Source: an uncultured Candidatus Saccharibacteria bacterium (GTDB lineage: Bacteria > Patescibacteriota > Minisyncoccia > Phycocordibacterales > CSBR16-119). Taken from it: DNA of 64,000 nucleotides. A program made the translations under genes and the position numbers. The stretch covers positions 112,739 to 176,738 of the forward strand of contig CAZHCS010000001.1 of assembly GCA_964531475.1 (NCBI GenBank). Reading direction: 5' to 3'. Below the pieces are notes generated by a model. That model was not told where the DNA came from and made no database searches. It saw nothing but the letters and a program-made list of their open reading frames with translations. Within the stretch, counting starts at the first letter, position 1. The number at the start of each line of letters is the position of its first letter. Shown here piece after piece: positions 1 through 64,000 of the stretch.

Positions 1-519
1 GCGGTTCGGCAATCTTCTAAAGGCTGGATCATCCAAGTGTTTTGGCAAATATTTCCAGTTCAATTCGCTTCCGTGCCAACCGTTCGACCCGATGACGCGC
101 AGGTTAATGTTGTCGCGACCGACCAGATCGATGGAGGTATTTGCAGCAGTATTGTCGCTCCGTGTCAGCATCAGGTCTACAAGATAATCGACGGTAACGA
201 TGTCGCCTGCCCGCAACAACGGACGCATGTCTCCGGGAAATACTGTTGGGTCAGTGTCGACGTCGTTCGGGGAACGAATTTCGATGCGCTTTTTCATATC
301 GAGTTGCCGGTTAAGCACTCGTGCCAGAACTTCATGGGCAATGAAAATCTTCGGAACAGAAGCCGGATACATGAAATGATCCATATTCCAGCCGAAAATT
401 CGATTGTCGAAGTCGTTCAAGTCTGCAACGGCAAAACTGACTTCATAATTGCCAAGGGTGGGGCCGAAGAGATCTTTGATGTCCTGATTTCGTTTCTCGT
501 CTAGTTGTAGGGGTGCCAT
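1..519 (-). CDS. Serine beta-lactamase / DD-peptidase-like hydrolase (3' end beyond window)
   Basis: Minus-strand ORF with ATG at 517-519 and no stop before the window edge. Translation MAPLQLDEK... contains SVPK (SxxK) and, about 66 aa later, SDN, which is the class A beta-lactamase/PBP spacing. Not in the ORF track because it runs off the edge. Confidence 0.5.
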   Translation of the reverse strand, partial: MAPLQLDEKRNQDIKDLFGPTLGNYEVSFAVADLNDFDNRIFGWNMDHFMYPASVPKIFIAHEVLARVLNRQLDMKKRIEIRSPNDVDTDPTVFPGDMRPLLRAGDIVTVDYLVDLMLTRSDNTAANTSIDLVGRDNINLRVIGSNGWHGSELNWKYLPKHLDDPAFRRLPNR

Positions 520-619
520 GGTGCTCTTTTTTTGCCTACACTACCATGATAAATCGTGACTGTACAGCTCTATTTACAATACAAAAATTTTGTGATAAAT
601 TCTCAAAAAACCGCACAAG

Positions 620-1171
620 ATGTACTCTGAAAGTAACTACAGAACAGTAAAAGCAGCTGCGTACGATGCCCTTAAGGCCGTCCTTGAAAAAGATGCGGAG
701 CTCAAAACTCTGGTACACACGTACGCTGACAACAACGTCAGAGAGGGTGCGAGCGAGGTACCGCTTATCGAACTGGCATTCTTGTGGGACAAGGAAACCG
801 GCTGGCAACCAGGCTCAAAAGGATGCTTCCGCTTCCATCTCGTGCTCAACATCGATGCATACAATGCCGGCGATCCAAGTCACACCCTAAAGCTCATCGT
901 TTCGCATGTCCCCATGACGGACAATGGCTATGACTGGGATGCCGATGAAGTACATACTCACCCTGCCGATCCGGCTACGCATCGCGCCCACGACTGCAAC
1001 CAGTTTATTGCATTCATGTGTCAGCTCACCGAGCGAGGGACTCTGCGGCGGCACCTCACACAAGTGATCGAGTCTCGCGGCACGTACAAGCCCTTGTTCA
1101 TCGAAAACCTTGAAAAGAGGTCGCATGCACGCAAACAGAGACTGCTGCGGAAGCAGGAAGTCTCAAGATGA
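620..1171 (+). CDS. Hypothetical protein
   Basis: 183-aa ORF after an AT-rich spacer, with a TGn-extended -10 (tgtGATAAAT) upstream and a strong terminator downstream. No recognisable motif. Confidence 0.5.
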   Translation: MYSESNYRTVKAAAYDALKAVLEKDAELKTLVHTYADNNVREGASEVPLIELAFLWDKETGWQPGSKGCFRFHLVLNIDAYNAGDPSHTLKLIVSHVPMTDNGYDWDADEVHTHPADPATHRAHDCNQFIAFMCQLTERGTLRRHLTQVIESRGTYKPLFIENLEKRSHARKQRLLRKQEVSR

Positions 1172-1180
1172 CGCAACGAG

Positions 1181-1210
1181 AAAACCCCGGTCATGCCGGG
1201 GTTTCTTCTT
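1181..1210. terminator. Bidirectional rho-independent terminator
   Basis: ccccggtcatgccgggg hairpin flanked by an A-run and a T-run. It lies between the convergent 620..1171 and prfA genes. Confidence 0.6.
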
Positions 1211-2201
1211 ATTCGTCGTCTTCGGTTGTCTCGGAGATATCCCCTTTTTCCATCCTCTCGCCCACAGTCGCGAGAATATCCTCGATCTGGCCATTCAAAA
1301 CCAGCGGGATATTGCTCCAAGATTCTTTGATCCGGTGATCGGTGATTCTGTCCTGCGGGAAGTTATACGTGCGGATTTTTTCTGAGCGGTCACCCGAGCC
1401 TATTTGACTAGCGCGGTCGGCGGAATATTTCCGTGCCTCTTCTTCGTCTTGTCGCTGCTGAAGCCTGGACTTTAGGAGCGCGAGCGCGCGTTCACGGTTG
1501 GCAAGCTGGCTGCGCTCGACCGTCGAACGGACGTCGATTCCGGTCGGTTTGTGGATGACGCGAACAGCCGACTCTACTTTGTTGACGTTTTGTCCGCCGG
1601 CACCGCCTGCACGGGACGTCTCGAATTCAAGATCGCTATCAGGAATAACAATGGTTGTCTTTTTAAAAATTGGCAGAATGGCGACCGATGCTGTCGATGT
1701 ATGAATCCTGCCCTGCTTTTCTGTCGCCGGGACGCGCTGTACACGATGAACACCTGTTTCGAAGCGCAGATGTTTGTAAATATCTTTGCCGTGGAATTCA
1801 AACGATGCTTCTTTGTATCCACCCAAATCGTTTTGCGATTCGTAGTCTTTTTTCCAAGAGAAACCCTGTTTTTCAGCATAACGCTGATACATTTCGGCAA
1901 GCTGTCTGGCGAAAAGGGCGGCCTCGTCCCCGCCGGCGCCGGCCCGGACTTCGAGCATTATTTCGTTCGGAAATTTTTCTTCTTCACGTTCGGCCTTGAG
2001 TATTTTTTCTGCCTGCTCTTCAATAGCGTTCCGTTCATTTGCAATACGAGCAAGCTCTTCTTCCGCCAACTCTTTCATGTCCGGCGACATTTCTAGCATT
2101 TCGCGAGCTTCTTTTTCCGCAGCCGAAAGAGCGTCGAGCTGACTGCCGAGGTACGCCGTCTTGTGGTTTGCTTTTATGTCTTCGATAGTGAACTTCAACA
2201 T
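1209..2201 (-). CDS. prfA: Peptide chain release factor 1
   Basis: GGQ motif ([11 protein letters not shown]) and the PAT tripeptide (RF1-type, not SPF). Length 330 aa. TAGAAT -10 lies 6 nt upstream of the ATG. Confidence 0.9.
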
Positions 2202-2246
2202 ATGTATATTCTAGCAAAGTCCCTACTACGCTAAAGCTTCGCAGGG

Positions 2247-2272
2247 TACAAAAAAACGCCAATAAGGCGTCT
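2247..2272 (-). terminator. rpmE terminator
   Basis: acgcc-aataa-ggcgt hairpin followed on the minus strand by T7. Confidence 0.5.
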
Positions 2273-2284
2273 TTACGTGAGTCG

Positions 2285-2539
2285 TTATTTTTTCTTCGTC
2301 GCGGCAGCGCGCTTCTTGAACTTGTCGACGCGACCGGCAGTGTCGAGGACAGTTTCCTTGCCCGTGTAGAATGGGTGCGAAGCAGAGGAAATTTCAACCT
2401 TGTAGAGGTCGTATTCCTTGCCATTAAATTTACCCTTTTCCGATGTCTTGATGACTGAACCAATCAAAAACTGGGCGCCATTGGAGACGTCTTCAAAGAT
2501 GACAGGGCGGAAATTTTCCGGATGGATGTCTGTTTTCAT
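2285..2539 (-). CDS. rpmE: 50S ribosomal protein L31
   Basis: 84 aa, MKTDIHPE... with a C-terminal basic tail, typical of L31. Confidence 0.85.
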
Positions 2540-2576
2540 GGGTAGAATACTAACACAGGGTTTTAACTAAAACAAG

Positions 2577-2646
2577 CCCCCACACCTACTTTTTGACGGG
2601 CAACGCCCGGGCGCCTCAGGCGCGATCAAAAAGTAGGTGTGAGGGC
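2577..2646. other. Long inverted repeat / putative three-way-junction structured element
   Basis: A 20-bp near-perfect stem (cccCcacacctactttttga / tcaaaaagtaggtgtgaggg) encloses two short GC hairpins (cgggcaacgcccg; gcgcctcaggcgc). On the minus strand it is followed by a T-rich tract. Confidence 0.4.
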
Positions 2647-2675
2647 AGGCCCTTTTCATTCTAGTTTTTCATATA

Positions 2676-2704
2676 TTGACACAATTAAAAAATAATATTA
2701 ATAT
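2676..2704 (+). promoter_or_regulatory. Sigma-70-type promoter (TTGACA-17-TAATAT)
   Basis: Perfect -35 with a 17-nt spacer and a TAATAT -10. It drives the small ORF at 2723. Confidence 0.5.
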
Positions 2705-2722
2705 GACGAGAAATCCAGAACA

Positions 2723-2893
2723 ATGAATAAGCCATTTTTCATTCTTGCTGTTCCACGAACCAAAAGCAGTGGTTCGAAAAGAAAAGCTGCCAAGAAAAGG
2801 GCTCCCAAAAAACCAAAGAGTGAGAAAAATGGGCGTGCAGGAGGATCTATGGAAGACCCCGAGGAACGTGACATTTTTGGCAATCTAGCGTGA
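2723..2893 (+). CDS. Small, highly basic 56-aa protein (or ncRNA)
   Basis: ATG..TGA translating MNKPFFILAVPRTKSSGSKRKAAKKRAPKKPKSEKNGRAGGSMEDPEERDIFGNLA. It has a consensus promoter upstream and a perfect hairpin terminator downstream. It falls below the ORF-track size cutoff. Coding status is unproven. Confidence 0.35.
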   Translation: MNKPFFILAVPRTKSSGSKRKAAKKRAPKKPKSEKNGRAGGSMEDPEERDIFGNLA

Positions 2894-2902
2894 TTACCGA
2901 GG

Positions 2903-2937
2903 AGGCCCACGTCATGACGTGGGCCTTTCGATTTTCA
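2903..2937 (+). terminator. Rho-independent terminator
   Basis: aggcccacgtcatgacgtgggcct perfect palindrome followed by ttcgattttc. Confidence 0.55.
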
Positions 2938-2972
2938 CTACTTTGTACATAGGTCTTGCCTATGCGCTATTT

Positions 2973-4373
2973 TTAATCATTGTCCGCCTTTTCCAAAATG
3001 TCGATATTGGCCTGGATGACTTTTACGTGCTCCATGACAGCATTGCCGTAGAAAACATTTTTAACTGCTGGATCAGTACATGACCTACCCGAGTAATAAC
3101 GGCACGCAGCATTCCATTCTGCCGTATAGGTCTTGGCACTGGCGCCCAGGTCTTTCACATAGAGCGCGGTCGCCATGATAGCGTGTGCCGGATTCCACGG
3201 ATCAGGTACGCTTACCCCGACAGCAGCGCCAATTCGTGACTGCAGACCCATCCATGTAGACGGGATAAATTGCGATGGACCCATAGCGCCGCCATAGCCT
3301 ACAGCAAATGGGCACGAGACACGTGTGACAAGCGGGTCGCGGCCAAGCTGTTTCAATAGTGTCTGAAGTACAGGCAGGTCTCGAGTTGGGTGTATACCAT
3401 TACTGTACACGGTGCCGCTGTTTATATTTTTTGTTTTTCCAGTCTCAAGATCAGTGATAGTACATGTACCAACATTGGAACCCAAGTTGGTTTCTTGCTT
3501 CAAGATAGCCAATATATACGCAGGACGTACTCCGGTGGCGTTGCCGGCTGCCTTGGCGAATTCATAAGCCTCGCCAAACGGAATAGGGCCAGCGTCACGG
3601 AAACGGAATAGTTCGGCGCGAATTTTGGCGGCTTGGGCCTGACGATCTTTTACGATCTGTGCGTACTCGGCTTCTTTGTTTTTGGAAATAGAGAGAAGAG
3701 TTTTCTGTTCTTTCTCGTTGGCTTCAATCTGACTCTTTTGCTGTTCGATTTCTTTCTTGGCGTCAATCTCTTCGTCCTGTTTGACCTCGAGCTCTTTTTT
3801 GACACCCTCTGTGCGTTCTTTGGTCCCGCGAATATCTTGGACCGAATCATGAACGGATTTTTTCACCGACGCGAATGTGTCGACGTCGGCATAGAATTCC
3901 GAAATTGTAGACGACGACAAAAGAGCGTGCGCAAACGTCACCTTGTCGAGCTCGTTAGTCTTTCTGATGAGCTGCTCGAGAGACTCTTTACCCTTTTCGA
4001 TGTCTTTATTAAGAGCGCTTATTGTCTGCTCTTTTGTTTTGATATCTTTGCCAAGCTTTTTAATGGTTATATCCTGCTGATTGATCTTTTTCTTGGCGGC
4101 ATCAATGCGGCTCTGCAAAACGCCAATGTCGCGCTGAATGCTGGCCGATTGGCCTTTTTGGTTGTTGAGTTTCGCCTGTTCGGCCGCTATTTCCGCCTCG
4201 CACTGCTTCAAAATCTGCTCGAGTTCGGCGTCAGATTTACCGGCGATATTTCCATCGCAGGCCGCATCAACCGGACGCGCCAAAAAGAAAACTGATAAAG
4301 ACAAAAGCACCACTCCCGCAAGAATGATGCTTTTGTTAACGCTACCTGTTTGTATCTTGGAAAGAAAATTCAT
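2973..4373 (-). CDS. Secreted coiled-coil protein with C-terminal lytic transglycosylase (SLT-like) domain
   Basis: N-terminal signal/TM segment and about 250 aa of K/E/Q-rich coiled coil. The C-terminus has ...QETNLGS... and GAMGPSQFIPSTW...DPWNPAHAIMATALYV, resembling the SLT E-S / G-x-M-Q / Y-L motifs. Confidence 0.6.
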   Translation of the reverse strand: MNFLSKIQTGSVNKSIILAGVVLLSLSVFFLARPVDAACDGNIAGKSDAELEQILKQCEAEIAAEQAKLNNQKGQSASIQRDIGVLQSRIDAAKKKINQQDITIKKLGKDIKTKEQTISALNKDIEKGKESLEQLIRKTNELDKVTFAHALLSSSTISEFYADVDTFASVKKSVHDSVQDIRGTKERTEGVKKELEVKQDEEIDAKKEIEQQKSQIEANEKEQKTLLSISKNKEAEYAQIVKDRQAQAAKIRAELFRFRDAGPIPFGEAYEFAKAAGNATGVRPAYILAILKQETNLGSNVGTCTITDLETGKTKNINSGTVYSNGIHPTRDLPVLQTLLKQLGRDPLVTRVSCPFAVGYGGAMGPSQFIPSTWMGLQSRIGAAVGVSVPDPWNPAHAIMATALYVKDLGASAKTYTAEWNAACRYYSGRSCTDPAVKNVFYGNAVMEHVKVIQANIDILEKADND

Positions 4374-4413
4374 GTTGTGAATTCTCTCGCCGGAAATGTA
4401 CAGAATGCGAGAG

Positions 4414-5052
4414 TTACTCCGCCGGAGCGGCTTCTTCGTCTTTTTTGCCCTTGGCTTCGACTTCGATCGAAGACAAATCGATTGGAGCCGATTCGATAGG
4501 CTCGTCTTTGGCGACAGTCATCGACGCAACGACGGTTTCTGCATCGTCGACAAGAGTGACGCCAGCCGGCAACACGACGTCCTTGAGCGTAATAACGCTA
4601 TCCATGCTTGCGAGCGCAGACAAGTCGACAGAAATACCGTGTGGCACATTTTTCGGCAAAGCCGAAACCTTGACCTCGTGAAGCGACTTGACGAGGACGC
4701 CACCACCCTTGGCGGCAGCCGATTCTCCGACGAATTCGAGCGGAACATCGACTTCGATCTCTTTGGTCATGTCGACGGCCAAAAAGTCGATATGGATCGG
4801 TTCATTAGTAACCGGATCATGCTGGATATCGTGGACAAGCGCGTCAAACGATCCAGATGGTGTTTCGAGCGTAAGAGTATTTGTCTCACCAACCTCTTTG
4901 AAAATCTTGGTAAAGTCTATCTTTTTAACGACGATAGGGGTCGTTTCTCGCTTAAATCCGTAAAAGACCGCCGGGACCTGGCCGGAGTTCCGTAGGTCAG
5001 CGTTCTTGGAAGCAGGATTGCGGACGTCTGCATGTAACGTTGTCATAGGCAA
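4414..5052 (-). CDS. rplY: 50S ribosomal protein L25 / general stress protein Ctc
   Basis: L25/Ctc-like sequence with an acidic C-terminal extension. The true start may be the second Met (MTTLHADV). TATAAT -10 lies 8 nt upstream of the ATG. Confidence 0.8.
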   Translation of the reverse strand: MPMTTLHADVRNPASKNADLRNSGQVPAVFYGFKRETTPIVVKKIDFTKIFKEVGETNTLTLETPSGSFDALVHDIQHDPVTNEPIHIDFLAVDMTKEIEVDVPLEFVGESAAAKGGGVLVKSLHEVKVSALPKNVPHGISVDLSALASMDSVITLKDVVLPAGVTLVDDAETVVASMTVAKDEPIESAPIDLSSIEVEAKGKKDEEAAPAE

Positions 5053-5200
5053 GCATTATAAAAGAGATACCGCCAAAACGCAAGCAGATAGTAAGAGCAA
5101 ACTGGAGCTCATCGCCGCCTCGGCCCTATAGAGTTTTTTCTGTTCTTCGTCTCTCATAAAAATAGAGACGTGGGACGAGGACCAATATTACGCCAGAGGT

Positions 5201-6898
5201 TTATTTATCTAGGCGGATAAACTCGTGCGATTCTTCTAATGCGAGCCCTACCTTTTTCTTTGGATTCCAAATGACATTTGGATCCATAATCTCTTTCATT
5301 TCCCGGAAAATTCCGACCATGACTTCGCCGAACATAAGTGCAAGGTATGGCGTACGAATAAGACCGTCATTGTGCTCGGCCGTCATAGAGCCGCCGCAAG
5401 TTTTGACCAATGCGAATACTTCTTTGGAAACTCGTTTAATAATATCCAGGGTTTTCGGATCTCGGAAATCCATAAGTGGAATGACATGCAAATTACCGTT
5501 TCCCAAATGCCCAGCAATCGTGTAGAGCATCTTTTCTCTGTCCAATATTTCAGTTAGTTTCGGCAGGTATTCCGGCAAACGCGCAACTGGCACAATGACG
5601 TCGTCAATAAACGGTGCCGTGCGGAGATTTTTGGAATGATCGGACAAAAGTTTGAATGAGTCACGGCGAATGTGGAAATATTTGTCGCGCTCTTCGGCGG
5701 TTTTGGTGATACGCGTTTTGACCCGAAAGCCCTTGATACGACTTTCGGCAACACGCACTTCCGAAATAAGTCCCTCTTCACTGTTTGAGACAAATTCGGC
5801 CAAAACGATGAGTTTTGGGATACCGCCTGTGAGCATCATGAAAAGTTCTGGCAGGAATTTGAAACCGTATGCAATGGTGCCGAAAAAACCTTTGTTTCGA
5901 ACGAAACTGCGAAAGAATTTCAATGCAAATGTGAGCGTATGGTCGTCGTAAACCTCTAAAGTCTCTACGTCATTTTTCATAAGCTCGGCGGTCAGCGCTG
6001 GTATTTCTTGCAAATTTTTTACGAAAACTACAAGCAACTTTGATCGCGTCTCTACTTCGACCAGTCGGTAAGTGATTTCAGTAATAATACCGGTGGTACC
6101 CTGCGCGCCGACAAAAAGCTTGGTCGGATCAAATGTTTCGGTCGACTGATTCCAAACATCCCAGATGAGATACCCCGAAGAATTCTTGTTAACGTTTGGC
6201 TTTGCTGCCGCAATCTCTGACATGTTGCGCTTGCACAGATTCCAAATTTTGCGATAGATTTCGGCCAGACGATTGTCTTCTAAAATTTTTGCTTCAAGTT
6301 CAGTCCGGCTAAGCGGCGCAACTTCATATTCATTGCCATCATCTAAAACAACTTTTAAGCGCTCGACAAAATCTTTATTCTGTCCGTATTTCAAAGTTTT
6401 TTCCCCTGCCCCATTGTTTGCAACCATGCCGCCAACTGTCGCAAGTTCGCGCGAGGCCGGATAGCACGGCATGATAAGACCCTGCTTGAGGGTTTCTTTC
6501 TCAAAATCTCGATAAAATGTGCCCGGACGAACAACCGCCTTTCCTGCAATATTGAAATCGTGACCAGTCGGAGATTTTTGGGTGCCAAATTTGCCCCGCT
6601 CTACACTAACTACGCCAGTCATATAACGAGTCATATCAAGAACCACGCTCATAGTAAGAGGTCCGCCCGTCATGTCGGTCCCAGCCCCACGAGCTGTAAA
6701 TGTTACATGGTAGTAACCCTCTGCGTTGATCTTATGAGCAAAACGCACAAGAGCGCCAATATCTGCGACATGTTTTGGATAAACTACCAACTCGGGTCGG
6801 ATAGAAAAAATACTGTAGTCGCGGCTATATTTTTCCAAAACTGATGGCGAATCATCAATGTCACCTTCTATAATCTTGGCGATTTCCTGTTTTAACAT
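5201..6898 (-). CDS. FAD-linked oxidase (GlcD / FAD-binding PCMH family)
   Basis: Preferred start is MLKQEIAK (ATG at 6898); the track's longer N-terminus runs into a terminator hairpin. The PCMH FAD-binding region ...HVTFTARGAGTDMTGGPL... is present. TATAAT sits 6 nt upstream of the ATG, so the mRNA is likely leaderless. Confidence 0.8.
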   Translation of the reverse strand: MLKQEIAKIIEGDIDDSPSVLEKYSRDYSIFSIRPELVVYPKHVADIGALVRFAHKINAEGYYHVTFTARGAGTDMTGGPLTMSVVLDMTRYMTGVVSVERGKFGTQKSPTGHDFNIAGKAVVRPGTFYRDFEKETLKQGLIMPCYPASRELATVGGMVANNGAGEKTLKYGQNKDFVERLKVVLDDGNEYEVAPLSRTELEAKILEDNRLAEIYRKIWNLCKRNMSEIAAAKPNVNKNSSGYLIWDVWNQSTETFDPTKLFVGAQGTTGIITEITYRLVEVETRSKLLVVFVKNLQEIPALTAELMKNDVETLEVYDDHTLTFALKFFRSFVRNKGFFGTIAYGFKFLPELFMMLTGGIPKLIVLAEFVSNSEEGLISEVRVAESRIKGFRVKTRITKTAEERDKYFHIRRDSFKLLSDHSKNLRTAPFIDDVIVPVARLPEYLPKLTEILDREKMLYTIAGHLGNGNLHVIPLMDFRDPKTLDIIKRVSKEVFALVKTCGGSMTAEHNDGLIRTPYLALMFGEVMVGIFREMKEIMDPNVIWNPKKKVGLALEESHEFIRLDK

Positions 6899-6914
6899 GT
6901 AAGTATTATACCAA

Positions 6915-6946
6915 ATGGAAAAGCCGGGCCCTGCGGGCCCGGCTTT
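6915..6946 (-). terminator. Terminator of the dksA-like gene
   Basis: gccgggccc-tgc-gggcccggc hairpin followed on the minus strand by ttttcc. Confidence 0.6.
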
Positions 6947-6960
6947 CAATCCATCGAACA

Positions 6961-7650
6961 TCACGCTGCGATCGCATCCAACCTGACGCGCACTAGTACT
7001 CCCGTAACTGCCCCCTTTTGACCAGGCTGATGAGCCTTGACCTCGACACACGTGGTCGCGACGAGGGTCGCCCTGAGGCGCTCTTTACTGATGAGCTTCG
7101 TGGTAACACTGCAGATGCCATAGGTCTTGTTACGAATGCGGAGCAGGGCGTTCTCCAAGTTCTTGATGAACTTCTCTTGCCGCCCGGCAAGCCGTGACGT
7201 CTCTTCGCGGCTCAGCGTCTCGCTGCCATCCTCGATGAGCTTCAAGCTGGCAGAATCGGTATTCTCCGTGCCGTTGCTGTCGGTATTGGCAAGTGTCCGC
7301 TTCAAGATCTCGTAGTCATTGCGAGCATCGTCCAACTTCTTTTCGATGAGTAGCTTGAATTCTTCCAGCTCCGGATCACTGTAACGTTTGCGATTACCGG
7401 GCTCGAGTGTGGACTTTCCTCCCGGGACGACATTAGGCATCTCCTTTCTGCGCATCGGCGGTCCAGCAACCCTAACGAGCGACGGTTCCGCCTGCGGAGG
7501 ATTGTCCAGCTCGGTTGGTTTTTTCTTGCGCGTTCTCGTGGTTTTGGCCACCGGCTCCTTCGTTGCTTTGACCGCACTCTTGCGAGCCGGTTTAGCCACT
7601 TTCGCGACCTTCCCGGACTCAGCCTTCTTTAGGCTCTGTTTTTTACCCAT
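6961..7650 (-). CDS. DksA/TraR-family protein with lysine/alanine-rich H1-like N-terminal tail
   Basis: The C-terminus (...NKTYGICSVTTKLISKERLRATLVATTCVEVK) resembles a DksA coiled-coil plus a 2-Cys degenerate zinc finger. The first ~90 aa are K/A/P-rich. Start taken at MGKKQSL (7650). Confidence 0.6.
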   Translation of the reverse strand: MGKKQSLKKAESGKVAKVAKPARKSAVKATKEPVAKTTRTRKKKPTELDNPPQAEPSLVRVAGPPMRRKEMPNVVPGGKSTLEPGNRKRYSDPELEEFKLLIEKKLDDARNDYEILKRTLANTDSNGTENTDSASLKLIEDGSETLSREETSRLAGRQEKFIKNLENALLRIRNKTYGICSVTTKLISKERLRATLVATTCVEVKAHQPGQKGAVTGVLVRVRLDAIAA

Positions 7651-7702
7651 GGGGTGGTTTTTGGTTTTGTTCGACGTTTTTTGTTGGAAAGAACAGAGTA
7701 CT

Positions 7703-7731
7703 ACTATACAACTACGGGCATAATACGTCAA
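7703..7731 (-). promoter_or_regulatory. Promoter TTGACG-17-TATAGT
   Basis: The minus strand reads ttgacg tattatgcccgtagttg tatagt, upstream of the dksA-like gene. Confidence 0.4.
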
Positions 7732-7779
7732 CTTTAAATTCCCCATTTCTTTAACGGGCGACCTGGTATACTTGAAAAC

Positions 7780-8781
7780 ATGAAATCATTAGATTTTTTG
7801 GCTGTAGGCGACATGGCTGTCGATGCGTTCATCGAGCTCGAGGACGCTCGCGTTACGTGCGATATAAATGACAGCAATTGCACAATATCGATGAAGTTTG
7901 CCGATAAAATTCCCTACAAAGACGTAACTGTCGTACACGCCGTGGGCAATAGTCCAAATGCAGCGGTTTCGGCTGCGCGACTCGGTCTCGGGTCAGGGCT
8001 TGTCACTCATGCTGGTAGCGACGAAACGGGCCGAGAGTGCCTTGCATCTCTTGCGCAAAATGGTGTAGACACGACATTTGTAACACAAGAGTCTGGTCTA
8101 AAGACCAACTACCACTACGTTCTCTCTTACGATGCTGATAGAACTATTCTGATAAAGCATCAACCATTTACTTATGACTTCCCTACCGAAACCAAAAACC
8201 TTGCCGCGCCGCGGTTCATGTATCTGTCATCGATTGGAGATAACACGCTCGCTTATCACGAACAAATTGCCGATTATCTAGAAGCAAATCCAGACATAAA
8301 ACTAGCCTTTCAGCCGGGCACTTTTCAGATGAGGCTTGGTCACGAAAAGCTTGCGCGACTCTACAAACGCACCGAACTTTTCTTCTGCAACAAAGAAGAG
8401 TCGCAAAGAATACTTGGTACCAACGAAAGCGACATAAAGGTCTTGCTTAAAAATATGAGTGACATCGGACCGGCGACCGTCTTTATTACCGACGGTCCGC
8501 GCGGCGCGTATGCATACGACGGTGAGCATTTTTACATGGTACCTATTTATCCCGACCCGAAGCCGCCGGTTGAGCGTACTGGCGCGGGCGATGCTTTTGC
8601 TTCTACTGTCACTGCGGCGATAGCTCTTGGTAAATCACTTCCAGAAGCGCTCCTATGGGGTCCGGTTAATTCGATGAACGTAGTGCAATATATCGGTGCG
8701 CAAAAAGGATTACTTACGCGTGAGCAGCTAGAAGAACTTTTGGCCAAGGCACCAGAAGATTATAAGGTTAAAGAAATATAA
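7780..8781 (+). CDS. PfkB-family carbohydrate/nucleoside kinase
   Basis: The ribokinase-family signature TGAGDAF is near the C-terminus. Length 333 aa. Confidence 0.8.
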   Translation: MKSLDFLAVGDMAVDAFIELEDARVTCDINDSNCTISMKFADKIPYKDVTVVHAVGNSPNAAVSAARLGLGSGLVTHAGSDETGRECLASLAQNGVDTTFVTQESGLKTNYHYVLSYDADRTILIKHQPFTYDFPTETKNLAAPRFMYLSSIGDNTLAYHEQIADYLEANPDIKLAFQPGTFQMRLGHEKLARLYKRTELFFCNKEESQRILGTNESDIKVLLKNMSDIGPATVFITDGPRGAYAYDGEHFYMVPIYPDPKPPVERTGAGDAFASTVTAAIALGKSLPEALLWGPVNSMNVVQYIGAQKGLLTREQLEELLAKAPEDYKVKEI

Positions 8782-8782
8782 A

Positions 8783-9319
8783 ATGGATTTTTTTAATAAG
8801 CTAAATAGAGAATTTAAACTCGCTAAACCTGCAAGCGAAAGAGTCGAGACGGACCCCACAATCAAAAAAGAGCCGTCTCTCGAAGATTTTACTGATTTAT
8901 TGAATAAAGAGGCTGAAAATCGTCCCGAATTCGGTCAAAATGAAATCGAACAGGATATCGAGCGTCTTGAGCTTCGCTATCGTGAATTGTCCACCAAGCC
9001 CGAAATCGTCTCGTATATCGAAAAGATGGGTCAATACATACAGGCCCAAGAAGCGATCCAGGACCTCACAAAACGATTAGAACAAGCAGTCTCGGACACG
9101 GATAGTACAATAACGATTGATCAGATCAGAAAAAACGAAGGACGGAAACAAGTCTTTGAACAAGGCATGGTTTCAATCGAGCGCGAACTAGCTAAGATGG
9201 AAGATTCATTCTCTGATCTTTCTAAAGACTTGGCCGAAATGAAGGCTCTTGAAGAAAAAATTTCCCACCTACAACAAAAACTTGATGCATTCTACAATCA
9301 GCCTCAAGATCAGAACTAA
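8783..9319 (+). CDS. Hypothetical coiled-coil protein
   Basis: 178 aa, E/K/Q-rich. Its start lies 2 nt after the upstream stop, suggesting coupling. No motif recognised. Confidence 0.55.
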   Translation: MDFFNKLNREFKLAKPASERVETDPTIKKEPSLEDFTDLLNKEAENRPEFGQNEIEQDIERLELRYRELSTKPEIVSYIEKMGQYIQAQEAIQDLTKRLEQAVSDTDSTITIDQIRKNEGRKQVFEQGMVSIERELAKMEDSFSDLSKDLAEMKALEEKISHLQQKLDAFYNQPQDQN

Positions 9320-9357
9320 ATCCCTACAAGCTAAAAGCTAGTCACTAAAAACTCGTC

Positions 9358-10344
9358 TTAGCGCCTCTTCAAAACTTTTTTAACGGCGAGCTTGATATGG
9401 CTAACGTCCATACCATAGTGAGCAATGAGTTCATCCATCGTGCCTGATTGGCCGAATTGATCATGAACTCCGATAAATTCTTGGAAACAAGGCTTCGTCT
9501 GCGCCAACGCTTCGGCAACAGCGCTACCCATACCGCCAGCGATTTGATGCTCCTCTACCGTAACCACACGGCCTATTTTGCTGACGTAGTCTATCATGGC
9601 CATATCGAGTGGTTTTATGGTAGCAAGATGTATAACGACGGTCTGTATTCCCTCTTCAGAAAGCTCTTTAGCCGCCACAAGTGCGTTGTGTGTCAGTGCG
9701 CCGGTTGAAATGATAGCGACTTTCGGATCAGCTGATTTCCAGAATATCTGTGATTTGCCGATTTCAAAAGATGTGTCTTTGGTTGTGATAACTGGTGTTT
9801 TTTCGCGACCAAGGCGGATGTATACCGGGCCTTCGGACTGTGCGGCCCAAAGAGTCGCTTTCCTGGCTTCTTCGGCATCGCAAGGATTGATAACAGTCAT
9901 TCGCGGCAACATGCGCATGAGACCAATATCTTCAAGCGCTTGATGCGTCGCACCGTCAGGGCCGACCGAGACCCCGGCGTGACAGCCGGCAATTTTTACC
10001 GGGACGTTGTTTATACAGATCGTGGTACGGATCTGTTCATTGTTCCTGCCAGGAGAAAACGAAGCGTATGACATGATGAATGGAATCTTGCCGTAGTTCG
10101 CCATGCCCGATGCCACAGCCGCCAAATTCTGCTCGGCCACGCCCATCTCGACGTAGCGCTTTGGGAATTTTTCCTTGAACCAATGCGCGCGCGTAGACTC
10201 AGCGAGGTCCGCGCACACGGCAATGACTCGCTCATCTTTCTCGCCCGCTTCTACCAATCCATGCCCAAAACCGTCCCTGGTCGGAACTTTCTCGACGCCT
10301 GGAGAGAACAGCTTGTCGTTTAGTTTTGAATTGGCGTTGAGCAT
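9358..10344 (-). CDS. Transketolase, C-terminal (pyrimidine-binding) subunit
   Basis: Split transketolase C-half, with ...EQNLAAVASGMA...PFIMSYASF... and the C-terminal TK_C region. Confidence 0.85.
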   Translation of the reverse strand: MLNANSKLNDKLFSPGVEKVPTRDGFGHGLVEAGEKDERVIAVCADLAESTRAHWFKEKFPKRYVEMGVAEQNLAAVASGMANYGKIPFIMSYASFSPGRNNEQIRTTICINNVPVKIAGCHAGVSVGPDGATHQALEDIGLMRMLPRMTVINPCDAEEARKATLWAAQSEGPVYIRLGREKTPVITTKDTSFEIGKSQIFWKSADPKVAIISTGALTHNALVAAKELSEEGIQTVVIHLATIKPLDMAMIDYVSKIGRVVTVEEHQIAGGMGSAVAEALAQTKPCFQEFIGVHDQFGQSGTMDELIAHYGMDVSHIKLAVKKVLKRR

Positions 10345-10345
10345 A

Positions 10346-10639
10346 TTATTTTAGGTTAAACAAAACTATCAACACAACTGCAATTGCAATTAAAAGCAGC
10401 GTGCCACTTCGCCTCTTTAGGAATTTAGACAGGTATCCTTGCTCTTCGAGACTTTTGGAACCAAACATAAAGAAAACTATTCCAAACACTGGCCCCCAAA
10501 TTAACAGAACAATGGCGGCATCAGATTTTGGAAATGCAGATTGACCCATCATCCAAAGGATCAAAAGCCTAAGACTATTTAGAAGCAGTAAAACCCCAAT
10601 CGTTATTATAAAATAGTTTGTAAGGTTTCCTTTTTTCAT
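10346..10639 (-). CDS. Small membrane protein (2-3 TM)
   Basis: 97-aa hydrophobic ORF wedged between the two transketolase halves, with 1-3 nt gaps on each side. Confidence 0.5.
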   Translation of the reverse strand: MKKGNLTNYFIITIGVLLLLNSLRLLILWMMGQSAFPKSDAAIVLLIWGPVFGIVFFMFGSKSLEEQGYLSKFLKRRSGTLLLIAIAVVLIVLFNLK

Positions 10640-10642
10640 AAT

Positions 10643-11506
10643 TTATTCACTATGACCTCCTTCTATTTTACCTTTCATCGTCCGTAATTCCTTCAACCAC
10701 TTTTGCTCTTGTTCCTTGTTCGGCGGGGTGCCGTGCCATTTGTAGTCGTACTCGATTTCGCTGATGCCTTTGCCGGCAATAGTGCGCGCAATGATGACTG
10801 TCGGCTTCTCGACGATCGCTTTCGCCTGTTCTACCGCGTCGACAATCGCTTCCATATTGTGGCCATCGATCTCGAGCACATGCCAGCCAAATGCACGCCA
10901 TTTATCTGCAAGTGGCTCGAGCGGCATGATGTCTTCGGTCATACCGTTGATCTGTATATTGTTGCGGTCGATCACGGCAGTCAGGTTCGAGAGCTTGTTC
11001 GCGCCGGCGAACATTGCCGCTTCCCAACTATTCCCAGCATCGAGCTCGCCGTCAGACAGGAAGCAATACGTGCGGAATTTTTTGCCGTCCATACGCGCAG
11101 CAAGTGCGTATCCGGCGGCTTGCGAAAGGCCAGAACCGAGTGGGCCAGAAGTAGACTCAAGTCCCGGCAATTTCTCGCGTTCCGGATGCCCCTGGAGCCG
11201 TGAGCAGAACTTACGCAGCGTAGAGAGCTCCTTGAGCGGGAAATACCCGGCATGAGCCATTGTGGCGTATCTGACAGGCACGATATGGCCGTTTGAGAGA
11301 AAGAGCCTGTCACGCTCGTCCCAATCTGGCCGCTTCGGATCGTGCTTCAAGATATGGAAATAAAACGCTGTGAAAATATCCGCCATATCGAGCGGCCCGG
11401 CCGTATGTCCCGAACCGGCGTCTTCGAGCATATCGATAATGCTTTGGCGAATGTCATTCGCCTGTAGCTCGAGCATTTTCTCTTTTCCGGGGTTTAGATT
11501 AGGCAT
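10643..11506 (-). CDS. Transketolase, N-terminal (TPP-binding) subunit
   Basis: ...GSGHTAGPLDMADI...SDGELDAGNSWEA..., the TPP-binding N-half. Confidence 0.85.
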   Translation of the reverse strand: MPNLNPGKEKMLELQANDIRQSIIDMLEDAGSGHTAGPLDMADIFTAFYFHILKHDPKRPDWDERDRLFLSNGHIVPVRYATMAHAGYFPLKELSTLRKFCSRLQGHPEREKLPGLESTSGPLGSGLSQAAGYALAARMDGKKFRTYCFLSDGELDAGNSWEAAMFAGANKLSNLTAVIDRNNIQINGMTEDIMPLEPLADKWRAFGWHVLEIDGHNMEAIVDAVEQAKAIVEKPTVIIARTIAGKGISEIEYDYKWHGTPPNKEQEQKWLKELRTMKGKIEGGHSE

Positions 11507-12176
11507 TTGAAACTCGTTTAAAATCTTCTATTGCAATCTCGGGAGCGTTCGCGCCGAATATCCCTGAGCCGGAGACGAGACGATTCGCGCCGGCGAGGGC
11601 GAGTTCACGCGCGGTTTCAAGGTTTACTCCGCCATCAATAGAAATTATAGCACCTGGCTTTATTTCGCGGACATGACGAACCTGATCAAGTACACGCGGA
11701 TCGAATGGTTGACCCTGGTAGCCGATATTTTCTATACCCATAAGCTGCACAAACGCAGCTTTGCGGATTATTTCACGCCAATTTTCGAGATTATCCGTCG
11801 TTAGAAACGCAATCCCCCACTCAGCGCCAATCTTTTCAATCTCATTTTCAAAAACTTCCCTATCTTCAATCGAATTGGCATGTATTATGAGCCGTGACGC
11901 GCCAAGCTTTACGAATTTTCGTAAGTCCGCTTCTGGTCCGCGTACCATCAGATCAAATTCGTATTTTACTTTGTCGCTAAATGGCAAACGAATCTCGCCG
12001 TCGATTAATTCTTTGACACTCTGTTGATCCTTCGGGAAAAACGGCCACGATTTCGCCTCGACGAATTGCCCGTCCATTAGGTCGAGCTGCACCCACTCGA
12101 CGTGCAAAGCGACCTTCTCGGTATGTTCGCCGATATCGTGAAAGCTTTTCGGCATGATAGCCGGGATAATTTGCAT
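11499..12176 (-). CDS. rpe: Ribulose-phosphate 3-epimerase
   Basis: MQIIPAIMP...DLMDGQFV...SIDGGVN, which is Rpe-like. TAGAAT sits 6 nt upstream of the ATG. Confidence 0.85.
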   Translation of the reverse strand: MQIIPAIMPKSFHDIGEHTEKVALHVEWVQLDLMDGQFVEAKSWPFFPKDQQSVKELIDGEIRLPFSDKVKYEFDLMVRGPEADLRKFVKLGASRLIIHANSIEDREVFENEIEKIGAEWGIAFLTTDNLENWREIIRKAAFVQLMGIENIGYQGQPFDPRVLDQVRHVREIKPGAIISIDGGVNLETARELALAGANRLVSGSGIFGANAPEIAIEDFKRVSNA

Positions 12177-12227
12177 ACTTCTATTCTATCATTTTCTATC
12201 CACTAGAAGCTAACCACTAGCCACTCA

Positions 12228-13220
12228 TTAAAATCCTTGATCCGCGCGACATTCTTCTTGGAGTCTTTTGGTGAAAACATTTTGCGCTTCTTCGAAATTA
12301 TCAGGATTGCCGTCCCAGGCAATGAGTGCGTCGTTTTGTAGTGCGCGTGAGTATGAAAAAGCTATCTGCCACGGCAATGGTTCGAGTTTTGCCATTTCTC
12401 GCAGGTTGTCTGTCGCCTCTTTCGGACTTTGTCCACCCGATAGGAAAACCACGCCAGCTGTTTGCCTAGGCACTATCGCCTTTAAGACATCTGTCGTGTG
12501 CTTTGCAACCGTTGGCGCGTCAGCTCTCGACTCGTTCTGTGAACCAGAAATAACCATACTTGTTTTCAATATGAGCCCTTCGAGAGAAACGAAATACTTC
12601 GGTAGTTCTTCGAACAAAATAGTAAGCACGCGATGCGTTACCTCGCGAGATTTCTCGATAGAGTGCGGTCCATCGAGTAGAACTTCTGGCTCAACTATCG
12701 GGACAATGGATTCATCCTGACAAGCCTTGGCATAACGCGCGAGAATCTTGGCATTTTCACGAATACATTCGTCAGTCGGAGTCGTAGCAGAGATTTTGAA
12801 CGCCGCACGCCATTTAGCAAACGAAGCGCCCATAGCGCGATACTCGGCAAGTCTGCCCGGCAAACCGTTTAGACCCTGGGTAATAGTTTCCTCTGGAGAG
12901 CCTGGCATAGGGACCAAGCCTTCGTCGACTTTGATCCCGATAAGCACGCCGTGCTGCTCCATGTATTTTGTAAACGGTACTCCGTCAGATGTTGATTGCC
13001 TTAGAGTTTCGTCATAAAGAATAATGCCGGTGACGTAGTCTTCGAGATGAGGAGTAGTAATGAGAAGTTCTCGCCAAAGCCTACGCATGCCTTCGGTTTC
13101 GGGAATGCCAAGCGCGTTGAAACGTTTGTTACATGTCGCATTGCTTTCGTCCGCAGCCAAAATACCTTTTTTGGGCTCGACAAGTCTATTAGCGATAGTG
13201 TGAAGCTTTTGGATATCCAT
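12228..13220 (-). CDS. fba: Fructose-bisphosphate aldolase, class I
   Basis: Eukaryote-type class I FBA signature ...GILAADES... and a Schiff-base lysine region. Confidence 0.85.
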   Translation of the reverse strand: MDIQKLHTIANRLVEPKKGILAADESNATCNKRFNALGIPETEGMRRLWRELLITTPHLEDYVTGIILYDETLRQSTSDGVPFTKYMEQHGVLIGIKVDEGLVPMPGSPEETITQGLNGLPGRLAEYRAMGASFAKWRAAFKISATTPTDECIRENAKILARYAKACQDESIVPIVEPEVLLDGPHSIEKSREVTHRVLTILFEELPKYFVSLEGLILKTSMVISGSQNESRADAPTVAKHTTDVLKAIVPRQTAGVVFLSGGQSPKEATDNLREMAKLEPLPWQIAFSYSRALQNDALIAWDGNPDNFEEAQNVFTKRLQEECRADQGF

Positions 13221-13228
13221 GAGGGTAA

Positions 13229-13256
13229 GTTTATAGTTTTTAGGTTATAGTTTATA
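13229..13256. repeat. TTATAGTTTTTAG-type spacer motif, copy A
   Basis: tttatagtttttaggttatagtttatag lies in the fba-rpiB spacer and is part of a 17-bp stem inverted repeat (aggttatagtttatagt / actataaactataacct). Confidence 0.5.
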
Positions 13257-13297
13257 GTAAAAAATCTATGCACTATAAACTATAACCTATGCACTCG

Positions 13298-13741
13298 CTA
13301 ATTATCTAATTTCATTATCCTCCTATTGTGTCGTTCATCTCCGGAAAATTTTGTGGAAAGAAATAGATCAACGGCGGCTTTCGCTTCTTGTTCTGAAATA
13401 AATCGTGCACCGAGCGAGAGAATATTCGCATCATTGTGCTCGCGTGCGAGCTTGATGATTTCTTCTGGTCCGCCGTAGTAGACCGCAGCACGAACACCGA
13501 AAAGCCTGTTAGCCTCTACGGCTTCACCCGTTCCAGTTCCACCGATAACAATACCGAAGGCGTTGGAATCAGTTTCTGCCACCCCTTCGGCAACAAGCGC
13601 GACGAAGTCTGGATAATCGTCTGTCGGATCAAAATGCTCCGGACCCTTGTCCACGACCTCGTGTCCCATAAGCCCAAGATGGCTCACGAGCACTTTCTTC
13701 ATTTCAAAACCGGCGTGATCGCTTGCGATGTAGATTTTCAT
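13298..13741 (-). CDS. rpiB: Ribose-5-phosphate isomerase B
   Basis: MKIYIASDHAGFEMK... RpiB/LacAB family, 147 aa. Confidence 0.85.
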   Translation of the reverse strand: MKIYIASDHAGFEMKKVLVSHLGLMGHEVVDKGPEHFDPTDDYPDFVALVAEGVAETDSNAFGIVIGGTGTGEAVEANRLFGVRAAVYYGGPEEIIKLAREHNDANILSLGARFISEQEAKAAVDLFLSTKFSGDERHNRRIMKLDN

Positions 13742-13745
13742 GTTT

Positions 13746-13773
13746 AGTTTATAGTTTTTAGCTTATAGTGTAT
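13746..13773. repeat. TTATAGTTTTTAG-type spacer motif, copy B
   Basis: tttatagtttttagcttatagtgtatag lies in the rpiB / 4-helix-bundle spacer. Confidence 0.5.
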
Positions 13774-13779
13774 AGAGTA

Positions 13780-14136
13780 TTATTTCAGTTTCTGTCTCAT
13801 TGAGTTTAACATTTTCATTACTTCTGCCAATAGCTTCTCTGCAATTGAAGTATCAATGTTTTTACCGAATGGAAGATTTCTCAGCAAAATTAGTTGAGTC
13901 TCTAGTTCTGCACTTGACCCGTAGGCTATTGTAATAAAATTACAAAAATCCTTTCTTGTCCCTCGTTTACTACCTTCAGCAATATTGGACGGAATTGAAA
14001 CTGCGCATCTGTTCATCTGGGAAGAGAGTCCGAATTTCTCTGATTGTGGTAGCTGAGACGTGATCTCGTATACCTTAATTGCCAACTCCATACTCTTCTG
14101 CCAAACGACCAGGTCTTTGTTGGAATCCAAGCCCAT
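13780..14136 (-). CDS. Four-helix-bundle protein (PF05635-like; rRNA-IVS protein / Avd-like family)
   Basis: ...VWQKSMELAIKVYEIT...NRCAVSIPSNIAEGSKRGTRKDFCNFITIAYGSSAELETQLILL..., the hallmark pattern of this family. Length 118 aa. Confidence 0.7.
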   Translation of the reverse strand: MGLDSNKDLVVWQKSMELAIKVYEITSQLPQSEKFGLSSQMNRCAVSIPSNIAEGSKRGTRKDFCNFITIAYGSSAELETQLILLRNLPFGKNIDTSIAEKLLAEVMKMLNSMRQKLK

Positions 14137-14140
14137 ATTC

Positions 14141-14168
14141 GTCGTCTATAAACTATGCACTAAAAACT
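14141..14168. repeat. TTATAGTTTTTAG-type spacer motif, copy C (inverted)
   Basis: The reverse complement reads gcttatagtttttagtgcatagtttatag, in the 4-helix-bundle / gap spacer. Confidence 0.5.
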
Positions 14169-15201
14169 ATAAGCTCGTCGCTGTCTTCAGTACGTGCTGA
14201 AGCAGCGTCGCCGTATACCCCATCTCGTTGTCGTACCAAGCCATAACTTTGACCAGGTTGCCGCCAACGACGCGCGTCATCTCTAGGTCGACAATGCTCG
14301 GGATCGTCACGCCGATAATGTCTGAGGAAACGATCGGCTCGTCAGTTGCAGTCAGAAGTCCTACCCAACGCGGATCTTTCGAAGCGGTAACGAGAATCTT
14401 GTTAACCTCTTCAACCGTCGTTGGTCTCTTGGAAATGAACGTCACGTCGACAAGCGAGCCGACTGGCACCGGCACGCGAATGGAAATGCCGTCGAAAAGT
14501 CCGGTTAGCGCAGGGAAAGCTTTGGTCACCGCTATCGCCGCGCCCGTAGAACTTGGGACAATATTTTCCGCCGCAGCCCTGCCCTCTCGCAAATCTTTTT
14601 TAGACGGTCCATCAACGAGCGCCTGCGACGCCGTGTATCCGTGAACGGTGGAGAGGATTGCCTTTTCAATACCGAGAGATTCGTGCAAAACGCCAATAAG
14701 TGGCGACGCGGCATTCGTCGTGCATGAAGCATTGGACGTAATATCACATGTGCCGAATTTGTCTTCGTTAACGCCAAGAAGAATCGTTTCGCCAGGTACT
14801 GTTCCGTCAGAGTCTTTCGCTGGCGCGGAAATGACAACCTTCTTCGCACCCTGGTCGAGATGGAATTTGGCCTTCTCAAACGAAGTAAAAAGTCCCGTTG
14901 ATTCTACGACAACGTCGATATTTAAATCTTTCCATGGAAGTCCTGCGGGGTCTTTGGAAGAAACAAATTTCGTCTCGAGCTTTTTAGCACCATCAGAAAC
15001 GACAAGGTTACCGGAACTAAAATCCACAGAAAAAGGCGCACGACCATACACTGTGTCGTATTTGAGGAGATACGCGAGACTTTCTATAGTGCCAAGGTCG
15101 TTCACAGCCACGACTTCTATATCGTCGCGCTCCCAGGCCATCTTATAAAAAGCTCGCCCAATGCGACCAAAACCGTTTATGGCAACACGTACTTTTTGCA
15201 T
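14167..15201 (-). CDS. gap: Glyceraldehyde-3-phosphate dehydrogenase
   Basis: NGFGRIGR Rossmann motif and the SCTTNA active-site signature. Confidence 0.9.
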   Translation of the reverse strand: MQKVRVAINGFGRIGRAFYKMAWERDDIEVVAVNDLGTIESLAYLLKYDTVYGRAPFSVDFSSGNLVVSDGAKKLETKFVSSKDPAGLPWKDLNIDVVVESTGLFTSFEKAKFHLDQGAKKVVISAPAKDSDGTVPGETILLGVNEDKFGTCDITSNASCTTNAASPLIGVLHESLGIEKAILSTVHGYTASQALVDGPSKKDLREGRAAAENIVPSSTGAAIAVTKAFPALTGLFDGISIRVPVPVGSLVDVTFISKRPTTVEEVNKILVTASKDPRWVGLLTATDEPIVSSDIIGVTIPSIVDLEMTRVVGGNLVKVMAWYDNEMGYTATLLQHVLKTATSL

Positions 15202-15260
15202 GAAGATATTTTATCACCACATACTGAAAATACCTCAACAAGTATTTGTCTTATCCACAA

Positions 15261-15285
15261 CTGGTCGAGGTCGGACCTCGACCAG
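15261..15285. repeat. REP palindrome, family 1 (inverted copy)
   Basis: CTGGTCGAGGTCgGACCTCGACCAG, a 25-bp palindrome 18 nt upstream of the RAYT start. Confidence 0.7.
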
Positions 15286-15302
15286 TTTGTTAAAATTAAT
15301 CT

Positions 15303-15920
15303 ATGACTCGAAAAGATTCCTTTACGACCGGTTATCATTATCACGTTTATAATCGTGGTGTCGATAAAAGAAACATTTTCAAAAGCAAATCTGATTATGC
15401 TCGATTTTTAGACATACTCGAGCGTTTCAATAGTTCCCTAGCTGCAAATAATACGTCACGTGATTCAGTTCGCAAGAGAAAAGAAGACCTATCGTTAGTC
15501 AAAATTCACGCACATTGCTTAATGCCGAATCATTACCATCTTATTTTGGAGCAGCTTGTAGACAATGGGATTTCAAAATTTCTTCAAAAAGTAATGACGG
15601 GCTATACGATGTATTTCAATTTGAAACACGAACGATCAGGCGTTTTATTCCAAGGCAAGACAAAATCAAAACTTATACTAGAGGACGACTATCTCCGTTG
15701 GCTTAAGCAGTACATTGCACTCAATCCACTCGATCTCCATACACCAAATTGGAAAGAAAATGGAATTCAAGATCATAAAAGTGCAATCAATTTTTTGAAA
15801 GATTACGCTTATAGAAGCGAATACGATTATAACGATTGCGACCTTAACGGCTTTATTAAAGAATTACAAGAAGACAACTGGTCGAGGTCCGACCTCGACC
15901 AGGTGCGCGTTGAGAAATAA
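15303..15920 (+). CDS. IS200-like Y1 transposase (REP-associated tyrosine transposase, RAYT-like)
   Basis: HUH motif CLMPNHYHLILE and the catalytic-Tyr helix KQYIALNPLDL. The 3' end of the ORF runs through a REP copy. Confidence 0.8.
   Translation: MTRKDSFTTGYHYHVYNRGVDKRNIFKSKSDYARFLDILERFNSSLAANNTSRDSVRKRKEDLSLVKIHAHCLMPNHYHLILEQLVDNGISKFLQKVMTGYTMYFNLKHERSGVLFQGKTKSKLILEDDYLRWLKQYIALNPLDLHTPNWKENGIQDHKSAINFLKDYAYRSEYDYNDCDLNGFIKELQEDNWSRSDLDQVRVEK
15878..15902. repeat. REP palindrome, family 1
   Basis: CTGGTCGAGGTCcGACCTCGACCAG inside the last codons of the RAYT gene (WSRSDLDQV). Confidence 0.7.
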
Positions 15921-15980
15921 ATTGGTGGAAAAGCAAAGCGCCCCGTCGAAACAGGGCGCCAAGATGCTATTAGCTCATGC

Positions 15981-16463
15981 CTACGGCAGGTAGTACTTGA
16001 GATCCGAGTACCCGCCATCACTATCAGGATTAGCTTCCCACCCGAAGTCTTTCACCAGATGGTCTCTGAGCAGCTGTGCCATGGCAGCAAGTGCCTTTTT
16101 CCATTCAGGGTATTTCGTTTCAGAGTCCCTGAAGTCCACATAGTGAACACCGTCGGTGATACCGAGGATGCAATGATAGCGCTCTCCCTCATTGGGATAC
16201 AGGTTGATTCTCAACCCGATCAGATCTACGTCTTTGTTAATATCGAAAACGTACCTGGTCAATATTGTCATTCCAGGATATTCGTCACTAAGTCTTGCCC
16301 CCTTGGCATTGTTTGAATGACCATCAAGATCAAGAATTGCCTCTGGGGGCAAGACCTCTAGCCTGACACCCTTGTTCTCTGAGTTATGAACGTCCCACCG
16401 CTGAAAAGCGTCTGCCAACTCCTCAACGAGAACTCGAGCGATCTTATACTGGAGCATGTCCAT
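15981..16463 (-). CDS. Hypothetical protein
   Basis: 160-aa ORF adjacent to the RAYT unit. No motif recognised. Confidence 0.45.
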   Translation of the reverse strand: MDMLQYKIARVLVEELADAFQRWDVHNSENKGVRLEVLPPEAILDLDGHSNNAKGARLSDEYPGMTILTRYVFDINKDVDLIGLRINLYPNEGERYHCILGITDGVHYVDFRDSETKYPEWKKALAAMAQLLRDHLVKDFGWEANPDSDGGYSDLKYYLP

Positions 16464-16537
16464 TTTGCAATTGTGTTGTGCCCTTTTCAGGAGCTGGTTT
16501 GTACTTTTTGTGTCGGTAATTTTATAGCATTTTATTA

Positions 16538-17962
16538 CTATTTTGTCAATATTTCCTGGAGTATCTTCAAGGCAAGCTGCGGATTGGCGCTTCCCTTAGA
16601 CTCACGCATAAACTGCCCGACGAGGAATTGGATGGATTTTTCGTTACCGGATTTGTAGTCTAGGGCGACTTTCGGATTGGCGACGATGATGGCTTCGGCG
16701 GTGGCCTTGAGTTTACCTTCGTCGAATTCTTGAATGAGGCCGTGCTCTTTGGCGAAAGTCTCTGGATCGATATCAGCTTTTACGATTTCCGCGATAAGGT
16801 CTTTGGCTCCACGAGAGCTTAGTTTATTGTCGCCGAGCATCTGCATGATTTTCGCAAAGCTTTCTGGTTTCGGGAATTTAAAATCTGCGCCAGCAATCTT
16901 TCGAAGACCATTTAAATCAGACAAAATATAGTTCACTGCTGGTCGAGGTCCGACCTCGACCAGGATTGCTTCGAGAAATTGGATTAATTCAAAATCTGAA
17001 ACGAGAATCTCAACATCCTCATCTTTAATGCCAAGCGCCTTCAGCCTCTCACGCTTCGCAGACGGAAGTTCTGGCAATTCCGCTCGCATCTTTTCAAGAT
17101 CAAACATCTCATGCAAGTACATCTTCGGAATATCTGGTTCCGGGAAGTAACGATAGTCGTGAGAATCTTCTTTCTTCCTTTGTGAAAATGTCGATTGTTT
17201 GTTTTCGTCCCATCCGCGCGTTTCTTGGATAATCTCGCTTCCCTTGCCAGCTTCAAGAAGCGCAATGTGGCGCTTGATCTCGTACTCGGCCGCTTTTTCG
17301 ACAGCTTTGAAAGAGTTTATGTTTTTGACTTCGACTTTTGTGCCAAATTTGTCCGTATCAGAAACAGACAAGTTCAGCTCTACACGCATTTCACCCTTTT
17401 CCATGTTCGCATCAGACACACCGAGGGTTCGGAGAAGTAATTGGAGTTCGCGTCCGAAGTCACCCGCTTCTTTGGCGCTATGAATTACTGGTTCGGTAAC
17501 GAGTTCCATGAGTGGCACACCAGCGCGATTGTAGTCGATGAGCGAAAAGCCCGCCCCGACCGAAGCGTCGGGGTCGCCATCCCTGTGTTTGTTGTTCGCG
17601 GTATCTTCTTCGAGATGCACGCGCGTTACAGCGACACCATTGAGTTTTCCACCAGAAACGATCGGATATTTGTATTGAGAAATTTGGTAGCCTTTCGGGA
17701 TATCCGGATAGAAATAGTTCTTGCGGTCAAATTCGGTGAAGTTCGCGATGTTGGCACCGAGCGCGAGGCCGACTTTGACCACGCTCTCGACGGCTTTCAT
17801 ATTCGGCACAGGCAAAGTTCCTGGATGCGCCATACATACGGGACAAACATTGACGTTTGGCTTTTCCTCGTCGGGATTATTCCGGCACGCGCAAAACATC
17901 TTGGTAGTTGTTTTCAACTCCGCGTGAATTTCTAACCCAATTGTGACTTTGTAATCTTTCAT
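16538..17962 (-). CDS. gatB: Asp-tRNA(Asn)/Glu-tRNA(Gln) amidotransferase subunit B
   Basis: MKDYKVTIGLEIHAEL... GatB N-terminus and a C-terminal GatB/YqeY domain. It contains an in-frame REP copy at 16939-16963. Confidence 0.9.
   Translation of the reverse strand: MKDYKVTIGLEIHAELKTTTKMFCACRNNPDEEKPNVNVCPVCMAHPGTLPVPNMKAVESVVKVGLALGANIANFTEFDRKNYFYPDIPKGYQISQYKYPIVSGGKLNGVAVTRVHLEEDTANNKHRDGDPDASVGAGFSLIDYNRAGVPLMELVTEPVIHSAKEAGDFGRELQLLLRTLGVSDANMEKGEMRVELNLSVSDTDKFGTKVEVKNINSFKAVEKAAEYEIKRHIALLEAGKGSEIIQETRGWDENKQSTFSQRKKEDSHDYRYFPEPDIPKMYLHEMFDLEKMRAELPELPSAKRERLKALGIKDEDVEILVSDFELIQFLEAILVEVGPRPAVNYILSDLNGLRKIAGADFKFPKPESFAKIMQMLGDNKLSSRGAKDLIAEIVKADIDPETFAKEHGLIQEFDEGKLKATAEAIIVANPKVALDYKSGNEKSIQFLVGQFMRESKGSANPQLALKILQEILTK
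16939..16963. repeat. REP palindrome, family 1, embedded in-frame in gatB
   Basis: An identical 25-mer encoding LVEVGPRPA within the GatB linker region. Confidence 0.7.
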
Positions 17963-18039
17963 AGGCGTGCTTGTCCGTCCGTAGCTTTAGCGAAGGAGGA
18001 AATCTCGAGGCCGATGGTAACCTTGTACTTCGGATTCAT
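17959..18039 (-). other. 26-codon fossil copy of the gatB 5' end (uORF overlapping the gatB start)
   Basis: ATG at 18039. It translates MNPKYKVTIGLEISSFAKATDGQARL, versus the GatB N-terminus MKDYKVTIGLEIHAELKTT. Its TGA overlaps the gatB ATG (ATGA). Differences are mostly synonymous with higher-GC codons. Confidence 0.4.
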
Positions 18040-18127
18040 AAAGGGCATTTTAGCAGAAATTTACATTTTTCTTAAGTGTTTGACAAACAACTTAGACTAA
18101 AGTATTTTTATCTACAAACAGGACGTC

Positions 18128-18319
18128 ATGAAAATCTTCCGATATCGCCCAGCTAACAATGAAGAACGGGAACAGCATTTCCGGTTCGCCATGATTTGCA
18201 TCTTTGCCGTGGTCGGCTTTCTCATGGCAATAGTATTGCTGTCCCCTAACACAAGTCCTTTCGAGAAATTCCGAAAACACAATGACAAAGAGTTAGTCCC
18301 GCAAACCCAGCGGGACTAA
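18128..18319 (+). CDS. Small hypothetical membrane protein (63 aa)
   Basis: AGGA lies 4 nt upstream of the ATG, and there is one hydrophobic segment. The ORF is convergent with obg and abuts it. Coding status is uncertain. Confidence 0.3.
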   Translation: MKIFRYRPANNEEREQHFRFAMICIFAVVGFLMAIVLLSPNTSPFEKFRKHNDKELVPQTQRD

Positions 18320-18320
18320 T

Positions 18321-19319
18321 TTATTGCCTCAAAATCTTCACTAACTCATCCCCCACTTTCTTCACCGACTCATCATCAAACGCCGACATCGTTAAAACTT
18401 CCTTACCGAGCTTTTCAAATTCCTTTTTCATTTTCTTGATCGTATCAGCATCCGCAACATCTGTTTTCGTGAGAATGATTATTTCTGGCTTGGCCGCGAG
18501 CTCTTCATCATAATTTTCCAGTTCCTGGCGAATATTTTTATACGTCTGCATCATGCCAGAGGTTCCGAGGTCGTCCGAGGAGCTGAGATTTTCAAAAGAC
18601 ACGAGATGCGCGATCATTTTGGTGCGCTTGATGTGCTTGAGGAACTTGAGACCGAGCCCCTTGCCTTCGGACGCGCCTTCGATGATGCCCGGGATGTCGG
18701 CAATGACGAATTCTTGGAGAACGCCCAAATGCGGATCAAGCGTCGTGAAGGCGTAGCTCCCGATTTTCGACTTGGAATTCGTGACGGCGTTGATGAGCGT
18801 ACTCTTGCCCGCATTCGGATAGCCGACGAGCCCGAGGTCGGCAAACAAGCGGAGTTCGATATGAAAATGCCCAGCCTCGCCCGGCTTGCCGGGAGTCGAC
18901 TCGTACGGAGTCGTGTTAGTCGACGATTTGAAATGTTCGTTCCCGAGACCGCCCTTGCCGCCCTTGAGCACAAGGATCTTCTGTCCGGCTTCAGTGAGCT
19001 CGTATTCTTTTCCTGTCTCGTTCTGGGTGACGACGGACCCAACCGGAAGCTTGATGAACAGGTCTTTGCCCTGCGCGCCGGCCATCTTTTTCTTGAAGCC
19101 CGCTTCGCCGTTCTCGGCCAAGAATTTCGTATCGTGGGTGTAGCTCGCGAGGAGTCCCGAATCTTTGACGCCTTCGATATAGACATCGCCGCCGTTCCCG
19201 CCATCGCCGCCGGCAGGCCCGCCGCGGTCTTCGAATTTGTCCTGGCGCCAGCGAACAACCCCGTCTCCGCCGGAGCCTGCACGCGCGTAGATTGTCAGTT
19301 CATCGATGAATGCCCTAAT
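18321..19319 (-). CDS. obg: GTPase Obg
   Basis: Obg-fold N-terminus (FIDELTIYARAGSGGDG..GGDGGNGG) plus a G-domain (GYPNAGKST, DIPG). The in-frame region upstream of the first ATG has no ATG/GTG/TTG. The start is proposed as ATT or ATA overlapping the upstream stop (TAATT). Confidence 0.75.
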   Translation of the reverse strand: MRAFIDELTIYARAGSGGDGVVRWRQDKFEDRGGPAGGDGGNGGDVYIEGVKDSGLLASYTHDTKFLAENGEAGFKKKMAGAQGKDLFIKLPVGSVVTQNETGKEYELTEAGQKILVLKGGKGGLGNEHFKSSTNTTPYESTPGKPGEAGHFHIELRLFADLGLVGYPNAGKSTLINAVTNSKSKIGSYAFTTLDPHLGVLQEFVIADIPGIIEGASEGKGLGLKFLKHIKRTKMIAHLVSFENLSSSDDLGTSGMMQTYKNIRQELENYDEELAAKPEIIILTKTDVADADTIKKMKKEFEKLGKEVLTMSAFDDESVKKVGDELVKILRQ

Positions 19320-19867
19320 TATGCTGCGTCATTATAGGTAGAATTAAAATCTTCTTTGCTCGGCAGTCTTTCCGTTGGCCAATATTCATTCACTCGGCCA
19401 AGTTTCATTCTTGCAAGCTCCTCAGCTGAGGGCGATTTTATATACTCATATTTAAATAAATCTTTATAATCAGCCATCTTTGGTAAATAGCTGAACATAA
19501 GCATCAAAGGCTCCTCTCTTGGTATTTCACGTCTGTCAGTTATATCCGAATCTATAAGTCTGACTGCGCGGTCACCAAATTTATCTCTGATTTGCAATTG
19601 ATATGCTTTAGGGAGCTTGGAAACTCTTCCATCAAACCAGTTATTGAATTTTGCCTCCAACTCCTTGGCCTTTTCTATGTTTTCTAATGAAAAACCAAGT
19701 TCTTCATCCATGACAACGTATTTTCTTATCTCATCAGCTATATCAAGATATGCTTTTTGAAGCTCAAAATCCGGAACGTCTTCCATGAAGTTATAGTTGC
19801 CTGGCTCCCAAGAATCCACGTGCATGGGCTTTCCTGTATCTCTTTTTTCCATCATTCCTTCAAACAT
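19319..19867 (-). CDS. Hypothetical protein
   Basis: 182-aa ORF immediately upstream of obg, in the same operon context. Confidence 0.5.
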   Translation of the reverse strand: MFEGMMEKRDTGKPMHVDSWEPGNYNFMEDVPDFELQKAYLDIADEIRKYVVMDEELGFSLENIEKAKELEAKFNNWFDGRVSKLPKAYQLQIRDKFGDRAVRLIDSDITDRREIPREEPLMLMFSYLPKMADYKDLFKYEYIKSPSAEELARMKLGRVNEYWPTERLPSKEDFNSTYNDAA

Positions 19868-19876
19868 AACCTATTT

Positions 19877-20800
19877 CTAGCTGTTTAATGCCTTTTGCGC
19901 AAGGGCGAGTGCGCCATCCTTGGATTTGGCGACGCAATAGAACCGGCCATCGTGCGCAAAATATGCATCAGCGACTCCGGAAGCTTTTTGGAAATCCGCT
20001 TCTCGAAGACCCGCCCACTCGGCCGGGAACGGCTTACGGGACTCGAACGTATCAGCAGCTTTCCTGACCGTCTCGATCTTCCATCCGTCGCCTTTGGATT
20101 TCGGATAAACGAAATATAGCGGTTCAGCATGATCCACCAAGACGCGATTCACATCCTGGCGCGAATAGGGTTTGCCGAGGATAATGAGACGCTTGTCTTG
20201 CGCGTTCTGATATTCGGCATAAATATCGCGTTCGGCTTCGACCGACGCTTTGGCATGGACGATCTCACGCGCGATGACGGATTTCGCCCAAGCAACCGCC
20301 GCATTGAACTGCGCGAACTCGCGGCTCTCGTCCTCGTTCCAAGCGAGGTTAAACGCGCCGATGATCCCCGATGCCGAATAAGGAAAGACGCGTTCGATGA
20401 CTTGCTTCGAGATATCCTGTCCGTTGTCGACGGCGTCAAGAGATTGAAAGATTTTCTTGTCGAGGACTTCGGCGATAACAGCATCGCCACCGCACAATTC
20501 CGGGCCGTATGCTTTCCAGACAAGTCCGCAAGCCGCATACATAATACCGTTCTCGCGCATACCAGCACGGCCTTTTTGATGATGGTCGAATCGGCCGCGT
20601 GCCGGGTCGTAAACCCCGCCAACATCGAACACGAAGTCCGCACGCTCTATAGTCTCTTGATCGCGCGTGCGGACTATTTCGTACCGCTCGCCTTTTGCAT
20701 CGAAATGCATTTCTAAGATCGCGCAAGCGAACACATCGTCGGCATGAAAGCCTGAGTCGTGGGTGACAAGAATTTTCTTTTTTGCCAGGAAGCTAAACAT
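19877..20800 (-). CDS. MYG1/UPF0160-family metal-dependent hydrolase
   Basis: The N-terminal THDSGFHADDVFA motif is characteristic of the MYG1 family. Confidence 0.7.
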   Translation of the reverse strand: MFSFLAKKKILVTHDSGFHADDVFACAILEMHFDAKGERYEIVRTRDQETIERADFVFDVGGVYDPARGRFDHHQKGRAGMRENGIMYAACGLVWKAYGPELCGGDAVIAEVLDKKIFQSLDAVDNGQDISKQVIERVFPYSASGIIGAFNLAWNEDESREFAQFNAAVAWAKSVIAREIVHAKASVEAERDIYAEYQNAQDKRLIILGKPYSRQDVNRVLVDHAEPLYFVYPKSKGDGWKIETVRKAADTFESRKPFPAEWAGLREADFQKASGVADAYFAHDGRFYCVAKSKDGALALAQKALNS

Positions 20801-21147
20801 TAGTCTTCTTTGTTCTTGCCGAACATGCTGCCGATCCAGTTGAACACCGACACAACAAGAGAGCCGAAAAGCGCCGCGGTGAATGTATCAACGTCCATAC
20901 CCGGCACGATTCCCGAGACGAACCAGAAGAAGAGCGCGTTCAAAACAACAAGGAAGATACCGAGAGTAATGATGGTAATAGGTAGTGTCAGGATGCGGAT
21001 GATTGGCTTGACGATGAACTGAACGACAGTGAGAAGCGCGCCGGCGATAACAATCGTTAACCAGCCATCAGTGTGGACACCGGCAACGAGATAATCGGCC
21101 AAGAAGACCGCGACCGAAAGTAATATGAGTCGTATGAGTAATTTCAT
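20800..21147 (-). CDS. DUF360/holin-4-like small membrane protein
   Basis: 115 aa with 3-4 TM segments. Its start codon lies directly against the inverted-repeat element at 21148. Confidence 0.55.
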   Translation of the reverse strand: MKLLIRLILLSVAVFLADYLVAGVHTDGWLTIVIAGALLTVVQFIVKPIIRILTLPITIITLGIFLVVLNALFFWFVSGIVPGMDVDTFTAALFGSLVVSVFNWIGSMFGKNKED

Positions 21148-21256
21148 CCCGTTAGAAGCAGGTCGCGGTCTTTCCGCTCCATGCTTGGTTATTATTTTTA
21201 ATCATAAACATAATTTTAGCATAGTTTAAAGATTCGTGACCGCGGCTTCTAACGGG
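21148..21256. repeat. CCCGTTAG-TIR palindromic element, copy 1
   Basis: Arms cccgttagaagcaggtcgcggtc / gaccgcggcttctaacggg with an AT-rich core. Flanks are TTCAT on the left and ATTCATG on the right. Confidence 0.65.
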
Positions 21257-21271
21257 ATTCATGTCAATAAT

Positions 21272-21727
21272 CTATGCGAATAATTGATCGACTGCGTTCT
21301 TGACGTCAGCGCCGTCAGCCTTGCCCTTCAAGTCTTTCATAAGCGCACCGACGAGCATTCCCTTTTTCGAAGCGTCGGTGATGCCAAGCTCGGCTTTCTT
21401 CGCTTCGGCGAGTTTCTGTACTTCTTCAAACGGCATCATTTCCGGCAAGAATTCCGTGAGAATGACGAGTTCTTTCTCTTCTGATTCTGCAAGCTCAGGC
21501 CGGCCGCCGTCGATGAACTGCTTGATCGATTCTTTGCGCTGCTTTGAAAGACGCGTGATGACTGCCAGCGCTTCCTCGTCAGTAAGCATATCCTGGGGCG
21601 TACGCTTCGTCGCGACGAGCTCGTTCGTGAACGCCGTCGAGATGCCGCGCATGACCAGAACCCGGCTTTCGTCCTTGGCTTTCATAGCCGCCATAATTCC
21701 CCCTTTGATTTGTTCGTGAAGTGTCAT
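21272..21727 (-). CDS. yqeY: GatB/YqeY-domain protein
   Basis: 151 aa with the typical YqeY pattern. Confidence 0.8.
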   Translation of the reverse strand: MTLHEQIKGGIMAAMKAKDESRVLVMRGISTAFTNELVATKRTPQDMLTDEEALAVITRLSKQRKESIKQFIDGGRPELAESEEKELVILTEFLPEMMPFEEVQKLAEAKKAELGITDASKKGMLVGALMKDLKGKADGADVKNAVDQLFA

Positions 21728-21770
21728 GATGTTATTTTAGCAATATTCATAGTAAATTAAAAACGATCAC

Positions 21771-23615
21771 TTATTTACGGTAACGGAATATAAATTTCTT
21801 ATCAAAATCCCTAAAAACCTTTTTTGATCCGCCACATGTTTCTACATCGAGGAATCTCTTACCATCTATACACCTTGAATAATAAATTACTTCATAGGGA
21901 TGAACACTAATTGGCTCCATTGCAACCAAAACATTATCTGGTCCATCGTAGTTAATTGCCAAATACGGTCCCATTTCAGCTGGACACATTTCAAGACCTA
22001 ATTCTTTGCAGCTCTCAATAAATTTATCAAAATAAAGATCTTCTTTAATCCCTAATTCTTCAGGAGTGAACCCTACAAGATTATATGTTTCTCTATTTTG
22101 ACTGAATTCTGTTCTGTTTAACGCTACCCTGAATGTATTTACATTATTGTGAATACCTCTTTCTTTTAATTTATATTCGGCTTCCCCAGAGTTTCTAATT
22201 TCTAGATTCGTTTCGAAATCCAATAAGAAGATATTGTCTTTTGGAAATCGCTTATACATGTGCTCAATACGAGGATGGTCTTTGATTTTTTTGAAAATGT
22301 CAAAATTCCAGTCTCCAATATAGACCTTCGTATTCTCCTTTATCTCGTCAAGATTATGAGCAATTTGATCTTCTGTACAACCAAAGACGGTCGGTGCGTC
22401 TTCTTCTGGATTTCTTTTACTCAGTAACTCAGAAACTCTCGGATCCTTGTGGTATCCAAATCCCTCAATCGGTGAGTTTAGTTCGTATATAAAGATTAGG
22501 TCTTCTTTTGAAAAAACCTCTCCCTTTTCTTGTTTCTCACAAAGAAGGGTTAGGTATTGCATATCAGCTGATTTCTTTTGATAAACATCAGCCTCACTAC
22601 CGAATTCAGAAAGTTTGTTACTAAGAATCTCTTGCATGGATGATTCAACAGCTTGATTAGGGAGGACGCCCCTTACTTCGGCAATTTTATCTTTTCCTTG
22701 CATACGAATAGCAAGACGAGGCTGTGTTGGTTCACCATTTGAATCATAACTATAGTACACATAGAAATCTCCAGTTTCTATTTGCTGTTTTGCGGTTGAT
22801 TGTCCCGCCGTACACCAGCCTGTTCCTTTACCTTCAAGTGAGGTAAAAAGTTTTTCAGCTTCTCCGTCTTTGCCTTGTTCGTATTTTATCCATTCACCAC
22901 GAAGTTCTTCTTTGTTCTCCATTTGAGCGGCAAGAGACTCTTGGGTCAACTCGGCATACAAATCTGGAAACTTTTTAGAAAAAGCATCTTGTATTTCGGG
23001 TTCTTTGAGATTCTTATTATCAGCTTTTACTTTTTCGTAAATATCAGCTATCTGCGCTAGTGGTTCGCGATAAATATCTGGAAATGGCGCAACAGTAGTT
23101 TTGGTACGCTTTTTATATTCACCACGTTCTTTGTCGAACTGTGAAAGTTTGGTTATATTTTTCCAGACATAATATTTAAACCATGCGGGATAGACAGCAT
23201 CATCCGACGTCAAATAGTCCATCCAAGCGTCGAGAGAAGCTTTCTGGTCTTGAATAGCTACTTCTTTCATTTGATTGCGAGTTTCTTCTGGAATTACTTC
23301 AACAGCCTGCCCTCGCTCTCGAGCAATTTTTTGTTGGAGTTCAAAATAGCTTTCGGGGAAATTTTCTTCTTTTATAATCAAAGAGTCGTATATCTTTGAT
23401 CGGAAAAGTTCTAGATTTCTTTTTCTAGTTTCTTGGTCTTCATTAAGAAATATATTTTCTAGACGTTCGGCGTAAGCTTCAATGCGATTGGAAGGGTCAT
23501 TTGGAATACTTTCACCGGATTCTTTTTCTTTTCTAGAAACAGCCCTTTTAACTTCTGGAGAAGTCTGAAGTTCTGGATTTTTCATATGTAGCGGATGTTT
23601 TTCCATACCCAGCAT
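21771..23615 (-). CDS. Large hypothetical protein (614 aa) in a low-GC segment
   Basis: The ORF is clearly AT-richer than its neighbours. No motif recognised. A leaderless-type -10 (TAAAAT) lies 7 nt upstream. Confidence 0.55.
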   Translation of the reverse strand: MLGMEKHPLHMKNPELQTSPEVKRAVSRKEKESGESIPNDPSNRIEAYAERLENIFLNEDQETRKRNLELFRSKIYDSLIIKEENFPESYFELQQKIARERGQAVEVIPEETRNQMKEVAIQDQKASLDAWMDYLTSDDAVYPAWFKYYVWKNITKLSQFDKERGEYKKRTKTTVAPFPDIYREPLAQIADIYEKVKADNKNLKEPEIQDAFSKKFPDLYAELTQESLAAQMENKEELRGEWIKYEQGKDGEAEKLFTSLEGKGTGWCTAGQSTAKQQIETGDFYVYYSYDSNGEPTQPRLAIRMQGKDKIAEVRGVLPNQAVESSMQEILSNKLSEFGSEADVYQKKSADMQYLTLLCEKQEKGEVFSKEDLIFIYELNSPIEGFGYHKDPRVSELLSKRNPEEDAPTVFGCTEDQIAHNLDEIKENTKVYIGDWNFDIFKKIKDHPRIEHMYKRFPKDNIFLLDFETNLEIRNSGEAEYKLKERGIHNNVNTFRVALNRTEFSQNRETYNLVGFTPEELGIKEDLYFDKFIESCKELGLEMCPAEMGPYLAINYDGPDNVLVAMEPISVHPYEVIYYSRCIDGKRFLDVETCGGSKKVFRDFDKKFIFRYRK

Positions 23616-23641
23616 TTTACCTTATCTGTTATAATTTCGAA

Positions 23642-24364
23642 ATGACCTCAAAACAACTCTTATTTCTCGACACCGAAACAACCGGGAACCTCCCAGAAGA
23701 TCGCTTGTGCCAGCTCTGTTACAAACTTGATAACACAATCGTCTCCGAGCTCTACAAGCCGCCGGTCCCTATCACCATCGAATCCATGGCCGTACATCAC
23801 ATCACGGAAAAAATGGTCGCGGATAGGCCGGCATTCAAGGCAAGTCCCGAATGGAAAGCGCTCGAGGGAATGTTCGCAAAAGACGACACTGTGCTCATCG
23901 CCCACAATGCGAAATTCGACGTCGCCATGCTCGAGAAAGAAGGCCTCATGCCGAAGCGCATCATCGACACGTACCGAGTGGCGCGGCATCTTGATCCTGA
24001 AGGCAAGATCTCCTCGTATCGTTTGCAATATTTGCGCTATCTCCTCGGGATCGAGATCGAAGCGACGGCGCACGATGCCAAGGGCGACGTGCTCGTGCTC
24101 GAACAGCTTTTTGAACGATTGATCAAAAAGATCATGGAGACCGAAAATATTTCGCGCGATACAGCCATCGACCAAATGGTAGATATCTCTTCAAAGCCGT
24201 GCTTGTTCAAATTCTTCACCTTCGGCAAATACAAGAACTCAAGTGTTGAAGAAGTGGCCCAAAAAGACGCCGCATATCTGCGCTGGTTGCTCGAACAAAA
24301 GAAGCAAAATCCCGAAGAAGAGGAAGATTGGATCTATACTCTTGAACAAGCGTTAAAGATGTAG
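23642..24364 (+). CDS. DnaQ-like 3'-5' exonuclease (DEDDh)
   Basis: Exo I FLDTETTG, Exo II AHNAKFD and Exo III HDAKGD motifs. TATAAT lies 7 nt upstream of the ATG. Confidence 0.8.
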   Translation: MTSKQLLFLDTETTGNLPEDRLCQLCYKLDNTIVSELYKPPVPITIESMAVHHITEKMVADRPAFKASPEWKALEGMFAKDDTVLIAHNAKFDVAMLEKEGLMPKRIIDTYRVARHLDPEGKISSYRLQYLRYLLGIEIEATAHDAKGDVLVLEQLFERLIKKIMETENISRDTAIDQMVDISSKPCLFKFFTFGKYKNSSVEEVAQKDAAYLRWLLEQKKQNPEEEEDWIYTLEQALKM

Positions 24365-24370
24365 TATAGT

Positions 24371-24574
24371 GTGGCAAAACAATGCCGCATGAGACTATTC
24401 GTACTCACGTTCTTGTTCATGGCGTTCGTGCTTCGCGACTGGCTAATAGAGCCTGCTGCATGGTGGCAACTCTTTGCCGGAGCCTACGTTGCTTTTGTGG
24501 TGGCGCTTATCGTCTGGATACTCGATGGTGTCTACCACGCCAGACGTGACCCCAAAAGCAAATACGCTACCTGA
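24371..24574 (+). CDS. Small membrane protein
   Basis: Two hydrophobic helices, followed by a strong terminator. The start may be the internal ATG at 24389. Confidence 0.45.
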   Translation: MAKQCRMRLFVLTFLFMAFVLRDWLIEPAAWWQLFAGAYVAFVVALIVWILDGVYHARRDPKSKYAT

Positions 24575-24578
24575 CCTT

Positions 24579-24606
24579 TAGGCCCCCGAAATGGGGGCCT
24601 TTGGTA
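24579..24606 (+). terminator. Rho-independent terminator
   Basis: aggcccccgaaatgggggcct hairpin followed by ttggt. Confidence 0.6.
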
Positions 24607-24629
24607 TGTGCTAAAATATTGTCATGAAT

Positions 24630-24745
24630 CCCGTTAGAGATGTTTCGGTTTAGTATTTAATGGGAATCATGATTTTTTATGGTCGTTAATCACTTAGAAA
24701 AAAATAGCCTAGGTACGCAAACCAAAGTTTGCTATCTCTAACGGG
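24630..24745. repeat. CCCGTTAG-TIR palindromic element, copy 2 (degenerate)
   Basis: 12-bp arms cccgttagagat / atctctaacggg. The right end abuts the rmuC ATG. Confidence 0.5.
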
Positions 24746-25774
24746 ATGAACGCAATCATCTACGGCATCATCGGTCTCGTTGTCGGACTTATTCTCGTCC
24801 GGCTTTTCCAGTCGCGTAAAAAGTCTGACGACGGCGCGCCGCTTTTCAAAATGCTTGCCGACGAGATGAAAGACCTGCGCCGCACAATGGACGAAAAACT
24901 CCACCAGTCCAACGAATCTATCCGCTACCAGTCGAGCGAATCACAGCGCCTCATCAAAGAGATCACGCGCGAAATAACCGAAGTCAAAGAGACGGGCCGA
25001 CAAGTCATGGGCTTCACCGACCAACTCCAGCAGCTTCAGAATATGCTAAAGAATCCAAAAAGCCGCGGCGTACTCGGCGAGTATTACCTCGAGACACTTT
25101 TAAAAAATACGCTACCGCCTGGCTCGTACCAGATGCAGTATCCTTTTCAAAATGGCGAGATCGTCGACGCGGCAGTCTTTGTCAAAGACAAAATTATTCC
25201 CGTTGATTCAAAATTCTCTCTCGAAAATTATAATCGTATTACCGATGCTGCTGATCCGTCGGAGCGCGATCGCTTGGAAAAACTATTCTTGAACGATTTG
25301 AAAAATCGCATAGTCGAAACAGCCAAATACATCCGTCCGGAACTAAATACGATGGATTTCGCGTTCATGTTCATTCCCCACGAAGCGATTTATTATGATT
25401 TGCTCGTAAACAAGATCGGCGCGATCGGCGAAGATACTGAAAACCTCATCCAACGCGCAGCATCCAAGTACCGAGTCATCATCGTCTCACCGACCAGCTT
25501 CCTCGCGTACCTGCAGACTGTGCTCCAGGGACTCAAAGCTTTGCAGATCGAAGAATCCGCCAAAGAAATCCAGAAGCGTGTCGGCGAGCTAGGCAAGCAT
25601 TTGAAGTCTTACGAGGACTACCACAACAAACTCGGTCGCAATCTTTCGACAGTCGTGAACCAGTACGAACTTTCTGGCAAAGAACTCAAGAAGATCGACA
25701 AAGACGTCTATCGCATCTCTGGCGAAACTGTCGGCTTGGAGCCGCTCGAAATCGAAAAGCCTCGCGAAGACTAG
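24746..25774 (+). CDS. rmuC: DNA recombination protein RmuC
   Basis: N-terminal TM segment and coiled coil, plus the RmuC core (...DFAFMFIPHEAIY...). Confidence 0.8.
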   Translation: MNAIIYGIIGLVVGLILVRLFQSRKKSDDGAPLFKMLADEMKDLRRTMDEKLHQSNESIRYQSSESQRLIKEITREITEVKETGRQVMGFTDQLQQLQNMLKNPKSRGVLGEYYLETLLKNTLPPGSYQMQYPFQNGEIVDAAVFVKDKIIPVDSKFSLENYNRITDAADPSERDRLEKLFLNDLKNRIVETAKYIRPELNTMDFAFMFIPHEAIYYDLLVNKIGAIGEDTENLIQRAASKYRVIIVSPTSFLAYLQTVLQGLKALQIEESAKEIQKRVGELGKHLKSYEDYHNKLGRNLSTVVNQYELSGKELKKIDKDVYRISGETVGLEPLEIEKPRED

Positions 25775-25799
25775 CTGGTCGAGGTCCGACCTCGACCAG
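25775..25799. repeat. REP palindrome, family 1
   Basis: An identical 25-mer starting directly after the rmuC stop codon. Confidence 0.7.
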
Positions 25800-25887
25800 T
25801 GTGAACCGTTGACAAGGCCTATTTTTCAGCGTATACATGGGTTAGACCCACCTGCACAAAAACCTGACAACTAAAAATCCGACTGGC

Positions 25888-26703
25888 ATGAAGAAGCTCT
25901 TGCTTTTCGTTTTTGGCGCCGCGTTCATCTTGTGTGAATCGTGCACCCGCCATCATCACGTCGTTATGGCTTACGACCTGGACGATACCGTCAAAACATT
26001 GATCACTCCTGGAATGGTATCGTTCGAGGTCAATCGTCCCTGGTCGCATCAGCGTACCTGGGGCCTCATGGAGACCCGCGACGACAGCTTGCTCGGCATG
26101 GGCTATGTAACCCAAGTCAAACGAGGCAAGATTAATTCCATTTACCGGATTGGTAACATGGACACCACTTTCGCTATGCCGAATACGCACTTCTCGATGC
26201 AGGATAGCATTTTGCGGAACGGCAAGAATAAGAAGCTGGAAGTCATCAGGGTAGAACCGGAGCCATGCTTGTGCGAACCCGGTATGGGTATCTCGTTTGG
26301 AGGCGACTCAGTGACGCGCAACTTCGTACCGCCGCAGAAGAAAGTAGTCGAGATCCCGGTCGAAGCACTGCTTGATACGACGGAAGCCGGGCTTCCCGTT
26401 ATTCTCGCGGCACACATCGACACGGTCGATACACCCCTTCCGAACGGAGAGTACAGCTACCGCGTAGCTGTCAGGTACTCCGACAAGACGTCGTGTGATG
26501 TGTTCCGGCTCATCCGAAGCGAATGGCGAAAAGACGTTTTACAAACGATCTATATGCCGTCCGCAGAGCACCGAGAATACTTCCGCCAAGCCTTCGCTGC
26601 AGACAGTACCGACAAGCGAGTCGTGGGATTGGTAGTCATGAAGGACTACGTAGAGCCAAAAGGCGTCAAGAAACAGCCTCACGACAGACGTGATCGCTGG
26701 TGA
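25888..26703 (+). CDS. Secreted hypothetical protein
   Basis: Signal peptide (MKKLLLFVFGAAFILC). A TTGACA-17-TATACA promoter lies upstream. Confidence 0.55.
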   Translation: MKKLLLFVFGAAFILCESCTRHHHVVMAYDLDDTVKTLITPGMVSFEVNRPWSHQRTWGLMETRDDSLLGMGYVTQVKRGKINSIYRIGNMDTTFAMPNTHFSMQDSILRNGKNKKLEVIRVEPEPCLCEPGMGISFGGDSVTRNFVPPQKKVVEIPVEALLDTTEAGLPVILAAHIDTVDTPLPNGEYSYRVAVRYSDKTSCDVFRLIRSEWRKDVLQTIYMPSAEHREYFRQAFAADSTDKRVVGLVVMKDYVEPKGVKKQPHDRRDRW

Positions 26704-26704
26704 C

Positions 26705-26745
26705 GAAAAAGGGCGGGCCGTACGGCCCGCCCTTTCCCCTTTTCA
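26705..26745. terminator. Bidirectional terminator
   Basis: gggcgggccg-tac-ggcccgccc hairpin with an A-run and a T-run. Confidence 0.65.
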
Positions 26746-26758
26746 TTTCAATAATAAT

Positions 26759-27322
26759 TTATCGAACGATCTCGGTGACATCGATCATATACCACTCTTT
26801 CCAGACACCATCAGAAGTATCACGCATGCGCACGACGACATTCTCGCTTTCTTGCAAGACTACGAATTCCCTTTTTGTATCAGGACCTTCACACACGGCA
26901 TATGCGAAAGGTATGCCTGCCTCGGTTGCTGTATCGATGAAATCAACTTCGCGGCATGTGCCAGGATGAACGCCGAGCTTGTATGGCCGGCCAAATGAGA
27001 TAGCGTTGCCATTTCGAGTAAAGTCAGCGAATTCCATCTTGAGCCACGTTTGGTCCGTACCCGCGACTTCTGGACTTTCTGTATCAAAAACCCAGCGCAC
27101 GCCAGAGAATTCATATTCGTAATCCCCCGCCACAACCGGCTGCACAGCAGTAAGCGCAGTATCAGTCTCGGCTTGCGTGTCAGCTGGAGTATCTTCGGCG
27201 CGATCCTTCGGTCCGATGAAGACGATAAGTAACACAACAACAAGAACAGCAGCCCCGACCACCTTAGTTATAAGTCCTCCCACCTTCTGCTCTCCGTTAT
27301 TTTTTTCTGCCATAGTAACCAA
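26759..27322 (-). CDS. Membrane-anchored hypothetical protein
   Basis: N-terminal TM segment with an acidic low-complexity linker. Confidence 0.5.
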   Translation of the reverse strand: MVTMAEKNNGEQKVGGLITKVVGAAVLVVVLLIVFIGPKDRAEDTPADTQAETDTALTAVQPVVAGDYEYEFSGVRWVFDTESPEVAGTDQTWLKMEFADFTRNGNAISFGRPYKLGVHPGTCREVDFIDTATEAGIPFAYAVCEGPDTKREFVVLQESENVVVRMRDTSDGVWKEWYMIDVTEIVR

Positions 27323-27410
27323 AGTTTAGCATTTCCACTTTCTAGAGTAAAAGCCTTGATTTCGAGCAATATTTTATGTATTCTGTCTGGGTCTTTTCGC
27401 AAGAAAATAC

Positions 27411-27485
27411 GGCCCTATCGTCTAACGGTTAGGACGTGGCCTTCTCAAGGCTAAAATCGGGGTTCGATTCCCCGTAGGGTCACCA
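27411..27485 (+). tRNA. tRNA-Glu (anticodon CTC), CCA encoded
   Basis: The manual cloverleaf has a 7-bp acceptor stem, D-arm, anticodon loop ttCTCaa, a TTCGATT T-loop and a 3' ACCA. Confidence 0.8.
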
Positions 27486-27550
27486 CTTCGTGCTAGCACG
27501 AGAAGCGTACAAATAGCCTAATTTGAATATAATCTGTTTGATATTTATTT

Positions 27551-29044
27551 ATGAACTTTATAAACCTATTATCAATACTAGAATCAAAAAATAATTTATC
27601 GGATGATTTATTTAATAAGTACTTAGAATACCTAAACGTCAATCTTGAAGATAACGAAACAGGAGATCTATTAAAATTGACAGAAAGGTTATTTGGAGAA
27701 TATCAAAGTTCAGATATCTTTGATGGGTACTATATTGGATACAAAATACCGCAGATATCAAAAGAGTTTGATTTACTAAGAATCACAAAAAATTCGGTTA
27801 TTAATATTGAATTAAAATCTGGTGCGAGTGAAGAAAGTGTAAAAAAACAGTTAATACAAAATAAATATTATCTTGATTCTCTGAGGAAAGAGAAAATTTA
27901 TAATATTACATATAAATCAAACGAAGATAAGCTTTATATTCTTGATAGGAAGAAAGAGTTATGTGAGTTAGAAGTAAAAGACTTACTAGAAATTTTATTG
28001 ATGGATCCTCCCATAAAAGAGGATTTGGATTCATTATTTGATCCGTCTGAATTTCTTGTATCACCTTTCAATAATACCGATAAGTTTATAAAGGATGAGT
28101 ATTTTTTGACAGACCATCAAATAAAAATTAAGAAGTCTATAATAGAGACAATCGCGAAAAATGAGTTTAGCTCTTACGCTATCTCTGGTAAAGCAGGTAC
28201 AGGAAAAACTTTACTCGTGTATGACATAGCGAAGGAAGTGATGTCTATTGCGAATAAAGTGCTAATCGTTCATTGTGGAAAATTAAATAACGGACATATT
28301 AAGTTACGGGATGAGCATAACTTCGATTTAATTCCGATAAGTGCTTTTACAGAGCAAAGAGTTAAAATGAACTACAGTTTAATTATCTTTGATGAAGCCC
28401 AAAGAATTCGTTCGAGACAATTGACTGTAATTTTAAATAATAAAGGAAAATTTAATTACTTATTTAGTTACGATAAAACCCAAACACTAAGTCTTAGAGA
28501 TGGTAAGCATGGTCTTAAAACTGCCGCTGAATTATATGAGGGAATAAAAAACCATTTTGAATTATCTGAAAATATAAGAACGAATAAAGAAATTGCCTCT
28601 TTCATCAAAAGATTTGTTGACAAAAGTGACAACGTATCCCGAAGAGAATATAAAAATATTACAATACAATACTTTCAGCACATAAATAATGTCACTAGTT
28701 ACGTAAGAAATCTTGAAGATAATGGATGGGTTTATGTAAGTTATACTCCCCAAATGTTCGGGAGTCCGATATATGAAAAATACAATACAATTTCTAAATC
28801 ATTACAAAATGCTCATGATGTTATAGGACAAGAGTTTGATGACGTTGTTGTGATTGTTGGAGAAAAATTTCTGTATAAAGAAACGGGCGAATTAACTCAT
28901 CAGATAAACGGCCCATATATGCCACACAAAATGCTCTTTCAAGCCATGACTAGGGTGAGAAAAAAACTTAAAATAATTATAGTCAATAATCCTGAAATTT
29001 TAGAAAGATGTATAGAGATATTAAGTCCACCTAAAAAAGCATAG
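27551..29044 (+). CDS. PD-(D/E)xK-like nuclease + SF1/DUF2075-like P-loop NTPase (defense-island candidate)
   Basis: Walker A ISGKAGTGKT, Walker B IIFDEAQRI and a motif-VI-like QAMTRVRKKLKII. The N-terminal domain has D..(12)..ELK. The region is very AT-rich (roughly 30% GC by eye) and sits directly 3' of tRNA-Glu. Confidence 0.65.
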   Translation: MNFINLLSILESKNNLSDDLFNKYLEYLNVNLEDNETGDLLKLTERLFGEYQSSDIFDGYYIGYKIPQISKEFDLLRITKNSVINIELKSGASEESVKKQLIQNKYYLDSLRKEKIYNITYKSNEDKLYILDRKKELCELEVKDLLEILLMDPPIKEDLDSLFDPSEFLVSPFNNTDKFIKDEYFLTDHQIKIKKSIIETIAKNEFSSYAISGKAGTGKTLLVYDIAKEVMSIANKVLIVHCGKLNNGHIKLRDEHNFDLIPISAFTEQRVKMNYSLIIFDEAQRIRSRQLTVILNNKGKFNYLFSYDKTQTLSLRDGKHGLKTAAELYEGIKNHFELSENIRTNKEIASFIKRFVDKSDNVSRREYKNITIQYFQHINNVTSYVRNLEDNGWVYVSYTPQMFGSPIYEKYNTISKSLQNAHDVIGQEFDDVVVIVGEKFLYKETGELTHQINGPYMPHKMLFQAMTRVRKKLKIIIVNNPEILERCIEILSPPKKA

Positions 29045-29176
29045 GAAATATTACCGCTACAATGTGTCACTTTTCACCTATGTACGAGAAGGGCCATTGG
29101 GTCATAGTAAAAGTATTAGAAATAACGTTACATGGTAAGGAACCATTTGGTTCTATCTGCTGAGCACTCACAGATA

Positions 29177-29275
29177 CTTGAAAACAAAAACTGCTTTTTG
29201 TTTTCAAGAGATTGTGACGACCGGAGCGATATTTTTGTTTTGCGAAGCAAAGGCAAAAATCGCGAGGTGGGGTCG
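29177..29275. other. Array of three consecutive hairpins at the island boundary
   Basis: cttgaaaacaaaaa-ctg-ctttttgttttcaag; gcgatatttttg..caaaaatcgc; cgcga-ggtgggg-tcgcg. Confidence 0.35.
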
Positions 29276-29475
29276 CGAGAAAATTCTGTTAGGAATTTTA
29301 CTTGTGACCACACAACTTGACTTACTATAGATTATATAGTATTATTTCATTAAATTTCTTTCAAAAGTTACTTGCTTTGCCATAGCCAAAAGAGGCTTTA
29401 TTTAGGCCTTTCCTGGCTATGGCAAATGACGCCTACGCTCCCACCTCGGATTAGAGGTAACAAAAACACAAAACA

Positions 29476-30147
29476 ATGGCTTACAAAAAAGTCGTTGAGG
29501 CGTTGGGTGAATACCCTGCGTCTGTTCTCGAGCTACTCAAGAAGTGGCTCGAATGGTTCGGGCATTTCAAACCCCTCCTCGACCGTTTCCACCAGCTTCG
29601 CAAGGAGGATCTGATGGGACTGATTCACGGGACGCACGAAATCGTGCGAGTAAGGGAAGACGAACCGATCGTAGTCTTCCGTGGGATCTCTGCACGGGTT
29701 GATCTGGATGCAAAACCCACCTGGCCAGAAGATTTCGGCATCCCCGAGCACTTCGGCTTCGGAAATGTGGATGTCCAGAAGAGGTCTCCGAACGATCTCT
29801 ATGTCAACGGAAAGAAGGTCATTCTGTATCAGTCTCCCAAGCAGACGGATGGTGGAGATCCAATTTGGGGATGGGAGGTGCTCAATGAACTTCCTAAGAG
29901 GGTTGTGTTGAACGCCACACTACACAACTTCTTGCAGAAGAACGAGGACTTCATTCCTGAAGACTGGGGCGCTGATGCTGATGGTAAGGTCATCTACATC
30001 TACTTCCTGGGAACTAAGTTCTTCCGAAGGGATGCGGAAGACCAGCGGGTCTTCTTGTATAAGAGGGCTGGCAAGTGGCACTACAGCCGTGGCACGCTAA
30101 GTCGGCAATGGGGGGCTAACGTCTACCTCGCTCGTTTGGAAGACTAG
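29476..30147 (+). CDS. Hypothetical protein
   Basis: 223-aa ORF at normal GC, preceded by a 12-bp-stem hairpin (tttgccatagcc...ggctatggcaaa). Confidence 0.5.
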   Translation: MAYKKVVEALGEYPASVLELLKKWLEWFGHFKPLLDRFHQLRKEDLMGLIHGTHEIVRVREDEPIVVFRGISARVDLDAKPTWPEDFGIPEHFGFGNVDVQKRSPNDLYVNGKKVILYQSPKQTDGGDPIWGWEVLNELPKRVVLNATLHNFLQKNEDFIPEDWGADADGKVIYIYFLGTKFFRRDAEDQRVFLYKRAGKWHYSRGTLSRQWGANVYLARLED

Positions 30148-30170
30148 CAAGTAACCAACACCGCAACACA

Positions 30171-30210
30171 CAGGCGCTTCCTTCGGGAGGCGCCTGTTCT
30201 GCTTTATTTT
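30171..30210 (+). terminator. Rho-independent terminator
   Basis: caggcgcttcc-ttcg-ggaggcgcctg followed by ttctgctttatttt. Confidence 0.65.
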
Positions 30211-30262
30211 GAATAAACTAGACCCAAGCTCTGAAAATCAGCTATACTTGTTTTTATAAAAT

Positions 30263-30625
30263 ATGAAAACATCAATCACAAAACAATTTCGCTTCGAGGC
30301 TGCGCATTCTCTGCCAAATCACGATGGCAAATGCCGTAACTTGCACGGGCATTCGTACCTACTAGAAGTAACCATTTCTGGTGACATAGTAAGCGATGGC
30401 CCAAAGACCGGCATGATTATGGATTTTTCTGATCTCACGAAAATCGTGGACGAAGAAATTATCAACCAGTGGGATCACCAGTTTTTAAACGATATACTCC
30501 CCTTCACTACGAGCGCAGAACACTTGGCACAAGAATGCTTCCGCCGGCTTCAAAATCGCAAATTAAATATTGAACGTATCAGACTTTGGGAGACTTCGAA
30601 GTGTTACGTAGAGGTGGAAAAGTAA
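30263..30625 (+). CDS. queD: 6-carboxytetrahydropterin synthase / PTPS family
   Basis: CxxxHGH motif (CRNLHGHSY), 120 aa. Confidence 0.8.
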   Translation: MKTSITKQFRFEAAHSLPNHDGKCRNLHGHSYLLEVTISGDIVSDGPKTGMIMDFSDLTKIVDEEIINQWDHQFLNDILPFTTSAEHLAQECFRRLQNRKLNIERIRLWETSKCYVEVEK

Positions 30626-30706
30626 CCTCTAATCTAGCCAAACACCAATTTCCGTGCTATGATAACGGCTCGTTAAATTTATATTTACCAATAATAGTAA
30701 CGCCCT

Positions 30707-31336
30707 ATGATTGATGAACGACTTCAAATCGTCGACGAATTGACCGGAGAACCGACCGGCGAGCATTTGTCGCGCAAAGAGACTCTCGAAAACAAACGCT
30801 GGTGCCGCACGACAAATATCTTCGTCTTGAACTCCAAAGGAGAGATCTTGTGCCACCAGCGCTCGCTCAACAAAGAGCGCTTTCCTGGCGCCTGGTCGAC
30901 CCATTTCGGCGGCCACGTGACCGAGGGCGAATCTTTCAAGATTAGTGCCCTCAAAGAGCTAGCCGAAGAAGTTGGCATTTCCGTCAACGCGTTTCAACTC
31001 ATCCCATGGCGCACGAGCAAAAAATCCGTCAGCCGCATCTGGGTCCGCGACTTTATCACCGTCTATGACGGCCCTATAGAAAATTTGAAAATTCAGAAGT
31101 CCGAGATCGAAAAGGTGCAGTGGTTCAATGCTGAAGACATCATGGCCGAACTCGATGCCGAAAGCGACGACGCTAACGAATGGCTCGCCGGCACACACGA
31201 TTTTTACGCCGACTACCAGTGCATGCGCGCGGTCTTGACTGCAACCATCGATGCGGGCATTTTCGGCGGAGATTTCATCCCGCTAAAGACTTGGCACCCA
31301 CTCGCAAACGCCTCGAAATCTCTCGCTCCGCAATAA
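30707..31336 (+). CDS. NUDIX hydrolase
   Basis: Nudix box GGHVTEGESFKISALKELAEEVGI. Confidence 0.8.
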   Translation: MIDERLQIVDELTGEPTGEHLSRKETLENKRWCRTTNIFVLNSKGEILCHQRSLNKERFPGAWSTHFGGHVTEGESFKISALKELAEEVGISVNAFQLIPWRTSKKSVSRIWVRDFITVYDGPIENLKIQKSEIEKVQWFNAEDIMAELDAESDDANEWLAGTHDFYADYQCMRAVLTATIDAGIFGGDFIPLKTWHPLANASKSLAPQ

Positions 31337-31349
31337 AAATCATTCGGAA

Positions 31350-31380
31350 ACAAAAATCCCCGTTCGGGGATTTTTGTTTT
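31350..31380. terminator. Bidirectional terminator
   Basis: aaaaatcccc-gttc-ggggattttt. Confidence 0.65.
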
Positions 31381-32129
31381 TAGAGCCTCTTCAAAACTAA
31401 GCACATAAAAAGTGGTATTTCTTTGCGGGCCTTGTCTTCGGCTTTGGCCATGGGACCCTTTTCACTTTTTCGGTGCGAAATCCATTCTTCTATTTTCGTG
31501 ATAGCGAAGCCTTCTTTCAAAAAGGATTTCGAGTACACCTGGAGCGGTCGATGGTACGACAGTGTGTATTCTCCCGAACCCGCGCCAGGCGCCATGTCTA
31601 TTTTCGTTTCCATTTCGCTCATATATGCGTCGATACGGCGATACTGGGCCTTGGCTTCCCTATCTGTTTCCCACGACGAATGTTTCGGCATACGGAACGT
31701 AGGATGGTTGAGTACAATCACAACTCGTCCGTCTTTTTTCAAAAGACGGCTCATATTTTTTACAACCGCGCCCAAGTCTTTCATGTTTTGGAGCGCGAGA
31801 ACAATAATTATGACGTCAAACTTTTCTCCTTGGAGAATTTTCTGGTCTTCAGCATTGCCAGCCAAAAATTTCGCATTCGCAATATTTTTCTTGGCGATTT
31901 CTATCAACTCTTTGCCCAAGTCGACTCCTACAACATGCTTGGAAATTTTAGAAAATTCCGTAACGAAAAATCCCTGGCCGCAGCCGATTTCGAGGAGCGA
32001 TTCGTCAGGCTTCAAATCGACAACTCGTACAATATTTGGCAACACTACTTGCGCATGATACGTATTATCTCCATCAAGATGCTTGTCGTACCAATCAGCA
32101 ACCTTGCCCCAGGAAGTGTCTTTTTTCAT
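31380..32129 (-). CDS. Class I SAM-dependent methyltransferase
   Basis: Motif I LLEIGCGQGFF. Confidence 0.75.
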   Translation of the reverse strand: MKKDTSWGKVADWYDKHLDGDNTYHAQVVLPNIVRVVDLKPDESLLEIGCGQGFFVTEFSKISKHVVGVDLGKELIEIAKKNIANAKFLAGNAEDQKILQGEKFDVIIIVLALQNMKDLGAVVKNMSRLLKKDGRVVIVLNHPTFRMPKHSSWETDREAKAQYRRIDAYMSEMETKIDMAPGAGSGEYTLSYHRPLQVYSKSFLKEGFAITKIEEWISHRKSEKGPMAKAEDKARKEIPLFMCLVLKRL

Positions 32130-33137
32130 CTAGAATACTTTCTGCTCCTTTGGAAACGGCGGATAGATATCAGGATCGATGGTGCGAGCAAAGCATGTAC
32201 GGCCGGCATCGTGGTCCCAAGAATCACCACCGATTCCCGGATACGGACGAGCCGAAATCGCCGCATCTTCAGAAAAGCCGTCAAACATTGGACGTACGCC
32301 GCCGTATTCCTGCCAGCCTTGTGGCATCACTGCAGAAAAATTGGCGCAAAGTTCAAACGTCATATTTTCTGTTTTTTTGTACTCATAAGTATTTCCCTTT
32401 TCAAACTCTGGATCAACTGGAATCATAAAGCCTGAAAGCGGGTTGGAAAGATCTTCGAGCTTTTCCGGTAAAACTTCTTTTTGTTGCCAGTAGTTAATAA
32501 CTTGCCACTGGATGGATTGCAAGTCCTGCGTGCGGCGTTCGTCGAGACGCCATGCGCGCTGTTCGGCAGGTGTGCCGATGACCGAGAAACTCCAAACTAT
32601 AAGTAGTACTACGAGAGCGGCAAATATCGACGGGCTCCAGGTGTGAATATTGAACGGGCCCCACTTCTTCTGTCCTCGCAACTCCATGACGTAATAAAAC
32701 CCAACTTTGGCCGCGACGATAAGGGTTATACCGACCTTCAAAAGAAAACGAGTTGTAACTTCACCGGCTACGAAATATTTGACCAATGTCACCAAGTCCA
32801 CAATAGCAACCGCGGCCGCCAAAAACATAATTAGATAAAGCATCCATTTGCGGATGACGTCGTCGATGCGGCCCAAACTTCCGCGTGCAGCCTTGCGCCA
32901 GAAATGCGAAATAATGAGGTATGCCGGCAGCATGATGATAAGCGTTGCCATGGCCGAACGTGCGGCGTCAAAATTGTACGTGTTGTAGCCGTAATAGTAG
33001 ACGGCGTTCAGGGCGTCTGGGAATTTGTGGTTGAGTGTCTGAAAGACAAGATTGAGAAACGACGTTACGGTCGCAATAAGCGTCACCAGAACGCCGAGCG
33101 AGAGGAAAAAGAATTTTGGTGAAAGTTTGTTGTCCAT
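32130..33137 (-). CDS. Polytopic membrane protein with C-terminal extracytoplasmic domain
   Basis: 5-6 TM segments. Its stop abuts the methyltransferase start. Confidence 0.55.
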   Translation of the reverse strand: MDNKLSPKFFFLSLGVLVTLIATVTSFLNLVFQTLNHKFPDALNAVYYYGYNTYNFDAARSAMATLIIMLPAYLIISHFWRKAARGSLGRIDDVIRKWMLYLIMFLAAAVAIVDLVTLVKYFVAGEVTTRFLLKVGITLIVAAKVGFYYVMELRGQKKWGPFNIHTWSPSIFAALVVLLIVWSFSVIGTPAEQRAWRLDERRTQDLQSIQWQVINYWQQKEVLPEKLEDLSNPLSGFMIPVDPEFEKGNTYEYKKTENMTFELCANFSAVMPQGWQEYGGVRPMFDGFSEDAAISARPYPGIGGDSWDHDAGRTCFARTIDPDIYPPFPKEQKVF

Positions 33138-33180
33138 AGGAAATAATGAATTGTAATAAAGCCATTATACCACGAAAAAC

Positions 33181-34902
33181 CTACCTATCCGGCGGGATTT
33201 GGTAGTACGACAAGAGGAATTCGGCCAGATTAAAGAACGGTTCTGAGAGTGTTTCGGCGGCGTAGCGGACACCCTGCGGCGAACTGATGGATAGAAAGAC
33301 TAGGAATTTTGGATCATAAGACGGAAAATAACCAACAAAGGTGTGGAGGTTGCGGTCTTCGTAATAGCCGCCCTTTGGATTTGGTATCTGTGCTGTACCG
33401 GTTTTGGCAGCGACACTGTATCTATCCATTTTATATTTTCCGTCACCATAGACATTGTCGACACTGTACGTCAGCATCTTTGAAATAGCGCGACTTGTTT
33501 CTTCTTTCAAGACTTTTGGTTCGTCTTCTTTCGGATAATCAAAAGATTTAGTACCGCCAACATCGTCATAATCTATTTCTTTTACAACATGCGGACGGAC
33601 CAAATAACCGCCATTACCAAGAGCCGACCACGCACGCACGAGCGCCATCGGCGAAAACGAAATACCCTGTCCGAAAGAAATGTTGGCGTATTCGAGCTCA
33701 CGCGGTTCGTCCAGGTTAGATACCAAACCCTTGGCCTCGTTCGGCAAATCGACGTTAGTCTTTTCGCCGAGACGGAAATCCAGCATGTATTCTTTGAACT
33801 TTGGCCGGCCGATTTTTTGCATGGCATAGACCATTCCAGTGTTTAAAGACTCTGACAAAACAGTTTGCATTGTCGTCTGGCCGCGCCCTCTTTTGTCGAA
33901 GTTCTGGATTAGCTTGTCCTCTACCTGGACCGAGCCCTTGTCATAAAACGGCGTAGATTCGGAAATTACTCCAAGGTCTATACCAGCGGCGATGACGAGT
34001 GGCTTTACCACCGAACCGAATTCATAGCTATTTTCGACGAGCGGATTGGAGAATATAGAAACGTCTTCGACTTCTTTGAAATTGTTTACGTCAAATGTCG
34101 GCACGTGTGCGAGCGCGTATAACTCTCCGGTTTGCGGACTCATTATGATTCCGCTAGCAGATTCTGGGCTATAGCGTTCCATAACAGCCTGTAATTCTTT
34201 TTCGAGCACACTCTCGACCGTCGGCTCGATGGTTGTTACGATATCGCCCGAACGCTCTTCGCCTTCGAAAACGACTTTTTTGACACCAGAAAAAATCTCG
34301 GCAAAAACGTTCACGTATAAATCTTCTGGTTCTTTTGCCAGTGTTTCGTTGTAATATTTTTCTAGTCCGTATTGGCCTGACAAAGTATCCCCTGCTCCAA
34401 AACCGACGAAACCAATAGTTTGCGCGGCCATGCTTGTGCCTGGATAAAAACGCCAGCGATGCTTGTAAAGAGAGACTCCCGGTAGTCGAAGTGCTTCGAT
34501 AGCATCTGCCTCCTCGCGAGATATCTCGTCGGCAATTTCTTCATAAGGATCATCTTTTTTGTCGGCGGCCTCGAAAAAGGCTTCGCGATCAATAGAAACA
34601 ACATCGGAAAGAGCGTCGTAGGTCGCCGTACGATCCTTTACGAGAGTTGGGTTTATCGTCAGCATATAACCCGTTTTAACTGTGGCTGCCGAAATGCGAC
34701 TACCATCACGTTTGGTAAAGAAAATAGAACCGCGGTCAAATGTGTCAGATGAGCGCTGATACGAACGGTCAGCCATGTCTTCGTAGGCTTCATTTTTTAC
34801 TACTTGTACCGAAAAAAGTTTGATTACAAAAAATATTCCAACAAGAGTCATGCAAAGAACCAGGACCCGAATACGTGAGAGAAATGTACGACTGCCGTCC
34901 AT
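33181..34902 (-). CDS. ftsI: Penicillin-binding protein (FtsI-type transpeptidase)
   Basis: SxxK (SVVKP), SxN (SESLN) and KTG (KTGTA) motifs. The gene is in an mraZ-rsmH-ftsL context. Confidence 0.85.
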   Translation of the reverse strand: MDGSRTFLSRIRVLVLCMTLVGIFFVIKLFSVQVVKNEAYEDMADRSYQRSSDTFDRGSIFFTKRDGSRISAATVKTGYMLTINPTLVKDRTATYDALSDVVSIDREAFFEAADKKDDPYEEIADEISREEADAIEALRLPGVSLYKHRWRFYPGTSMAAQTIGFVGFGAGDTLSGQYGLEKYYNETLAKEPEDLYVNVFAEIFSGVKKVVFEGEERSGDIVTTIEPTVESVLEKELQAVMERYSPESASGIIMSPQTGELYALAHVPTFDVNNFKEVEDVSIFSNPLVENSYEFGSVVKPLVIAAGIDLGVISESTPFYDKGSVQVEDKLIQNFDKRGRGQTTMQTVLSESLNTGMVYAMQKIGRPKFKEYMLDFRLGEKTNVDLPNEAKGLVSNLDEPRELEYANISFGQGISFSPMALVRAWSALGNGGYLVRPHVVKEIDYDDVGGTKSFDYPKEDEPKVLKEETSRAISKMLTYSVDNVYGDGKYKMDRYSVAAKTGTAQIPNPKGGYYEDRNLHTFVGYFPSYDPKFLVFLSISSPQGVRYAAETLSEPFFNLAEFLLSYYQIPPDR

Positions 34903-34904
34903 GA

Positions 34905-35219
34905 TTAGCGAGGTGTTGCAAGAGATACCATTGTCGTAAAGCGTGTGTCAGGCGCATCGACAAAACCGAGCGCGTAAGCCTTTTCGATTGTCAGTGTATC
35001 GTTCATGGCAAGTGTAGAAAGCTCGAGTTCGCTTATTTCAGCTGCAATAGCGCGCTGCTCGGCTTCAATATTTTTAGTATTCACTAGCAAGAATACTGTA
35101 TTGCCGATAAAGAAAATGTAAGCAAAAAATGACAACGCCGCAAGAAGCGCCAAAACATATAGCGCCTTCATATCGCTCGCGTTCTTTAAAATATTTATTC
35201 GTACGTTTGCGTTGTTCAT
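34905..35219 (-). CDS. ftsL: FtsL-like small bitopic division protein
   Basis: 104 aa with a single TM segment, positioned between rsmH and ftsI. Confidence 0.5.
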   Translation of the reverse strand: MNNANVRINILKNASDMKALYVLALLAALSFFAYIFFIGNTVFLLVNTKNIEAEQRAIAAEISELELSTLAMNDTLTIEKAYALGFVDAPDTRFTTMVSLATPR

Positions 35220-36097
35220 AATTTTTCAATGATTCGTAATTGTGCACTGCGCGCTCGCGGATTTTCGCGCAACTCTTCTGTACTTGGCGTGATCGGCTTT
35301 TTGGTGATAAGCGTTCCCTCTTCAGCCTTGGCCCAATCTCTAAACGTATGCTTGACTATGCGGTCTTCGAGACTATGGAAAGTGATGACGGCAAACCTTC
35401 CTCCCGGCTTCAAAATATCCCATCCGGCGACTAGTGCTGCGCGCAGACTTTCAAGCTCGTCATTTACAGCTATTCGCAGAGCCTGAAATGTTTTGGTCGC
35501 CGGATGAATCCTGCCGCGCTTGTAAAACGAAGGGACAGCGTGCTCAACAACTTCGACTAAACGAGCTGTTGTGTCTATGGGCGCGTGCTCTCTCGCTTCG
35601 ACAATTTCTCGGGCGATTCGACGAGCGAAACGTTCTTCGCCGTAACCATAAATGATGTTTGCGATATCTTCTTCGTCCCAGCGATTGACTATGTCGGCCG
35701 CATCAAACTCTGCTTCGGAAATCTCTTTCTTGAGAGTCATCCGAAGAGGCTCATCGCGCAAGAAACTAAGTCCCCTACCAGATGATTCGAGTTGATCGGA
35801 ACTGTAACCGAGGTCAAGCGCTATGCCATCCACTTTTTCACCCGCGAGCTCTTTCGCCATGTCGCGAAAATTCGCCAAGTGATAAGTGATTGCGGGCGAA
35901 AGCGGCGCCAAGCGCGCTTTCGCCCGCTCTATAGCGTCGGCATCTAGATCGAAAGCGTGGATGGCAACACGCTGTCCGAACCGGCGAACAATTTCTTCGC
36001 TATGACCGCCAGCACCGAGCGTGCCGTCAATCGCGACCTCGCCCGGCTGCAAGTCGAGCGCGTCGATCGTCTCTTGTAAAAGGACTGTTCGGTGCAT
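35216..36097 (-). CDS. rsmH: 16S rRNA (cytosine1402-N4)-methyltransferase
   Basis: MHRTVLLQETIDAL...GTLGAGGHSEEI is RsmH/MraW. The ATG lies 1 nt after the mraZ stop. Confidence 0.85.
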   Translation of the reverse strand: MHRTVLLQETIDALDLQPGEVAIDGTLGAGGHSEEIVRRFGQRVAIHAFDLDADAIERAKARLAPLSPAITYHLANFRDMAKELAGEKVDGIALDLGYSSDQLESSGRGLSFLRDEPLRMTLKKEISEAEFDAADIVNRWDEEDIANIIYGYGEERFARRIAREIVEAREHAPIDTTARLVEVVEHAVPSFYKRGRIHPATKTFQALRIAVNDELESLRAALVAGWDILKPGGRFAVITFHSLEDRIVKHTFRDWAKAEEGTLITKKPITPSTEELRENPRARSAQLRIIEKL

Positions 36098-36098
36098 G

Positions 36099-36551
36099 CT
36101 AGATGACACCCGCGCCGCCGAGCTTTTCGGCCAACGCATCTGCCTGTTTCTCTACCTTCTCCTTGTAAGCAGCCCACGACTTTTCGTTCCAGATCTCTAA
36201 CCGGTTCTGGACGCCGACAAGAGCTGCTTTGGCCCGCAGGCCCGCACGCTCTTTGAGGAAATCCGGCAAGAGCACGCGCCCAATCGCATCGACCGAAACC
36301 TCTGTCGCTCCGCCGAACATAAATCGGTTGAACGAACGGTTATCCGCGGCGAGCATCGAGAAGCCGGAGAGTTTTTCCGAAATCTTTTTCCATTCGCTCT
36401 TTGTAAATACAAAGAGACACTGGTCGAGACCGGGCGTAATCACGAGATCCTTGCCCATCTCCTTTCGGAATTTCGCCGGAAGTGAGATGCGGTTCTTTTC
36501 ATCGATTGTGTGTATGAATTCACCGATGAGCATAAAAATATTACTTACCAC
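36099..36551 (-). CDS. mraZ: Transcriptional regulator MraZ
   Basis: Duplicated MraZ motifs (DEKNRISLP / DAIGRVLLP). The start may be MLIGEF, 6 codons in. Confidence 0.85.
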   Translation of the reverse strand: MVSNIFMLIGEFIHTIDEKNRISLPAKFRKEMGKDLVITPGLDQCLFVFTKSEWKKISEKLSGFSMLAADNRSFNRFMFGGATEVSVDAIGRVLLPDFLKERAGLRAKAALVGVQNRLEIWNEKSWAAYKEKVEKQADALAEKLGGAGVI

Positions 36552-36615
36552 TTCATCCCACTTGAGTTAAATTATACACCACTTTGTCCCACTTGAAAAA
36601 ACTATTTCCCACTCG
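36547..36615 (-). promoter_or_regulatory. mraZ promoter with AGTGGG direct repeats (putative MraZ operator)
   Basis: The minus strand reads gAGTGGGaaat..caAGTGGGacaaAGTGGtgTATAATttaactcaAGTGGGatgaAGTGGtaag, i.e. AGTGG(G) repeats flanking a TATAAT -10. Confidence 0.45.
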
Positions 36616-36685
36616 GTTTGGGGATAACTTCAACGCTCACCAGGCCAGGTCAGAATCCGACAGTATCGTTCGGGTTAGAAAGCGA

Positions 36686-36714
36686 TTGACAGCTAAAAAA
36701 TATGGTTGTACTAT
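36686..36714 (+). promoter_or_regulatory. Promoter TTGACA-17-TACTAT
   Basis: It drives the small ORF at 36732. Confidence 0.45.
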
Positions 36715-36731
36715 AGAGCAAAACCTACCCC

Positions 36732-36929
36732 ATGCGCATGGAATACACGGTTGTTGACCCTAGAACGGGGCATGCTACTGTTCATTACTTCGACAATGCA
36801 CAAGGCCCCAGTCTTGTGCTGGATCAAAAAGCGAGTGAGAACCTAACTAGCTTCACTAGTAGGCTCGCACAAGCAAAAGCAGCATCGGAGCAACAGCTCC
36901 GAAAAGCTAGCCAGGCCAACGCCTCATGA
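36732..36929 (+). CDS. Small hypothetical protein (65 aa)
   Basis: Consensus-like promoter upstream and a very strong terminator downstream. No motif recognised. Confidence 0.4.
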   Translation: MRMEYTVVDPRTGHATVHYFDNAQGPSLVLDQKASENLTSFTSRLAQAKAASEQQLRKASQANAS

Positions 36930-36957
36930 AAAGGCCCCCGCATCGCGGGGGCCTTTT
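36929..36957. terminator. Bidirectional terminator
   Basis: aaaggcccccg-catc-gcgggggccttttt. Confidence 0.7.
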
Positions 36958-36965
36958 TGTTTCTC

Positions 36966-38426
36966 TTAATTGTCCGTTTTTGGCTTCATCAACGGAAACA
37001 ACTGCGTCTCACGTATAGGCTTGTCGACAAGGAATGCAAACAATCGCTCACCGAAGCCAAACCCGCACGTCGGAGGCATCCCGTGCTCAAGCATTTCGAC
37101 AAATTCCCATTCAGGCATCATTGCTTCATCGTCTCCACGAGCAATCAATTTCTCCTGAAGTTCAAATCGCTCTCGTTGATCAATCGGATCATTGAGCTCT
37201 GAGAAACCATTGCCGAGCTCGGAGCCAGCCAATATAACCTGGAAGCGTTCAGTTAGTTCAGGGTTAGCGGGAAGAGACTTTGAAAGTGGTGAGACAAGCT
37301 TTGGATGATTGATTAGGAACGCTGGTCCACCAATCTTCTTTCTGCAGTATTTCCAAAGCGTATCCATTAGACGTTCTCTGTTGTCACCTTCGAATACGAC
37401 TCCGAGCTCTTCGAGCTTTGCCTTCATGTCTTTTTCTGTAGCCTCAAGAACATTCACGCCCGTGACTTCTTCAATCTTTGAAACATAATCTATAGTTTCC
37501 CACTCTTCGGCCAAATCAAATGAGTGGCCGCGCGTAGAGAACTTTGTTGTACCGAACGTTTCCATGGCGATATAACGATACAAATCCTGTACAAGCTTCA
37601 TACCTTCGCGATAATCGGCGTATGACCAATAGAATTCCATGTTGGTGAATTCCTGTAAATGCTCGGGACTGCTGCCCTCGTTTCTATATACCCTTCCTAT
37701 TTCGAAAGTCTTGGGAAAACCAGCCGCCATCAAACGCTTCTGCCACAACTCACCAACCGAAATACGCATGAATACATCGATATCAAAATCGTTATGATGC
37801 GTCTTGAACGGACGTGCCTCTGCGCCGCCAGTCGTGACTTCGAGCGTCGGGGTTTCTACTTCCAAAAATCCTTCGCGCTTTAAAAAGTTTCGCGTGGCTT
37901 CCCAAAATTTAGCCTTTTTATAGAAAATCTCTCGAGCTTCGTTATCGAGCAACAAATCAAGATAACGCTTGCGAAGACGTGTTTCGTCGTCCTGAATACC
38001 AGCCCATTTTTCCGGCATTGGCAAAAGAGTTTTTGTGAGCATTTTCCAGTCTTTGACGAGCAAACTTTCTTCACCTTTTTGCGTCACAAAAAGCGTGCCC
38101 GAAACTTGCACAAAATCACCGACGTCAACGGCGTCAGTAAATAGCTTGAATACGTCGGCCGCGAGCTCGTCCTTTTTCATGACAGCCTGAAAAGTACCTG
38201 TGCCGTCATTTAGGACCACGAAAAGTATCGCGCCTTGGCCACGAATAGCCATAATGCGCCCAACAAGCGAGAGAGTTCTTTCTTCGCCTGAAAGCGCCGC
38301 AAAACCATGCTTGGCTTCAGCCAAAGACATGTCGCGTTTTGTCGCAGCAGGATATGGATCCATGCCTGCGTCCTTTAAGAGCGCGAGCTTCTTTAAACGC
38401 ACGGATTGTATCTCTTCCAAAGACAT
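36966..38426 (-). CDS. lysS: Lysine--tRNA ligase (class II)
   Basis: 486 aa with class II motifs (FEIGRVYRNEG; GGPAFL...GFGFGERL). Confidence 0.9.
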   Translation of the reverse strand: MSLEEIQSVRLKKLALLKDAGMDPYPAATKRDMSLAEAKHGFAALSGEERTLSLVGRIMAIRGQGAILFVVLNDGTGTFQAVMKKDELAADVFKLFTDAVDVGDFVQVSGTLFVTQKGEESLLVKDWKMLTKTLLPMPEKWAGIQDDETRLRKRYLDLLLDNEAREIFYKKAKFWEATRNFLKREGFLEVETPTLEVTTGGAEARPFKTHHNDFDIDVFMRISVGELWQKRLMAAGFPKTFEIGRVYRNEGSSPEHLQEFTNMEFYWSYADYREGMKLVQDLYRYIAMETFGTTKFSTRGHSFDLAEEWETIDYVSKIEEVTGVNVLEATEKDMKAKLEELGVVFEGDNRERLMDTLWKYCRKKIGGPAFLINHPKLVSPLSKSLPANPELTERFQVILAGSELGNGFSELNDPIDQRERFELQEKLIARGDDEAMMPEWEFVEMLEHGMPPTCGFGFGERLFAFLVDKPIRETQLFPLMKPKTDN

Positions 38427-38430
38427 ATGT

Positions 38431-38895
38431 TTATTCTACGTCCAAAATCGAATATTCGACAACGCCTGCAGGGCCTTCGAATAGAGCCTTTTCGCCTTTC
38501 TTCTTGCCGAACAATGCCGAACCAAGCGGCGACTGATACGAAATCTTACCCGCGGCCATGTCAGCCTCGCCTTCACCAACAATGATGAATTCTTTTTTAG
38601 TCTTCTCGCCTTTTTTCTGGACGACGACGTTTGACCCGACTTCGATGCGATCGCCTTTTCGGTGCGAAACAACTTCGGCGGTTTTCAATATACGTTTGAT
38701 ATCAGATACTCTGTCTTCGAGTTTGCCCTGAGCTTCGCGAGCCTGGTGATATTCGGCATTTTCAGAAAGGTCGCCAAGGGATTTGGCGAACTCTAGTGCT
38801 TCAATTATTTCTTTGCGCTCGATCGATTCCAACCGGTGGAGCTCGGCCTCGAGCTCGGCCTTGCGCTCTTTGGTTATCAGTTCTTTGTTGATCAT
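38431..38895 (-). CDS. greA: Transcription elongation factor GreA
   Basis: Start at MINKELITKERKAELEAEL (the track's longer N-terminus overlaps a hairpin). It has a coiled-coil plus an FKBP-like C-terminal domain. Confidence 0.8.
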   Translation of the reverse strand: MINKELITKERKAELEAELHRLESIERKEIIEALEFAKSLGDLSENAEYHQAREAQGKLEDRVSDIKRILKTAEVVSHRKGDRIEVGSNVVVQKKGEKTKKEFIIVGEGEADMAAGKISYQSPLGSALFGKKKGEKALFEGPAGVVEYSILDVE

Positions 38896-38986
38896 GATGA
38901 GCCTAATTCTACCTTTTTTTGTCTTTGAGTCAACCGAAAGGCCCGCCAAGTGGCGGGCCTTTGGAATGAGCAGAGGAACGAGCGGC

Positions 38987-40009
38987 TTATGAGGGCAATA
39001 ATTCTTGCCACCACGGAGCCACGGTGCGAAACGGCTGGACAAACCAACGCAGCGGCTTTATGCCCTGGGTCGTCAGGTTGAAGTGTGCGACCGCGCGAGC
39101 GACCAAGAGTCGCACAGGTATCGTAAAGATTCCAGCAACTAATGCGTTCACGCATGCGGCCATGACGGTCTGCGGCTTGCTCGCAGCATCGGTGGGCCAA
39201 AGCCACGCCGACAGGAAGACAACAGTGGTCGCAACTAGAGCAGGTAAACCGTATCCTCGCGAAGTAGCGGCGAGTAGCGAGAGCTTGTACGCCATCGTCA
39301 AGACGAAATATATCGTCCCCCAGACGACAGATACAACACCCGCAAGAGTGTAGATAACACCTCTAAAGATCGCCCAAACAATCACGATTCCGAACAGTAA
39401 GGCAACAACAAGAGGTCCCCATATCACTGCAGAAAAGACCAGGCCGAACCTTGTGAGCCAGTCATAAAGTTCAGACTTCCAAAAATCATCCATGGATCTG
39501 AGGGCGAACGCGATGCAGAGGTGAACGGACGCCGCGATGACGGTAAGCCCCACTATATCGCGCTCGCTAACGGAAACAAGTTTCTGGAATTCTTGAAAGC
39601 CCCCTATCCAGTATTCGACAATACCGACATACAGAGCGGTCCACGCAAGTCCGAAGCCAAGAATGACTGCAGAATTAACCAGGAGCTCTTGTCGCGTCTT
39701 TTTACTCAAGGTAAAAATCTCCTGCAAGCGGACATATGCTGGGTTTTTACTCCAGCTGTCCGAGACCGCTCGCAGCTGCAACCGTATGTACTGAAGTACT
39801 GAAACGTTTTCACGCTTCGCTTCAGATGCCGTTTTTCGGACACCTGAAATGATCGAAGGGGCGTGGTAGCCCACGAAAGCTCCGATAAATGTCCCGAGGA
39901 TCGAATAGATCCAAGAAATGTCTCCGAGCGCGCTGTAAAGCGTGAACGTCCCGACGAATGCGCCGAGTGCTGCGGCCCGTATTGAGGGCCACGTTTCTTT
40001 TGTTCCCAT
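38987..40009 (-). CDS. Polytopic membrane protein
   Basis: 340 aa, about 8 TM segments. No SEDS (RodA/FtsW) motifs recognised. Confidence 0.5.
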   Translation of the reverse strand: MGTKETWPSIRAAALGAFVGTFTLYSALGDISWIYSILGTFIGAFVGYHAPSIISGVRKTASEAKRENVSVLQYIRLQLRAVSDSWSKNPAYVRLQEIFTLSKKTRQELLVNSAVILGFGLAWTALYVGIVEYWIGGFQEFQKLVSVSERDIVGLTVIAASVHLCIAFALRSMDDFWKSELYDWLTRFGLVFSAVIWGPLVVALLFGIVIVWAIFRGVIYTLAGVVSVVWGTIYFVLTMAYKLSLLAATSRGYGLPALVATTVVFLSAWLWPTDAASKPQTVMAACVNALVAGIFTIPVRLLVARAVAHFNLTTQGIKPLRWFVQPFRTVAPWWQELLPS

Positions 40010-40060
40010 GGAAAAGATCGTTTTGGTTTGGCTACAAAATACTCTTTATGTATGATTTTG

Positions 40061-41833
40061 TCAAGAACTTGCTTCGATATTCTCCTCTACCTTAATTGGT
40101 ATTACCGCCTCTGATTCAACAGGCACGATGGGCTCCCCACCAAAGTATTCCGGAGCACTCTGATTTATGGCATCAAAAAATCCTCGGGCCGCGAACGAGG
40201 CGCTTCTGGTCGCCTCCGACGGGCCTCGTTCCATAAGCACAACGAACGCATATTTCGGCTCCTCGTACGGGAAGAATCCAACCACCCATGAGTTGATGTA
40301 TTGATTGTCACGCCCCGTCTGCGCGGAACCTGTCTTGGCGGCGATATCTATATAACCGACATTCAAGACTTGTCCTGTACCACTGGTCACGACTTCCCGC
40401 ATGCCTTCGCGAACAAGCTCGTAGTCTGACAAGTCAAAATGCTCGGCGACAGTAGCGGCTGATGGCGAAATATCAATTGCGACATGCGGAACCAAAAGCG
40501 TACCACCGTTACCTATCGCTGCAATACCACGCAGCATTTCAATTGGTGTCGCCTGAAAACCGTACTGACCGATGGACGTGTTGTAGGTGTCACCCAAACG
40601 CCAAACCCCGTCTTCAAAAGTTTTCTTTTTCCAATCAGGGCCAGGAACAACACCTCGTGTCTCGCTCAAAATATCAACACCGGTTGGTTGATCGATGGCG
40701 AACAATTTTACGTATTTCTCGATGCGCGAAATACCTAGACCCTCCTGATCCTCATACCCGCCTCCGATGGCATAAAAAAATGTATTTACAGATTCGGCAA
40801 TAGCCTTTGTGACGTCAGCATAGCCGTGGCCACCCTCTTTCCAATCACGAAAAACAGTAAACAGCTCTTTGTTATAAGGATTAGGGACACGAATCTCACC
40901 AGAACTGTAAATATGCGTCGTCGCGTTTATGAGTCCCTCGTGCAGAGCTCCAAGCGCAACAAAAGGCTTTATAGTCGAACCAGGAGAATACAATCCCCCA
41001 ACAAGACGATTCAAAAATGGCTTTTTAGGATCGCTAATAAAACCGTTGATGAGCTCTCGGTTGTCACCTTCGGACAACACTTTAGAGTCGTATTCTGGAT
41101 AACTAGTCGCAACAATAAGCTCGCCCGTTTTTATATCCATCATTGCCCCAGCTCCACCAACATATCCTATCTCTTCGGCAAGCGTCTTTATGGACGTGAA
41201 CATGCTAGTTTGCAAACGCGAATCAATCGACAGCTTTAGATTGGCTCCATGATCAGGTTCATTGACAATATTTTGCGAAATAATTTCGCCCATTACGTTT
41301 TCTTCGACAAGTTTCGAACCATTGATACCGTTTAATGTATCATCATAACGCTTTTCGATACCGTCGAGTCCTTCGAAATAAGTCTTCCAATAAAAACCTT
41401 TTTTATCTTTTTGCGGATAAGCGATATAACCGAGCAACAAACTATGTCCCGGCGAAGTAATATATGTTCTATGCGAGAAATCAAATTCGGCCATATCCTC
41501 TGTGCGCTCATTCCAGGCAAGCTCGACACCATTTCTATCAAAAATAACTCCACGATCAGCAAAAATAATCTCTCCGTCGAGACTGTTACGCTCTGACAAA
41601 TCAAAATATGTCTCGCCCTCTTTTAGTTGCAAAGCGTGCAGCCTAACAGCAAACACCACAAGAGCAAGTACGAAAAAAGAGGCCAGGGTCACAAGCGCGC
41701 TTTTCCTAATAGGATGTTCAATACGACCCTCGAACTGCTGTGTATCAAAGGCTTGGATATTTTTCGAGTCCATCAAGATCTCGTCAAAATCTATTCCCGT
41801 ATTGTGTAAATTTCGGCGGCGTTTCCAGAACAT
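40061..41833 (-). CDS. mrdA: Penicillin-binding protein 2-type transpeptidase
   Basis: N-terminal TM segment, and SxxK (STIKP), SxN (SVN) and KTG (KTGSAQ) motifs. Confidence 0.85.
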   Translation of the reverse strand: MFWKRRRNLHNTGIDFDEILMDSKNIQAFDTQQFEGRIEHPIRKSALVTLASFFVLALVVFAVRLHALQLKEGETYFDLSERNSLDGEIIFADRGVIFDRNGVELAWNERTEDMAEFDFSHRTYITSPGHSLLLGYIAYPQKDKKGFYWKTYFEGLDGIEKRYDDTLNGINGSKLVEENVMGEIISQNIVNEPDHGANLKLSIDSRLQTSMFTSIKTLAEEIGYVGGAGAMMDIKTGELIVATSYPEYDSKVLSEGDNRELINGFISDPKKPFLNRLVGGLYSPGSTIKPFVALGALHEGLINATTHIYSSGEIRVPNPYNKELFTVFRDWKEGGHGYADVTKAIAESVNTFFYAIGGGYEDQEGLGISRIEKYVKLFAIDQPTGVDILSETRGVVPGPDWKKKTFEDGVWRLGDTYNTSIGQYGFQATPIEMLRGIAAIGNGGTLLVPHVAIDISPSAATVAEHFDLSDYELVREGMREVVTSGTGQVLNVGYIDIAAKTGSAQTGRDNQYINSWVVGFFPYEEPKYAFVVLMERGPSEATRSASFAARGFFDAINQSAPEYFGGEPIVPVESEAVIPIKVEENIEASS

Positions 41834-41836
41834 ATT

Positions 41837-42118
41837 TTATTTACCGAAATGAAAAAGTCTTTCCCGCAAAAAACGTGCTGCAAAAAACACAGCGATTGCT
41901 CCCACAGAAATAACTCCAGAAAATGGCATAAGATCGACGCCTTCTAGAGCATACAATGCGTCCATAAATATCATAATTATGAGCCCGGCCGTAAAACGAC
42001 GAAAAAAGAAGCATCCCGCTACGAAGATAACGCAAGAAACTAGAAACGGCCACCACAACGCCGAAACGGCGAGTAGTATCGTGTAGAGCCAAAAATATGT
42101 CCGACTAGTTTGCTCCAT
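41837..42118 (-). CDS. Small membrane protein (MreD-like position)
   Basis: About 93 aa from MEQTSRTYF, with 3 TM segments, directly upstream of mrdA. Confidence 0.4.
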   Translation of the reverse strand: MEQTSRTYFWLYTILLAVSALWWPFLVSCVIFVAGCFFFRRFTAGLIIMIFMDALYALEGVDLMPFSGVISVGAIAVFFAARFLRERLFHFGK

Positions 42119-42156
42119 AACGCCATTATAACGGCCAGAGCAAAACAATCAACGCC

Positions 42157-42597
42157 TTAATCTGGATGCCTTCCAAAGAGAGAAAAAAGCTTGCCAAGAA
42201 CGCGCCTTACTATTGACAGCGCCACTATTACAATGACTGCGTAAAAAACCGTCTTTACCGAGAAGAAAAATATAAGGACCGACAGGAGAACCAGGTGCAA
42301 GAACGACATTATCTTGGTTGCAGGCTTGCTATCATCTTTTGATTCGATGCGTTCATTTGCAACCTTATCGATCGTCGCGGAATATTTTTCGGCACGATCA
42401 CCACGCCAATCTTCAATAGAAGCGGCAAACGAAACAACCGAGGCATCTATTTTGCCGACAAATGTCGACTCTTCGAACGAAAGTCGAGTGAAAAAATTAC
42501 CGGAAGTCTTTTCATTCTTTTCATTTTCTTGCGCCAGGGCAACCGATCCAGGAGTCAACGCAAACACTATTAGTAGGCACAGTAACTTGAGCTTCAT
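42157..42597 (-). CDS. Hypothetical secreted/membrane protein
   Basis: Signal peptide and a C-terminal TM segment. Confidence 0.45.
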   Translation of the reverse strand: MKLKLLCLLIVFALTPGSVALAQENEKNEKTSGNFFTRLSFEESTFVGKIDASVVSFAASIEDWRGDRAEKYSATIDKVANERIESKDDSKPATKIMSFLHLVLLSVLIFFFSVKTVFYAVIVIVALSIVRRVLGKLFSLFGRHPD

Positions 42598-42600
42598 AGA

Positions 42601-43065
42601 CTATTTTATAGGATCGTTTTCGCTGATGAAGTTGTCGATATCAAGAGTAAATGTGCCGATGATACCATTGACGTCGACCGTGTAAGTACCCTTTGGCAAA
42701 CCAACAACGCCGGAAAGGCGGATTGTCTTTTCAAACGGAACCAATGCCTGCGTGCAGTTTTCGGCATCAAGCGGTCGCTTGGACTTAACAGTTACCATAA
42801 ATGTCTTTTCGGCATAATTCTGCGTGATATCACCGACAAGCGTACAGCCATCAGGAGTATAGCCTCGGGCCCTCACGCTAACCTCTACAGGAAACGATTC
42901 GAGCATCATAATATCGATATCTTCGACAACTGCTTCCCCAATAACAACATTTTCATCCGACAAGTCTTTGTCTTTGGCACGAGTTATCAACACGATTCCG
43001 ATTACCACCACCGCTATCGCGAACAGAACCCACATTAGCGTCTTGAATGTATTATTAGTTTCCAT
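42601..43065 (-). CDS. Membrane-anchored hypothetical protein
   Basis: Start taken at METNNTFKTLMWVLF, a TM segment. Confidence 0.45.
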   Translation of the reverse strand: METNNTFKTLMWVLFAIAVVVIGIVLITRAKDKDLSDENVVIGEAVVEDIDIMMLESFPVEVSVRARGYTPDGCTLVGDITQNYAEKTFMVTVKSKRPLDAENCTQALVPFEKTIRLSGVVGLPKGTYTVDVNGIIGTFTLDIDNFISENDPIK

Positions 43066-43150
43066 GGTTTTTTTCTTTAATGGTAATACAAATAGTATAT
43101 CACAATTCACGATGCGTATTATTTGTTCCTTGGTATAATATATTTCATCA

Positions 43151-43834
43151 ATGCCTGAGACGGATATCATCGCAAATTCGTTGGGAGGCCTCTCGTACGG
43201 AGGCATGTTTATACTCGCGTTCCTGTCAAACATGTTTATCCCAGTTCCTGAAGAAATAATCTTGCTAGTCATTGGTTATCTGACTGGCATCGGCGCTTTC
43301 ATGTACCCCATCATAATGGCCATCTTCATATTGGGAATGCTGCTATCGGACTACATGGTCTACTCACTTGCCTTTCATGGCAGCAAGCTAGTCAAAAGTC
43401 TCCAAGCCAAGATGGAAAAGCGCGGTCTCTTGAAGAGCAAAACATACGTCAAAAGGCACATGAAGAAAATAATTTTCTTCTCTCGATTCCTCGTATATCT
43501 ACGATTTATTGGACCAGTCGTAGCCGGGTCAAACCGTGTCCCACGAAAACTTTTCCTCACTTACGATTTTCTCGCGCTCGTAATCTACGTCAATATATTT
43601 CTTGGACTTGGAAACTATTTCCACAAACAGATTCAGGGTATCTCTGAAGGTGTGGCGCAATTTTCGCACTATTTCATAACTATAGTTATCGTCATAGCAA
43701 CAATCGTAGTGTTGCGATTCATTCAAAAGAATTTTATCAAGTGGATGCGCATGATTGGCGATTACATGCCAACTATCATCCCAGGCCTCGAAATGAAAGA
43801 ACCTGAAGAACCGACAAAGAAAAAGAGGAACTAG
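43151..43834 (+). CDS. DedA/VTT-family membrane protein
   Basis: DedA-like pattern ...IPVPEEIILLVIGYL... Confidence 0.7.
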   Translation: MPETDIIANSLGGLSYGGMFILAFLSNMFIPVPEEIILLVIGYLTGIGAFMYPIIMAIFILGMLLSDYMVYSLAFHGSKLVKSLQAKMEKRGLLKSKTYVKRHMKKIIFFSRFLVYLRFIGPVVAGSNRVPRKLFLTYDFLALVIYVNIFLGLGNYFHKQIQGISEGVAQFSHYFITIVIVIATIVVLRFIQKNFIKWMRMIGDYMPTIIPGLEMKEPEEPTKKKRN

Positions 43835-44532
43835 AGGCTCTTCTCTATACCCGCATAATTCAAAAATCCAAAAAGCTCGTACGCCCATGTGGTGATACGG
43901 CTAAAGTCGTCGACGAGAAGCAAGACGCCGATGAAGATGAGTATAAGTCCGGCGATTATAGAAAAGATTTTTGATGAGCCGAGACGCACGCGCTTTCCCT
44001 TTTTCATAAAATACGCAATGAGAAGAAACGGCAAGATAAACCCGAGTGCGAAAAATAAAAACAAGTAGAGTGCTTTCGCAACGCTCGTTGCAAATGCTGC
44101 ATAGAAAAATATCCCTGCCAGAATAGGCCCGACACACGGACTCCAACCGAGCGCGATCGAGACGCCGAAGATAAATGCAGAAAACCTCCCCCTAAATATT
44201 TCACGGAGATCCGCTCCAAACAATTGCCCGCGAAAGAATGGTAGATGAAAAACCCCGAGCATCGAAACCCCAAGCACGATGACAAATATCGCACCGATGG
44301 TCTGCAAGACCTGTTTCGCCGGTGCGAGAACATGACCGAGTAGTCCGGCCAATATTCCAAAGATAAGAAATGTCGCCAGGAACCCCGCGCAGAACAAAAG
44401 CGCACTCTTCATCATTCGTTCGCGTTCGCCATGAGACAAATATGCCACAAACCCCGGCACAAGCGGCAAAGTACACGGCGCCAAAAACATGACGATTCCG
44501 GCAATGAAGGCGGTGAGAATATTAATATCCAT
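43831..44532 (-). CDS. ccdA: Cytochrome c-type biogenesis / thiol-disulfide transporter CcdA (DsbD family)
   Basis: 6 TM segments and conserved Cys motifs (LAPCTLPLVPG; WSPCVGPIL). Confidence 0.75.
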   Translation of the reverse strand: MDINILTAFIAGIVMFLAPCTLPLVPGFVAYLSHGERERMMKSALLFCAGFLATFLIFGILAGLLGHVLAPAKQVLQTIGAIFVIVLGVSMLGVFHLPFFRGQLFGADLREIFRGRFSAFIFGVSIALGWSPCVGPILAGIFFYAAFATSVAKALYLFLFFALGFILPFLLIAYFMKKGKRVRLGSSKIFSIIAGLILIFIGVLLLVDDFSRITTWAYELFGFLNYAGIEKSL

Positions 44533-44635
44533 ATAAAAAGTATAGCAAAAAATCCCTTTCTCTTCTGGCGAACTGATTTAGCCGCGCAGCCCCTCTTCCC
44601 TCGCCACCTTCCCACCCTCTAGACAAAAGATCCTC

Positions 44636-44664
44636 CAATATTCAAGGTCGAACCTTGAATATTG
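44636..44664. repeat. REP palindrome, family 2
   Basis: CAATATTCAAGGTCGAACCTTGAATATTG, abutting the RAYT-2 stop codon. Confidence 0.65.
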
Positions 44665-44665
44665 A

Positions 44666-45280
44666 CTAATCTTCATCATCAAGCAACCCAAGCCTTTCAG
44701 CACCACTTAAGTACTTTATATATGGATCATAGTTATCACAGCTTGACCATTGAAAAGTCTTCAGGAATTTCTTCGTCTTTTCAAGCGAAATCACCCTTCC
44801 CCTTTCTCGCCAACCCTTTTCATACAGGTCTACCGGATTGAGAAGAAGGTATGTTTTCACCTGCTTATAATGCAGATCCGATGTTATAAATTTTGATTTA
44901 GTCTTACCTTGAAACAAGACACCGCTCCGTTGATGCCTCTTATTGAAATACATGGTATAGCTCGTCATCACGCGCTGCAAGAATTTTGAAATACCGCCAT
45001 CAACCTTTTGCTCAAGGATGAGATGGTAATGATTAGGCATGAGGCAATAGTCCAATATATCAACTAGCTGCTCGGCCTCCTTGCGCGGACCACGAGACTT
45101 TCCAGAAAGTCGTATGTCGAGATTCTTTTTCACGTTTCCCCGGATTCCTCTATTCAAATATTCGAGAATGAACAAGAACCTTTCGTAGTCATGTTTGTCC
45201 AGAAATGTTTTTCTCTTATCGGTCCCGCGATTATAAACGTGATATCTTTCACCAGTTATAAATGGTTCTCGAAATCCCAT
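44666..45280 (-). CDS. IS200-like Y1 transposase (RAYT-like), second paralog
   Basis: HUH motif CLMPNHYHLILEQ and the Tyr helix KTYLLLNPVDL. It is about 50% identical to the 15303 copy. Confidence 0.8.
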   Translation of the reverse strand: MGFREPFITGERYHVYNRGTDKRKTFLDKHDYERFLFILEYLNRGIRGNVKKNLDIRLSGKSRGPRKEAEQLVDILDYCLMPNHYHLILEQKVDGGISKFLQRVMTSYTMYFNKRHQRSGVLFQGKTKSKFITSDLHYKQVKTYLLLNPVDLYEKGWRERGRVISLEKTKKFLKTFQWSSCDNYDPYIKYLSGAERLGLLDDED

Positions 45281-45292
45281 CCGACCATTATA

Positions 45293-45327
45293 CCCCAGTA
45301 TCCAAGGTTCGACCTTGAATACTGGGG
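45293..45327. repeat. REP palindrome, family 2 (variant)
   Basis: CCCCAGTATCCAAGGTTCGACCTTGAATACTGGGG, 13 nt upstream of the RAYT-2 start. Confidence 0.65.
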
Positions 45328-45463
45328 ACTACGTGTTTGAAACGAAAAAGGCGCCCCGTGTGGAGCGCCTTCCCTTCGTTATTGAACGTATCACTTGAAC
45401 GAAGCAAGTATCTGCTTGATGCGATTACCCTCGCCATCATCGGGTACCAGTTCGATCAGTTGA

Positions 45464-45919
45464 TCAATGACTTGCATCCCAGGCCAGGCCCAGCACAGCA
45501 CTTAATTGATCCTGGATCTGCAAAAGACCTTTCTTTCCCAAACCCTTGAAATCACCTGTGCGGTAGTAGTGATGCATCGGTTTTGCAACCAGTTCGCCTA
45601 CCGTAAGATCCGGCTTCATTGTCAGAACTTTTCTGATACGAGGATCCAGATCGAGGTTGAGATCAGAAATCTTCTTCAAGAAGACGTCTTCTCCTTCACT
45701 GAACAACTTGACATCCGTGCACTTTCCATCCTTTTTCTCATCAAGGAATGGCCTAAGGTCTCGATCGATGTCGACGTAGTCCATGTCGAACATGACATCT
45801 ATACTAGCGCCTGACGACGTATAGCTTTTCGTCTCGCCACCTCGTATCAGTGTTGCAAAAAGCTTTTGAATCACCTGTTTATGAGAATAGGTGATCCTTA
45901 TGGTGAGCTTGTGTGCCAT
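45464..45919 (-). CDS. Hypothetical protein with RpoA-CTD-like helix-hairpin-helix C-terminus
   Basis: The C-terminus GELVAKPMHHYYRTGDFKGLGKKGLLQIQDQL resembles the RNAP alpha CTD. Start taken at MAHKLTI. Confidence 0.4.
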   Translation of the reverse strand: MAHKLTIRITYSHKQVIQKLFATLIRGGETKSYTSSGASIDVMFDMDYVDIDRDLRPFLDEKKDGKCTDVKLFSEGEDVFLKKISDLNLDLDPRIRKVLTMKPDLTVGELVAKPMHHYYRTGDFKGLGKKGLLQIQDQLSAVLGLAWDASH

Positions 45920-45980
45920 TTGTGTGGGTTCTGTTTGTTTAGAATAGATAGTAGCACATAATATATATAAAGTCAATACC

Positions 45981-46006
45981 AAAAAGCCCTTGAATAAAGG
46001 GCTTTT
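45981..46006. terminator. Bidirectional terminator
   Basis: aaaaagccctt-gaataa-agggcttttt. Confidence 0.6.
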
Positions 46007-46105
46007 TGCCGCTAAGCGAAGCTATAACATATTTTTTCCGAATCCCGAGGACTTAGTGCGAAGACACACTCCCGCAGGGTGAGGAAAAATATGTTTTGCG
46101 GAGCG

Positions 46106-46783
46106 CTACTTTAGTTTCTCTTCCCTCGTTACCCTCCCATCCTCTAGATAGACGATCCTATCGCAAAAGAGTGTATATTCCCTTTCGTGGGTGACCATGA
46201 CGATGGTCTGACCGCGCTTGTTGATATCGCGCATGACTTCGATAATGTGATTGCCCGATGCGGAATCTAGGTTCGCCGTCGGCTCGTCGGCAAACAGAAT
46301 CTTTGGTTCTAGTGCAAGTGCGCGAGCGATCGATACGCGCTGCTGCTCCCCGCCAGAGAGCTGGTTTGGGCGATTCTGCAGACGATGACCGAGCCCCACT
46401 TCTTCGAGGGATTTAATAGCCTTTGCGCGACACACTGAGTCGGAATAGCCGCGCATCATGAGCGGCACCATAACATTTTCGAGCGCATTGAGTTCCGGCA
46501 CGAGCGCGTAGTCCTGGAAAACGTAACCAAGCTGGTCGAGGCGAAACTTTGTCTTTTCCTTGTTCGAAAGCGCGCGGACGTCGATACCGTCTATGGTAAT
46601 CTCTCCGCCTGTCGGCTCGTCGAGCAGACTCATTTGATACATGAGAGTCGACTTGCCGGCGCCGGATTTGCCCATGATCGCCACAAACTCACCTGATTTG
46701 ACGGTGAGGTCGATGCCCTTCAAGACATGCGTCTCGACTTTTCCGTTTGCGAATATTTTGGTTATGTTTTTGACTTCGATCAT
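46106..46783 (-). CDS. ABC transporter ATP-binding protein (MacB/LolD-like)
   Basis: Walker [10 protein letters not shown] and the signature LSGGEQQR. Start at MIEVKNITK. Confidence 0.85.
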
Positions 46784-46787
46784 AAAT

Positions 46788-48035
46788 TTATCTACCCAAA
46801 ATTGAATCGAGCGTATTTTTCCTGATAATAAGTGATGCTGGGATATAGCCGGCAATGAGCGTGACGATGAGTAGAAGCACGAACTTCATCATTGTCGACT
46901 CGATAGGCGCGACCAAGATGCCGTCCGAGAATGGGAAATCGATCGGGTGTTTGTTAAACCCTGGCACCATGACGCCATAGACGACAAGAAGCCCAAGGAG
47001 CGCACCCGAAACGGCGTAAAAAATAGACTGGAAGATATAAGCAAGCTTGATAGCCCGAGCTTCGATACCAATAGCCTTCAAAATGCCGATATATTTTCGG
47101 CGCGTCACGGCATTGATGAAGATGATGATGAAAATAGTGATCGAGGCGACGATAATACCGACCGACCCGATAATGTTCCCAAGGAGAGCAAAGGCAAGCT
47201 TGATATCGACCAAGAATTGCGGTATGGCTTCTGCGGATGTCTGGACTTTAGCATGAGTACCAAGACCACTCTTTACGATTATGTCTTTGAGTCGCTCTTC
47301 GGAAACACCAGCGCTTGCAACAACCGAAACTTCGTTGATATTAAGACTGTCTCGTCCGAAGAATCGGATAAATTCGCTGTCAGTCATAAAAATACGAAAC
47401 GAGGTCTGGTCAACTTTGCTGTCGATAATTCCTTTGACAGTGTACTCTTTGACCTTGCCGTTGGCGGATAGGCGTACGCGTGTGCCTGGAAAAATATCGT
47501 CGAGAGTATCGAAACCTTCGCCAAATTCAGACGTATAGCGCTGAATCATATTCTTGCCCATCAATATATACTGATCGTCGCCTGGCTCTAGATATTCGCC
47601 TTCTTTTACATACTCGGCAAGATTCACCACGTCATTTTCACGACCGACATCGATTCCCGCGACCTGAGCGCCTACCGAATCGCGAAGAGCTGTCGGGTCG
47701 CGGCGGTCACGGTAGTTGGCTTCGACATTTGCCGAGTCCAAAAAACGTGCCGAAAAATTTTTAACTTCCGAAATAGTTCCGAGCGTCGCCAATATATCTT
47801 GGCTTCCTTCGATATAGTTTTCGCCTTTTGGCGTAGACAATAAAACATTGCCTGTATACTGTTCTCGGTTTGCTTTGACCGAACCTTCGATAAGTCCGAC
47901 CAAAATACCCGAGACGCCGACCAGATTCAAAAAGGTCAGCATCATGATAAAGATGATAAGCGCCGTAGTCCATACATTGGCGCGCTTTATCTGGCGAAGC
48001 CCAAGAAGAAAAGCTACACGCAATACTGATCCCAT
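46788..48035 (-). CDS. ABC transporter permease (FtsX/MacB-type)
   Basis: 415 aa with an N-terminal TM segment, a large periplasmic loop and 3 C-terminal TM segments. Confidence 0.8.
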   Translation of the reverse strand: MGSVLRVAFLLGLRQIKRANVWTTALIIFIMMLTFLNLVGVSGILVGLIEGSVKANREQYTGNVLLSTPKGENYIEGSQDILATLGTISEVKNFSARFLDSANVEANYRDRRDPTALRDSVGAQVAGIDVGRENDVVNLAEYVKEGEYLEPGDDQYILMGKNMIQRYTSEFGEGFDTLDDIFPGTRVRLSANGKVKEYTVKGIIDSKVDQTSFRIFMTDSEFIRFFGRDSLNINEVSVVASAGVSEERLKDIIVKSGLGTHAKVQTSAEAIPQFLVDIKLAFALLGNIIGSVGIIVASITIFIIIFINAVTRRKYIGILKAIGIEARAIKLAYIFQSIFYAVSGALLGLLVVYGVMVPGFNKHPIDFPFSDGILVAPIESTMMKFVLLLIVTLIAGYIPASLIIRKNTLDSILGR

Positions 48036-48037
48036 AA

Positions 48038-49411
48038 TTATTCGACGAAGCGCCCGACGAGCGTGTCACCTTCGGAGACACCCGTTACTACCTCGACCAT
48101 ACCATCCGAACCCTTGAGACCGACAACAACCGGGACATTTGTTTCTTCGTCGTCACGCAAAATAGTAACAGACGAACCAGAGTCATCTGTTGTGATAAAG
48201 CGCTGTGGCACGCGAAGAGTATTAATCACTTTTGATTTTTCTATAGAAACAGCGGCCGTCATGCCAGAACGAATACGTTCGTCTTCTTGCGAGAATAATA
48301 CTTTGGCACGATACATAGATACACCATCGACTTCTGTCTCTCCAGGATCGATAGAAGCAAGAGTGCCCGGGAAAATGGTTTCGCCATATGCGTCTAGAGT
48401 TATTGACGCAGGAAGACCAGGGATCAAGTTCACAATATCAGACTCCGGAACCTCTACAGAAACCTCGTATCCGCCAGAGGCTATGACGCCAGTGACAACT
48501 GTGCCTATTTCTGCCTGTTCACCGATTTTAATGTCGAGCCTAGAAACCGTACCAGCAAAAGGCGCTCTTATCGTGCGTTCGTTGAGTCGCGCCATTATGC
48601 GAGCAACGCCGGCCTCTGCTTGTTTTATTCGAGCCATGGATATTTCACGAGAGATATTGCCCTGGTCCGCGGCATCACGACTAGCAAGAGCCTTTTCGTA
48701 TGCGTTTAAGTTTTCGACGTAGAATTCTGATTCGACATTAGGTATATCTATCAACCAAACATCCGTGAGCGAAGTGTCTTCTTTGGTAAAAGACAGATAG
48801 AGCCCTTTGGTTCCAAGAGCTATCGGCTTATAAAAATTTATCTCGGCGAAACCAGTTTCAAGACCGGTGTATCTTATCTTTAGACGTGAAGCGCCACCGG
48901 AAGACTCTATTTCTATGCGGTATTGACCCTCGTCTGCACCGCGATAACTACCTGAAACAGTAGGAGGCTCATTGTCGTTGTCTGTGTCGCGCGAATAGGC
49001 TTCCAATCCTTCAGAGAGAAGTTTGGCACGGGCACTTGCAACATCTGTATCGGTTTCTGCATCAGAAACTTTCGCCTCGGCGCGAGCAAGGTCAAGTGTC
49101 GCCTGTGCATCCTGTAGCTCGGCATACAATGTTGCATTGTCGAGTTCGACGATTTTTCCCCCAGCAACAACTGTGTCGCCGGCTTTCTTGTAGATGCGAG
49201 CCACAGTGCCAGATTCGGAAAATGCCATATCAGCGCCTTGCACCGGCTGCGCTTCGCCGTTTAGTACCAACATGTCTACGACATCGCCGCGCTCGACAGT
49301 AAACGTCGAAGTCTGGTCGTCTTTCTTGCCACCGGCAATGAGAAGAATAAGAATAAGCGCGACTGCGCCAATGATCAATTTCTTTTTGTGTTTGGTCCAA
49401 AATGCTTTCAT
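48038..49411 (-). CDS. HlyD/MacA-family periplasmic adaptor
   Basis: TM segment, coiled coil, then lipoyl and beta-barrel pattern. The ATG at 49411 is preferred over the track's start, which lies inside the IR element. Confidence 0.8.
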   Translation of the reverse strand: MKAFWTKHKKKLIIGAVALILILLIAGGKKDDQTSTFTVERGDVVDMLVLNGEAQPVQGADMAFSESGTVARIYKKAGDTVVAGGKIVELDNATLYAELQDAQATLDLARAEAKVSDAETDTDVASARAKLLSEGLEAYSRDTDNDNEPPTVSGSYRGADEGQYRIEIESSGGASRLKIRYTGLETGFAEINFYKPIALGTKGLYLSFTKEDTSLTDVWLIDIPNVESEFYVENLNAYEKALASRDAADQGNISREISMARIKQAEAGVARIMARLNERTIRAPFAGTVSRLDIKIGEQAEIGTVVTGVIASGGYEVSVEVPESDIVNLIPGLPASITLDAYGETIFPGTLASIDPGETEVDGVSMYRAKVLFSQEDERIRSGMTAAVSIEKSKVINTLRVPQRFITTDDSGSSVTILRDDEETNVPVVVGLKGSDGMVEVVTGVSEGDTLVGRFVE

Positions 49412-49491
49412 CCCGTTAGTGACAGGTCGCGCTCTCACGTGCCTGATAATTTAGATTTGTAATATCCCGAGCGACCACGGTCACTAACGGG
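49412..49491. repeat. CCCGTTAG-TIR palindromic element, copy 3
   Basis: Arms cccgttagtgacaggtcgcgc / gcgaccacggtcactaacggg. The left end abuts the HlyD-like gene ATG. Confidence 0.65.
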
Positions 49492-49557
49492 ATTCATGGC
49501 AACATAATAACATGAAAACGTCCGATTTAGAAGACTGTTTTTTCAATTAAAACAAGA

Positions 49558-49582
49558 ACGCCGCCCCTCGTGGGACGGCGTT
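49558..49582 (-). terminator. Terminator
   Basis: The hairpin acgccgcccc..gggacggcgt is followed on the minus strand by ttcttgttttaatt. Confidence 0.5.
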
Positions 49583-49600
49583 TCTCCTTGCATCATCTTG

Positions 49601-50008
49601 TTAACGAACACCCATAACTACGGGCATCCATTTCCATCTTTCCAGCACCTTCACTGCCTGGCGCCAGCTCGAAAGCACTTGCCTCATCCCCGGACCGTCA
49701 TGCTCGGTTTCGACATATACGCAGTCCTCTTCCCTTACCTCGAGCGTGACTGTTGCCCAGCGCTCATCATTTCTGTCGGGAAAATGAGCGGTGAGACGAA
49801 ACTTGATCATAGTCATGTTATCCAAGGTGTCCATGGAATTCAGTAGGAACTTGCCACCGACGTCCACACAAGGGTCTGCAAGAGTCTGTATCTTGCCCCT
49901 TAGCTCATGACCAGAACCTTCTACTGCTTGACCGGTAACCTTCGTCAGCAGGCCCGTGAGGAATGACACAGCCTTTTCATATTCGAGATCCTGCTTCATG
50001 CTTTTCAT
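49601..50008 (-). CDS. Hypothetical protein
   Basis: 135 aa, terminator-supported. Confidence 0.5.
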   Translation of the reverse strand: MKSMKQDLEYEKAVSFLTGLLTKVTGQAVEGSGHELRGKIQTLADPCVDVGGKFLLNSMDTLDNMTMIKFRLTAHFPDRNDERWATVTLEVREEDCVYVETEHDGPGMRQVLSSWRQAVKVLERWKWMPVVMGVR

Positions 50009-50060
50009 GTAAGTTGCTTTTTCGGAAAGATAACATATTTATTATTAGTTGTCAATATAC

Positions 50061-50088
50061 AAAACCCCTTTGATTTCAAAGGGGTTTT
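50061..50088. terminator. Bidirectional terminator
   Basis: aaaacccctttga-tttc-aaaggggtttt. Confidence 0.65.
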
Positions 50089-50112
50089 GTGGCTTTTTCT
50101 CCTATTAACTGC

Positions 50113-50658
50113 CTAAATTTTAATCTCCGTAAACGTCACCGCGCTCGGCAACGTAAACTTCGACGCATCGGCAGTCCACGGATCGCAGTCGTACGAAAGC
50201 TTCATGTTCGCATCGAACATCTGCTGGCTCGTAGGGGTCGTACCGTCAGCAGTCGTATTTTGGACCACTGCCATTTTGAATCCTGTCGGCATCATCGATG
50301 ACCATGTGTACATGAATTCCCCGTCAGATACCATGTGACTTTCGACAGACATGTTCGTACCACTAGCAGAAACGTCGGACTTGAAATCGCCACGCATCTT
50401 GCCATTTGAGATATAGACTGTGCCGGTTGAGCGGCTGTTTTCGACCGTTTGATCAAACGTACAAACATGGTCGCCGCCGCGAGCAATAAGTTCGGCCGTC
50501 GAGCCTTCAAATTTTTTATTTTCAGCAGGCGCCGGAGTTTCAGCTTCGGTTGTCTGCGTATCTTCGACAACAACTTCGTCTTTCGGTTCACCTTTGATTA
50601 TGAGCACAGCGCCGGTCACCAAGATAAGTCCGAGAAGTACTTTTCCAAATAATGTCAT
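50113..50658 (-). CDS. Membrane-anchored secreted hypothetical protein
   Basis: N-terminal TM segment with a T/S-rich extracytoplasmic domain. Confidence 0.5.
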   Translation of the reverse strand: MTLFGKVLLGLILVTGAVLIIKGEPKDEVVVEDTQTTEAETPAPAENKKFEGSTAELIARGGDHVCTFDQTVENSRSTGTVYISNGKMRGDFKSDVSASGTNMSVESHMVSDGEFMYTWSSMMPTGFKMAVVQNTTADGTTPTSQQMFDANMKLSYDCDPWTADASKFTLPSAVTFTEIKI

Positions 50659-50705
50659 ACAAAATATGTAACTCTGGTAATACGGGTATTATACGATGAC
50701 CTGCC

Positions 50706-51194
50706 CTATTTGAACATAATAGTCATTTCTGCCGCATCATCGAACTGGGATTCGCCGGATGGATTGTCCTTCTGAAAGATAAGCGTACCGCGTTCGCCAT
50801 AGGCCGGTTTTACAAATGTAAGAGTCCCCGAGAACGGCACGTAATCTGTCGTCATCCATTCGCCCTCTGCCATCACATATCCTTCGGCAATAATGAGACC
50901 GTCCCAGTCGGTCAGCGTAACCGGCGCAGAAGCTTCGAAGAACCAATTACCCGGCGCGCGTCCGCGAATAACGAGCGGATTTTCGATACTGTCGCCATCT
51001 TTCAAGTTTTCGACATATATCTTGATCCCGCGAATACTCGTTAGCTCGGTTTCAACTGGAGCCGCAGGAACGGTTGGCGACGGATCCAAGACGACTGGTG
51101 TTTCGGTAGGATGATTTATCTTATTCAACACAACAACAACCAAGATCGCTCCGACTATTACGATAAGTATATTTTTCATAAGATTCCACTGCAT
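50706..51194 (-). CDS. Secreted hypothetical protein
   Basis: The ATG at 51194 lies directly against IR element copy 4. An alternative start is MKNILIV at 51179. It has a TM segment/signal and a beta-rich domain. Confidence 0.5.
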   Translation of the reverse strand: MQWNLMKNILIVIVGAILVVVVLNKINHPTETPVVLDPSPTVPAAPVETELTSIRGIKIYVENLKDGDSIENPLVIRGRAPGNWFFEASAPVTLTDWDGLIIAEGYVMAEGEWMTTDYVPFSGTLTFVKPAYGERGTLIFQKDNPSGESQFDDAAEMTIMFK

Positions 51195-51308
51195 CCCGTT
51201 AGAGACAGGTCGCGGTGATCCCGCGATATGCCTTGATAATGTTTATAATTTTTATATTATTAATCATTGCAGATTTTCCAGAATTTAGCGACCGCGGTCT
51301 CTAACGGG
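51195..51308. repeat. CCCGTTAG-TIR palindromic element, copy 4
   Basis: Arms cccgttagagacaggtcgcggtg / agcgaccgcggtctctaacggg with an AT-rich core. Flanks are TGCAT on the left and ATGCAT on the right. Confidence 0.65.
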
Positions 51309-51317
51309 ATGCATAGA

Positions 51318-52058
51318 TTAGCGAATAACGAACGTCGCGCGGACAGTGACTGATACTTCTTTGTCGACAGTCGATGTGTCATAGCTGCCGTAATCAGAAA
51401 CATCTATAGAATTCGGAGGCAAAACCTGGACGACACCAGACGTTGCGGTCTTTAGTTTACCGACACGTCCGCCTGATGCATTGGCTATCTCTTTAGCGCG
51501 AGCTTTGGCATCTTTGACTGCATCACCCAAAAGCGCCACGCGCGCTTCGGCAAGTCCCGAATAGAAGTACTGCGCGCCGTAAGTCTGAAAGAGAACACCC
51601 GACGCTGCCAGCCCGTCAATGTCGTTCCCTATCTTTGTCACCTTTGCAACATCTTTAGAGTCGATGCTAACTGTCGCGCGGAGCTCATAACGCTTTGGAG
51701 CCGATTCGTTATTGTTGTAGTTGTATTGCTCGTTAAGAATGACTGGAGAAATGGTTATTTCTTCTTCGGCAACACCTGCTTTTACAAGGAATTCTTTGAC
51801 ACGTGCCGTGTCGCGATCGATCTTCGCGTAGCCGCTCGCCAGATCAAATTCGCTCGCATATGCAAGCACTGAACCGGAGAGTTTGGCCGAGTCCGAGACG
51901 ACGCTCATTTTGGCCGAGCCAGTAGAGGTGAGAGTGTTTCCCGCACCGCGAACACTTCCGACGATAATACCTCCTATTACGGCGACAACAATAAGTGCTG
52001 CACCGAGCACGGCCGCCGCTGTCGCATTTTGCTTTTCGAAAATTTGTTTGATTTGCAT
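51318..52058 (-). CDS. SIMPL-domain (DUF541) periplasmic protein
   Basis: Signal/TM segment followed by the SIMPL-like pattern. Confidence 0.65.
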   Translation of the reverse strand: MQIKQIFEKQNATAAAVLGAALIVVAVIGGIIVGSVRGAGNTLTSTGSAKMSVVSDSAKLSGSVLAYASEFDLASGYAKIDRDTARVKEFLVKAGVAEEEITISPVILNEQYNYNNNESAPKRYELRATVSIDSKDVAKVTKIGNDIDGLAASGVLFQTYGAQYFYSGLAEARVALLGDAVKDAKARAKEIANASGGRVGKLKTATSGVVQVLPPNSIDVSDYGSYDTSTVDKEVSVTVRATFVIR

Positions 52059-52072
52059 ATTTATTTTAATTA

Positions 52073-52564
52073 CTAGTAATTAATCTCTAAATTTCGTGGA
52101 TCAGTCGCGTCTTTGTCGATTTTAAAAACAGCAAACATATCTTCCCCATTCCAACGCACGATCTTGTCCTGCTTTGGATCGAATATCCCGTCACCACTAT
52201 CGTGATAAGGCTCGGCATAATATCTCATACCGTCTAAAAGATTTTCAGTAGTACCGACATCAATTTTCGAATGCGCACCAGCTACAAGAAATTCTGAAAC
52301 TCCGATGATTGCGCCATGTTTTCCAGCATCATCACGCCTAACGATTACAAATCCAGCCCTGGAAAGATTTACAGCACCAAGAACTACGACGTCACCCGGG
52401 AGCTGATCTTGCACTACTAAGGCATCAGGTGCCAATCTGGCAAACTGACCAGAAGCGCCGCCGTCATTGACCGCTGGCCCATTAGCGGTTTTGTCAGTTT
52501 TTACAATCATCCAGACCACAAGAGCGACGAGAATGATGAGAATAGTTGAGATGAATTTTTTCAT
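52073..52564 (-). CDS. Secreted hypothetical protein
   Basis: Start at MKKFISTILIIL, a signal/TM segment. Confidence 0.5.
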   Translation of the reverse strand: MKKFISTILIILVALVVWMIVKTDKTANGPAVNDGGASGQFARLAPDALVVQDQLPGDVVVLGAVNLSRAGFVIVRRDDAGKHGAIIGVSEFLVAGAHSKIDVGTTENLLDGMRYYAEPYHDSGDGIFDPKQDKIVRWNGEDMFAVFKIDKDATDPRNLEINY

Positions 52565-52613
52565 ATTTCGAGACGAGTACATCATGGCACCCGTATATGT
52601 ATTGTAGCACATG

Positions 52614-52641
52614 AAAAAGCCCCGCGTGAGCGGGGCTTTTT
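52614..52641. terminator. Bidirectional terminator
   Basis: aaaaagccccgc-gtga-gcggggcttttt. Confidence 0.7.
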
Positions 52642-52651
52642 CATTTTGTAT

Positions 52652-54430
52652 TTATCGCTTCGCTCGGACGCGGTCGTTTTCGGTAAGATGCTGCTTCCGC
52701 AGGCGTACCGATTTTGGCGTGATTTCCAGATATTCGTCATCACTCATGATCTCGAGTCCGCGTTCGATCGAAAGCTCAAGAGGTGGGATGAGCGTGATCG
52801 CTTCGTCATTGCCTGATGAACGTACGTTCGTAAGGTTCTTGCCCTTCGTTGGATTGACGACCATCTCCTCGCCTTTTGAAGTATTACCAAGCACCATACC
52901 TTCGTAAACTTCCGTCGCGGGGCCAATATAGAGAACACCGCGATCCTGCAAATTCCAGAGCGAATAGCCGAGCGCTTTGCCAGTTGCCATAGAAACCATC
53001 GAACCGACTTGGCGTTTTTCTATTTCGCCGGCATAAGGCTTGAAACCAATAACACGCGAAGCAAAGATACCCTCGCCTTTTGTATCAACAACGAATTGGC
53101 CACGGTACCCGAGAAGTCCGCGCGTCGGACCTTCGAGAAGGAGTCGCACGCGATCGCCTTCAGGTTTGATATTTGTAATATGCACCGCGCGTCGTGAGAG
53201 CTTGTCGATAACAGCGCCTTGTGCATCGGCCGGGATTTCGATTGTGACCTCTTCGTACGGTTCAAACTTTTGACCATTTTCTTCACGAATAATTACTTGA
53301 GGCTGACTCACCTGCATTTCATAGCCTTCACGGCGCATATTCTCAAGAAGGATCGCAATGTGAAGCTCACCACGGCCAAATACTTTCATGGTATCGCCTT
53401 CGAAGTCTACGCGTAGACCGACGTTCACCTCGAGCTCTTTGAGAAGCCGTTCGCGGATCTGACGTGATGTAACAAACTTGCCTTCCCTGCCGCCAAACGG
53501 AGAATTGTTAACGAGAAAATTGAGCGCGATAGTAGGCTCATCGACTTTGATAGTTGGAAGCGCGGGTGTTTCTTTTGAATCGCAAATAGTGTCACCGATA
53601 TAGATATCTGGAAGACCGGCCATCATGAAAATATCTCCGGCTTCTACGGATTCGGTGTCCTTTCTATTTGTTCCTTCGAAAATAAAAAGCTTGGTGATAC
53701 GACCTGACGCATCGGACCCGTCATGCTTTTTAACTATTACTGTCTGGTTGGTACGAATTGTGCCTTCGTAGATACGACCGACTGCCATACGGCCAAAGAA
53801 ATTGTCGTATGCGAGATTAAACGGCTGAGCGACAAGTGGTGCATTTGCGTCTCGGTTTGCTACTGGAACTTTCTCGAGTATGACGTCAAGCAAAGGCGTA
53901 ATGTCTTTCTGTTCATCTGCAAGCTCGCGCATGGCAACCCCCTGCTTGCCGATTGCGTAAACAGTCGTAAAGTTTAACTGCTCTTCTGTTGCGCCTAGCT
54001 CAAAGAAAAGCTCAAACACTTCGTCGTGAGCACGCTTCGGGTCAGCGGCAGGTTTATCTATTTTGTTGATGATCACAATAGGCTTGTGTCCGATCTCGAG
54101 AGATTTTTTGAGAACGAAACGCGTCTGCGGCATCGGACCTTCGTGGGCATCGACAACGAGCAAAACGCAATCGATCGAACGCAAAACACGTTCTACTTCG
54201 GAACCGAAGTCGGCGTGTCCTGGTGTGTCAACGATGTTTATCTTTGTACCCTTGTACTCGACACTAGCATTCTTTGCATAAATAGTAATGCCACGTTCTT
54301 TTTCAAGAGCGTTCGAGTCCATAGACGAGCCCTCGTCTTTGACGGCCCCAGCCTGGCGCATTATAGCGTCAGTCAAGGTAGTTTTACCGTGGTCGACGTG
54401 GGCAATGATGGCGATGTTGCGGATTTGCAT
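52652..54430 (-). CDS. typA: Translational GTPase TypA/BipA
   Basis: Start at [19 protein letters not shown], then [13 protein letters not shown], and EF-G-like domains. Confidence 0.9.
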
Positions 54431-54544
54431 AAGGCCAACACTATATCCTATTTTCACAGGTTTGTGAAGTCCGGGCTTTGACTCGCAGATTATTCGGGTG
54501 AATAAAAGATGCCTGCACTGTACCTTCACCAAAAACAAAACGTC

Positions 54545-54985
54545 ATGGCATTTGAGATAACCCCGTTCGAGCTAACGCTCAGTGAACCATGGAGGCGCAA
54601 ACACATAAACAGAGGTTGGATAGGAGCCGGGCCTTGGATCGCTGGCTTCTTGGCATTCATAACCGTCTTTCTTGTAGTTGTAAGCCGAGATGGTACCGTC
54701 TTGACGGCCGTCACCCTGGCGCTTCTCTTTGCAACGATTTTCTGGGTACTTCTATCGGCGCTTCGAAGAGAATCTCTGTACCGACGTCGCGGACACTATG
54801 CCTTTATCCATCGCAAGCTCGCATCGATCGTAGACGGTCAAAAGGTATACGACCCAGAGACGATGCCTCCGCTCGAAGAGATCGTTGATCGCCGAAAACG
54901 CTACTATCAGTATCTCAACTGGACCGGGCAGACAACAGGCCCGCTCGAAGAAGCGGATCCTGTCGGGAGTCTGGAGAATGCGTGA
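54545..54985 (+). CDS. Hypothetical 2-TM membrane protein
   Basis: Start taken at MAFEITPFEL. A bidirectional terminator lies downstream. Confidence 0.45.
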   Translation: MAFEITPFELTLSEPWRRKHINRGWIGAGPWIAGFLAFITVFLVVVSRDGTVLTAVTLALLFATIFWVLLSALRRESLYRRRGHYAFIHRKLASIVDGQKVYDPETMPPLEEIVDRRKRYYQYLNWTGQTTGPLEEADPVGSLENA

Positions 54986-55000
54986 ATATGACGAAACGAA

Positions 55001-55027
55001 ATGGGCCGGCGCTGAGCGCCGGCCCAT
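55001..55027. terminator. Bidirectional terminator
   Basis: atgggccggcgc-tgag-gcgccggcccat. Confidence 0.65.
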
Positions 55028-55032
55028 CTTCT

Positions 55033-55506
55033 TTATATATCATCAAACCCTCCGACAACACCGCCGATATCGCGCGAGCGCCGCATGGCGTCACGAATCT
55101 CGTCAGTCGTCGGCGAGCGGTCTTCGCGTTCGCATAAAAGTTCGAGTTCACACATTGGACATCCGCAATCTTCGTCGGGCTTTATCGGTTCGGCCAAGTC
55201 ACGTTCAACTCTAACCGGTAGGTCGTGAATGAAACGAAGAAGCTCTATCGATAATTCGCTTTCGCTCTTGCCTGGACCAAACTTCGGAATCTCGGCATAA
55301 GCAAAAATCTCTCGCTTCATGTTTTCGTACAACTCTTGATCACGCGGCAGACAAATGTCTACAACATCGCCAGAGGCTAAATCGAGAAACCACACGGAAG
55401 CCGCGTCACCATCGGACATGGCTTCATAGATGCCGAATTCGTCTATATCGCGATCATTCGGCAGAAAATATCCGTATTCTTCTTGATGGGCAGACTGTTT
55501 CTTCAT
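55033..55506 (-). CDS. Hypothetical acidic protein with CGCPMC...C motif
   Basis: 157 aa, terminator-supported. It has a small Cys cluster. Confidence 0.5.
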   Translation of the reverse strand: MKKQSAHQEEYGYFLPNDRDIDEFGIYEAMSDGDAASVWFLDLASGDVVDICLPRDQELYENMKREIFAYAEIPKFGPGKSESELSIELLRFIHDLPVRVERDLAEPIKPDEDCGCPMCELELLCEREDRSPTTDEIRDAMRRSRDIGGVVGGFDDI

Positions 55507-55593
55507 GGGGTCATTCTAGCACTTCCAAGAACAAAAAGAACGGGTGCGAATTTCTTGATTTTAAGACGGACTTGAGGCACTATAGATGGACAG

Positions 55594-55664
55594 TGCCGGG
55601 TCGTCTAATGGTAGGACATCAGGTTTTGGTCCTGAGTATCGGGGTTCGAGTCCCTGCCCGGCAA
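55594..55664 (+). tRNA. tRNA-Gln (anticodon TTG), no encoded CCA
   Basis: The manual cloverleaf has a tgccggg/cccggca acceptor stem, a tcagg/cctga anticodon stem with loop ttTTGgt, and a TTCGAGT T-loop. Confidence 0.75.
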
Positions 55665-55737
55665 CAAACAAAATTTCCTACGACGGTAATCGAGAGTCCA
55701 TGCCTAATAAAAGGCAAATTTTTGCTATACTAGGTTT

Positions 55738-56133
55738 ATGTCACTTTTTGAATCAATATTCAACGGCGGACACGACAACAAACGTGAAGAATCCCGTTCT
55801 GAATCTAGCCACGAAATGATGCGGTTGCCTCTTGCTGATTCGATACATGCGGATTTACGCAATATAGAAAAAGGTATTTTATACAACGACACCTACGTGC
55901 GCGAACGCAGAGACGACACGCTTCCCGGACTTTCTGTTTCCTTTAACGCTGACGAGGATACGCTCGTTGCACTCCTCGACAATGACCTGCCCTACCCACT
56001 AGAAGTCCGAACTGAAAAAGACCGCACGTTAACTGGTACTGTCTGGATCGACGAATCTCACATTAGCAACGCAGTTGAATTCCTGCGGCTGCACAACGTT
56101 GATATCACCGAAGATCCTCGCCAAGCAGCTTAG
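55738..56133 (+). CDS. Hypothetical protein
   Basis: 131-aa ORF downstream of tRNA-Gln. No motif recognised. Confidence 0.4.
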   Translation: MSLFESIFNGGHDNKREESRSESSHEMMRLPLADSIHADLRNIEKGILYNDTYVRERRDDTLPGLSVSFNADEDTLVALLDNDLPYPLEVRTEKDRTLTGTVWIDESHISNAVEFLRLHNVDITEDPRQAA

Positions 56134-56202
56134 ATAACTTTTCCACTCATAATATTGACACATGTCTCTACGCATGTTAATGTTGCAAAAAACGACATTG
56201 AC

Positions 56203-57087
56203 ATGACACGACGAATGAGGCAGTTAAAGATTGCGAAGCAGGTCACGAACCGCGACACACCGTCGCTCGACAAGTACCTGACGGAGATAGGCAAGGTGAA
56301 GTTGATCACGGCTGCCGAGGAAGTGGAATTGGCGCAACGCATCAAACGCGGTGATCACACCGCCTTGGAAGCGCTCACGAAAGCCAACCTCCGTTTCGTG
56401 GTATCGGTAGCCAAGCAGTACCAAGGCCATGGCCTTACATTGCCCGACCTCATCAGCGAAGGCAACCTCGGCCTCATCAAAGCAGCCACCCGCTTCGACG
56501 AGACGCGCGGCTTCAAGTTCATCAGCTATGCCGTGTGGTGGATCCGCCAGCAGATCCTGCAGAGCCTGGCCGAACAAGCCCGCTTCGTACGCTTGCCACT
56601 CAATAGAATCGGATCCATTAACCGAATCGGCAAGGCCATCGCTAAGCTCGAGCAGGAGAATGAACGAACACCGAACGAATTAGAGCTGGCCGAGGTACTC
56701 GATATGACTGTCGACGACGTACGACTCCTACTCTTGGATGCCAGACGTCACGTCAGTATGGATGCACCGTTACCGGGTTCATATTCCGAGAGCAGCATGC
56801 ATGAGGTATACAAAGACCCTGCTGCCGTAAGCGCCGAGGAAATTCTCATTGACGAAGACCGAAAGAGTACTATCATAAGCGTTTTGGATACCTTGCCCGA
56901 ACGTGAAGCTGATGTGCTTATTCGCTTTTATGGACTCAAGGGTAAGCATCCAGAAACATATGAAGAGATCGGTCGAAAGCTCGGACTCACCAGGAGACAC
57001 GTAAGCCTGATCAGACAGCGAGCCTGTAGTCGGCTCAGAAAGTCGGGAAAACGCAACAAGGTACTGAGACATACGTCAAGTAACTAG
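56203..57087 (+). CDS. RNA polymerase sigma-70 family factor (RpoD-like, lacks region 1.1)
   Basis: Region 2 (DLISEGNLGLIKAATRFD...YAVWWIRQ), region 3 and region 4 HTH. The first ATG is at 56203. A TTGACA-17-TAATGT promoter lies upstream. Confidence 0.85.
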   Translation: MTRRMRQLKIAKQVTNRDTPSLDKYLTEIGKVKLITAAEEVELAQRIKRGDHTALEALTKANLRFVVSVAKQYQGHGLTLPDLISEGNLGLIKAATRFDETRGFKFISYAVWWIRQQILQSLAEQARFVRLPLNRIGSINRIGKAIAKLEQENERTPNELELAEVLDMTVDDVRLLLLDARRHVSMDAPLPGSYSESSMHEVYKDPAAVSAEEILIDEDRKSTIISVLDTLPEREADVLIRFYGLKGKHPETYEEIGRKLGLTRRHVSLIRQRACSRLRKSGKRNKVLRHTSSN

Positions 57088-57099
57088 CACTTTACGAGG

Positions 57100-57128
57100 A
57101 AGCCCCGCGCTACGGCGCGGGGCTTTTT
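57100..57128. terminator. Bidirectional terminator
   Basis: aagccccgcgc-tac-ggcgcggggcttttt. Confidence 0.7.
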
Positions 57129-58163
57129 CTATTTATCATCTTCTACGAGATTCATGACAGCAATCTCAAGCGGTAGTGCCTTAACCGATGCGTACTTCAT
57201 CCGCTCCCCCGCCTCGATAAGAGCAATGAGAGATTTTGAATTCAAATGTTTTGATGACGCCCCCGAAAGTTCAGTAATAAATGAGCGTTCGTCATCGGAA
57301 ACATGAGCAAGTAGCGTGTCTTGGTCCCCGCCATAACGAATCAAGAGTGCGAGACGAGCTTTCTCAAGAATAAGTTTTAGAAAAAGCTCCATATCTACGT
57401 TGTCACGGGCGGCCGCGGCGATGGCGGCAAGAGCCGCGGCCGCATCACGCGTGCCGATGCCAGAGAGAGCGGCATTGACCAGTTCGCCCTTGGGCGCACC
57501 GGTCACAAGCTCGACATCTTCGCGCGAAATCTTTTTACCAGAAGACGACGCTATTACTTTTTGTAAAATACCGTGAGTGTCGCGGAAAGATCCGTCGCCA
57601 ACAAGTGCAATGAGTTCCGCCCCAGCCGCATCTATGGAAAAACCCTCTTGTTTCCCGACCGACATAACCAATTCAGCCAAAAGACGCACGTTCGGTTTTT
57701 TGAAAGTAAAAACTTGGCAACGGGAAATGATAGTTTCCGGAACTTTCTCAAGTTCGGTCGTAGCCAAGATAAAAATAACGTGCGCCGGCGGCTCTTCAAG
57801 GGTTTTTAAAAGTGCGTTCCAAGCTTCCTTGGTAAGCATGTGAACTTCGTCGATAATATAAACTTTGTATCGCGAACGAAAAGGCAAAGTAGAAACACCG
57901 TCACGCAAAGCACGGATATCATCGATACCTCTGTTCGAGGCAGCATCTATTTCGTATATATCTTCGGGCGCCGTCTCTAGTTCTTTGGCAATAATACGCG
58001 CAACGGTAGTCTTTCCGGTACCGCGTGAACCGTGTAGCAAATAACTATGCGCTACGGTGCCCTGCTTGATAGATTGAGCAATGACCGAAACTATATGATC
58101 TTGACCGACGACTTCGCCCCAAACAGTTGGGCGGTATTTTCTATATAACGCTTCTTTTGACAT
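57129..58163 (-). CDS. dnaX: DNA polymerase III subunit gamma/tau (short form)
   Basis: KYRPTVWGEVVGQ...GSRGTGKTT... clamp-loader AAA+ with only domains I-III (344 aa). Confidence 0.85.
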   Translation of the reverse strand: MSKEALYRKYRPTVWGEVVGQDHIVSVIAQSIKQGTVAHSYLLHGSRGTGKTTVARIIAKELETAPEDIYEIDAASNRGIDDIRALRDGVSTLPFRSRYKVYIIDEVHMLTKEAWNALLKTLEEPPAHVIFILATTELEKVPETIISRCQVFTFKKPNVRLLAELVMSVGKQEGFSIDAAGAELIALVGDGSFRDTHGILQKVIASSSGKKISREDVELVTGAPKGELVNAALSGIGTRDAAAALAAIAAAARDNVDMELFLKLILEKARLALLIRYGGDQDTLLAHVSDDERSFITELSGASSKHLNSKSLIALIEAGERMKYASVKALPLEIAVMNLVEDDK

Positions 58164-58175
58164 GAAGGTATTGTA

Positions 58176-59210
58176 TCACACCGTGAATTCGGACTCGGAA
58201 GGATTAAAATTTGCCAAAAATTCCCTTGTTAATCTCTCGATAGTTTCATAATCACTAGCTTCCATGAGTTCGATGCGCAATTCTTTTGCACCATGAAAAC
58301 CGTTCACATAGGCTTTGTAATGCTTTTTCATGAGAGCAAAATTTTTCTTCTCGCCAATAAGCTCAATAAAAAGTTTCGTGTGTTTAAGCATGGTTTCAAG
58401 ACGCTCTACCATACCGACCTCCCCCTTGGATTCATCAAAAAGCCAAGGTCTTCCGAAAATAGCCCGTCCAAGCATGACACCATCGCAACCACTTACCTGC
58501 GCCTTGTCTCTGGCATCAGAGATATCTCTTGCGTCACCGTTACCAATTACTAGTGTTTCCGGAGATATTTGGTCACGAAGTCGCAAGATTTCTGGCATAA
58601 GTTCCCAGTGGGCCGGAACTAACGACATTTCTTTTCTGGTGCGCAAATGAAAAGTTACTGCAGGCAATTTCCATGACAAAACTTCTTTGACCCAATTCCA
58701 TTCAAGCGAGTTATACCCGATGCGAGTTTTTATAGTAACTGGGATTTCTCGACCGGCAGACTCGACGCCTCGACGAGCTGCTTCAAGAATGCTTTTTGCG
58801 AGCTCTGGATCGCGCATCGAATACGCGCCGGATTTGGACTTTTCTATAGAACGATCCGGGCATCCCATATTTATATCGATGCCGTCAAAACCAAGTTCGG
58901 CACACAACCGCGCCGCAAATTCCATGTTCGCTGGATTACCGCCAAATAGCTGCGCAATAATAGGTCGTTCAGCTTCGGTATACAAAAGATCTATAGACAA
59001 AGCTTCGCGCCCTTTGTCGGATGCGAGCCCGTCAGCCGAAACAAACTCTGTCCATGTTGCATCGGGAGCCTGGTGGTCAGCTATGAGCTTACGAAATGCA
59101 CGGTCGGTTACGTCAGCCATAGGGGCCAAGACGAAAAACGGACGCCGGTCCTTTAGATTTTTCCAGAAGCCGAAATTAATTTCTTGCATAAGTTTAGTGA
59201 TAAGTATCAA
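58176..59210 (-). CDS. dus: tRNA-dihydrouridine synthase
   Basis: TIM-barrel Dus pattern (FVLAPMADVTD...). Confidence 0.85.
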   Translation of the reverse strand: MILITKLMQEINFGFWKNLKDRRPFFVLAPMADVTDRAFRKLIADHQAPDATWTEFVSADGLASDKGREALSIDLLYTEAERPIIAQLFGGNPANMEFAARLCAELGFDGIDINMGCPDRSIEKSKSGAYSMRDPELAKSILEAARRGVESAGREIPVTIKTRIGYNSLEWNWVKEVLSWKLPAVTFHLRTRKEMSLVPAHWELMPEILRLRDQISPETLVIGNGDARDISDARDKAQVSGCDGVMLGRAIFGRPWLFDESKGEVGMVERLETMLKHTKLFIELIGEKKNFALMKKHYKAYVNGFHGAKELRIELMEASDYETIERLTREFLANFNPSESEFTV

Positions 59211-59254
59211 GTAGTAGGTATCAAAGAATAGAGCCCAAACTTGATACTTTATAC

Positions 59255-60136
59255 TTACTGCTTAATACTTGTTTCTTCGAACCTGTACAATACCCTGCCC
59301 TGGAATCGCGTGTCAATGTATTCCAAGTACAGAGGGCGTTCAGCAAACACAGCTTTGAAATCTGCCTCGCCAACAGCGGCTTCTACCTTGCGTAGCGTCG
59401 AAATCAAAGACTCGTCTTCGTTGAACAAAAGAGTTGCGAATTTGCCTGTCAAAGAAGGATGGTCAAGAAGAAGCGTATGTTGTCCATCAAGCCCGATAAC
59501 TACAGAGTGTGCTGGTAGCCCTATGTCCGCTAAGCCTTCAACAAAATCAGAAAACTGCGCCATACTGCTCGTAGTAGCCAGAGTTGTTCCAATAGGCTGT
59601 GTCGGATCTGAAATACCGCCATAAAACACAAGATAAACTCCATCGGTAAAAAAAGGAGCCCTATCGAAAATAAAACCTCCATGATCTATAAAGTAACAAG
59701 GGTTTGATTTAAATCTTTCTTCATAGAGAGGCGCGTCAGAGCCGCACCAAGCATAGGCTGCGGTACGCTCTTTTATTTCTATGATTAGACTAGAGCCGTT
59801 ACGCTCGATAGACGTGACAGATTCTATTCTAGGAAAAAGTTCGGAGACTTTAGAAGATATTCGTTCTTTGGAAAACAAAAATATATTACCGCGCGCGTAA
59901 ACGAGCGCCTGATTACCATTCAAATATTCACGAATACGAGCAGAAACTTCTTCCGGAGAAACAATGCGCGTGCCTTCTACCAAAACATCGGTGATCAAAA
60001 GTTTTGGCAAATGCGACAACGCGCCCAGTCCAAAAAAAAGTGCGGCAAGCAAAAAAATACCGAGAGTGAATCTACCTAACGCCCTGCGGCGCACTTCTAC
60101 CTTGACTGCTGACGGACTAGGAGCGACATGCCTCAT
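59255..60136 (-). CDS. FtsQ/DivIB-like division protein (POTRA domain)
   Basis: N-terminal TM segment followed by a POTRA-like region (ITDVLVEGTRIVSPEEV). Confidence 0.5.
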   Translation of the reverse strand: MRHVAPSPSAVKVEVRRRALGRFTLGIFLLAALFFGLGALSHLPKLLITDVLVEGTRIVSPEEVSARIREYLNGNQALVYARGNIFLFSKERISSKVSELFPRIESVTSIERNGSSLIIEIKERTAAYAWCGSDAPLYEERFKSNPCYFIDHGGFIFDRAPFFTDGVYLVFYGGISDPTQPIGTTLATTSSMAQFSDFVEGLADIGLPAHSVVIGLDGQHTLLLDHPSLTGKFATLLFNEDESLISTLRKVEAAVGEADFKAVFAERPLYLEYIDTRFQGRVLYRFEETSIKQ

Positions 60137-60139
60137 AGG

Positions 60140-61420
60140 CTAAGCGCCGATTATCTCTTTTGGAAAATATTTCCGAAGAGCGGCCGGGACTCGGACGGAG
60201 CCATCGGCCTGCTGGAAGTTTTCGATAAGCGAAACAAGGATGCGCGGCGTCGGGATTGCTGTACAGTTTAGCGAGTGTGCAAATCGCAACTTGCCTTCGG
60301 CGTCCTTGTAGCGAATATTAAAGCGGCGTGTTTGAAAGTCGTGGAAATACGACGCAGATGAAATCTCTCGATACTTCTCTTCGCCCGGAACCCAAAGCTC
60401 GATGTCGTATTTCTTGACCTGACCAAGCCCCAAGTCGCCGCCGCAATTCATGACAGTGTGATACGGTATCCCAAGCGACTCGATGAATTCTTCGGTATTC
60501 CTGTTAAGCCATTCATGGAATTTTACCGAATCTTCATGCGAAGCTTCGCACAACATAACCTGTTCGACTTTGTAAAATTCGTGCACGCGGATCAATCCCT
60601 TTACGTCCTTTCCATGACTTCCCGCCTCGCGACGGTAGCATGGCGAAAATCCAAGAAACTTGATCGGCAGTTCTGCTGCAGAAAGCACTTCATTCGAATA
60701 GTAGCCCATTATTGGAACTTCGGCGGTACCAGAAAGATAATCGTTATCCTGGGTCTCGAACAAATCTTCGGCATCGTTAGGCAAATGCCCGGTACCATAA
60801 AAATGTTCTTTACGAACTATTGCTGGTGCGAGTACTGGAGTAAAGCCTTTTGCCCCAAAGAAATCCATCGCATATTGCCAAATAGCCATGGACAAGAGCG
60901 CGCCGTCATTTTTGAGGAAATAACCACGAAAGCCGTGAACCTTTGCCCCGCGCTCAAAATCAGCCATGTCGAGGGCCTTCATGATCTCGATATGATCTTT
61001 GGGTACAAAATCAAACTTTGTTTTTTCGCCCCAAACTTTTACTTCTTTGTTTTCTGCATCAGAATCACCTTCTGGTACTGACATATCAGGAACGTTCGGG
61101 ACACGTAACATAAAATCACGCCATACCTCCATGACGGTCTTGAGCTTCTCTTCTTTTAGTCTTAGCTCTTCTTTTACGAGCTGCATGTTGCGGATAAGCT
61201 CGGCTTTGGCGGCCTGATCAGTTATCTGTGGTATACGGTCGGAGACGGCGTTCTGCTCTGCGCGCATTGACTCTACTTCGCCAAGAATAATGAGGCGCTC
61301 GTCGTCGACCTTTAAAAGCTCCTTAAGGTCTATTTTGACGCGCTTTTTCTTGGCGGCCATTTCGACAATATCGAAGTTTTCCCGAATGAATTTGATATCT
61401 AGCATGAGGGCATTATACAA
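60140..61420 (-). CDS. serS: Serine--tRNA ligase
   Basis: N-terminal coiled-coil arm and a class II core, 426 aa. Confidence 0.9.
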   Translation of the reverse strand: MYNALMLDIKFIRENFDIVEMAAKKKRVKIDLKELLKVDDERLIILGEVESMRAEQNAVSDRIPQITDQAAKAELIRNMQLVKEELRLKEEKLKTVMEVWRDFMLRVPNVPDMSVPEGDSDAENKEVKVWGEKTKFDFVPKDHIEIMKALDMADFERGAKVHGFRGYFLKNDGALLSMAIWQYAMDFFGAKGFTPVLAPAIVRKEHFYGTGHLPNDAEDLFETQDNDYLSGTAEVPIMGYYSNEVLSAAELPIKFLGFSPCYRREAGSHGKDVKGLIRVHEFYKVEQVMLCEASHEDSVKFHEWLNRNTEEFIESLGIPYHTVMNCGGDLGLGQVKKYDIELWVPGEEKYREISSASYFHDFQTRRFNIRYKDAEGKLRFAHSLNCTAIPTPRILVSLIENFQQADGSVRVPAALRKYFPKEIIGA

Positions 61421-61439
61421 AAATGTTATGATTTAGGGA

Positions 61440-62294
61440 ATGCCACAGATCATCAAAATAATTTCGAACATTCCCGAGAAACTAAAGGAAATAAACGATC
61501 CCCCGAAAAAGCTATATATTGAAGGGGAGCTTCCCAAGGATACCAATCTAAAATATCTTGCCGTTGTTGGATCTCGCAATTTTACGACATATGGAAAACT
61601 CGCTTGTGAGCGGATAATTGATGGCCTAGCCGGATACCCCATCGTCATTGTTTCGGGGCTCGCACTTGGGATAGATGCTATCGCTCATGAATCAGCACTA
61701 AGAAATAAATTGATAACGATAGCCATGCCGGGCTCGGGCATAGCGGAAAAAGTCATCTCACCGCGCACAAACTATCTCCTTTCGCGCGAAATACTAAAAA
61801 GAGGCGGGTGCATAATTTCAGAGCTAGAGCCCGAGATGTCCGGAGCAAATTGGACATTTCCTCGTCGTAATCGTCTAATGGCCGGACTTTGTGACGCAGT
61901 ACTTCTGATTGAAGCGAAAGAAAAATCTGGAACACTCATCACAGCCAGACTCGCAATGGAATATAATCGTGATGTTCTCGTAGTACCGGGGGAAATTTTT
62001 TCTGAAACGTCAAAAGGTACGAACAAGCTCTTGAAAGATGGCGCCCATCCGTGTCTTGGGGCCAAAGAAGTTTTGGAAATGCTTGGTTTCAAAGAACAAG
62101 AAAAAATTGAAAAGACGTATGATGATTGCACAGACATTGAAAAGAAACTACTCGATCTTCTATACGAACCAGCACCAAAAGAATCACTCTTACTCCGCTA
62201 CGACGGCTCGGCAACGGACTTCAATATGGCGCTTTCTTTGCTTGAATTGAAAGGACACATCAAAGAAACGATGGGAGAAATAAGGAAGGTTTAA
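61440..62294 (+). CDS. dprA: DNA-processing protein DprA (Smf)
   Basis: Rossmann-like DprA core (LAVVGSRNFTTYGK..GLALGIDAIAHESAL). Confidence 0.85.
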   Translation: MPQIIKIISNIPEKLKEINDPPKKLYIEGELPKDTNLKYLAVVGSRNFTTYGKLACERIIDGLAGYPIVIVSGLALGIDAIAHESALRNKLITIAMPGSGIAEKVISPRTNYLLSREILKRGGCIISELEPEMSGANWTFPRRNRLMAGLCDAVLLIEAKEKSGTLITARLAMEYNRDVLVVPGEIFSETSKGTNKLLKDGAHPCLGAKEVLEMLGFKEQEKIEKTYDDCTDIEKKLLDLLYEPAPKESLLLRYDGSATDFNMALSLLELKGHIKETMGEIRKV

Positions 62295-62460
62295 AGATCA
62301 AAATATTCCTTCAACTTTTCACTTCCACCAACTTTTTCATATTGGTAACAATAAATAATAAAACTATAGATTAACTACCTACTGATCATCACCAGATTTT
62401 CTAAACATCAACTGATTATCAACTCAAAAGTTGCAGAAAAACTTTTTTTATAGTTTACTG

Positions 62461-64000
62461 ATGGGCATGACGAAACTCCTTATCGTCGAATCACCCGCAA
62501 AAGCCAAAACAATCGAGAAATATCTCGGCGATGACTACCGCGTCATGGCCTCTGTCGGACACATTCGCGACCTTCCGAAATCAAATAAAAAAGCCGTCGA
62601 TATCGAGGCCGGCTTTGTCCCCCACTACGAAATCTCTCCTGTAAAAAAGAAGGTTGTTTCCGAGCTTAAAGCCGCGGCAAAGAAAGCCGACGAGGTCATT
62701 CTCGCGACCGACCTCGACCGCGAAGGCGAAGCTATTGCATGGCACCTTTCCGAAGCACTCGACCTCAAAAAGCCGAAGCGCATAACCTTTAACGAAATAA
62801 CCAAAGAAACTATCCAAGAAGCCGTAAAGCACCCTCGTCAAATAGATGACAACTTGGTGCAGGCACAAGAGGCGCGCCGTGTTCTCGATCGACTCTTTGG
62901 CTACGATCTCTCCGGCCTGATTTGGAAAAAAGTCCGCTACGGTCTCTCGGCTGGGCGAGTCCAGTCGCCAGCGCTGCGCATCATCATGGAACGCGAACGC
63001 GAAATCCGCGCCTTCAAACCAGAAACATACTATATATTGACTGCGCTTCTCAAAAAGGGCGAGGAGATGCTCTTTACCTGCGACAAAGAGATTTGGGACA
63101 AGACTGAAGCAGAAGATATCCTTAAAAAAGGTAATGCCGGTTCGTGGTCAGTCGTGTCCATAAAAGAAAGCGAACAGCAGCGCCAGGCGCGTCCTCCGTT
63201 TACGACTTCGACACTTCAACAGGTCGCTTCGACTCGACTTGGGTTCGCCCCATCGCGCACCATGGGTGTCGCACAAAAGCTCTACGAAAATGGCTTCATC
63301 ACCTACATGCGTACTGATAGTCAAAATCTTTCCAAGGGCGCCCAGGCCGAAATGCTTTCGTGGGTTCAAAAGAATCTAGGCAAAGAATACGCACAGGCGA
63401 ATGTATACGCTAAAAAATCCAAGAACGCCCAAGAAGCCCACGAGGCCATCCGTCCAACACACCCTTTGGAGCGCTCTATCAACGGCACCGACGACGAGCA
63501 AAAACTATACCGACTCATTTGGGAACGCGCGATCGCGTCTCAAATGGTCCCAGCCAAAGTCTTGAAGACGAAAGTCTCGGCAAATATAAAAGATGAATCA
63601 ATTCCAAATTTCTCGATCAACGGATCACGCGTTCTCTTCCCCGGCTGGCTAGCTGTCGACACCCGAGCTCGTGGCGAAGACACTGAAGTGCCGAAATTAA
63701 ACGAAGGCGATGAGCTCGATCTCACAAAGATGGATTCTGAGGAAAAGCAAACCGAGCCACCGAGCCGCTATACCGAAGCGGGGTTAGTCAAAGAGCTCGA
63801 AAAGCGCGATATCGGTAGACCTTCGACGTATGCTTCAATCATACGCACTATCGAAGAGCGTGGTTATGTGACCAAACAGGGCCGCACTCTTTTCCCGACC
63901 GAAACCGGAGACGTCGTGTCGACATTCATCGAGAATAATTTCGGCGAATATATTTCTGACTCGTTTACAGCTGAAATGGAAGGAAAGCTCGACCAGATTG
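62461..64000 (+). CDS. topA: DNA topoisomerase I (5' part; continues beyond window)
   Basis: TOPRIM (LLIVESPAKAKTIEKYLG, DLDREGEAIAWH) and the active-site Tyr region (TYMRTDS). No stop before the window end, so it is absent from the ORF track. Confidence 0.9.
   Translation, partial: MGMTKLLIVESPAKAKTIEKYLGDDYRVMASVGHIRDLPKSNKKAVDIEAGFVPHYEISPVKKKVVSELKAAAKKADEVILATDLDREGEAIAWHLSEALDLKKPKRITFNEITKETIQEAVKHPRQIDDNLVQAQEARRVLDRLFGYDLSGLIWKKVRYGLSAGRVQSPALRIIMEREREIRAFKPETYYILTALLKKGEEMLFTCDKEIWDKTEAEDILKKGNAGSWSVVSIKESEQQRQARPPFTTSTLQQVASTRLGFAPSRTMGVAQKLYENGFITYMRTDSQNLSKGAQAEMLSWVQKNLGKEYAQANVYAKKSKNAQEAHEAIRPTHPLERSINGTDDEQKLYRLIWERAIASQMVPAKVLKTKVSANIKDESIPNFSINGSRVLFPGWLAVDTRARGEDTEVPKLNEGDELDLTKMDSEEKQTEPPSRYTEAGLVKELEKRDIGRPSTYASIIRTIEERGYVTKQGRTLFPTETGDVVSTFIENNFGEYISDSFTAEMEGKLDQI

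Follow-up and report, generated by a model that had tools for sequence, protein, structure and literature searches.

The window, i.e., the whole 64-kb stretch of DNA that was analyzed, carries a gatB gene, as identified by the domains GatB_N (PF02934, 1.8e-104) and GatB_Yqey (PF02637, 1.1e-29) and by thousands of homologues, which place the window in Patescibacteria/Paceibacterota. The comparison set consisted of 171 related Paceibacteria (Patescibacteria) loci, designated here by L numbers. The gene order YqeY, holin-like, MYG1, obg, small divergent membrane ORF, gatB, GAPDH, RpiB, and aldolase is kept in nine relatives, and over about 13 kb the window shows roughly 88-95% DNA identity to L001 and L004. 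The exception to this likeness is the segment from 18320 to about 17600, which reaches from the end of obg through the first ~350 nt of gatB. Here, a promoter-like site, a short upstream ORF (uORF) that begins as a second copy of the gatB start (the fossil), and a palindromic spacer precede the working gene (Table 1).

Table 1. Features around the gatB start in the window, and corresponding fossils in related loci
Feature	Position	Strand	Evidence or remark
Promoter-like site	18047..18075	-	Promoter scan; -35-like TTAAGA 18075-18070, 17-nt spacer, extended -10 TGCTAAAAT 18055-18047
uORF, 26 codons (fossil and read-through of repeat)	17959..18039	-	TGA overlaps gatB ATG
Fossil gatB 5' end, ATG + 12 codons, MNPKYKVTIGLEI	18001..18039	-	GatB match, shuffles, likeness to L089 and L006
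38-nt spacer, copy of ~33-nt GC-rich palindromic repeat (PAL: TCCTCCTTCGCTAAAGCTACGGACGGACAAGCAC) and short tail GCCT	17963..18000	-	Covariance model R1, likeness to L086 and L153
gatB, 474 aa, recombination mosaic	16538..17962	-	Pfam; sliding-window identities, longest identical runs
25-nt palindrome of another family, CTGGTCGAGGTCCGACCTCGACCAG, in frame in gatB	16939..16963	.	Common to L001 only
L099 fossil, MQKKYYPTIGLEIH			
L133 fossil, MQNKYYPTIGLEIH			
L168 fossil, MKYTPTIGLEI			

The uORF opens at ATG 18039..18037, closes at TGA 17961..17959 and encodes MNPKYKVTIGLEISSFAKATDGQARL; its stop codon shares bases with the gatB ATG in the sequence ATGA at 17962-17959, as the earlier note on this DNA had described. 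The product consists of MNPKYKVTIGLEI followed by 13 residues unrelated to GatB. Residues 4-13 are identical to GatB residues 3-12 at nine of ten positions (KYKVTIGLEI vs. DYKVTIGLEI), while shuffling the 120 nt upstream of gatB 20,000 times gave no 10-residue match better than 6/10; the match is far beyond chance. At the DNA level, the fossil and the gene's own copy are 67-70% identical and differ at 10 of 30 nt, and the eight differences that fall within the nine identical codons are all synonymous. Third positions carry G or C in 8/10 codons of the fossil and in 3/10 of gatB. The likeness to gatB stops past GAGATT (18001), i.e., after codon 13. The fossil is a gatB 5'-end pseudogene fragment, with homology to the N-terminus and the rest of the gene absent. 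The claims of the earlier note that the mini-ORF is a remnant of gatB and that it differs from the gene mainly by synonymous, GC-richer codons are thus borne out. A second in-frame ATG at 18048 (MPFM...) falls within the -10 box and is probably untranscribed.

The extended -10 element TGCTAAAAT ends 7 nt ahead of the fossil ATG (18039), not ahead of the gatB ATG, which implies a leaderless or near-leaderless transcript; a Shine-Dalgarno motif is lacking and the layout is kept in relatives. The pattern TGnTAnAnT, followed by about 7 nt and the start codon, lies directly before gatB in L001 and L004, where the start codon is GTG, as well as in L087-L090 and L005-L008, and a -10-like hexamer was found 4-10 nt before the gatB start in 105 of 165 loci. 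A predicted leaderless gatB, starting 6-7 nt past the -10 box, is normal in the clade and kept in most relatives. Furthermore, the promoter together with the start, TTCTGCTAAAATGCCCTTTATG, is identical to that of L006 at 22/22 nt, and the fossil shares 32/39 nt with the intact gatB 5' end of L089, a gene of the same promoter type in which GAGATT is followed by CACGCT. The fossil is nearest to these intact genes with the same promoter type (L089, L006), and the promoter layout together with this likeness shows it to be a gatB start that stayed behind in its native promoter context.

The spacer between the fossil and gatB belongs to a family of palindromic repeats. Its 15-nt core TTCGCTAAAGCTACG is identical in the L086 leader, and it is recognizably related to the L002 leader. 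The repeat consensus from eight aligned sequences, CCCC(G)nAGnAAAGCAAGCTnnCTACGGGGCAAGCA, is an imperfect palindrome, and the covariance model R1 was built from these eight copies, namely the gatB leaders of the window, L002, L086, L099, L133, and L065 as well as L071 and L172. R1 matched the window at 17967-18001 with 28.5 bits (E 7e-4), the window copy being itself part of the building set; independent support for the spacer as a repeat comes from copies outside that set, e.g., L153, and additionally from the L086 core. In 0.99 Mb, R1 found 15 copies at four kinds of site: in gatB leaders (window, L002, L086, L099, L133, L065), in frame within obg (L071, L046, L129), in frame within gatB at about codon 28 without target duplication (L172), and inverted directly 3' of the gatB stop (L153, L090, L097, L124). 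The L153 copy is identical to that of the window at 31/33 positions, whereas the two GatB proteins are only ~59% identical, and the 64-kb window holds a single copy. The repeat is a REP-like dispersed palindrome that is more conserved than its host genes; in the literature searched, no description of such a palindromic repeat family in Patescibacteria was found. R1 gave no match to the hairpins of L168 and L009 even with filters off, so that their assignment is by position and shape only. Rfam returned no credible match to the leader in 17700-18400 even at E<=10, and at the gathering threshold recognized two tRNAs only in the whole window. The earlier note had mentioned a REP inside gatB but had missed that the spacer is itself one copy of a dispersed palindromic repeat; the 25-nt in-frame palindrome within gatB is of another family. 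The presence of CTGGTCGAGGTCCGACCTCGACCAG in gatB provides context for a locus prone to palindrome insertion.

The body of gatB is a mosaic, with runs that are 100% identical to three different assemblies, in line with the earlier note's view of the locus as recombinogenic. The first 15 nt (17962-17948), which encode the MKDY-type start, are L002-like. With L088, whose gatB has a normal start, positions 17947-17823 are 100% identical; the segment at about 17600-17232 is 100% identical to L004; and that at about 17000-16800 is ~100% identical to L001. The longest identical runs in these comparisons were 125, 266 (within the L004-like segment), and 108 nt. Over its whole length, the protein shares 96% identity with that of L001, a locus without the spacer palindrome and without the MKDY start. 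By contrast, the gatB genes of L002 and L086 start with M-K/N-D-Y-K-V like that of the window, and in both the same promoter-plus-ATG is followed by the spacer, with one or two fossil codons left. Scanning metagenomes for the spacer and MKDY start (GCTAYG N10-38 ATGAAV...) gave 0 matches, and a protein search with the first 120 residues yielded partial proteins only, none of them with the MKDY start or the fossil. Among the matches listed in the genome-contig and metagenome-contig scans, relatives had at most 73% and 65% identity, respectively; these matches broadened the comparison but did not include the donor. The window's own GatB protein is not on record in other assemblies, which, together with the origin of the window from a metagenome-assembled genome and the possibility that the mosaic partly reflects strain switching in assembly, might suggest a chimeric contig from co-occurring strains. 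Such an artefact is scarcely credible: either parental type and the fossil/spacer junction have only about 4 nt in common, and a k-mer graph needs real reads to cross it. Moreover, the same architecture in independent assemblies from other samples (L099, L133, and L168, and, without the fossil, L002/L003 and L086) argues against it.

The best reading of the feature is a recombination scar with two known ingredients, i.e., illegitimate/allelic recombination and a REP-like palindromic repeat. On balance, we consider it somewhat more likely than not that a repeat-bearing gatB 5' allele was joined in and displaced the resident start, of which the first 13 codons remain. The direction and the mechanism of recombination are inferred from the distribution of the pieces among relatives: the spacer and the MKDY start are common to L002 and L086, whereas L001, with a GatB body 96% identical to that of the window, has neither. 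The fossil, in its native leaderless promoter context, is more likely the resident, original start, and the spacer with the MKDY-type working start, being the part found in other lineages too, is the candidate import. We propose that the resident gatB allele had a leaderless, promoter-proximal start, now the fossil, and that the incoming allele carried the ~33-nt palindromic repeat and a short tail before its own ATG, of the M-K/N-D-Y type seen in L002 and L086. The join would have been homologous within gatB and illegitimate upstream, at the left foot of the palindrome, so that the first 13 codons of the resident were kept rather than replaced. The illegitimate end may have used the microhomology GATT(C) between gatB codons 12-14 (GAG ATT Cac) and the left end of the repeat: the fossil ends with GAGATT, an L086-type leader begins with ATGGATTCTCC, and GATT is common to both. 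This microhomology is just 4 nt long and was read from a 79%-identical relative, not from the actual donor. In relatives, codons 2-3 of gatB (ATG GAT TCn) contain GATT(C) as well, which could explain the two junction positions observed in this repeat subfamily, i.e., after codon 1-2 (L086, L009) or at the equivalent of window codon 13 (window, L168). At the other end, the 125-nt run identical to L088 starts at codon 6, so only ~55 nt may have been imported, a small length for a homologous anchor. The earlier note had favored a recombined or foreign gatB fragment over a recent tandem duplication; the part on recombination stands, while the fragment itself, given its native promoter context, is more likely resident than foreign. 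Overall, that earlier reading was largely right as to the gatB remnant, the recombination, and the ATGA overlap, but not as to which piece is the newcomer.

A recent tandem duplication, which the earlier note had considered less consistent with the sequence, is likewise not supported here: synonymous sites are saturated, the copies have 67% DNA identity, and neither the spacer nor its tail was copied from the neighboring gatB or upstream sequence. Local alignments of the spacer with gatB codons 14 onward scored like shuffles (P 0.5-0.96), which rejects the spacer as decayed gatB, and in the window the spacer tail shows no likeness to what lies upstream of the fossil (P=0.85), with L133 alone being marginal (P=0.04). 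Both results also argue against an older event, in which the gatB 5' end was duplicated locally and diverged, the palindrome was inserted at the non-essential joint, and one copy was later replaced by allelic recombination. In favor of it, tandem duplications are frequent, an insertion at the joint would be tolerated, gatB has demonstrably been overwritten by allelic recombination, and the weak likeness of the L133 tail points the same way. Nevertheless, we hold this course of events to be very unlikely, as the copies differ at 10/30 nt, in the matching codons at synonymous sites only, the promoter type of the fossil (TGCTAAAAT) differs from that of the nearest relatives, and several extra events would be required.

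Comparison with related genomes revealed, beyond what the earlier note could have known, that the fossil-repeat-gatB layout is not confined to the window. A scan of the 171 loci for a second TIGLE motif upstream of gatB detected three further fossils, in L099, L133, and L168 (Table 1), each followed by a GC-rich hairpin and then by a complete gatB, while the nearest GatB relatives of these three loci lack the structure. The three fossils end within 3 nt of the end position of the window fossil. Between L099 and L133 the fossils differ by seven synonymous changes and one non-synonymous change and the palindromes are nearly identical, a pattern that points to one of three causes: independent events at the same site, a uORF under selection, or functional alleles that repeatedly overwrote the sequence. 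From a single illegitimate junction, recurrence of the same end point would not be predicted, and this counts against the explanation preferred above. Recurrence would fit a palindrome-linked cassette with a site preference, in which the palindrome and the tail travel as one with a replacement start that reaches from the ATG to about codon 13. Inserted near codon 13/14 of resident gatB genes, the cassette would rebuild the gene and displace the old start, in the manner of integrative elements that bring a copy of their target gene's end; the hairpin could be the substrate of a Y1/HUH enzyme in such a process. The four fossils end after GLEI or GLEIH in well-separated lineages (GatB of the three loci is 58-65% identical to that of the window, and that of L099 75% identical to that of L133), the repeat is dispersed and, as seen for L153, more conserved than its host, and an ORF with a borderline IS200-like Y1_Tnp match (15303-15920, 22.9 bits vs. 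a cut-off of 23) lies 2 kb away. Despite these indications, we regard the cassette as unlikely. A working 5' end travelling with the palindrome was rejected, since 5' identities among palindrome-bearing loci were no higher than those to palindrome-less loci; the identity run shared by the window and L088 crosses codon 13/14 unbroken; the palindrome insertions in L172 and L071 have no flanking duplication; the Y1 ORF of the window is flanked by a different palindrome; and R1 does not recognize the L168 hairpin as the same family.

Alternatively, the leader may be regulatory, with the GatB-like peptide or the hairpin functioning in attenuation, RNA processing, or start-site presentation under purifying selection. 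All four fossils are intact with TIGLEI invariant, and the excess of synonymous changes between L099 and L133 (7 vs. 1) would fit such selection. In addition, changes in both arms of the hairpin keep the pairing (CCTGC/GCAGG in L086 vs. CCTCC/GGACGG in the window, and GTAGC/GCTAC in L133 vs. GTAGT/ACTAC in L065), but a palindromic repeat retains its pairing for no other reason than its palindromic form. In L009, a T-run follows a strong hairpin (z -2.7); the fold of the window leader is no stronger than that of shuffled sequences (z +1.27). Six of seven uORFs stop beside the gatB ATG, yet the frame through the palindrome varies by locus and the uORF tail is unconserved. The fossil residues track the local clade (KYKV vs. 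KYYP), as expected of recent derivation. Since the leader is furthermore absent from most relatives, including the closest (L001, 96% identical), is reduced to 1-2 fossil codons in L002, L086, and L009, and has no Rfam family, a selected regulatory leader appears decidedly unlikely. Other roles were considered separately and rejected: mimicry of a glutamine riboswitch or a tRNA minihelix (no model match; first base pair C:G), sensing of Asn/Gln codons by a leader peptide (counts at chance level; the codon position would counter homeostasis), and a translational bypass leading from the fossil onto the working copy (in L168, the take-off codon is not the same as the landing codon; the second ATG would be superfluous). 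A broader view, which we put forward only as a rather doubtful possibility, is that the fossil-palindrome-gatB layout represents a recurrent, mechanistically specific event in Paceibacteria, be it a start-targeting cassette (~codon 13/14) with its own replacement start or a selected leaderless uORF-hairpin leader. In the latter form, if true, an organism lacking Shine-Dalgarno sites would express a gene whose start was pushed away from the mRNA 5' end. The recurrence in other lineages is the part of the finding most worth following.

Returning to the scar left by the repeat-bearing allele, the displaced start raises the matter of how gatB is translated. A Shine-Dalgarno-like motif was found for 1 of 64 crude gene calls, and none precedes gatB; in 22 of the 64, the ATG follows a -10 box at about 6 nt. 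If the promoter is used as in relatives, the distance from the 5' end of the transcript to the gatB ATG is 78 nt. With Shine-Dalgarno sites nearly absent from the genome, the simplest way to reach the gatB AUG leads through the fossil uORF, and the gene is probably translated by termination-reinitiation. In the proposed sequence of events, transcription would start at the fossil AUG, where ribosomes would load; 26 codons would be translated through the repeat, and termination at the UGA overlapping the gatB AUG would be followed by reinitiation on gatB. The geometry suits this, since the uORF stop overlaps the gatB start (ATGA), and termination-reinitiation needs overlaps or very short distances, with ATGA overlaps supporting it (PMC6728339, PMC10666635). 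The downstream start lies within -8..+12 nt of the upstream stop in 15 of 47 same-strand gene pairs. Weak support comes from a comparison of leaders: the uORF stop lies within -4..+14 nt of the gatB ATG in 6/7 of them (random-frame P about 0.07), the positions in related loci being +8, -4, +14, +14, and -3. The remaining uORF, that of L086, stops at +92, i.e., it runs 92 nt into gatB, and coupling can therefore not be universal. The transcription start site, the translation of the uORF, and the coupling are all deduced from sequence features; coupling, which the earlier note had suggested, is plausible in a genome lacking Shine-Dalgarno sites, and the scar, being attached to a leaderless gene in such a genome, likely functions as a coupling uORF. 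Alternatively, the transcript might be processed at the hairpin, or ribosomes might initiate directly within the unstructured tail.

The ingredients of the scar can be compared with known systems. Integrative islands that target tRNA or tmRNA genes carry a substitute gene end and displace the resident remnant. A comparable situation exists in the T6SS arrays of Vibrio cholerae, in which orphan remnants are reported to result from module replacement (PMC5361080). Both resemble the window in that a working end comes in and the resident copy persists alongside as a divergent fragment. Unlike those remnants, the gatB fragment is separated from the gene by only 38 nt with no element body or integrase, and it is the 5' end that is affected, so that the fragment keeps promoter and start codon. 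The process closest to the preferred explanation is homology-facilitated illegitimate recombination (de Vries and Wackernagel, 2002; Prudhomme et al., 2002; summarized in PMC3240628), for which a microhomology of 3-10 bp is typical at the illegitimate junction. In the proposed event, one end would likewise have been anchored by homology (gatB) and the other joined at a microhomology, with a scar left in a syntenic locus. Here, however, the outcome is a short duplication of a gene start instead of an insertion with deletion, the candidate microhomology is ~4 nt, and the junction position recurs in other lineages.

With regard to the spacer, REP/BIME repeats go with RAYT transposases, and Rickettsia palindromic elements are 100-150 nt long and lie in frame in coding regions. 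The repeat of the window is likewise a short, GC-rich, imperfect palindrome, dispersed at gene boundaries and more conserved than its hosts, and like the Rickettsia elements its family also occurs in frame in coding regions (obg of L071, L046, and L129; gatB of L172). By contrast, it is a different, Patescibacteria sequence family of ~33 nt with a single copy in the 64-kb window, and, unlike in the REP/RAYT pairing, the Y1-like ORF in the vicinity is a borderline match flanked by a different palindrome. Attenuator leader peptides and uORFs such as trpL and ermCL consist of a short ORF ahead of a gene with a hairpin between them, as is the case for gatB in the window; in contrast to these, the window has no regulatory codon runs and no terminator (a T-run occurs in L009 only), the peptide tail is unconserved, and the leader is missing from most relatives. 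Finally, the 4-nt overlap is the commonest geometry of ATGA termination-reinitiation coupling (PMC6728339, PMC10666635), and, as in organisms with many leaderless mRNAs, no Shine-Dalgarno site precedes gatB. The difference is that the upstream ORF is a 26-codon relic and not a gene, and that the coupling is read from sequence alone.

Taken as a whole, the finding varies known processes in a modestly novel way. It brings to light a family of palindromic repeats with insertions both at the boundaries of genes and, in frame, inside essential genes, and it flags a source of mis-annotated gatB N-terminal extensions (P0002, P0003, P0007). For uncultured bacteria of the candidate phyla radiation (CPR), it also offers a concrete test case of leaderless initiation combined with reinitiation. 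Where bacteria have no Shine-Dalgarno sites and depend on leaderless mRNAs, an essential gene may survive the remodelling of its 5' end in this way, with the old start codon serving as the ribosome entry and the gene being reached by the stop/start overlap.

The 25-nt palindrome of the window, CTGGTCGAGGTC(C/G)GACCTCGACCAG, belongs to a different family from the spacer repeat PAL, and two of its four copies flank an ORF for an IS200-like Y1 transposase. A further copy forms an in-frame insertion in gatB that encodes LVEVGPRPA and is common only to the window and L001, one of the gatB loci of related Patescibacteria (L-handles). A second in-frame insertion in gatB, of 24 nt (17549-17572), is 100% identical in L004 and occurs neither in L001 nor in the other relatives, and this distribution is further evidence for allelic mosaicism of gatB. 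Positions 13742-14180 and 15957-16520 have no counterpart in L001 and L004, the closest relatives; the genes within these segments are listed in the table, and the 160-aa ORF had no Pfam match.

In the relatives, PAL-type repeats were also found in frame within the essential genes obg and gatB. The insertion in obg reads ..SFD[PEGKQASYGAG]NLS..., and that in gatB of L172 reads CVN[PAGKHASDGAS]NPDEE; the latter insertion is present in the database GatB proteins P0053-P0057.

Repeats, hairpins and associated genes (L-handles: positions within that locus; others: window)
Feature	Position	Strand	Remark
25-nt palindrome, four copies	15261-15285, 15878-15902, 16939-16963, 25775-25799		perfect or near-perfect
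IS200-like Y1 transposase ORF, 205 aa	15303-15920	+	Pfam 22.9 bits, cut-off 23
23S rRNA intervening-sequence protein gene	13780-14136		Pfam 7.6e-38; in one segment absent from L001/L004
160-aa ORF	between gatB and Y1 ORF		in second segment absent from L001/L004
PAL in obg	L071 2661-2700; L046 2459-2498; L129 1177-1216		in frame
PAL in gatB	L172 3086-3125		in frame
obg start region	19325-19310	-	AGG at position of relatives' ATG
10-bp hairpin TTAGTCCCGC...GCGGGACTAA	18293-18319		
Small membrane ORF	18128-18319	+	
Inverted motif pairs, four, intergenic	21147-21275, 24630-24760, 49412-49505, 51195-51320		

The start of obg (Pfam GTP1_OBG, 7.6e-47) is unusual: its N-terminus reads IIRAFIDEL in the window as compared to MAFIDEL in relatives, the nearest canonical in-frame start lies about 68 codons further downstream, and in-frame ATA/ATT codons are overlapped by the TAA of the upstream gene. 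Either a near-cognate start codon is used by reinitiation, or the difference is a sequencing error. The 10-bp hairpin between obg and the convergent small membrane ORF is likely a bidirectional terminator.

In the relatives L011, L012 and L021, the ATG of gatB lies 4-10 nt downstream of the end of a tRNA gene, and tRNA 3' processing would leave a nearly leaderless gatB mRNA; P0073 is an annotation reading through such a tRNA. In the database GatB proteins P0002, P0003 and P0007, the N-terminus is spuriously extended (L001/L004 4001-4045; L002 4001-4081): gene callers began upstream, through the promoter or palindrome leader; the true starts are likely GTG in L001/L004 and the MKDY-type ATG in L002.

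In four intergenic regions of the window, the motif GACCnCG..CTAACGGGAT occurs as inverted pairs, which form hairpins of about 110 nt (21140-21280: -44.8 kcal/mol, z -6.6), each with the ATG of the downstream gene adjoining its 3' foot (...CTAACGGGATG). The same element, which has no Rfam family, precedes gatB in L172 (2880-3002). In this genome, which lacks Shine-Dalgarno sites, such hairpins may serve as elements for processing or for presenting the start. Among 64 crude gene calls across the window, a Shine-Dalgarno-like motif was found in only one and a -10-like hexamer about 6 nt upstream of the ATG in 22, and many same-strand neighbours are spaced by -8 to +12 nt. This genome seems to depend on leaderless initiation as well as on coupling.

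Follow-up and report, generated by a model that had tools for sequence, protein, structure and literature searches.

Palindromic elements at rebuilt start codons in Patescibacteria: a very probable mobile element and a tentative ribosome relay

Correia elements (CREE, or nemis) are non-autonomous sequences of about 100–155 bp in Neisseria, with long terminal inverted repeats and a 2-bp duplication. Many of them lie near gene starts, are co-transcribed and form long hairpins in the mRNA. The mycobacterial interspersed repetitive units (MIRU) are intercistronic and carry small ORFs that overlap the flanking stop and start codons, and coupling is preserved. The sequences described here resemble both in part. 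In the window, by which we mean the whole 64-kb stretch of DNA analysed, CCCGTTAG occurred 8 times; 1.09 occurrences would be expected, and none of 100 shuffles had more than 4. All eight occurrences were arms of four inverted pairs, and the ATG of a gene directly adjoined each pair.

A preliminary description of this DNA had listed four intergenic palindromic elements, and all four were borne out at the coordinates it gave. Their positions stood but their ends did not, as the inverted repeat takes in the flanking AT and the true ends are ATCCCGTTAGAnnn...nnnTCTAACGGGAT (Table 1). The terminal stem is 14 bp long and consists of ATCCCGTTAGA and three covarying base pairs, with 11 positions conserved; the end pair for searching is ATCCCGTTAGA...TCTAACGGGAT. 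In copies 1, 3 and 4, a second helix (GGTCGC/GCGACC) follows beyond an internal loop of 3 nt on one side and 1 nt on the other. Copy 2 had been described as having shorter, degenerate arms, but its terminal stem is a perfect 14 bp and only the second helix is missing. The cores are AT-rich, as had been noted, and their similarity between the window copies is barely above that of shuffled sequence. The far end had been thought to carry (T/G)CAT as a short target duplication. A short duplication is indeed present (GA in three copies and GC in one, covarying between the two ends), but (T/G)CAT is the reverse complement of ATG(A/C), the original start codon. One end does lie at a gene start in every copy, and the genes are real ones, encoding PF04020/DUF360, RmuC, HlyD and a Gmad2-domain protein. 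In gene orientation all four copies read ATGN-element-GNA: the old start codon is retained at the far end, and the new one is made of the last AT of the element and the duplicated G. Since the element ends in AT, insertion at a start codon leaves the old ATG(N) upstream and rebuilds ATG(N) downstream. With the start codon rebuilt, the reading frame of the gene stays intact.

Table 1. Elements and associated features in the window; element spans include the flanking AT, which belongs to the inverted repeat.
Feature	Position	Strand	Remarks
Copy 1	21146–21258	-	113 bp, long subfamily; precedes PF04020/DUF360 gene (20800–21147, minus strand)
Copy 1, distal terminal repeat (5' in RNA)	21245–21258	-	14 nt, ATCCCGTTAGAAGC
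Copy 1, proximal (3') terminal repeat	21146–21159	-	GCTTCTAACGGGAT; its final AT is bases 1–2 of the rebuilt start codon (21145–21147)
Copy 1, original start codon and duplicated dinucleotide	21259–21262	-	ATGA; second GA at 21144–21145
Copy 2	24628–24747	+	120 bp; local 3' hairpin ACGCAAACCAAAGTTTGC; precedes rmuC (24746–25774)
Copy 2, original start codon and duplicated GA	24624–24627	+	ATGA; second GA at 24748–24749; rebuilt ATG at 24746–24748
Host extended -10 box TGCTAAAAT	24609–24617	+	Outside copy 2; 6 nt before original rmuC ATG; leaderless promoter
Copy 3	49410–49493	-	84 bp, short form of long subfamily; precedes HlyD-like gene (48038–49411, minus strand)
Copy 3, original start codon and duplicated GA	49494–49497	-	ATGA; rebuilt ATG at 49409–49411
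Copy 3, host -10 box TATTAT	49504–49509	-	
Copy 4	51193–51310	-	118 bp, long subfamily; precedes Gmad2-domain gene (50706–51194, minus strand)
Copy 4, original start codon and duplicated GC	51311–51314	-	ATGC; rebuilt ATG at 51192–51194; second GC at 51191–51192

The comparison with empty sites in relatives that the preliminary description had proposed could be made at two loci. The rmuC site is empty in four related genomes (L122, L124, L125, and L126), and rmuC orthologues with empty sites carry TGGTAAAAT-N6-ATG. The site at the DUF360 gene is empty in L122, where the orthologous sequence reads ...CGCATAATCATTTTTTATGAAATTACTC. The empty sites in these close relatives are clean (ATGAAC and ATGAAA), and thus both copies are insertions with a 2-bp duplication, which is GA at both loci. 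Moreover, we found four tandem pairs in which the 2-bp duplication links one copy to the other, and one genome (L049) contained near-identical sister copies. Beyond the window, over 130 additional copies came from over 115 other genomes, and their flanks follow the same logic. The family scan returned at least 120 loci, for which our own calculation gives about 17 chance matches to the scan pattern. The copies are palindromic, 80–122 bp long, and occur in at least 120 species genomes, about 105 of which are Patescibacteria. The family is thus not a matter of one genome only; its range takes in the entire CPR superphylum along with some other phyla, and the carrier genomes hold about 0.034 extra copies per kb. 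Across 137 distinct sequences, 92.7% of the cells in the 14-bp terminal repeats are paired. The internal ORFs have at most 41 codons and show no coding-type constraint.

The insertion target is the pentanucleotide A-T-G-A/G-A, of which the two central bases are duplicated, and the family-wide target is A-T-G/A-A-A (ATRAA). In the target logo, ATG is followed by A (83%) and A (96%), and no other position is conserved. The duplicated dinucleotides seen are GA, GG, GC, GT, or AA. A strict 2-bp duplication model accounts for the flanks of 89 of 107 copies, and the fourth base agrees between the two ends in about 94%. Among the matches listed, an ORF of at least 40 codons begins at the AT-G junction in 119 of 137 copies, and the distal ATG is kept in 107 of these 119. 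The start-codon bias that had been proposed is therefore extreme, as at most about 26% of copies would be expected at starts on the assumption that coding insertions are lethal and intergenic insertions neutral. Of the ATGAA sites in the same loci, 1715 are in coding sequence, 213 lie at starts, and 608 are elsewhere in non-coding DNA. The element has a fixed orientation with respect to the gene: an internal orientation marker lies in the sense direction in 34 copies and in the antisense direction in one. The carrier genes include the essential genes topA, glyS, clpP, ssb, pheT, gyrA, and dnaN, and thus the insert cannot block expression. The association with membrane and secreted genes was a coincidence of this window, as hydrophobic segments at the N terminus are no commoner among carrier genes (30%) than among controls (31%). 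Copy 4 has its original ATG 3 nt after the stop codon of the upstream SIMPL gene, and thus this site is operon-internal. In all, 44 of 107 copies are operon-internal and have no promoter, copy 4 included, and targeting of transcription start sites was rejected for this reason.

These sequences have the features of bacterial MITEs: small size (under about 300 bp), no transposase-sized ORF, terminal inverted repeats, a target duplication seen by comparing filled and empty sites, and dispersed copies that vary between relatives. The suggestion of a MITE- or Correia-like palindromic mobile element with a short target duplication, positioned at translation starts, was supported, and we consider it very probable that the window palindromes are a non-autonomous mobile element that duplicates the start codon. 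A search of 1.9 Mb of flanking sequence for TIR pairs 140–5000 bp apart revealed neither an autonomous partner nor a transposase. No pair in these loci surrounded an ORF of transposase size, and the stretch at 7101–7524 of L215 is a nest of short copies. Shared ancient insertions at clpP, ssb, pheT, and other genes were also rejected, since core identity was at the level of shuffled sequence and recurrence did not exceed chance. When copy 4 was searched by BLAST against plasmid and phage collections, only AT-rich chance matches were returned, and only two viral contigs matched the family. The family is widespread in the ultra-small bacteria of the CPR/Patescibacteria and undescribed. Rfam 15 gave no family match (only tRNAs reached the gathering score), a relaxed Rfam search gave only generic hairpin (miRNA-precursor) matches far under threshold, and no description of the family was found in the literature on the motif, CPR MITEs, start-codon MITEs, or leaderless Saccharibacteria.

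It had also been suggested that the elements supply a promoter. No conserved outward promoter was found in the cores, in which -10 and extended -10 boxes showed no positional enrichment on either strand, and a two-hexamer sigma-70 scan around copies 2 and 3 found nothing. Where a promoter is present, it is a host extended -10 box located 6–7 nt before the old start codon, and in the window as a whole the extended -10 motif is most frequent 6 nt before ATG. No Shine-Dalgarno (SD) sites were seen in the window. An SD-like motif precedes 9% of genes in CPR loci and 24.5% in non-CPR loci, while a -10 box at that spacing is present in 26% and 2%, respectively. The host genomes are leaderless or dependent on translational coupling, without SD sites, and the element is transcribed within the mRNA from host signals, either a leaderless promoter or an upstream cistron. 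GGAG or GAGG lies 8–13 nt before the rebuilt ATG in 5/5 start-codon copies in non-CPR hosts plus a viral copy, and in only 9 of 126 CPR copies. In the copies from SD-using hosts, GGAGG lies within the 3' arm.

The RNA is predicted to form a very stable hairpin. In the folding predictions, the four window copies give hairpins of -36.7 to -53.3 kcal/mol, much more stable than those of shuffled sequences (z-scores of -4.6 to -8.0), and the AU of the rebuilt AUG pairs at the base of the long hairpin, as had been proposed. Stem positions 12–14 show 48–52 double (compensatory) changes, and the rare variants within the conserved 11 nt of the arm are also compensatory. Among the stem mismatches, G-T and A-C are equally frequent, and thus nothing favours RNA over DNA pairing.

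Across the core, 34 of 107 copies are open in the frame of the old ATG, compared with 11.8 expected from shuffles; the other two sense frames are open in 21 of 214. This excess is found only in the length classes that end at UAA-N4-AUG (20 of 39 open, p = 1.6e-9) or AUGA (13 of 46 open, p = 0.001). Full-length leader ORFs are commonest in operon-internal contexts (20/44). In copy 1, the leader ORF from the old ATG has 36 codons and stops at the TAA of the repeat, 4 nt before the rebuilt ATG. A functional leader peptide was rejected, since there is no third-position bias and non-synonymous changes far exceed synonymous ones. With no codon-position bias in the leader ORFs, only their openness could be selected. 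Our best guess from these sequence patterns is that a junk leader ORF would be read from the old AUG and that re-initiation would follow at the rebuilt AUG. Ribosomes would still enter at the old AUG, either at a leaderless 5' end or by re-initiation after the upstream gene, and would read a short meaningless ORF (MNPVR...) into the element, melting the hairpin. In about one third of copies, termination would take place at the UAA that the downstream repeat contributes (UAA-CGGG-AUG) or at the UGA within AUGA, and the ribosomes may then re-initiate on the rebuilt AUG. The same stop-start geometry would be in use between cistrons in these SD-less genomes, and in SD-using hosts the GGAGG of the downstream arm may serve instead. 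Several observations count against this relay. Even if restarts are allowed, about 40% of copies offer no plausible path of ORFs to the rebuilt AUG, and the relay needs no hairpin, although the hairpin is the most strongly conserved feature. The sister lineage, with AA as its duplication, lacks an upstream ATG but also has an open-frame excess in one register, in different length classes, and thus shared ancestry of copies inflates such statistics. We therefore hold the whole package of mobile element and ribosome relay only tentatively, at a little short of an even chance.

The mobile element may instead have no expression logic at all, although we consider this rather unlikely. The enzyme would simply prefer ATRAA, and copies would survive only where they are harmless, as at start codons, where the ATG is rebuilt. 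The hairpin would be needed only for transposition, in single-stranded or cruciform DNA, and the rebuilt AUG would be used by ordinary internal initiation at some cost. The sister lineage is consistent with this, since its target logo, (A)T-AA-A, is the same as that of the main family and yet it occupies ordinary intergenic DNA. An ORF of at least 60 codons directly precedes only 21 of its 121 copies. The freely evolving cores, the stem mismatches without RNA-type asymmetry, and the leader ORFs without peptide-level constraint also fit. However, non-start intergenic ATGAA sites outnumber start ATGAA sites by about 3:1 (on crude annotation), and yet about 90% of GA-type copies are at starts. 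A purely selfish element also leaves unexplained why the SD lies in the 3' arm precisely in SD-using hosts, why orientation is 34 to 1, why the enrichment of open leader ORFs is limited to those length classes in which stop-start coupling is possible, and why highly expressed essential genes are among the carriers.

Site-specific recombination of a small circle, and not a DDE (acidic-triad, cut-and-paste) transposase, could also move the element, although we judge this unlikely. This proposal concerns the mobility step only and is compatible with any expression model. The joined ends, CTAACGGGAT-GA-ATCCCGTTAG, would form a palindromic core site, and ATGAA would be the crossover or overlap shared with the target. 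Tandem copies show exactly this junction with a 2-bp spacer, the target resembles the junction centre (AT-GA-A) and nothing else, excision appears clean, and orientation is fixed relative to the asymmetric core. Moreover, the duplicated dinucleotide is lineage-specific, being GA in CPR genomes and AA in 122 of the 132 copies of the other set. On the other hand, about 10% of copies have a duplication of 1 or 3 bp, for which an imprecise transposase is the better explanation, and the four marker-bearing copies with a palindromic GC duplication are all in the usual orientation. No recombinase gene was linked to the element, and covariation past the putative binding arms would be left unexplained.

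Ribosomes might also reach the rebuilt AUG by a hairpin shunt or bypass, comparable to shunting in cauliflower mosaic virus (CaMV) or the hop in gene 60 of phage T4, although we find this improbable. The stem would join the old AUG, which lies 4 nt before it, and the rebuilt AUG, and a ribosome caught at the old AUG, either initiating or just past termination, would move across without translating the insert. The setting would be genomes in which translation begins only at 5'-terminal AUGs or through stop-start re-initiation. The geometry is invariant (4 unpaired nt, a 14-bp stem, and an AUG at its 3' foot), the stem is the conserved and compensated part, and 107 of 119 copies have the same codon (AUG, usually AUGA) at "take-off" and "landing". 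This codon match, however, arises automatically from the target duplication. In 13 operon-internal copies the upstream stop is the UGA of the old AUGA at the stem foot, and essential genes carry copies whose leader ORF stops early, as a shunt would allow. If it were true, an insert of roughly 110 nt would be invisible to translation, and the superphylum-wide invariance of the stem, the 4-nt overhang, and the terminal AU would be explained. Against it, decay of the distal ATG, at roughly 6% per site, is about equal to that of the neutral fourth base, the open-frame excess in two length classes is not predicted, and we know of no hairpin hand-over in bacterial initiation.

We also doubt that the element is a domesticated cis-regulatory RNA, whose stem would bind a CPR-wide protein or RNase, act as a thermosensor, or serve as an mRNA-stabilising 5' hairpin. 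A factor would then gate access to the start codon, and transposition would merely spread the regulon. This would fit the 11 nt per arm that are invariant over many phylum-level lineages, beyond the needs of pairing, the start codon partly sequestered in the predicted stem, and a strand-specific GGGA(U/A) at nt 20–40 (43 copies, compared with 5 for the complement), which could pair with the 5' end as an anti-sequestor. Leaderless transcripts would have the hairpin 4 nt from the 5' end, and 5' stem-loops at such a position stabilise mRNAs. However, the carrier genes share no function, presence at the same gene differs between close relatives, the core is unconstrained, Rfam holds no match, and invariant ends are equally expected of a transposase or recombinase binding site.

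If the description of a start-codon-duplicating element holds, ends that regenerate the start codon are an unusual way for selfish DNA to be harmless, and the family would be a bacterial counterpart of introner-like or bypass elements. In Patescibacteria, whose genomes are extremely compact, it would settle in the only space left free, essential genes included. The invariant 11-nt ends imply a very widespread enzyme or binding factor. The family is also a natural experiment on start-codon choice without SD, since the same genes occur with and without a structured 110-nt leader in close relatives. Gene callers and comparative CPR studies should expect such inserts at gene starts.

Several known systems could be set aside. 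An invertible promoter (inverton) is excluded by the orientation of 34 to 1 and by the lack of a positioned -10 box in the core. Integron attC sites read 5' RYYYAAC ... GTTRRRY 3' and lie in cassette arrays beside an integrase gene; here the order is reversed (5' GTTAGA ... TCTAAC 3'), and the copies are single and at housekeeping genes. The palindromic elements derived from IS200/IS605 (PATE) have no terminal inverted repeats and no duplication, and insert 3' of a fixed short target, whereas the present family has inverted repeats of 14 bp and a duplicated dinucleotide that covaries from one flank to the other. The REP/REPIN-RAYT system is similar in its hairpin doublets of about 100 nt with compensatory stem changes. 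Another likeness is the frequent position of the AA lineage directly behind stop codons. However, REPINs have a GTAG motif, flank a RAYT gene, and lack a target duplication, while the ends here are different, no RAYT gene was noticed, and the duplication that is present rules out identity. RUP and other IS630-type MITEs share the length (about 107 bp), terminal inverted repeats, a 2-bp duplication, and presumed mobilisation in trans, but they target TA and have a known IS630 partner, while the target here is ATRAA and no partner was found in the 1.9 Mb.

Rickettsia palindromic elements, "byp" elements, and the T4 gene 60 gap are likewise selfish palindromic inserts inside genes that are harmless at the level of translation. 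The Rickettsia elements become part of the protein through in-frame translation, whereas here the insert follows codon 1 and the start is rebuilt. Bypass elements have identical take-off and landing codons and a hairpin at take-off. Here AUG(N) stands at both ends (107/119) and the stem starts from +5, the matched codons being an automatic consequence of the duplication. Bypass elements, however, lie inside coding sequence and need a nascent-peptide signal, while the insert here comes after codon 1. Correia elements are similar in size, inverted repeats, 2-bp duplication, copies at gene starts, and mRNA hairpins, which are predicted ones in the present family. They duplicate TA, are confined to one genus, and have unrelated repeats, whereas the duplication here is GA or AA and the family is superphylum-wide. 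In addition, Correia elements lie at variable distances from genes and often provide promoters or RNase III sites, while the present elements sit inside the rebuilt start codon and provide no promoter. Identity with Correia elements was therefore rejected, as there is no TA duplication and ATCCCGTTAGA is unrelated to the Correia repeat. The likeness to MIRU lies in the leader ORFs, which end at UAA-N4-AUG or AUGA. MIRU, however, are direct tandem repeats without inverted repeats, hairpin, or start-codon duplication.

Oriented like their adjacent genes, the four palindromic elements of the window, copies 1 to 4, share one scheme: ...ATG N / ATCCCGTTAGA nnn ... nnn TCTAACGGGAT / G N A..., with slashes at the ends of the element. 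Thus, the inverted repeat takes in the flanking AT, the downstream start codon (the rebuilt ATG) consists of the element's final two bases and one flanking G, and a second ATG(N) (the old ATG) stands at the far end. The base N is the same at both ends, A in copies 1-3 and C in copy 4, which is the pattern expected from target-site duplication. The preliminary description had placed all four elements correctly, as inspection of the sequence confirmed, and including the flanking AT in the inverted repeat gives the coordinates in the table. The octamer CCCGTTAG occurs eight times in the 64-kb window, compared with 1.09 expected and a maximum of four in 100 shuffles, and all eight occurrences are arms of the four element pairs. 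The four adjoining genes are real genes.

Coordinates of the window copies and of tandem pairs in loci (L-numbers) from other genomes, metagenome or viral contigs
Feature	Sequence	Position	Adjacent gene	Junction
Copy 1	window	21146-21258	PF04020/DUF360	
Copy 2	window	24628-24747	RmuC	
Copy 3	window	49410-49493	HlyD-type adaptor	
Copy 4	window	51193-51310	Gmad2-domain protein	
Tandem pair	L007	7672-7897		GGGAT-GA-ATCCC
Tandem pair	L045	5471-5712		GGGAT-GA-ATCCC
Tandem pair	L067	3561-3802		GGGAT-GA-ATCCC
Tandem pair	L087	6502-6722		GGGAT-GA-ATCCC

The window has two low-GC stretches, 22001-24000 (0.40) and 28001-30000 (0.38), compared with about 0.47 elsewhere. The former covers a 614-aa gene (21771-23615), for which there was no Pfam match on the public contig. 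Three minus-strand genes in a row have ACTATAAAC-like 10-mers clustered upstream of them, on both strands (13229-13287, 13747-13756, and 14165-14174); the window contains 12 such matches versus 3.7 expected, and the cluster looks like an operator or repeat array.

Empty sites in related genomes were found for two of the copies. At rmuC, we compared contigs encoding RmuC orthologues with 98, 84, 82, and 79% protein identity, and the element was absent before the gene in all four. These empty sites run from a terminator hairpin through TG(G/A)TAAAAT and 6-7 nt to ATGAAy..., and the filled site, in the window and an identical public contig, reads TGCTAAAAT ATTGTC ATGA[element]GAACGC.... Copy 1 is also absent from L122, the closest relative (94% nucleotide identity to the window in rmuC), whose site reads ...CGCATAATCATTTTTTATGAAATTACTC; the filled site in the window is ...CGCATAGATTATTGACATGA[element]GAAATTACTC. 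In the related contigs, the empty sites of both rmuC and the DUF360 gene are a clean ATGAA. These comparisons show that the elements are insertions. Moreover, the clean empty sites and the matched fourth base bear out the short target duplication that had been proposed from the window alone. The duplication is GA if the terminal AT is counted with the element and ATGA if it is not, and both models lead to an identical sequence. The 2-bp model fits slightly more copies, since cases with ATGAG downstream match under that model only.

One genome per species was scanned with the pattern ATCCCGTTAG-N70-100-CTAACGGGAT, which left the bases outside the AT unconstrained, and at least 120 loci were found; by our own calculation, about 17 matches would arise by chance. 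Among the matches listed, about 105 of 120 loci were from Patescibacteria/CPR (among them Saccharibacteria, many Paceibacteria/Parcubacteria groups, Levyibacteriota, Doudnabacteria, and Kerfeldbacteria), and the non-CPR hosts were Omnitrophota, Sedimentisphaerales and other Planctomycetes, WOR-3, Smithellaceae, and a Bacteroidia genome. Also among the matches listed, an ORF of at least 40 codons begins at the AT/G junction on one side in 119 of 137 copies, ATG(N) is kept at the opposite end in 107 of these 119 start-codon copies, and the fourth base is identical between both ends in about 94% of copies. The remaining 18 copies are mostly cut by a contig end, outer members of a tandem pair, or of a second (AA) target class. 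Extra copies in positive genomes amount to about 0.034 per kb, and the window has four in 64 kb. Very high local densities, up to about one copy per two genes, were seen in L049 (four copies in 8 kb), L059, L048, and L028. The carrier genes are ordinary and often essential (among them topA, glyS, clpP, ssb, pheT, gyrA, dnaN, dnaJ, adk, murG, secG, rpmC, and rpmI). N-terminal hydrophobic segments are not enriched in them (30% versus 31% of control genes), and thus the membrane or secreted character of the four window genes is a coincidence.

The target reconstructed from 89 empty sites is A-T-G-A(83%)/G(11%)-A(96%), with no other informative positions around it. By a crude ORF-based annotation, the ATGAA sites of the same loci comprise 1715 within long ORFs, 213 at ORF starts, and 608 in other positions. 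On the same crude annotation, about 90% of copies are at start codons, compared with at most about one quarter expected if coding insertions were lethal and others neutral, so the positional bias claimed in the preliminary description holds for the family. Since 44 of 107 copies are operon-internal, targeting of transcription start sites cannot account for the excess in general. The excess could be due to some mechanism of targeting, or to certain sites being selected against or favoured. Window copy 4 is operon-internal, and in 13 of the 44 operon-internal copies two cistrons share the old ATGA as a classical stop/start overlap. The element has an asymmetric interior and a fixed orientation with respect to the gene: a marker beside the 3' arm is sense in 34 copies and antisense in one, and GGGA is found in 43 cores versus its complement in five.

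A few non-CPR copies of the first scan have the flanks ATAA/element/AA and immediately follow a TAA stop codon. Scanning metagenomes for TAA-element-AA gave at least 120 loci. Among the matches listed, the flanks are (A 79%, G 16%)-T/AA/A(100%), the hosts are mixed, and the AA type accounts for 122 of the 132 copies in those loci; an ORF of 60 or more codons immediately precedes only 21 of 121 AA-class copies, most of which are in ordinary intergenic DNA. The AA flanks follow the same pentanucleotide logic as the GA lineage, with A replacing G, and the two classes together give A-T-R-A-A as the family target. The duplicated dinucleotide is lineage-specific, and only the GA lineage, the CPR one, is located at start codons. 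A major AA subfamily of about 100 nt, with a repeated GGGGTATTA motif and two internal hairpins showing covariation, may represent a structured RNA or else an array of sites for protein binding. Compensatory changes in its hairpins were seen in L173, L185, L134, L137, L140, and other metagenome loci.

The two ends of the element pair as a 14-bp stem, with 92.7% of cells paired across 137 distinct sequences and 48-52 double changes (A-T, G-C, C-G, T-A) at each of positions 12-14. All five stem measures exceeded every one of 500 shuffles and all slid controls. In a pairing-blind search allowing up to two mismatches per arm, rare variants in the 11 conserved positions were compensatory (ACCCC...GGGGT, ATCAC...GTGAT, and GTCCC...GGGAC), which means that selection acts on arm pairing or that one arm is copied from the other. 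Since G-T and A-C mismatches are equally common, the stem data favour neither an RNA nor a DNA hairpin. In the long subfamily (117-120 nt, including window copies 1, 3, and 4), a 3-nt/1-nt internal loop is followed by a second helix of 6-7 bp whose sequence covaries (GGTCGC/GCGACC, GATCGC/GCGATC, GGACGC/GCGTCC); the alternative in other copies is a local hairpin, ACGG-N5...N5-CCU, adjoining the 3' arm. The cores otherwise vary freely: compared across genomes, elements preceding members of one gene family show no more similarity than shuffled sequence. Predicted RNA folds of the four window copies have energies of -36.7 to -53.3 kcal/mol (z-scores -4.6 to -8.0). In these predictions, the final two pairs of the hairpin are those of the start codon's A and U, in agreement with the pairing first proposed. 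The suggestion that the element may supply a promoter fared less well, as no positioned promoter was found inside it.

Shine-Dalgarno (SD) sites are essentially absent from the window genome. The motif TGnTAnnnT peaks sharply 6 nt before ATG (10-14 of about 60 window genes versus 0-2 at most other spacings), which is the signature of leaderless mRNAs; this gene-start architecture is seen throughout the window, for example at 24609-24626 and 49495-49512. Operon-internal genes of the window genome overlap or are 0-4 nt apart. CPR loci generally share this pattern: an SD-like motif precedes 9% of genes in CPR loci and 24.5% in non-CPR loci, and a -10 box at leaderless spacing precedes 26% and 2%, respectively. 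In the 107 copies with an old ATG, the -10 hexamer is enriched 6-7 nt before it (31 copies) and SD motifs are not enriched upstream, suggesting that the old AUG is a transcript start or the end of an upstream cistron. We infer that the element is part of the mRNA.

GGAG/GAGG is found 8-13 nt before the rebuilt ATG, inside the 3' arm, in all five start-codon copies in SD-using hosts and in one viral-contig copy, compared with only 9 of 126 CPR copies. The start-codon copy of the IMG/VR viral contig L128 (3734-3829) has an SD before the old ATG; its 3' arm contains a second AAGGAGG, located 10 nt upstream of the rebuilt ATG, and TIR-like repeats are nested within the copy. The old-AUG frame runs stop-free through the 5' arm (AUG NAU CCC GUU AGA), and the two frames other than that of the gene stop at one of two places: the UAA in CUAACGGG, which precedes the rebuilt AUG by 4 nt, or the UGA in AUGA. 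The same stop-start geometry is used between cistrons in the window genome. Together, the GGAG/GAGG distribution and this frame arrangement suggest an adaptation of the element to host translation. In 34 of 107 copies, versus 11.8 predicted by shuffles, the old-AUG frame stays open through the core; for the two remaining sense frames, this is so in 21 of 214 cases. The old-AUG excess is in the two length classes ending at the UAA or UGA stop (20/39, p = 1.6e-9; 13/46, p = 0.001), and the in-frame class is at baseline (1/22). Full-length leader ORFs are present in 20 of 44 operon-internal copies, 8 of 35 promoter-only copies, and 4 of 28 copies in neither context.

Given the SD distribution and the stop-start arrangement, a translational relay is our preferred mechanism for translation of the carrier genes. 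Ribosomes would start at the old AUG and translate a junk ORF, melting the hairpin as they go, and would then terminate at the base of the 3' arm and re-initiate. However, the caveats are substantial. About 40% of copies have no plausible relay even when restarts are allowed, and codon-position bias is absent from homologous leader ORFs. Moreover, the AA lineage, which has no upstream ATG, also shows a one-register open-frame excess, in other length classes, and thus relatedness among copies can produce such signals. The relay also leaves the conservation of the hairpin, the most conserved feature, unexplained.

As for mobility, none of the copies in 1.9 Mb of locus sequence has an ORF of transposase size between its ends, and BLAST of copy 4 against annotated plasmids and phages found nothing beyond AT-rich chance matches. 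Tandem pairs joined solely by the 2-bp duplication are present in four loci, and thus a rebuilt site can take a second insertion. Their junction resembles the joined ends of a circular intermediate; it looks like an IS30-like transposon circle or, alternatively, the core site of a site-specific recombinase. In a variant with ACCCC...GGGGT ends (L035 432-512, L086 6721-6790, and L001 7481-7577), the junction would rebuild GTG, not ATG. L215 has a nest of short (54-68 nt) ACCCCGTTAG...CTAACGGGGT variants at 7101-7524, which starts directly after a TAA stop codon beside the duplicated 3' end of a gene.

Rfam has no family matching the GA or AA class, and we found no description of the family in the literature. 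We file the element as a bacterial MITE, and the initial reading stands, namely that the element is MITE-like, sits at translation starts, and comes with a short duplication. What is new is the scale of the family, with invariant ends throughout the CPR superphylum, its insertion into a start codon that it rebuilds, and its translation signals matching the host. Among known systems, an invertible promoter is excluded by the fixed orientation, and membership in the IS200/IS605 type or in REP/REPIN by the inverted repeats and the duplication. The element is not an integron attC site either, as the GTT/AAC triplets of the two are in opposite order.

Follow-up and report, generated by a model that had tools for sequence, protein, structure and literature searches.

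A probable single-protein anti-phage gene of the Nhi/AbiO family on a foreign cassette at a tRNA-Glu gene in a Patescibacteria genome

Overview

A gene of the Nhi/AbiO family, intact and under selection, follows the tRNA-Glu(CTC) gene within a low-GC islet of the window, the 64,000-nucleotide stretch of contig CAZHCS010000001.1 that was analysed here. Taking gene and vehicle jointly, we consider it probable that this is a functional single-protein anti-phage member of the family, carried on a foreign tRNA-Glu cassette. In the proposed sequence of events, ~1.69 kb of foreign DNA would have entered this Paceibacterota (CPR) genome as a cassette, at the 3' end of its tRNA-Glu(CTC) gene. The encoded helicase, of the SF1B type (Dda/RecD2/Schlafen-like, DUF2075), would load on replication intermediates of the phage, or on free ends, and pass the DNA to the fused N-terminal PD-(D/E)xK nuclease. 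The right arm of the cassette may be a degenerate copy of the 3' half of tRNA-Glu, judging from its homology with relatives, and attL and attR would be expected to be laid out in this way once site-specific recombination had taken place. If each right arm regenerates the target, cassettes can stack, which would account for related genomes having defence genes arrayed in tandem at tRNA-Glu. The cassette holds no recombinase, and so one may be supplied in trans, as for CIMEs, or the cassette may now be fixed. Features of the locus are listed in Table 1; homologous loci in other genomes are designated L002 and so on, and the window locus W.

Table 1. Features of the tRNA-Glu-linked cassette and its surroundings (positions in the window)
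Feature	Position	Strand	Basis or details
tRNA-Glu(CTC)	27411-27485	+	ARAGORN; Rfam RF00005, 61 bits
Left junction (candidate attL/attB core)	~27459-27485		tRNA-Glu 3' end, T-arm and acceptor strand
TCAC	27480-27483		tRNA-Glu 3' end
CCA	27483-27485		tRNA-Glu 3' end
Whole cassette	27484-29171		~1.69 kb, ~30% GC
Left arm, 65-nt conserved leader	27486-27550	+	alignment A1, nhmmer profile
Imperfect hairpin CTTCGTGCTAGCACGAGAAG	27486-27505		left arm; contains ACGAGAAG motif
TATAAT hexamer	27528-27533		left arm
Nhi/AbiO-family gene, 497 aa	27551-29044	+	ORF, PADLOC profiles
PD-(D/E)xK nuclease domain, residues 1-175	27551-28075		D74, E87, K89, Q100, Y106/Y107
SF1B/DUF2075 helicase core, residues ~186-480	28106-28990
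Helicase motifs			Walker A G213-T220; Walker B D281-E282-A-Q284-R285; S306/D308/Q311; R343; G426-Q-E428; R468
Right arm, ~127 nt (~130-nt)	29045-29171	+	blastn, alignment A2, nhmmer profile
GTACGAGAAGGG	29082-29093		right arm; second copy of ACGAGAAG motif
Hairpin GGAACC-ATTT-GGTTC	29139-29153		right arm
Terminal GGTTCTATCTGCTGAGCACTCAC	29149-29171		position-homolog of the tRNA-like attR core of relatives
Structured spacer	29172-29475	.	outside the conserved cassette
Perfect 14-bp stem-loop	29177-29208		spacer
Terminator-like hairpin	29260-29278	-
Sigma-70-like TTGACT-17-TATTAT	29317-29345		spacer
Inverted repeat, 21-nt arms, TTTGCCATAGCC...GGCTATGGCAAA	29376-29426		just upstream of next ORF

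A low-GC islet beside tRNA-Glu

The islet is of foreign origin by its composition (GC 0.30 versus 0.47; GC3 0.25 versus 0.47-0.66 in six neighbouring genes). In 300-nt windows from ~27500 to ~29200 the GC content is 0.25-0.34, with ~0.50 on either side, and the Nhi-family ORF has the lowest value (0.297, against 0.469 for the whole window) among ~70 window ORFs. The gene is AT-richer than its flanks at every other locus as well. The islet has this ORF and no second one, the overlapping ORFs being spurious and of 52-63 aa. Pfam models identify no recombinase in the islet or among the 20 surrounding ORFs, all of which are housekeeping genes or of unknown function, and no other defence gene adjoins the Nhi-family gene in the window. 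An earlier sequence-only reading of this DNA had described a fall to roughly 30% GC after tRNA-Glu(CTC), a single 497-aa ORF and no integrase, and all three observations are borne out.

A nuclease-helicase of the Nhi/AbiO family

By its match to two PADLOC profiles and to pXO1-133 of Bacillus anthracis, the predicted protein is a member of the Nhi/AbiO family. Residues 1-491 align with nearly the whole length of both the AbiO profile (positions 1-467/468; E = 1.5e-158, 526.4 bits) and the Nhi profile (positions 1-469/470; E = 1.7e-157, 522.9 bits), and pXO1-133 is 37% identical over 98% of the length. The best Pfam match is SLFN-g3_helicase, which is DUF2075 (PF09848; 2.3e-10, 40.7 bits against a cutoff of 24). 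The motifs quoted in the sequence-only reading, namely EFDLL...INIELK (D74, E87, K89), GKAGTGKT, DEAQR and TRVRKKL, are all present in the translation, and D74/E87/K89 and all of the SF1 motifs are invariant across 37 homologs with identity down to 41%.

A PDB sequence search with the 497-aa protein returned nothing at E <= 1. A full-length fold search (Foldseek) matched Dda, RecD2, Pif1, Upf1, Dna2, PriA and SLFN11, with SLFN among the best; these matches are dominated by the helicase and uninformative on the N-terminus, and so residues 1-177 were modelled alone. The resulting model has a restriction-endonuclease-like fold with HsdR (3H1T) among its matches. The nuclease is a generic PD-(D/E)xK domain; a NERD domain, one of the models named earlier for a profile check, falls below the Pfam threshold (E = 0.14). 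A C-terminal glyoxalase/bleomycin-resistance-like domain was not found with Pfam, and the protein ends 29 residues past motif VI. These results uphold the earlier suggestion of a single-gene defence candidate of the Nhi-like or DUF2075 type.

The gene is intact and under purifying selection: dN/dS is 0.16-0.21 in comparison with seven relatives, and a value of ~0.17 indicates that the gene is live and not decayed. The former description of a decayed integration remnant is thus only half right, the missing integrase being common to nine of nine loci rather than a product of local decay. Relatives of the protein are widespread on mobile elements (221 plasmids, four phage records and 12 viral contigs); they include plasmid proteins of Bacillus thuringiensis and Providencia (~41% identity) and others on plasmids of Bacillus, Enterococcus, Lactococcus and Lactiplantibacillus, and the family search matches the same two Streptococcus prophages that are noted in the Nhi paper.

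That the gene might instead encode a housekeeping or repair nuclease-helicase of the host (RecD2, Dna2 or AddAB-like), lying beside the tRNA by chance and AT-rich through local constraint, is very improbable and largely refuted, although repair and replication helicases (RecD2, Pif1, Dna2 and PriA) are among its structural neighbours, and RmuC and an ExoX-like exonuclease are encoded 2-4 kb upstream. No NCBIfam equivalog scores near its cutoff (the top match being recD, 15.5 against 310 bits), the gene is missing 3' of the same tRNA in L009, its neighbours differ from genome to genome and are restriction enzymes in L005 and L016, it is found on plasmids and in prophages, it is frameshifted in one metagenome-assembled genome, and a GC3 of 0.25 against ~0.6 is not local drift. 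The sequence-only reading had named assignment to a housekeeping helicase family, with conservation at similar GC in relatives, as the outcome that would overturn its proposal; the equivalog search and the tRNA without the gene in L009 point the other way.

Another explanation stays within the family but makes the protein an abortive-infection factor of the AbiO type, acting through self-damage and leading to death or dormancy, rather than a provider of cell-sparing immunity of the Nhi type. The AbiO model does score slightly above Nhi, the closest plasmid relatives are from B. thuringiensis, the species with most AbiO calls in a survey of the B. cereus group that classes AbiO as abortive, one Nhi homolog of Staphylococcus aureus is toxic when induced, and the protein in the window is a short form without the C-terminal domain of SERP2475. 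However, the two profiles score almost equally, and in the literature the same proteins have been assigned to either system, from which it follows that the distinction between AbiO and Nhi is one of phenotype and not of sequence; no sequence feature discriminates the two, and Nhi homologs of all three clades had the same catalytic motifs. We regard the abortive alternative as unlikely.

Arms and boundaries of the cassette

Besides its hairpin and TATAAT hexamer, the left arm has an AT-rich run that reaches the ATG, and a Shine-Dalgarno sequence is not obvious. Its nhmmer profile matches W, L002, L006, L007, L008 and, twice, L003, and within the window matches this one place. The left arm likely bears the cassette's own promoter; a consensus promoter scan did not flag it. 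Its hairpin was considered as a conserved structure and rejected, as L008 disrupts the pairing without compensation (alignment A1), and a structural role is therefore not claimed.

The right boundary falls after TCAC (29171|29172), to within ~3 nt, and blastn homology to L002, L003 and L006 ends at 29139-29175. The terminal 29149-29171 is homologous to the right ends of relatives that finish in a copy of the tRNA-Glu 3' end (alignment A2). The tRNA-likeness of the right-end core is evident in L006 (z = 6.5), L008 (z = 4.1) and L002 (z = 3.7), and in L006 the 12-nt sequence CTGTAGGGTCAC recurs exactly on both sides. The right end of the window itself has no significant tRNA-likeness (z = -0.5, p = 0.8), and no direct repeat that could be attR was found within 27300-29700, so the partial tRNA-Glu 3'-end repeat suggested earlier is absent from the window taken alone. 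This right end was recognized solely by comparison with other loci; because it is not detectably a tRNA repeat, the attR placed there is a putative one, drawn from homology. Rfam has no family for the arms or the spacer, weak matches to miRNA-like hairpins being far below gathering scores.

tRNA-Glu loci and cassette arrays in other genomes

The comparison set comprises eight other loci of the close clade in CPR genomes, with 61-82% identity (L002-L008 and L016). Homology to the window starts inside or at tRNA-Glu in these other genomes, and in five of the eight the gene is directly 3' of a co-oriented tRNA-Glu. The co-oriented tRNA precedes the gene by 64-87 nt in W, L002, L005, L008 and L016, and by ~490 nt in L003, where another cassette intervenes. 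Two of the eight, L006 and L007, have a terminal fragment of tRNA-Glu. L004 (Campbellbacteria), the single relative from a scan of a genome collection, has no tRNA and a frameshift at an A-run. Flanking genes are different in each genome, and no recombinase is present at any of the nine loci examined (the window and the gene tables of L002-L008 and L016).

Presence or absence of the gene at this tRNA locus had been proposed as a comparison to make among relatives. L009 offers an empty site, where the neighbouring gene is 91% identical at the protein level, the tRNA is 93% identical, and the tRNA runs ...GTAGGGTCAC|AAAATAAAC directly into host DNA with no cassette; the tRNA is inverted there relative to the neighbouring gene, and the comparison is therefore not cleanly isogenic. 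L013 and L014 (88-98% nucleotide identity) stop before or inside the tRNA, and occupancy is not showable from them; L014, the closest relative, breaks off within it.

Three loci are arrays. In L003 the order is tRNA-Glu, a cassette for a 90-aa protein, Nhi and then a further, third left arm. The L005 array runs from Nhi through REase_II, MTase_II and a PtuA-like ATPase to a PIN protein and continues with two more junctions, and in L016 Nhi is followed by a DpnI-like enzyme. The junctions in these relatives are pseudo-tRNA arms that end in ...CTCAC. Three pattern scans of viral contigs for arms gave nothing, or chance matches within coding regions (L010 and L018); these two contigs were rejected as arm-bearing, being unsupported by the arm profiles.

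The arrival of the gene, as distinct from its function, might be explained otherwise if the cassette were a non-autonomous transposon of the IS200/IS605 type (HUH Y1, single-strand) in which a passenger gene replaces tnpA, inserted 3' of TCAC at the tRNA-Glu end with no target duplication and with subterminal hairpins at both ends. TCAC is the sole sequence strictly common to all left flanks and right ends, there is a hairpin close to each end, at 27486-27505 immediately within the left one and at 29139-29153, ~18 nt in from the right one, every locus is without an integrase, and insertion 3' of a target copy at the element's right end would also give tandem arrays. Weighing against these points, the locus tables contain neither a Y1 transposase nor TnpB, the likeness of the right arm to tRNA far exceeds four bases in L006, L002 and L008 and fits an attP that mimics attB, and the left-arm hairpin shows no compensatory changes and is broken in L008. 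All insertions are at tRNA-Glu or another cassette, which is too specific for a 4-nt target, and the ACGAGAAG motif in both arms resembles putative arm-type binding sites of integrases. A transposon of this kind appears to us improbable, more so than an abortive function for the gene.

It has also to be asked whether tRNA-Glu is itself cargo, in a mobile tRNA and Nhi module that, for instance, replaces a tRNA cleaved during infection or drives Nhi expression. The two genes are adjacent and co-oriented at six loci, and cassette-bearing type-1 loci encode the CCA end, which the empty site in L009 does not. This notion was rejected as having almost no likelihood: the anticodon varies (CTC in W, L005 and L016; TTC in L002, L003 and L008), the tRNA bodies track the host and not the cassette, and the loci share no conserved sequence 5' of the tRNA. 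The close relatives L014 (97%) and L009 (93%) have the same tRNA as the window beside the same host gene, in L009 without Nhi, and in L006 the homology starts just 18 nt from the tRNA 3' end, the upstream sequence there not being tRNA.

The structured spacer

The region 29045-29475 folds strongly on both strands (z = -9.0 on the + strand and -8.4 on the - strand), with at least five stem-loops (~29139-29153, 29177-29208, ~29228-29258, 29260-29278 and 29376-29426). The structured stretch that had been noticed after the ORF is therefore real, but its count of three hairpins was too low. The spacer (29172-29475) has no homolog in the other Nhi loci. Its promoter-like site and inverted repeat most likely serve the downstream 223-aa ORF and not Nhi; L011 has this ORF too and, upstream of it, an analogous TTGACA promoter and TTGCCATAGC...GCTGTGGCAA repeat. 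This ORF was discarded as a synteny anchor, being a near-orphan with a 92%-identical copy in L011/L012 in another context.

Comparison with known systems

Nhi of Staphylococcus epidermidis RP62a (SERP2475) is, like the protein described here, a single polypeptide with an N-terminal PD-(D/E)xK domain (HsdR 3H1T, the closest template reported for Nhi, is also matched here) and a DUF2075/SF1B core that resembles Dda, Upf1 and Dna2; besides the full-length profile match, the two share a horizontal distribution, and defence genes neighbour the relatives of the window protein. In S. epidermidis, mutants indicate that immunity needs both the nuclease and the helicase activities; the N-terminal domain alone is a Mg/Mn-dependent 3'-5' exonuclease that also nicks, whereas the protein at full length inhibits itself and can unwind DNA in either direction (Bari et al., bioRxiv 10.1101/776245). 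In the authors' model, Nhi senses and degrades phage-specific replication intermediates and blocks accumulation of phage DNA, and phage SSB can protect against it; of four heterologous homologs, three were protective and the one from Bacteroidetes gave no protection (bioRxiv 10.1101/776245). By analogy, the window protein may have anti-phage activity in its host, and its biochemical mechanism would presumably be the same. The proteins differ in length (497 aa versus 606 aa for SERP2475) and in the C-terminal glyoxalase/bleomycin-resistance-like domain, which is lacking here and is described as poorly conserved. The host also differs, being one of the Patescibacteria, as does the setting, a chromosomal tRNA-linked cassette rather than a plasmid or prophage.

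AbiO, a lactococcal plasmid gene (PADLOC PDLC02350), gives the best-scoring defence model and is similar in length and domain order; it is defined by an abortive phenotype in Lactococcus that is unreadable from sequence, and the likeness to it is through the profile. pXO1-133, which has been called Nhi and adjoins a XerS-type integrase (PMC11811056), and the 'DNA/RNA helicase domain-containing' proteins of B. thuringiensis and Providencia are collinear with the window protein over 98-100%, but they are plasmid-borne and tRNA linkage is unreported for them. The group 3 helicase of Schlafen proteins (PF09848; human SLFN11 and SLFN14) is likewise combined with a nuclease in antiviral proteins, although the nuclease of Schlafen proteins, an N-terminal RNase domain, is unrelated and identity is only 13-15%.

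Among mobile elements, the closest parallels are with CIMEs, whose tandem accretion at tRNA genes has been reviewed (PMC5704250), and with integron cassettes. CIMEs are also without integration and transfer genes, have att-like bounds, putative ones in the present cassette, of which one is a tRNA 3' end, and receive further elements in tandem at the regenerated site. In contrast, they are described as decayed ICEs or IMEs of several kb from Firmicutes, whereas the units described here are often single-gene (0.5-1.7 kb), belong to CPR genomes, carry varied defence cargos and share a conserved pair of 65-nt and 130-nt arms across genomes, with no parent ICE/IME or integrase seen. Integron cassettes are similarly small and mostly of one ORF, with a partly palindromic recombination region of ~100-200 nt between them, and stack in one orientation at a fixed chromosomal site. 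Here, however, there is no IntI and no attI, arrays begin at a tRNA-Glu gene, junctions consist of a pseudo-tRNA-Glu 3' half rather than attC (R''/L''-L'/R' boxes, GTTRRRY core), and each cassette appears to bring its own promoter.

It is possible, though we hold the idea tentatively and with less than even confidence, that the islet belongs, as a single unit, to an integron-like system of cassettes in Paceibacterota (CPR) that has yet to be described. Such a system would consist of short promoter-bearing units, many of them single-gene, each with the conserved 65-nt arm on its left and the 130-nt pseudo-tRNA-Glu arm on its right. Besides Nhi, its cargos would include restriction enzymes (type II and methyl-directed), a Septu-like ATPase, PIN proteins and small kinases, along with unknown ORFs. 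The units would insert at the tRNA-Glu 3' end and then behind each other to form defence arrays. They would be moved by a recombinase that is never part of any cassette.

Significance

The gene is an ordinary member of a known defence family, and the result concerning it is mainly an extension of range: an intact, selected Nhi/AbiO copy in a Patescibacteria (CPR) chromosome. The hosts in the Nhi paper were Firmicutes, Bacteroidetes and Proteobacteria only (bioRxiv 10.1101/776245), the family being mostly on plasmids, and its occurrence in a phylum without an earlier report is new. Patescibacteria have tiny genomes, are said to be largely without CRISPR and are thought to depend on restriction-modification (PMC12455944); a compact system made of a single protein is well suited to genomes of this kind. 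The sole novel lead, and the more interesting point, is the cassette vehicle. In several CPR genomes, differing defence cargos stacked at tRNA-Glu are enclosed by the same pair of arms, and no recombinase is seen. If this is true in a systematic survey, it would be a route by which ultra-small bacteria exchange immunity genes, and the arms would be a simple sequence handle with which to harvest new defence genes from CPR metagenomes. An integron-like system, if true, would be a very economical means of shuffling immunity genes for genomes of <1 Mb.

Affiliation of the islet gene and its host

The tRNA-Glu(CTC) gene is followed by an AT-rich islet with a single 497-aa open reading frame (ORF), both of which the sequence-only reading had located correctly. 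The G+C content is 0.25-0.34 over approximately 27500-29200 and approximately 0.50 on both flanks; that of the ORF (0.297, against a window mean of 0.469) is the lowest among about 70 ORFs of the window, and its third-position G+C content is 0.25, versus 0.47-0.66 for six neighbouring genes. A dN/dS ratio of 0.16-0.21 against seven relatives indicates that the gene is kept by selection and is not a decaying remnant, a possibility raised in the earlier reading.

End-to-end matches in PADLOC to AbiO, a lactococcal abortive-infection protein (E = 1.5e-158), and to Nhi, the nuclease-helicase immunity protein SERP2475 of S. epidermidis (E = 1.7e-157), bear out the earlier prediction of a single-gene Nhi-like or DUF2075-type defence candidate. 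In Pfam, SLFN-g3_helicase (formerly DUF2075) scores above threshold and the SF1 and AAA matches are weak, as usual; the NERD domain, also brought up in that reading, is not significantly matched (E = 0.14). NCBIfam places the protein in no housekeeping helicase family, all equivalogs being far from their cutoffs. Because AbiO and Nhi assignments may land on identical proteins (PMC11811056), the two names are taken here to denote a single sequence family, Nhi/AbiO.

More than 3,700 homologs were matched: approximately 22 close relatives at 61-82% identity, all metagenome- or MAG-derived, and a broader group at 41-46%, spread over Bacillus, Flavobacterium, Pseudomonas, Shewanella, Klebsiella and further taxa. 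The family is also present on 221 plasmids (chiefly of Bacillus and Enterococcus, some of Lactococcus and Lactiplantibacillus), in 12 viral contigs and in four phage records, two of them Streptococcus prophages; two Streptococcus phage homologs have been given for Nhi (Bari et al., bioRxiv 10.1101/776245). With pXO1-133 of B. anthracis, which was identified as Nhi (PMC11811056), the protein shares 37% identity across 98% of its length. Its named relatives belong to Candidatus Campbellbacteria and Candidatus Paceibacterota, and those of the window's release factor 1 (68-71% identity) are Candidatus Paceibacterota and Patescibacteria MAGs; one neighbouring gene carries DUF5671. By these sequences, the host is a CPR bacterium. 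Nhi homologs have been reported from three phyla, CPR not being among these (Bari et al., bioRxiv 10.1101/776245).

Two domains define Nhi, a PD-(D/E)XK nuclease at the N-terminus and a DUF2075/SF1B helicase, and immunity is lost in alanine mutants of either (Bari et al., bioRxiv 10.1101/776245). All four motifs quoted from the DNA occur in the translation. Alignment of 37 homologs, the most distant at 41% identity, shows the following to be invariant: the D...ExK triad (D74, E87, K89), Q100, Y106/Y107, Walker A (G216-T-G-K219-T220), Walker B (D281-E282-x-Q284-R285), S306/D308/Q311, R343, G426-Q-E428 and R468. SERP2475 (WP_002489608; 606 aa) ends in a glyoxalase-like domain that is poorly conserved and is missing from the window protein. 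The ORF can be assigned as a new member of the known Nhi/AbiO defence family, and the gene itself is unsurprising. By homology with Nhi, the protein would be auto-inhibited; its helicase would engage intermediates of phage replication or free ends of DNA, and the PD-(D/E)xK domain would then nick or degrade the engaged DNA, blocking phage genome accumulation. Phage SSB-type proteins are, by analogy, a likely escape route. Sequence does not discriminate between survival (Nhi-like) and death (AbiO-like) of the infected cell.

Features of the islet and of other inserts and repeats in the window
Feature	Position	Strand	Remarks
Palindromic repeat, approximately 25-30 nt	15257-15287, 15874-15903, 16939-16963, 25770-25806	both	intergenic
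614-aa ORF	21771-23615	-	G+C 0.37; between YqeY-like and ExoX-like genes
tRNA-Glu(CTC)	27411-27485	+	ARAGORN and Rfam
Nhi/AbiO-family ORF, 497 aa	27551-29044		after tRNA-Glu; sole ORF of islet
Proximal spacer hairpins	29177-29278
Sigma-70-like promoter	29317-29345		distal half of spacer; 10/12 matches
Inverted repeat, 21-nt arms	29376-29426		directly upstream of 223-aa ORF
223-aa orphan ORF	29476-30147	+	G+C 0.52; only 5 distant homologs

Linkage to tRNA-Glu

The window was compared with eight further loci of the close clade (loci on other contigs bear L numbers). In the window, L002 (TTC), L005 (CTC), L008 (TTC) and L016 (CTC), the gene is preceded at a distance of 64-87 nt by a tRNA-Glu in the same orientation. 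L003 starts with the 3' part of tRNA-Glu approximately 490 nt upstream of the gene, with a small cassette between, and L006 (...CTGTAGGGTCACCA) and L007 (...GGATCACCA) have only a terminal tRNA fragment directly before the conserved leader; L004 is the sole locus among those compared with no tRNA. The flanking genes are unlike from genome to genome, and the Nhi gene is AT-richer than its surroundings in every locus. The linkage to tRNA-Glu is not coincidental. In the L004 copy (10001-11487, Campbellbacteria), a single-base frameshift within an A-run (…ATGAAAATGAATATTTTCTAA…) interrupts the gene, reflecting either pseudogenization or an error in sequencing. The islet of L001, which comes from the same strain (SRR13355622), is identical; this contig spans only window positions 27215-29565, approximately.

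Presence or absence of the islet in relatives, which the sequence-only reading had singled out for comparison, is illustrated by L009, a locus of a close relative found via the 187-aa upstream neighbour (protein 91% identical). RmuC and ExoX are syntenic there (approximately 78% nucleotide identity), the tRNA is 93% identical, and no cassette separates its end (...GTAGGGTCAC) from host sequence (AAAATAAAC...) and the neighbour gene. As an empty site L009 is imperfect, since its tRNA is inverted with respect to the 187-aa gene. L009 (1-715, compared with window 26760-27483) also lacks a 271-aa gene otherwise found between RmuC and the 187-aa gene. L014, closer still, is 97% identical across 26703-27471, in the window's orientation, until its contig stops within the tRNA T-arm, and retains the window's gene arrangement (12026-12794). 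On account of these differences, the tRNA-Glu region is a rearrangement hotspot of the lineage.

Contigs from independent assemblies (L001, L003, L006, L009, L014, L017) end at or inside tRNA-Glu or the cassette edges, a hint that the sampled populations carry this site in repeated or polymorphic form. In L008, a duplicate of approximately 27 nt of the tRNA-Glu 5' end (233-259) precedes the intact tRNA-Glu(TTC) (368-442) by approximately 105 nt; it may have been left behind by another element, one aimed at the 5' half of the same tRNA.

Cassette arms and probable mode of integration

Nucleotide homology between the window and other loci begins inside or at the tRNA and stops 100-130 nt past the stop codon (29139-29175). 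The conserved 65-nt left arm, which separates the tRNA from the ATG, includes CTTCGTGCTAGCACGAGAAG followed by an AT-rich stretch with TATAAT (alignment A1); the conserved 127-nt right arm, directly past the stop codon, contains ...ACGAGAAGGG..., then CAGGGTAAGG, a hairpin, GGTTCTATCTGCTG and a core ending TCAC (alignment A2), closing as ...CTCAC, after which homology ceases. In a circular attP, this ...CTCAC would be joined to the left arm at CACTTCGTGC. Both arms contain the motif ACGAGAAG, to which a recombinase might bind as an arm-type site. Profiles of both arms found no further copies elsewhere in the 64-kb window.

The cores TGTAGGGTCAC (L006) and TATAGGGTCAC (L002) copy the tRNA-Glu 3' end CCGTAGGGTCAC, so that a 12-nt exact repeat stands on both sides of the L006 cassette. 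Scored against the tRNA 3' half, right ends are significantly tRNA-like in L006 (z = 6.5), L008 (z = 4.1) and L002 (z = 3.7) and borderline in L016 and the upstream copy of L003. The attR anticipated for the window is homologous to these tRNA-like ends; its own score is not significant (z = -0.5, p = 0.8), and it is therefore recognisable, at 29149-29171 (GGTTCTATCTGCTGAGCACTCAC), through homology only. CCA is encoded in the tRNA gene before the type-1 left arm (window 27483-27485, L002, L008) and in L005, but not in the L009 empty site (…TCACAAAA) or L016 (…TCACAAAG). The tRNA gene may therefore owe its final bases to the cassette, and the crossover point is exact only to within 2-3 nt.

The islet probably arose by site-specific recombination. 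A single-strand HUH mechanism (IS200/IS605-like), in which an element with subterminal hairpins would insert 3' of TCAC and leave the target unduplicated, is less probable given the extended tRNA mimicry of the right ends and the strict specificity for tRNA-Glu. In site-specific recombination, the tRNA 3' end (attB) would recombine with an element-borne mimic (attP), and the element's right end would regenerate the target, so that further cassettes could join. Such stacking corresponds to the 'accretion' reported for CIMEs, elements that keep attL and attR and have lost their integration genes (PMC5704250). The sequence-only reading had noted that no integrase is present; neither the islet, nor 20 window ORFs, nor the gene tables of the eight other loci yielded a recombinase. 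When viral contigs were scanned for the arms, the matches were judged to be due to chance and set aside.

Downstream spacer and other inserts

Relative to shuffled sequences, the 430-nt spacer past the stop codon is very strongly structured (z = -9.0 for one strand, -8.4 for the other); the hairpin cluster reported there is present, with at least five stem-loops rather than three. The spacer matched no Rfam family, and 29172-29475 has no counterpart at other Nhi loci. Its promoter-like site and inverted repeat most likely regulate the 223-aa ORF. A copy of this ORF with 92% nucleotide identity in another genome (L011 3233-3904; L012 237-908) sits between a DUF8128/TraG-like gene and NDK, homology being limited to the ORF and the 19 nt before it. 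Upstream of each copy stand a TTGAC(T/A) promoter-like site and an inverted repeat, TTGCCATAGC...GCT(A/G)TGGCAA; in L011 the promoter is analogous to the window's, the repeat reads TTGCCATAGC...GCTGTGGCAA, and an att-core-like GTTCTCGTGTAGGGTC lies approximately 190 nt upstream. The 223-aa ORF may itself be a mobile unit.

The 614-aa ORF, matched in neither Pfam nor PADLOC, is a second strain-specific AT-rich insertion: it is missing in three close relatives (L009, L013, L014), where the YqeY-like and ExoX-like genes adjoin. The palindromic repeat looks like a REP-type family of this genome.

Tandem arrays with other cargos

The same arms bound other cargos in L003, L005 and L016. In L003, tRNA-Glu is followed by a left arm, a 90-aa ORF, a right arm, a left arm, Nhi, a right arm and a third left arm; in L016, by Nhi, a right arm and a DpnI-like methyl-directed enzyme (6e-102). 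The L005 array opens with tRNA-Glu, Nhi, a HaeIII-type restriction enzyme (8e-100), a C5 methyltransferase (9e-113), a PtuA-like ATPase (1e-28) and its small partner, and a PIN_12 protein; beyond these come a right arm (E = 6e-7) and two more junctions (AGTTCTATC.CTCAAA.GCTCAC, then ..TTAG...GAGAA), each followed by a small ORF. The PtuA-like ATPase is followed and overlapped by a 171-aa ORF, whose only match, Toprim-like, is weak; the pair (L005 13584-15375) may be a Septu/Gabija-like two-gene system within the tRNA-Glu array. The window carries the one-cassette version, and the part worth pursuing is the way in which cassettes and their arrays are organised at tRNA-Glu of CPR genomes.
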